Below, piece after piece: positions 1 through 10,830 of a DNA stretch of 10,830 nucleotides. The stretch is from the NCBI GenBank assembly GCA_043825875.1, contig JBDRRF010000102.1, forward strand, positions 1-10,830, written 5' to 3'. Source of the stretch: Pseudomonadota bacterium. GTDB taxonomy: Bacteria; Desulfobacterota; Desulfobacteria; Desulfobacterales; RPRI01. Numbering within the stretch: position 1 is the stretch's first letter; each line of letters starts with the position of its first letter. Position numbers and translations under genes: made by a program. The notes under the pieces were generated by a model. That model did not search any database. It was not told where the DNA came from and saw only the letters and a program-made list of their open reading frames with translations.

Positions 1-2
1 CA

Positions 3-74
3 AATGTATGGTTTTGGTTGAGTGTTTTTCCTGGTTTTTGTGCTTATACCCTCTCAGGAGGTGTATTGGGCTAA
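3..74 (+). CDS. Probable 3' end of an upstream cassette ORF (...NVWFWLSVFPGFCAYTLSGGVLG*), partial
   Basis: Open frame from the window edge to TAA 72-74, just before the attC R'' box at 81; hydrophobic tail. Confidence 0.45.
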   Translation, partial: NVWFWLSVFPGFCAYTLSGGVLG

Positions 75-80
75 AACGGC

Positions 81-208
81 ACTTAACATCGCAGTGCAGT
101 CGACAGCCGGGGCCGGGGCGTTTTTGCACGTTTGTTCAAGACTTGTAAATCGATATCTTTTTAATATGTTGGTGGAGGCCCCGGCTGCCACTGACCGCAG
201 CGTTATGT
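81..208 (+). repeat. attC site 1 (128 bp)
   Basis: R'' ACTTAAC 81-87, R' GTTATGT 202-208; arms GCAGTGCAGTCGACAGCCGGGGCC / GGCCCCGGCTGCCACTGACCGC pair with extrahelical bases. Confidence 0.92.
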
Positions 209-241
209 GAACAATAAAATTTGGAAATAAGTGAATTGCAT

Positions 242-658
242 ATGAATAAATCAGAGTTAGAAAAACTGGTGGAAATCAGAGTACAAGAGGCAGATATACT
301 CTTGAAGTCAAAATGTTTTCAAGGTGCATATTATTTGATTGGATATGCGCTCGAATGTGCATTTAAAGCTTGTATTTCAAAACAAGTTAAAGCGTTTGAT
401 TTTCCAGATAAACAACTTGCAAATGCAAGCCACACCCATAAACTTTCTGAATTAGTTGGTGTGGCGGGATTAAAGCAAAAGTTGAATGAACAAGAAAAAC
501 AAGATGAAAATTTCAAATTAAATTGGGCAGTGGCTAAAGATTGGTCTGAAGTTTCCAGATATGAATGTATTGTCGAAGAAAATAAAGCAAATGATCTTTA
601 TAAAGCAACTACAGATAACGAATCAGGGATATTAGCATGGCTAAAGAAATATTGGTAA
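242..658 (+). CDS. HEPN-domain protein (cassette 1, gene A)
   Basis: HEPN-type pattern: 'EADILL...GAYYLIGYALECAFKA', 'HTHKLSEL', C-terminal 'WSEVSRY'. ATG 242 preferred over TTG 221 (same frame). Confidence 0.8.
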   Translation: MNKSELEKLVEIRVQEADILLKSKCFQGAYYLIGYALECAFKACISKQVKAFDFPDKQLANASHTHKLSELVGVAGLKQKLNEQEKQDENFKLNWAVAKDWSEVSRYECIVEENKANDLYKATTDNESGILAWLKKYW

Positions 659-1050
659 CAGAACTGCTCTCTGAGCAGATGGTTTCGGCAGGGGCTGATT
701 TATTAAAAAAGTTAGACGATTCTTCTTGTCGTGTTAAAGCTGCTTTTTGGATGTTTTTGCCTGAGGAAAAGACCTGGAAATTTATTTTAGCTTCGCCTCT
801 GGTAAAAGAAGAAGGGCCTAGAAAGTATTACAAACGTATAGTTGATGCGAGCAAGGATACAGGGACTGAGGATAATATTATTTCTTTAAATGATATTAGC
901 GTACTAAGTGTCGATGATCAACTCATTCAGTTACTCAAATTTGCTATATCAACTGGCGAATCGATTTCTAACATAAGGTTTTCAAAAAACACTATAAATG
1001 GCGTCTTTATCGACGACACTCACATTTACAGAATGAACGTCAACACATAA
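637..1050 (+). CDS. Hypothetical protein, overlapping partner of the HEPN gene (cassette 1, gene B)
   Basis: 137 aa; overlaps the HEPN gene by 22 nt; its stop TAA lies inside R'' ACATAAC. Alpha/beta pattern 'VKAAFWMF...WKFILASPLV..EGP'. Confidence 0.8.
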   Translation: MAKEILVTELLSEQMVSAGADLLKKLDDSSCRVKAAFWMFLPEEKTWKFILASPLVKEEGPRKYYKRIVDASKDTGTEDNIISLNDISVLSVDDQLIQLLKFAISTGESISNIRFSKNTINGVFIDDTHIYRMNVNT

Positions 1051-1172
1051 CAAAATAATTGAGCAGATGCCTAAAGCAGTTGCGTTTTGAAATGTTTTAC
1101 TATTTACAAATTTATTTAATGTTTTGATCATTTGTGCCATTTAACCGGCACTGCTCATTATTGGCGTTGGCG
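1045..1172 (+). repeat. attC site 2 (128 bp)
   Basis: R'' ACATAAC 1045-1051, R' GTTGGCG 1166-1172; arms AATAATTGAGCAGATGCC / GGCACTGCTCATTATT. Confidence 0.92.
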
Positions 1173-1180
1173 GAGAGAAA

Positions 1181-1639
1181 ATGAAACATTCCCGGAACAT
1201 CATCCGCATAGACCACGAGGCAAGCCGAACCTACGGATGGCGAGTTACGCTGCAACGAAAGGGCAAAATCATCGTCAAGACTTTCTCTGATGGCGTCTAT
1301 GGAGGAAAGCGAAAGGCATTGAAAGCAGCTGTGGAATATAGAAACTCACTTCTCCTTAAGCACTCGTCTTATGAACATCAAATTTGGGTCCGGGCTCGTC
1401 TTCGCAGAAACAATACATCTGGCATTCCTGGTGTTGGCCGATATGAGGTTCTCGCCAATCTCAACACTGGCCGCCGAGAAGCATTCTGGCTCGCTTCATG
1501 GACTAATGAAGATGGTGTCGGTCGTAAGCGAAAATTTTCCGTTTTGTGTTACGGCGAACGCCAAGCAAAACGACTTGCCATAGCAGAGCGTAACCGTCAG
1601 ACGTTACGTGTATGCGCTATCAAGTCTTCCAAGCCGTAA
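1181..1639 (+). CDS. AP2-domain DNA-binding protein with two AP2-like units (cassette 2)
   Basis: GGAGAG RBS; 'NNTSGIPGV' AP2 signature; two repeats of the type W-x-V/A...K-x-FS...YG...A..AA/LA...R; very basic. Confidence 0.8.
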   Translation: MKHSRNIIRIDHEASRTYGWRVTLQRKGKIIVKTFSDGVYGGKRKALKAAVEYRNSLLLKHSSYEHQIWVRARLRRNNTSGIPGVGRYEVLANLNTGRREAFWLASWTNEDGVGRKRKFSVLCYGERQAKRLAIAERNRQTLRVCAIKSSKP

Positions 1640-1725
1640 TGCCAACAAACGGGTCGAGCAGACTGGAACTCGTCACGTTTTTAAATGCTGTTTGGGTGGC
1701 CAGTCTGCTCACCCTTACGTTCGGC
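1640..1725 (+). repeat. attC site 3 (86 bp)
   Basis: R'' TGCCAAC 1640-1646, R' GTTCGGC 1719-1725; arms GGGTCGAGCAGACTGG / CCAGTCTGCTCACCC. Confidence 0.92.
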
Positions 1726-1749
1726 AACAAACGAAAGGAGCCATACATT

Positions 1750-2415
1750 ATGAGCAAGACATGTACTGACTGCGGCGCAGACTACGGATTGAATGAGCGT
1801 CGTTGTCCCAATTGCGGGAGCACCAATTTCGTCGGAGGGGCGTCGTCAGCAGACGACATTGACAAGCTTTTTGCTCAGTTTGACAGTGAATCCGTCCAAC
1901 TGACAAACCAAGGAACACGCGCCTTCAACAGCGGAAACTTCGATGAGGCAATCCGTTGCAGTAAGAAGGCAATCAAGTTAGATCCAAATGAAGCAAGAGC
2001 ATATGGGACACTCGGACTTGCCTTGGCGCAGAAGGGTAATACTGCCGAGGCAATAACCAACTTGGAGAAGGCGCTAAGCATTGACAGTTCCCTTGATCCG
2101 CTCAAGACAGTTCTAAGTCAATTGAAGGCCGCTGGCGGACAAGGTTCGACATCGGCGGCCGGACAAAAAGACGGTAGCGGGTGCTTTGTCGCCACGGCGT
2201 GCTACGGCTCGTACGAGGCGCCCGAGGTCAAGGCTCTGCGGGCGTTTCGAGACAAACGCTTGTTGCCGTCCCCCATAGGCGCGATCTTGGTGCGCGCTTA
2301 TTATCGCATCTCTCCGCCCATTGCAAGTGCATTGCGCTCTCGGCCTTGGGCAAGGCGACTTGTGAAACGGTTTCTAATTGATCCAGTCGTCATGATTGTA
2401 GGAACTAAACGGTAG
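1750..2415 (+). CDS. Zinc-ribbon + TPR + CFI-box-CTERM-like protein (cassette 3)
   Basis: AAGGAG RBS 1735-1740, ATG 1750 (ORF-track start 1612 lies upstream of the attC). CxxC...CPNCG ribbon; TPR 'FDEAIRCSKKAIKLDPNEARAYGTLG'; C-terminal 'GCFVATACYGSYEAPEVKALRAFRD...YYRISPPIA'. Confidence 0.85.
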   Translation: MSKTCTDCGADYGLNERRCPNCGSTNFVGGASSADDIDKLFAQFDSESVQLTNQGTRAFNSGNFDEAIRCSKKAIKLDPNEARAYGTLGLALAQKGNTAEAITNLEKALSIDSSLDPLKTVLSQLKAAGGQGSTSAAGQKDGSGCFVATACYGSYEAPEVKALRAFRDKRLLPSPIGAILVRAYYRISPPIASALRSRPWARRLVKRFLIDPVVMIVGTKR

Positions 2416-2421
2416 CAGTCT

Positions 2422-2838
2422 ATGCCGAACAAGGCGCTTCACTGGACGGGGATTCCGCTGCGCTCCATCCCGCCAGTGAGCTTGGTCGTTAACGAGATAA
2501 AAATAAATAAACACATTTCAATTATTACGAACTGTCAGGCACTTCAACCATACCTAAATTCTGATATTCCGGATGGAGTAAAAATTACTTCTCCTCCGCC
2601 TCGTGAAAAACGAGGACTTGATTTTAATATAACTGTCAATCTTGATATCCAGCTTGTGATTGATTTAACAAAAATAACAGCAACCGCTTTAGCTGCCTGG
2701 ATCGTAAAGAAATCACTTGCTATGAAAGGAAATCATCGCGTCAATATCAATGGTAAGCAAATTTCCGTTGATGGCCCCAAAGCCATAGATCTTATAACAA
2801 ATGAAATCGAGGAGAAAAAGAATGATCAGAATATATAA
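2422..2838 (+). CDS. Hypothetical protein (cassette 4); start uncertain
   Basis: Long open frame filling the cassette with protein-like composition. The only upstream in-frame ATG (2422) precedes the attC; inside the cassette 5' end only ATA/ATT codons occur (~2497-2525). Confidence 0.6.
   Translation: MPNKALHWTGIPLRSIPPVSLVVNEIKINKHISIITNCQALQPYLNSDIPDGVKITSPPPREKRGLDFNITVNLDIQLVIDLTKITATALAAWIVKKSLAMKGNHRVNINGKQISVDGPKAIDLITNEIEEKKNDQNI
2424..2494 (+). repeat. attC site 4 (71 bp)
   Basis: R'' GCCGAAC 2424-2430, R' GTTAACG 2488-2494; arms GCTTCACTGGACGGG / CCCGCCAGTGAGC. Confidence 0.92.
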
Positions 2839-2887
2839 TATTATTTTACTTTTTTTGCTCATAAATCACCAAATGTATTATATTTTT

Positions 2888-2974
2888 CGTTAACAAATCA
2901 ATTAACCCAACACCGAGTAAGTAACGTTTTCAATCCATTAACGGCGGCGGTGTGGGTTATTTCCACCGTTAGAA
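2888..2974 (+). repeat. attC site 5 (87 bp)
   Basis: R'' CGTTAAC 2888-2894, R' GTTAGAA 2968-2974; arms AATTAACCCAACACCG / CGGTGTGGGTTATT. Confidence 0.9.
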
Positions 2975-2982
2975 ATGATAGC

Positions 2983-3564
2983 ATGATAGAAATTCAGAAT
3001 TTCACAAGTGTAGATTTAGATGAGAGTGATCGTCCGCTGCCTATAGCTGCCGGTAGTCGCTATCAAAGCGATTATATGCAACTTGCTTTTGATGGCAAAG
3101 TTGTGATCCCAAAGATTTTAGGCTGCACTATTGAAGCCCAGTATAAAACTTCAACTGGCCACTACATCCTTTTCATTGAATTAGGTTGGGAGAACCTCTT
3201 GATTTATCTAATCGACGAAAGCTTTCAGTTATTGGAAAAAACTGGACTTAGCTACTCGACTTGCGATGGCTCCTTTGCTTTGCCAGAGACCGTAAATGAA
3301 AATACGGTTCACTTCACCTTTTACACTGACGAACGCTGGAGTCTGACATTTCATCCCCATAACAAGCGAATTAAAACACTCGATTTTGCAGTGATATATC
3401 CAGGCGATAGACCAGAGGGGACATTATGCCATTTGGAATTAGTCGAAGTTGTCCCCGGTTCTCATAGAAAGATTTCTAACCAGGGCTTGCAGGGGACGCG
3501 AAACAGCAATGTGCTGTCGCGTTTAATTCAGTGGGTCACAGCCTTTTTACCGTCGCGCCCCTAA
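2983..3564 (+). CDS. Hypothetical beta-rich protein (cassette 5); reads through its attC
   Basis: ATG 2983 is the first in-frame start inside the cassette; stop 3562-3564 lies in the right arm of attC 6. Confidence 0.7.
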   Translation: MIEIQNFTSVDLDESDRPLPIAAGSRYQSDYMQLAFDGKVVIPKILGCTIEAQYKTSTGHYILFIELGWENLLIYLIDESFQLLEKTGLSYSTCDGSFALPETVNENTVHFTFYTDERWSLTFHPHNKRIKTLDFAVIYPGDRPEGTLCHLELVEVVPGSHRKISNQGLQGTRNSNVLSRLIQWVTAFLPSRP

Positions 3565-3579
3565 AGCCCGTCGTTATCT
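3474..3579 (+). repeat. attC site 6 (106 bp)
   Basis: R'' TTCTAAC 3474-3480, R' GTTATCT 3573-3579; arms GGGCTTGCAGGGGACGCGA / TCGCGCCCCTAAAGCCC. Confidence 0.92.
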
Positions 3580-3623
3580 ATAATTAATTTAAACTTCAAT
3601 CCAAAATTAGTAGACAAGTCATT

Positions 3624-3974
3624 GTGAATGGTGAAAAGAAATTTCAGAAAATTTGGGACTTTGGAGCAAGAGGTATAATATCCATATTTTATGGGACAAC
3701 CTTTTTAATTCTATTTGTATTATTAGAAACTGGAATATTTATTATATCTAATTCCATTTTTGAAATTGATATAGTCCAAAAAATAGACTTATCGTATAAC
3801 CAAAACCCTATTGGTCTTATTGCGATATTATTTATTCTCTTAAATATTCTAACTATATTCATAGGATTGGCATTTGGGTTTATTGGCTCGAATCAAATTA
3901 TTGCATATTTAAATAAGTTGAAAAAACCACTATTTCAACTTTTGAAAAGAATCATGCCTAAAACAATAGAATAG
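3624..3974 (+). CDS. Hypothetical membrane protein, two predicted TM segments (cassette 6)
   Basis: 116-aa ORF filling the cassette; two long hydrophobic stretches; stop abuts R''. Confidence 0.7.
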   Translation: MNGEKKFQKIWDFGARGIISIFYGTTFLILFVLLETGIFIISNSIFEIDIVQKIDLSYNQNPIGLIAILFILLNILTIFIGLAFGFIGSNQIIAYLNKLKKPLFQLLKRIMPKTIE

Positions 3975-4031
3975 ATAACAAATCGCCGTTAGGGACGCAA
4001 AAACCCGCGCCCTAAGGCTCAAACGTTATGT
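3973..4031 (+). repeat. attC site 7 (59 bp)
   Basis: R'' AGATAAC 3973-3979, R' GTTATGT 4025-4031; arms GCCGTTAGGGACGC / GCGCCCTAAGGC. Confidence 0.92.
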
Positions 4032-4061
4032 TTGACTTATAAATTTAAATAACCACTAAAA

Positions 4062-4553
4062 ATGAAAACATACTGTATATCAAAAGAAATTAGAGGACTA
4101 ATATTGTTCTCTGCAATTGTATCGACATTATATTTACTTTTTGGGGGCACCCTCCGCCGAGAGCTTGTGTTTATAATAGCTATATTATCTTGGGGCAGTT
4201 TTTTATTTCAAACTTACAAGATCGAAATAATAGATGATAAAACAATCCGGTTTAAAAAAATTATAAGGACGATTGAAGTTAAGATCGAAGACATAATTTT
4301 GCTGTCAGAACATTGGAAATACGACATCATCCATTACAAGGGTGGAAAAGTATACATAGATCCTTTTACAGATAATTTACAGAGATTAAAATCTACATTA
4401 AATAATTTAAATCCAAAAATCGATTTTAAGGACGCTGTACTTGAAAATCCTATTAAAACGGGAAGTCCTTTAGGATTATTTTTATCTTTTGTTTTGATAT
4501 TAATCTTCTGGGGTATCGTATTGTATTATACGATAACCAGATTGTTTTTATGA
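4062..4553 (+). CDS. Hypothetical membrane protein (2 TM + possible bacterial PH-like beta domain + C-terminal TM) (cassette 7)
   Basis: Hydrophobic N-terminal pair, then 'YKIEIIDDKTIRFKKIIRTIEVKIEDI' beta pattern, then a C-terminal hydrophobic helix. Confidence 0.7.
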   Translation: MKTYCISKEIRGLILFSAIVSTLYLLFGGTLRRELVFIIAILSWGSFLFQTYKIEIIDDKTIRFKKIIRTIEVKIEDIILLSEHWKYDIIHYKGGKVYIDPFTDNLQRLKSTLNNLNPKIDFKDAVLENPIKTGSPLGLFLSFVLILIFWGIVLYYTITRLFL

Positions 4554-4564
4554 TCCACATTAAA

Positions 4565-4669
4565 ACATAACATCCGCCTGGAGTAGACGGCTGGAAAATC
4601 GCGATTTATCGTAAAATGCTGTGGTAGTCCGACCTATGTCAGGGCCGCCACTCAGGCGGGGCGTTATAC
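4565..4669 (+). repeat. attC site 8 (105 bp)
   Basis: R'' ACATAAC 4565-4571, R' GTTATAC 4663-4669; arms CCGCCTGGAGTAGACGGC / GCCGCCACTCAGGCGG. Confidence 0.92.
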
Positions 4670-4678
4670 GTCAAAAAA

Positions 4679-5074
4679 ATGAATACTGAAGCCGCAGAAA
4701 TACTAGCCAGCGCATTAGAACAAGATGCCTCTGACCAAGAATCGGGGAAAATCAAAGACCTTGGTATGAGGTATGATGAAGTTGAAAATCAATTGCTACC
4801 GATCGAAGAAGATATAAACAAACCAATATACGGCCTGGCCTTCATTTTCTGGGACGACTGGTGTGATGCCGCAAATCATGAATGGCAATATCATGAACCC
4901 ATAAAACCAAATGAGTGGCCGATATTCGCGAGAGAAATAGCTGCTTCATTGCGCGCGGGTGTACTACCAACAAACCCAAAAATTATTGAAAATTTTTACC
5001 CGAAACCAAAGGTAAGTCTATTCAACAGAATTAAGGCATGGTTTTCAGAGAGTAATAACAAGAAAAACGTATAA
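4679..5074 (+). CDS. Hypothetical acidic helical protein (cassette 8)
   Basis: 131-aa ORF; stop TAA inside R'' GTATAAC; 'FWDDWCDAANHEW' motif; no family recognised. Confidence 0.75.
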   Translation: MNTEAAEILASALEQDASDQESGKIKDLGMRYDEVENQLLPIEEDINKPIYGLAFIFWDDWCDAANHEWQYHEPIKPNEWPIFAREIAASLRAGVLPTNPKIIENFYPKPKVSLFNRIKAWFSESNNKKNV

Positions 5075-5137
5075 CAAAAAAATCAAGCGGGACTGTAAAA
5101 CCTGCGGTTTTTCAGCCCCTTATTTTAAACGTTATGT
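5069..5137 (+). repeat. attC site 9 (69 bp)
   Basis: R'' GTATAAC 5069-5075, R' GTTATGT 5131-5137; arms AAAATCAAGCGGGACTG / CAGCCCCTTATTTT. Confidence 0.9.
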
Positions 5138-5156
5138 TTGAACGGGTTATAGAAGA

Positions 5157-5561
5157 ATGACAAAAAATAAAATCATTTGGCTAATATCGATAGTCCTTAT
5201 ACTTAATGGTATCTATCAGATTTATGCGAATTTAAATATGCTATGGATTTCCAACGGTACACATTTAATTCTTAATTTTTTATGTGCATTTGGCCTTTTA
5301 TTTGAAAAATCATGGTCTCAGCATTACGTATATGTTTTGTCTTTCTTTTCAATAGGAGGCTGGTTTGATGGCGTTATCAATGTTTATAGAAATGGGTGGC
5401 CCTATAGTACAATCGAAGAGTCGATTATTTCATTAATCCCTGGCTTATGTTTAATAGCAGGGTGGTTTTTATTATCTGTATATACAGTAAGACTGAAAAG
5501 AATGAAAAGGGACAGGCAAATTATGCTTGACACTCCCATTGCTTGTGCTAAAGAAGCATGA
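5157..5561 (+). CDS. Hypothetical 4-TM membrane protein (cassette 9; attC missing, C-terminus possibly foreign)
   Basis: Four hydrophobic segments; no cognate ACATAAC R'' box found downstream; last codons overlap the transposase leader. Confidence 0.7.
   Translation: MTKNKIIWLISIVLILNGIYQIYANLNMLWISNGTHLILNFLCAFGLLFEKSWSQHYVYVLSFFSIGGWFDGVINVYRNGWPYSTIEESIISLIPGLCLIAGWFLLSVYTVRLKRMKRDRQIMLDTPIACAKEA
5527..5554 (+). promoter_or_regulatory. Possible sigma70 promoter of the transposase
   Basis: TTGACA 5527-5532, 16-bp spacer ending TGC, weak -10 TAAAGA; AGGAG RBS before ATG 5590. Confidence 0.35.
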
Positions 5562-5589
5562 AAACTAATTTATAAACTCAGGAGTTCAT

Positions 5590-6525
5590 ATGCCAAGAAT
5601 CGCAAGAATGATAGTACCTGATCAAAAAGCCGTATATCATGTGATGTCACGAACCGCTTTGGATGGGTATCCGTTTAGTGATGTTGATAAAGATAAACTT
5701 GTTGATATCATCAAACATCTGAGCAAAATTTATTTTACCGATATTCTTGGTTATTGCATCATGGGCAATCATTTCCATTTGTTGGTTCGGATGTTTCCTG
5801 AAACATATAAAAGTGATGAAGAAGTAAAGAAACGCTATATTCTTTATTACGGCGATGATAAATGCTTTTCCGTCGAGTCCATTTCCAGATACAGAACAAA
5901 ATGGTCCAGCCTGTCCGAGTTTATGCGTGAGATAAAACAAACTTTTTCAAGAAATTTTAATAAACACCGTAATCGCAAAGGAACTCTCTGGGCGGATCGG
6001 TATAAGAGCGTAATTGTTGAAAACGGCAACACCCTTATCCATTGTCTGGCATATATTGATTTAAATCCAGTACGTGCCGGAATAGTAGAAAAGCCTGAAG
6101 ATTACCGTTGGAACTCAATCGGCTACCATATGCAAACCGGCAACAAAGACAAATTTCTGTCCTGGGATTTCGGTTTAAAAGAATTCGGAATATTAGATAA
6201 TAAAAAGCGGCTGGTCAGATACAGAAAATATGTCTATGAAGCCGGGGCAATTGACAGGTCTGAACAAAAAAACAGAAAGACTATTCCTGCCGGCATCTTG
6301 AATAAAGAACGAAAGCGGTCATATGAGATATGCCGCATGGATAGGTTTCTTTCCCGCACCCGTTATTTTACGGATTCGGGTATTATAGGCAGCAAAGCAT
6401 TTGTAACCGGTTTATACCTGCAATTTAAATCTTATTTCATTTCAGTTAATGAAAAAACACCCAAAAGCATCACCGGCCTTGATGGCATATATTCTCTTAA
6501 GCGGCTTACAGATAATATATCCTGA
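5590..6525 (+). CDS. HUH/Y1 transposase, REP-associated tyrosine transposase (RAYT)-like, IS200/IS605 superfamily
   Basis: 'MPRIAR...YHVMSR', HUH 'YCIMGNHFHLL', 'GTLWADRYKS', catalytic Tyr helix 'YIDLNPVRAGIVEKPEDYRWNS'; intact 311 aa with C-terminal extension. Confidence 0.92.
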   Translation: MPRIARMIVPDQKAVYHVMSRTALDGYPFSDVDKDKLVDIIKHLSKIYFTDILGYCIMGNHFHLLVRMFPETYKSDEEVKKRYILYYGDDKCFSVESISRYRTKWSSLSEFMREIKQTFSRNFNKHRNRKGTLWADRYKSVIVENGNTLIHCLAYIDLNPVRAGIVEKPEDYRWNSIGYHMQTGNKDKFLSWDFGLKEFGILDNKKRLVRYRKYVYEAGAIDRSEQKNRKTIPAGILNKERKRSYEICRMDRFLSRTRYFTDSGIIGSKAFVTGLYLQFKSYFISVNEKTPKSITGLDGIYSLKRLTDNIS

Positions 6526-6588
6526 ATCGCTCTGCCGTTTCCAAAGCTTTCACCTTAGCACAGAGTTTCATAGATTTGGTTACGTATT

Positions 6589-6665
6589 TGTCATTTCGAA
6601 CATAGTGAGAAATCTTAATGGATATTAGAACCGGTATAAGATATCTTCCTTCGGTCGAAATGACA
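6589..6665. repeat. 77-bp palindromic REP-like element
   Basis: Perfect 11-bp terminal IR TGTCATTTCGA / TCGAAATGACA and inner imperfect IR GAGAAATCTTA / TAAGATATCTT. Confidence 0.75.
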
Positions 6666-6917
6666 CCATGGGGGAAAATAAGGAACAGTCGAATTATTTC
6701 TCTTTATCATTATCATACCAGCACACAGACCGGCCATTAATTCTTTTATAAATGTTGTTTGAGGGATAATGGTCGATTCTTTTTTGACAGGCTTAACACG
6801 TAAACCCTGTCTGATAAGTTTTTTGTAGTTGGTGCAAAGAACAAGATTGAAGCTCCCCGCTGCAAGCATCGAGGAATTCGCTCGCTGTTGCGGTTTGCAA
6901 TAAAAATATTTTACAAT

Positions 6918-6960
6918 TAATATTGAATATTCGGATTGACATTCCGAATATTCAATATTA
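6918..6960. repeat. Perfect 18-bp inverted repeat with 7-nt loop
   Basis: TAATATTGAATATTCGGA - TTGACAT - TCCGAATATTCAATATTA. Confidence 0.85.
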
Positions 6961-7349
6961 TCAGGGGCCACTTTGGGGCCACCCTATATATTTTTTACCA
7001 ATTAAAAGCCTCATAATATAAGAGTCACATGCCAAGAAAAGCATGTATAGATGCATTGCCAGCAATACTTCGTATCATTATTGAGCGTAGGATATTTTTG
7101 AAAGCGAATCCGACTGCAATGGTTTTCTGAACTGGTTTTTATAGTTTTTAGCCAAAATACAAAAGTAAGGGTGACGCCTATAATTTTATTCGTTTGTTCT
7201 ATCATCCCAGGTTATTTTCGCTTTTACATTTAGAGAAAATTATAATAGCATAGGCACCTCAATCATTAGATATAATGTGAAGGCTGGCCGGCATCATTGG
7301 CTTGAATGCCATGGCAATTATGGCAGGATTTGGTCAAAAGCATAATATG

Positions 7350-7491
7350 GAGCCAGTTTCAAAACGCCCCATTTTGGCCGATCTCTGCGTTGGGCTCAAA
7401 TTTCAATCCTCGAAATACTTAATGTATTCCTGTGGTTGATATTTTCTCCCGCCTTGAGCTTGACCAAACTGAAACGTTTTGAAAGTGGCTC
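7350..7491. mobile_element. MITE-like element (142 bp)
   Basis: 17-bp terminal IRs with one mismatch (GAGCCAGTTTCAAAACG / CGTTTTGAAAGTGGCTC); flanking direct repeat TATG at 7346-7349 and 7492-7495; non-coding. Confidence 0.75.
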
Positions 7492-7506
7492 TATGTTTTG
7501 TATAAT
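7479..7506 (+). promoter_or_regulatory. Putative sigma70 promoter for the AIM24-family gene
   Basis: TTGAAA 7479-7484, 16 bp, TATAAT 7501-7506; 38 nt upstream of ATG 7545. Confidence 0.55.
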
Positions 7507-7544
7507 TGGTGTCTGAAACATAAAAAAAGCAGGGGGGTTTTTAT

Positions 7545-8333
7545 ATGAAATGTCATGAAGTTGATTATGAAATCCATGGTGATGATATGCAAATCGTGGA
7601 AGTGGAGCTTGATCCGGGTGAGACTGTTATAGCTGAAGCAGGCGCCATGAACTGGATGGAAGAAGGTATTAGCTTTGAAGCCAAAATGGGTGATGGCTCC
7701 AATCCGGATAAAGGTTTTATGGGAAAGTTGCTTGATGTCGGCAAACGGGCATTGGTCGGTGAATCGTTATTTATGACCCACTTTACCAATACCGGGAGTG
7801 GTAAAAAACGCGTTGCATTCGGGGCACCTTATCCCGGGAAAATCATTGCACTCGATATGGGTAAAATCGGTGGGGAACTCATCTGCCAGAAAGATGCGTT
7901 TTTGTGTGCAGCCCTGGGAACGGAAATAAGTATAGCCTTTACCAAACGCCTGGGAACAGGTTTTTTTGGGGGTGAAGGATTTATATTACAACGCCTGCGA
8001 GGCGACGGGATGATGTTTGTCCATGCAGGCGGCATGATCGTGGAAAAGGAACTGAATGGTGAAATCTTAAGGGTGGATACCGGATGTATTGTCGGGTTTA
8101 CCCCCGGTATAGACTACGATATTGAACGTGCCGGCAACCTGAAATCCATGTTTTTTGGCGGTGAAGGTTTGTTTTTAGCCACTTTGCAGGGAAAGGGGAA
8201 AATTTATCTTCAGAGCCTGCCATTCTCACGCATGGCTGACCGTATTATTCAGCATGCACCTGCCAAAGGCGGTAAAGCCGTTGGCGAAGGTTCCGTTTTA
8301 GGCGGGCTTGGCCGGTTCCTTGACGGTGATTGA
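7545..8333 (+). CDS. TIGR00266 / AIM24 family protein
   Basis: '[28 protein letters not shown]', 'GESLFMTHF', 'CQKDAFLCA', repeated 'FFGGEG' motifs, '[13 protein letters not shown]'. Confidence 0.92.
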
Positions 8334-8423
8334 TCCTGTTGACAGGCCGCAGCCGGTTTCGATAGATAAAAAATTAAGTATCAGAAAAAGGAATAAAGAG
8401 TCTTGTAAAGCTGGAGAGAAAAA

Positions 8424-9500
8424 GTGACAAAAAGCATTATAAAAGAAAAATTAAAGCAGAAAATATATAATGGTGACAGAATTACACCAGATGAAGCTTG
8501 CAATCTTTTTGCATGGGATTTGATAGAACTTGGCGAAGCGGGCAACATGAGAAGAAAGCTGATTTCGCCAAAAGAAGAAGTTGGCTTTATTATTGATCGC
8601 ATAATCAATTATACAAACATTTGCGAAGCGGCATGTAATTTTTGCGCATATCACGCAAGGGCAAATTTAATAAAACCTTACGAACTTTCACCTAATGAAA
8701 TTCTGGATAAGATCAAAGAGCTGGTCTTAATAAACGGCTCCCAGGTTATGTTGCAAGGCGGGCTCCACCCCGATTATACTCTTAATAAATATCTATCTAT
8801 GGTGAAAAACGTAAAAAAGCACTTTCCGCAAATATACCTTCATTCGTTTTCACCCAGTGAAATCTTTCACATATCAATAAAAAGTTCTGTTTCAATAGAT
8901 GAAGTAGTATCAGAATTAAAAGCTGCCGGCTTGGATTCCGTGCCTGGCGCATCTGACTTGCTGGTAGACAGGATACGTTCCAAGGTTAGTCCAAATAAAG
9001 CAAGCAAAGAACAATGGCGTGGGGTGGTATTTGCCTTACACCGCCACAATATGAAATCTTCTGCCACAATGACTTACGGTATGGGCGAAACCGAAGAAGA
9101 AAAAATCGAACATCTGAATTTCTTGCGAGATATTCAGGATGAAACGGGTATATTCAGGGCTTTTATTCCCTGGTCATTTTCTCCGGCAAATACCAGGCTG
9201 CAAGATATTGAGCCTGCAACCGGCATAGATTATCTGAAAATAGTTGCAATAGGCCGCATTTTTCTTGATAATATCAAATACATTCAGGCCGGATGGCTAA
9301 CCGAAGGGCTGAAAACCGCACAAATTGCTCTTACTATGGGAGCAAATGACATGGGCGGTGTTCTGATGGAAGAAACAGTAGTAAAGGCCACCGGCATTGA
9401 AACTACAGCAGGCATAGAAGAATTTATTGATATTATAAAAAACACAGGTAAAACCCCGGTATTAAGAGATTCTGAATATAATATTTTAAAAAGATATTAA
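8424..9500 (+). CDS. mqnC: Cyclic dehypoxanthine futalosine synthase (CofH/MqnC radical SAM)
   Basis: 'DRIINYTNICEAACNFC' CxxxCxxC, 'LQGGLHP', 'HSFSPSEI', 'ATMTYG', 'AFIPWSF', 'IQAGWLTEG', 'GANDMGG'; directly upstream of mqnD. Confidence 0.85.
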   Translation: MTKSIIKEKLKQKIYNGDRITPDEACNLFAWDLIELGEAGNMRRKLISPKEEVGFIIDRIINYTNICEAACNFCAYHARANLIKPYELSPNEILDKIKELVLINGSQVMLQGGLHPDYTLNKYLSMVKNVKKHFPQIYLHSFSPSEIFHISIKSSVSIDEVVSELKAAGLDSVPGASDLLVDRIRSKVSPNKASKEQWRGVVFALHRHNMKSSATMTYGMGETEEEKIEHLNFLRDIQDETGIFRAFIPWSFSPANTRLQDIEPATGIDYLKIVAIGRIFLDNIKYIQAGWLTEGLKTAQIALTMGANDMGGVLMEETVVKATGIETTAGIEEFIDIIKNTGKTPVLRDSEYNILKRY

Positions 9501-9501
9501 A

Positions 9502-10302
9502 ATGACAAATCTATCCATAGCCTTTTCACCGTGCCCGAATGACACATTCATATTTGATGCAATGCTTCATGATCGCATAGATACTTTGGGATATAATTTT
9601 CTTTTGCACATTGATGATGTTGAAACGCTTAACATTGCCGCTTTTCAAAACACATATCAAATCACAAAACTTTCATTTTATGCATATCTTCTATTAAAAA
9701 AGCATTATACGCTTTTAGATTCTGGGGCGGCTCTTGGCTTTGGATGTGGTCCTCTTCTGGTGTCAGGCAAAAAGCATCAGTTTTCAGAAACTTCTAAAAT
9801 TGCAATCCCCGGCAATTATACTACTGCTTTTCTTCTTTTAAAACTCTGGAATCCTGAAATCAAAAATATAGTTATAACCGGATTTGATCAGATTCTGCCG
9901 GGAATACAAAGCGGTGAATATGACGCGGGTCTTATTATTCACGAAGGAAGATTTATTTATCCTGATTATGATTGCATAAAAATTATAGATCTTGGGCAGT
10001 GGTGGGAAAAAGAAACAAAGCTTCCCATACCGCTTGGTTGCATTGCAATCAGAAATGACCAGGCTACAATCGTTCATAAAAGCCAAATTGAACTTCTGAT
10101 AAGAAATTCCATAATCCATGCAAGAAGCAACAGAGATGATTCTCTCTCTTTTATACTGGATCATGCCCAGGAAATGGATAGAAAAGTAGTAGATGAGCAC
10201 ATCAATCTTTATGTTAATGATTTTAGCATATCATTAGGAGAAGCCGGAAGAAATGCTATTAATGCTTTAGAGGAAATGGCCAGGTGGAAAAAAATCATTT
10301 AA
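9502..10302 (+). CDS. mqnD: 1,4-dihydroxy-6-naphthoate synthase
   Basis: 'FSPCPNDTFIF', 'DVETLN', 'GAALGFGCGPLLV', 'IIHEGRF', 'DLGQWW...LPIPLG', 'HINLYVN'. Confidence 0.95.
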   Translation: MTNLSIAFSPCPNDTFIFDAMLHDRIDTLGYNFLLHIDDVETLNIAAFQNTYQITKLSFYAYLLLKKHYTLLDSGAALGFGCGPLLVSGKKHQFSETSKIAIPGNYTTAFLLLKLWNPEIKNIVITGFDQILPGIQSGEYDAGLIIHEGRFIYPDYDCIKIIDLGQWWEKETKLPIPLGCIAIRNDQATIVHKSQIELLIRNSIIHARSNRDDSLSFILDHAQEMDRKVVDEHINLYVNDFSISLGEAGRNAINALEEMARWKKII

Positions 10303-10830
10303 TTTGTATTATCATGGCAACTACTCTTGAAGCCAAACCCTTTATAGACGGGCTTTCATTGATTCGCGAAAGCGAAAAGCCCTTTCCTGTTTACAAAAAT
10401 AATAACTATATTCTTATTATTTCAGGAATAGGAAAAACAAACGCGGCAATTGCATGCGCTTATACTTGCTTAACATTTCCCGGTTGCCGCATAATTAACC
10501 TTGGCGCGGCAGGAGCTACAGGCACTGAGCATTTGCTTGGAGAAAGCTTTCATATCACAGAAGCTGTTGAGTTTGACAGACCTCATTGGAAATCAAAAAC
10601 ACCTTATGTGCACAAACCGGATTTTCTTGAAGGATTTTCACCCGCAAAAATCGCAACGTCAGACCACCCGGTTATTGATCTTAAAGAAAGAAAAAAAATA
10701 TCTTTACTGGCAGACCTTGTAGATATGGAAAGTGCTTCCGTTATTCAAACCTGCAAAAAATTTGGCATACTTTGTTATCTTTTTAAATTTGTAAGCGATA
10801 CACCCGAGCATACAAACGATACGGATATTG
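10284..10830 (+). CDS. MTA/SAH nucleosidase-like protein (PNP_UDP_1 family), 3' truncated by the window; probable (amino)futalosine hydrolase step
   Basis: Absent from the ORF track. GAGGAA RBS, GTG 10284, overlapping the mqnD end. Translation: VEKNHLICIIMATTLEAKPF...ISGIGKTNAAIA...INLGAAG...ATSD...VDMESASV...KFVSD. Confidence 0.88.
   Translation, partial: MEKNHLICIIMATTLEAKPFIDGLSLIRESEKPFPVYKNNNYILIISGIGKTNAAIACAYTCLTFPGCRIINLGAAGATGTEHLLGESFHITEAVEFDRPHWKSKTPYVHKPDFLEGFSPAKIATSDHPVIDLKERKKISLLADLVDMESASVIQTCKKFGILCYLFKFVSDTPEHTNDTDI

Follow-up and report, generated by a model that had tools for sequence, protein, structure and literature searches.

The stretch of DNA analysed here (the window, 10,830 nucleotides) is the entire contig C102 of genome G000. 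It carries an array of integron gene cassettes that runs, on one strand, into the gene for a Y1 HUH transposase. Its features are, from left to right:

81-208, plus strand: attC 1, closing a cassette whose end is common to contig C75 (a collapsed duplicate)
203-5137, plus strand: eight complete gene cassettes, mean 616 bp
1045-1172, 1640-1725, 2424-2494 and 2888-2974, plus strand: attC sites of cassettes 1-4
3474-3579, 3973-4031, 4565-4669 and 5069-5137, plus strand: attC sites of cassettes 5-8
5131-5508, plus strand: cassette 9, truncated and without attC; R' GTTATGT, then a membrane-protein ORF
5157-5561, plus strand: the cassette 9 ORF, 134 aa, which crosses the junction and takes a new C-terminus and stop from the transposase leader
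5494-5509, plus strand: purine-rich linker in which 7 bp are directly duplicated (5494-5500 / 5503-5509), a feature seen at further left ends in the family
5509-5532, plus strand: left terminal repeat (TIR), family consensus (A/G)GGGACAGG(C/T)AAAT(T/A)ATGCTTGAC
5590-6525, plus strand: Y1 HUH transposase of the TIRYT type, 311 aa, with H61-F-H63, Y155-IDL-NP and a helical insertion at residues 76-105
6550-6667, strand unassigned: dispersed, TGTC-tagged repeat of about 115 bp that holds a palindrome
7029-7118, plus strand: decayed start of a second RAYT-like gene, similar on visual comparison to the C79 and C83 protein N-termini; too weak for the search thresholds, and without a Pfam match
7350-9887, plus strand: chromosomal flank with a repeat of about 142 bp, a TIGR00266/AIM24-like gene, an mqnC-like gene and the start of a menaquinone-biosynthesis gene

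The array, the transposase and their surroundings

A hairpin detector and BLAST against an attC library locate nine attC sites between 81 and 5137, all on the plus strand. The detector is a purpose-written heuristic which, combined with BLAST, missed at least one attC visible by eye (at L166); the attC counts given below come from these two. The sites have the R''/L''/L'/R' anatomy of an integron array, with matching cassette cores: the starting R' and closing R'' of cassettes 1-8 agree at 7/7 bases in seven cassettes and at 6/7 in one, as is expected of cassettes built by IntI. Genome G000 has four intI genes; this contig has none of them, and no attI. Contigs C51, which bears intI, and C25 finish in the same 135 bp, which begin a cassette with an R' complementary to the R'' at position 81 of the window. 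Because of this match, the array probably continues to an integrase on another contig through a join that is not assembled. Contig C75 begins with the same sequence as the window. A contig of one sequencing run spans 4000-7375 without differences; the run is possibly the source of the window DNA, so this contig does not count as independent support. No RNA run is listed as containing the sequence. As to cassette contents, cassette 1 (221-1050) holds two overlapping ORFs without a Pfam match, which we take to resemble a HEPN-type toxin-antitoxin pair; cassette 2 (1181-1639) encodes an AP2-domain protein, and cassette 3 (1750-2415) a Zn-ribbon/TPR protein with a CFI-box C-terminal domain.

The initial annotation described a ninth cassette that starts normally and never closes, and both points are borne out. 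GTTATGT stands at 5131-5137, ACATAAC occurs only at 1045 and 4565, and neither the hairpin detector nor the library BLAST finds a confident attC in the window beyond 5137. The cassette ORF does run on into the transposase leader. It matches two intact database proteins (120 and 122 aa) up to residue 110 (base 5486) and then diverges. Since the homologue at L103 directly follows an attC that ends in GTTATGT, inside an array, cassette 9 is, judged from its homologues, a true cassette that lacks its last ten or so codons and its attC. An uninterrupted homologue, which the annotation had hoped for, thus exists as two full-length proteins, but not with its attC: the L103 contig ends within the ORF, and the full-length proteins come without DNA. 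A search of 300 other genomes of the phylum for cassette 9 gave one weak match only.

The transposase was correctly annotated as intact and co-oriented with the array. The protein has 311 residues and matches PF01797, and H61, H63 and Y155, all kept here, are invariant across 26 aligned proteins. The description as a RAYT-like HUH enzyme holds for the Y1 HUH motifs and for the fold. In Foldseek, a predicted model (mean pLDDT 67) matches the solved E. coli RAYT 4ER8 best, and IS200 TnpA is also matched. The model has helices at residues 76-87 and 95-105 after a strand at 61-68, and a 9-residue loop (22-30) in the beta1-alphaA region. The gene is, however, that of a TIR-associated Y1 transposase (TIRYT) and not of a REP-associated RAYT: it scores 69.3 bits against the NF047646 cut-off of 80, below the RAYT threshold, and it has TIR-type ends and no cognate REP family. 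It is single-copy in G000, and its relatives are mostly from Desulfobacterota (among the best 80 of 597 matches, our clade set). The viral collection searched holds no relative, and Rfam returned two sub-threshold miRNA matches only.

Downstream, the 77-bp palindrome at 6589-6665, which starts 63 bp after the transposase stop, is present as annotated and folds with a z of -3.4. It is not part of the transposase unit. It belongs to the unrelated TGTC repeat of about 115 bp, which has 22 copies in G000, and only the window's copy lies near a Y1 gene; its motif was found downstream of none of 83 homologue loci. The same counts led us to reject it as the REP of this transposase. It is a separate repeat that had no part in forming the junction. 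With TGTC tags at both outer ends, dispersed copies and no link to a Y1 family, it resembles the CGTC/TGTC REP dimers (four published families), which the available part of PMC3733652 reports as lacking a dedicated transposase.

Further right, a near-perfect 21-bp inverted repeat lies at 6918-6960, upstream of the decayed RAYT-like start. The locus seems once to have held two RAYT-like elements. The element of about 142 bp at 7350-7491 is an inverted repeat with well over 200 copies in G000, often at contig ends, and is MITE- or REPIN-like.

Ends of the transposase family

The join between cassette and transposase leader can be placed only to 5487-5508, just 5' of GGGACAGGC, which is confirmed at 5509-5517. 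The annotation read this motif as a switch into the promoter and ribosome-binding site of the transposase gene. The motif is where it was said to be, but a sigma-70 scan calls no promoter at the leader TTGACA, the -35-like hexamer (5527-5532) formed by the last TIR bases. A conserved element boundary near 5509, also proposed there, emerges clearly when upstream flanks are aligned: GGGACAGG precedes the start codon at 62/86 of the homologue loci listed, compared with 8/211 control windows (one locus, L105, duplicated another and was dropped from the counts). By this comparison of sequences, the GGGACAGG at 5509 is where the transposase family has its conserved left end, and the junction is therefore not that of a random deletion. 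Two close homologues resemble the window only from about 5505 on, and a third did not align there; DNA outside the end motif is hypervariable between loci. The window's left end fits the GGGGWSAS core at 7/8 positions.

An inverted copy of the end motif lies downstream of the gene at 28/84 of the homologue loci listed (19/192 in controls), and the TIR also occurs as solo copies. The window itself has no inverted TIR downstream of the gene, the best 22-mer match having 9 mismatches. It carries a single TIR and no right end: a TIRYT-type gene with one element end, which falls short of a complete TIRtron.

These ends bear on the reading in which the transposase gene is a long-standing resident, the array was fused to it by deletion or host recombination independent of the enzyme, and the conserved motif is a selected promoter region. 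In support, the gene is single-copy in G000, the motif runs into the conserved -35-like hexamer, and in the congener G011 a remnant of the window's transposase gene, without an array, precedes the same AIM24-like gene by about 1 kb. Against it, the motif recurs inverted downstream of the gene and as solo copies, and tandem duplications cluster there. In the congener G008 the flank 7350-9887 is collinear, with neither array nor transposase upstream, yet 82%-identical copies of the transposase lie on other contigs. We regard such a fusion to a resident gene as improbable.

The duplications in question are short and direct. They occur at 14/64 ends of the family against 5/215 control positions, and the window has one. 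Four of the 14 end exactly after GGGAC, a hint at the cut site. At the left ends of L024-L102, the 10-15 nt outside the GGGAC core are strongly A-rich in otherwise unrelated flanks.

Where the family's ends have joined other DNA, they rarely disrupt long reading frames: the junction falls inside an open frame of at least 100 codons at 3/50 loci, compared with 31/47 control positions. The DNA that has been cut includes IS3-like and IS21-like elements (names from reading the ORFs), ordinary genes and cassette DNA in mid-ORF. We tried three further properties of the ends and rejected each. A conserved hairpin inside the TIR shows no covariation beyond shuffled alignments; the small hairpin in the window's end folds at a z of -1.0, likewise without covariation, and so differs from the subterminal hairpins of IS200/IS605. 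A target-site duplication is not apparent, repeats of 6-7 nt occurring in 8/64 elements and of 6-8 nt in 20/400 swapped pairs, at no fixed position; a 4-nt repeat surrounds L184, a single case. Junction DNA, finally, folds no better than controls (p=0.27), which speaks against a hairpin preference at junctions.

TIRYT genes beside attC sites

Within G000, a co-oriented attC lies within about 1 kb of 6/20 RAYT-like genes or remnants (5/19 without the window). The corresponding figure for IS200-type loci is 0/5, and a uniform model, too generous a null for mobile DNA, predicts about 1.3%. Across genomes, among the matches listed, an attC lies within 4 kb of 5/80 members of this clade, 6/60 other long TIRYTs and 5/48 IS200 TnpA genes, and at 11/300 random windows of integron-rich G000. 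For this comparison 11, 5 and 2 loci with less than 3 kb of flank were dropped, as were six control loci that were not IS200-like (0/6 had attC). The TIRYT and IS200 lists were the best 150 matches each, beyond which lie 224 and 307 more. TIRYTs taken together (11/140) do not differ from IS200 (5/48) at this distance (p=0.56); their attC sites show a tendency to lie nearer (8/140 and 0/48 within 1.2 kb, p=0.21), again among the matches listed. Among 28 TIR-pattern loci in other genomes, none has a confident attC within 1.5 kb, and one has an opposite-strand call at 12.8. In the flanks examined, no intact attC is called near the closest homologues (81-83% identity). At L104 there is an attC-like remnant downstream, interrupted by what we take to be an intron. 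Across genomes, the enrichment near attC that the annotation proposed to look for among homologues does not exceed the level of IS200.

Two other comparisons point toward the arrays. Among 59 intI loci chosen regardless of Y1 genes, and excluding L202, L203 and the G000 loci, seven bear a TIRYT gene or its remnant on the side of the array (463 kb surveyed), and the opposite side (230 kb surveyed) has none (p about 0.06). Among the matches listed, attC sites near TIRYTs are co-oriented in 10 cases and opposite in 1 (p=0.012); for IS200 the ratio is 4:1. Related genomes contribute loci that do not count as independent, and the frequent breaks of draft assemblies at arrays depress every rate. The link between RAYTs and integrons proposed in the annotation therefore survives in part: RAYT-like genes are over-represented and co-oriented beside arrays in G000, but across genomes TIRYTs lie near attC no more often than IS200. 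The association is real but loose.

Some individual loci are suggestive. On visual reading, L184 is preceded at its left end by a 5' attC arm and followed at its right end by the complementary 3' arm, and L098 has R'' and a spacer on the left and the 3' half of an attC on the right; from these sequences, each of the two appears to be an element lodged in a single attC. In L093 the cut falls within an attC, the right end of L102 is followed by a 3' attC half, and the joins of L071, L102, C97 and L166 come no more than about 90 nt after R', all but the L102 right end being judged by eye. One could imagine that TIRYTs loosely prefer folded attC hairpins, insert into or beside them on a single strand and thereby wear arrays down. 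The attC halves at the ends of L184, L098, L093 and L102, the joins near R', the six G000 loci, all co-oriented, and the 10:1 orientation elsewhere would fit such a preference. Yet the break positions differ from case to case, several of the cases come from one genus (Desulfoluna), and 129/140 of the loci listed have no attC within 4 kb, a rate equal to that of IS200. The rejoined L184 site is not called by the detector and folds weakly (z -0.8 to -1.1), junction DNA as a whole folds like controls, and the window's own junction lies in a cassette ORF, not in an attC. We consider a loose attC preference possible but doubtful. The annotation's suggestion that the transposase targets or processes attC hairpins fares no better, there being no excess over IS200 and ends that also cut IS-like elements and ordinary genes.

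Several further loci deserve mention in their own right. At G000:C103:638-870 (L351), a solo TIR of the window's type stands 9 nt past the stop codon of an ORF that resembles a cassette gene, and behind it come a decayed attC-like hairpin and then a cassette whose core matches; L351 is a possible second attC replacement in G000. At L104, L114, G000:C83:71450-71580 and G000:C109:44000-44600, one short motif lies between the downstream side of the TIRYT and an attC-like remnant, and is presumably the 5' end of a group IIC-attC intron. At C75, a 3' end like that of a group II intron takes the place of the left end. On the minus strand of G000:C17:2370-2150, another TIRYT has its right end directly against a truncated fragment that we assume to be Rhs-core-like. 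In a less common layout, at L277 (G083:C2), L284 and L303, the attC lies beyond the far side of intI, on the intI strand.

A different idea in the annotation was that the transposase captures or mobilises cassette arrays independently of IntI; it would do so, for cassettes or whole arrays, through its end repeats. Arrays that share a duplicated cassette (C102 and C75) and the integron of C79 do run into a TIRYT, and at G085:C45:133881-140150 (L292) direct TIR copies flank intI and an array, with tandem TIRs preceding an intact clade member. But the window has one TIR and no right end, its cassette cores are of the IntI type, G000 has four intI genes, and we saw no cassette moved between TIRs. 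The three array-ending enzymes are, besides, only 27% identical to the window protein in pairwise matches. We consider capture of this kind highly improbable.

Known elements and the origin of the junction

The window's element is closest to the TIRtrons, whose TIRYT genes have terminal repeats fitting GGGGWSAS at a set distance upstream, repeats that also occur solo (Di Nocera, De Gregorio and Rocco, 2013, PMC3733652, available in part). It shares with them the RAYT-like Y1 enzyme with HUH and catalytic tyrosine, the upstream repeat at a conserved distance (7/8 of GGGGWSAS) and the solo repeats; unlike complete TIRtrons as described there, it has no right TIR. The accessible text of that paper contains no mention that we found of integrons, end duplications or truncated neighbours.

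Within the Y1 transposases, the protein probably belongs to TnpA-Y1 subclass 2.3, an assignment based on the published description. According to the available part of that description (Quentin et al., 2018, PMC6006769, 10.1101/279083), the likeness extends to length (311 aa, median 325), the beta3-alphaC insertion, Y---NP, a conserved serine after the tyrosine, a long C-terminal tail and the lack of REP hairpins. For the beta1-alphaA insertion that the description also lists, the loop at 22-30 is a candidate at most. Subclass 2.3 is nested in 2.1 and prevails in Chromatiales and Alteromonadales; the relatives found here are, by contrast, mostly from Desulfobacterota, and terminal repeats do not figure in the part of the description available (PMC6006769). 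With RAYT/TnpA-REP enzymes and their REPINs the protein shares the 4ER8 fold and a single copy per genome (Bertels et al., 2017, 10.1101/119735, available in part). It differs from IS200/IS605 transposases in its 311-aa length and the lack of conserved subterminal hairpins.

Two classes of mobile element seek out attC sites: most copies of IS1111-attC elements and of group IIC-attC introns target attC at a defined position. TIRYTs resemble them as mobile elements in or beside attC with a fixed orientation, but only a small minority lie near attC (11/140 of those listed, within 4 kb) and their break points vary. It is tempting to see TIRYTs as a third such class, one that would join GGGAC/GGGGTC-tagged ends to folded attC on one strand, delete outward, cap or dismantle arrays and cut them off from their integrase; we think this unlikely. 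That a cassette array can end at an HUH element has a precedent in ISHahl1, an IS605-group element directly downstream of a CALIN, for which CALIN mobilisation was speculated (PMC7923331, available in part). That precedent is one case only, of an IS605 element that has TnpB and hairpin ends, and comes, as far as the available text goes, without a survey or test. A paper tying RAYTs or TIRYTs to attC was not found in the literature searched, which leaves most subscription journals outside its coverage, nor did the portions available yield a report of tested activity for any TIRYT. The element type is thus named but little studied, and its loose association with integron arrays is, as far as searched, unpublished.

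The reading we favour, with modest confidence, is that the array ends at a TIRYT left end, and that this end removed the last codons of cassette 9 and its attC by cutting and rejoining single-stranded DNA. Nicking and rejoining of this sort are part of Y1 chemistry. By analogy with IS200 elements and RAYTs, the enzyme would nick single-stranded DNA either at its GGGAC-tagged end or immediately outside it. The nicked end could then be joined to new DNA, by insertion or by one-ended adjacent deletion, and this may happen repeatedly. The joins that survive are almost always those at gene ends or between genes, and within a cassette array the space between genes amounts to the attC sites and their margins.

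Strand bias may supply the orientation. Most TIRYT genes sit on the strand whose flanks show a positive GC skew (41:18 and 26:8). IS200 elements are oriented with the replication fork, as the available part of PMC3971601 reports. A similar bias of TIRYTs could yield co-orientation with arrays; the skew beyond intI, a short-flank measure confounded by gene direction, is positive for 4 arrays and negative for 10, and does not confirm this account. Joins at gene ends, strand bias and the dispensability of cassettes would together be likely to lead to co-oriented accumulation beside arrays without specific recognition of attC. TIRYTs probably do not recognise attC specifically.

The family now has a defined end sequence that can be tested, and a hot junction marked by duplications. 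Integron arrays are cut short or broken up by a TIRYT end again and again, in one orientation. Should the enzyme have a preference for attC, it would provide an HUH route to integron decay and to arrays without an integrase; if it has no such preference, the TIRYT end would still be a useful marker of array erosion.
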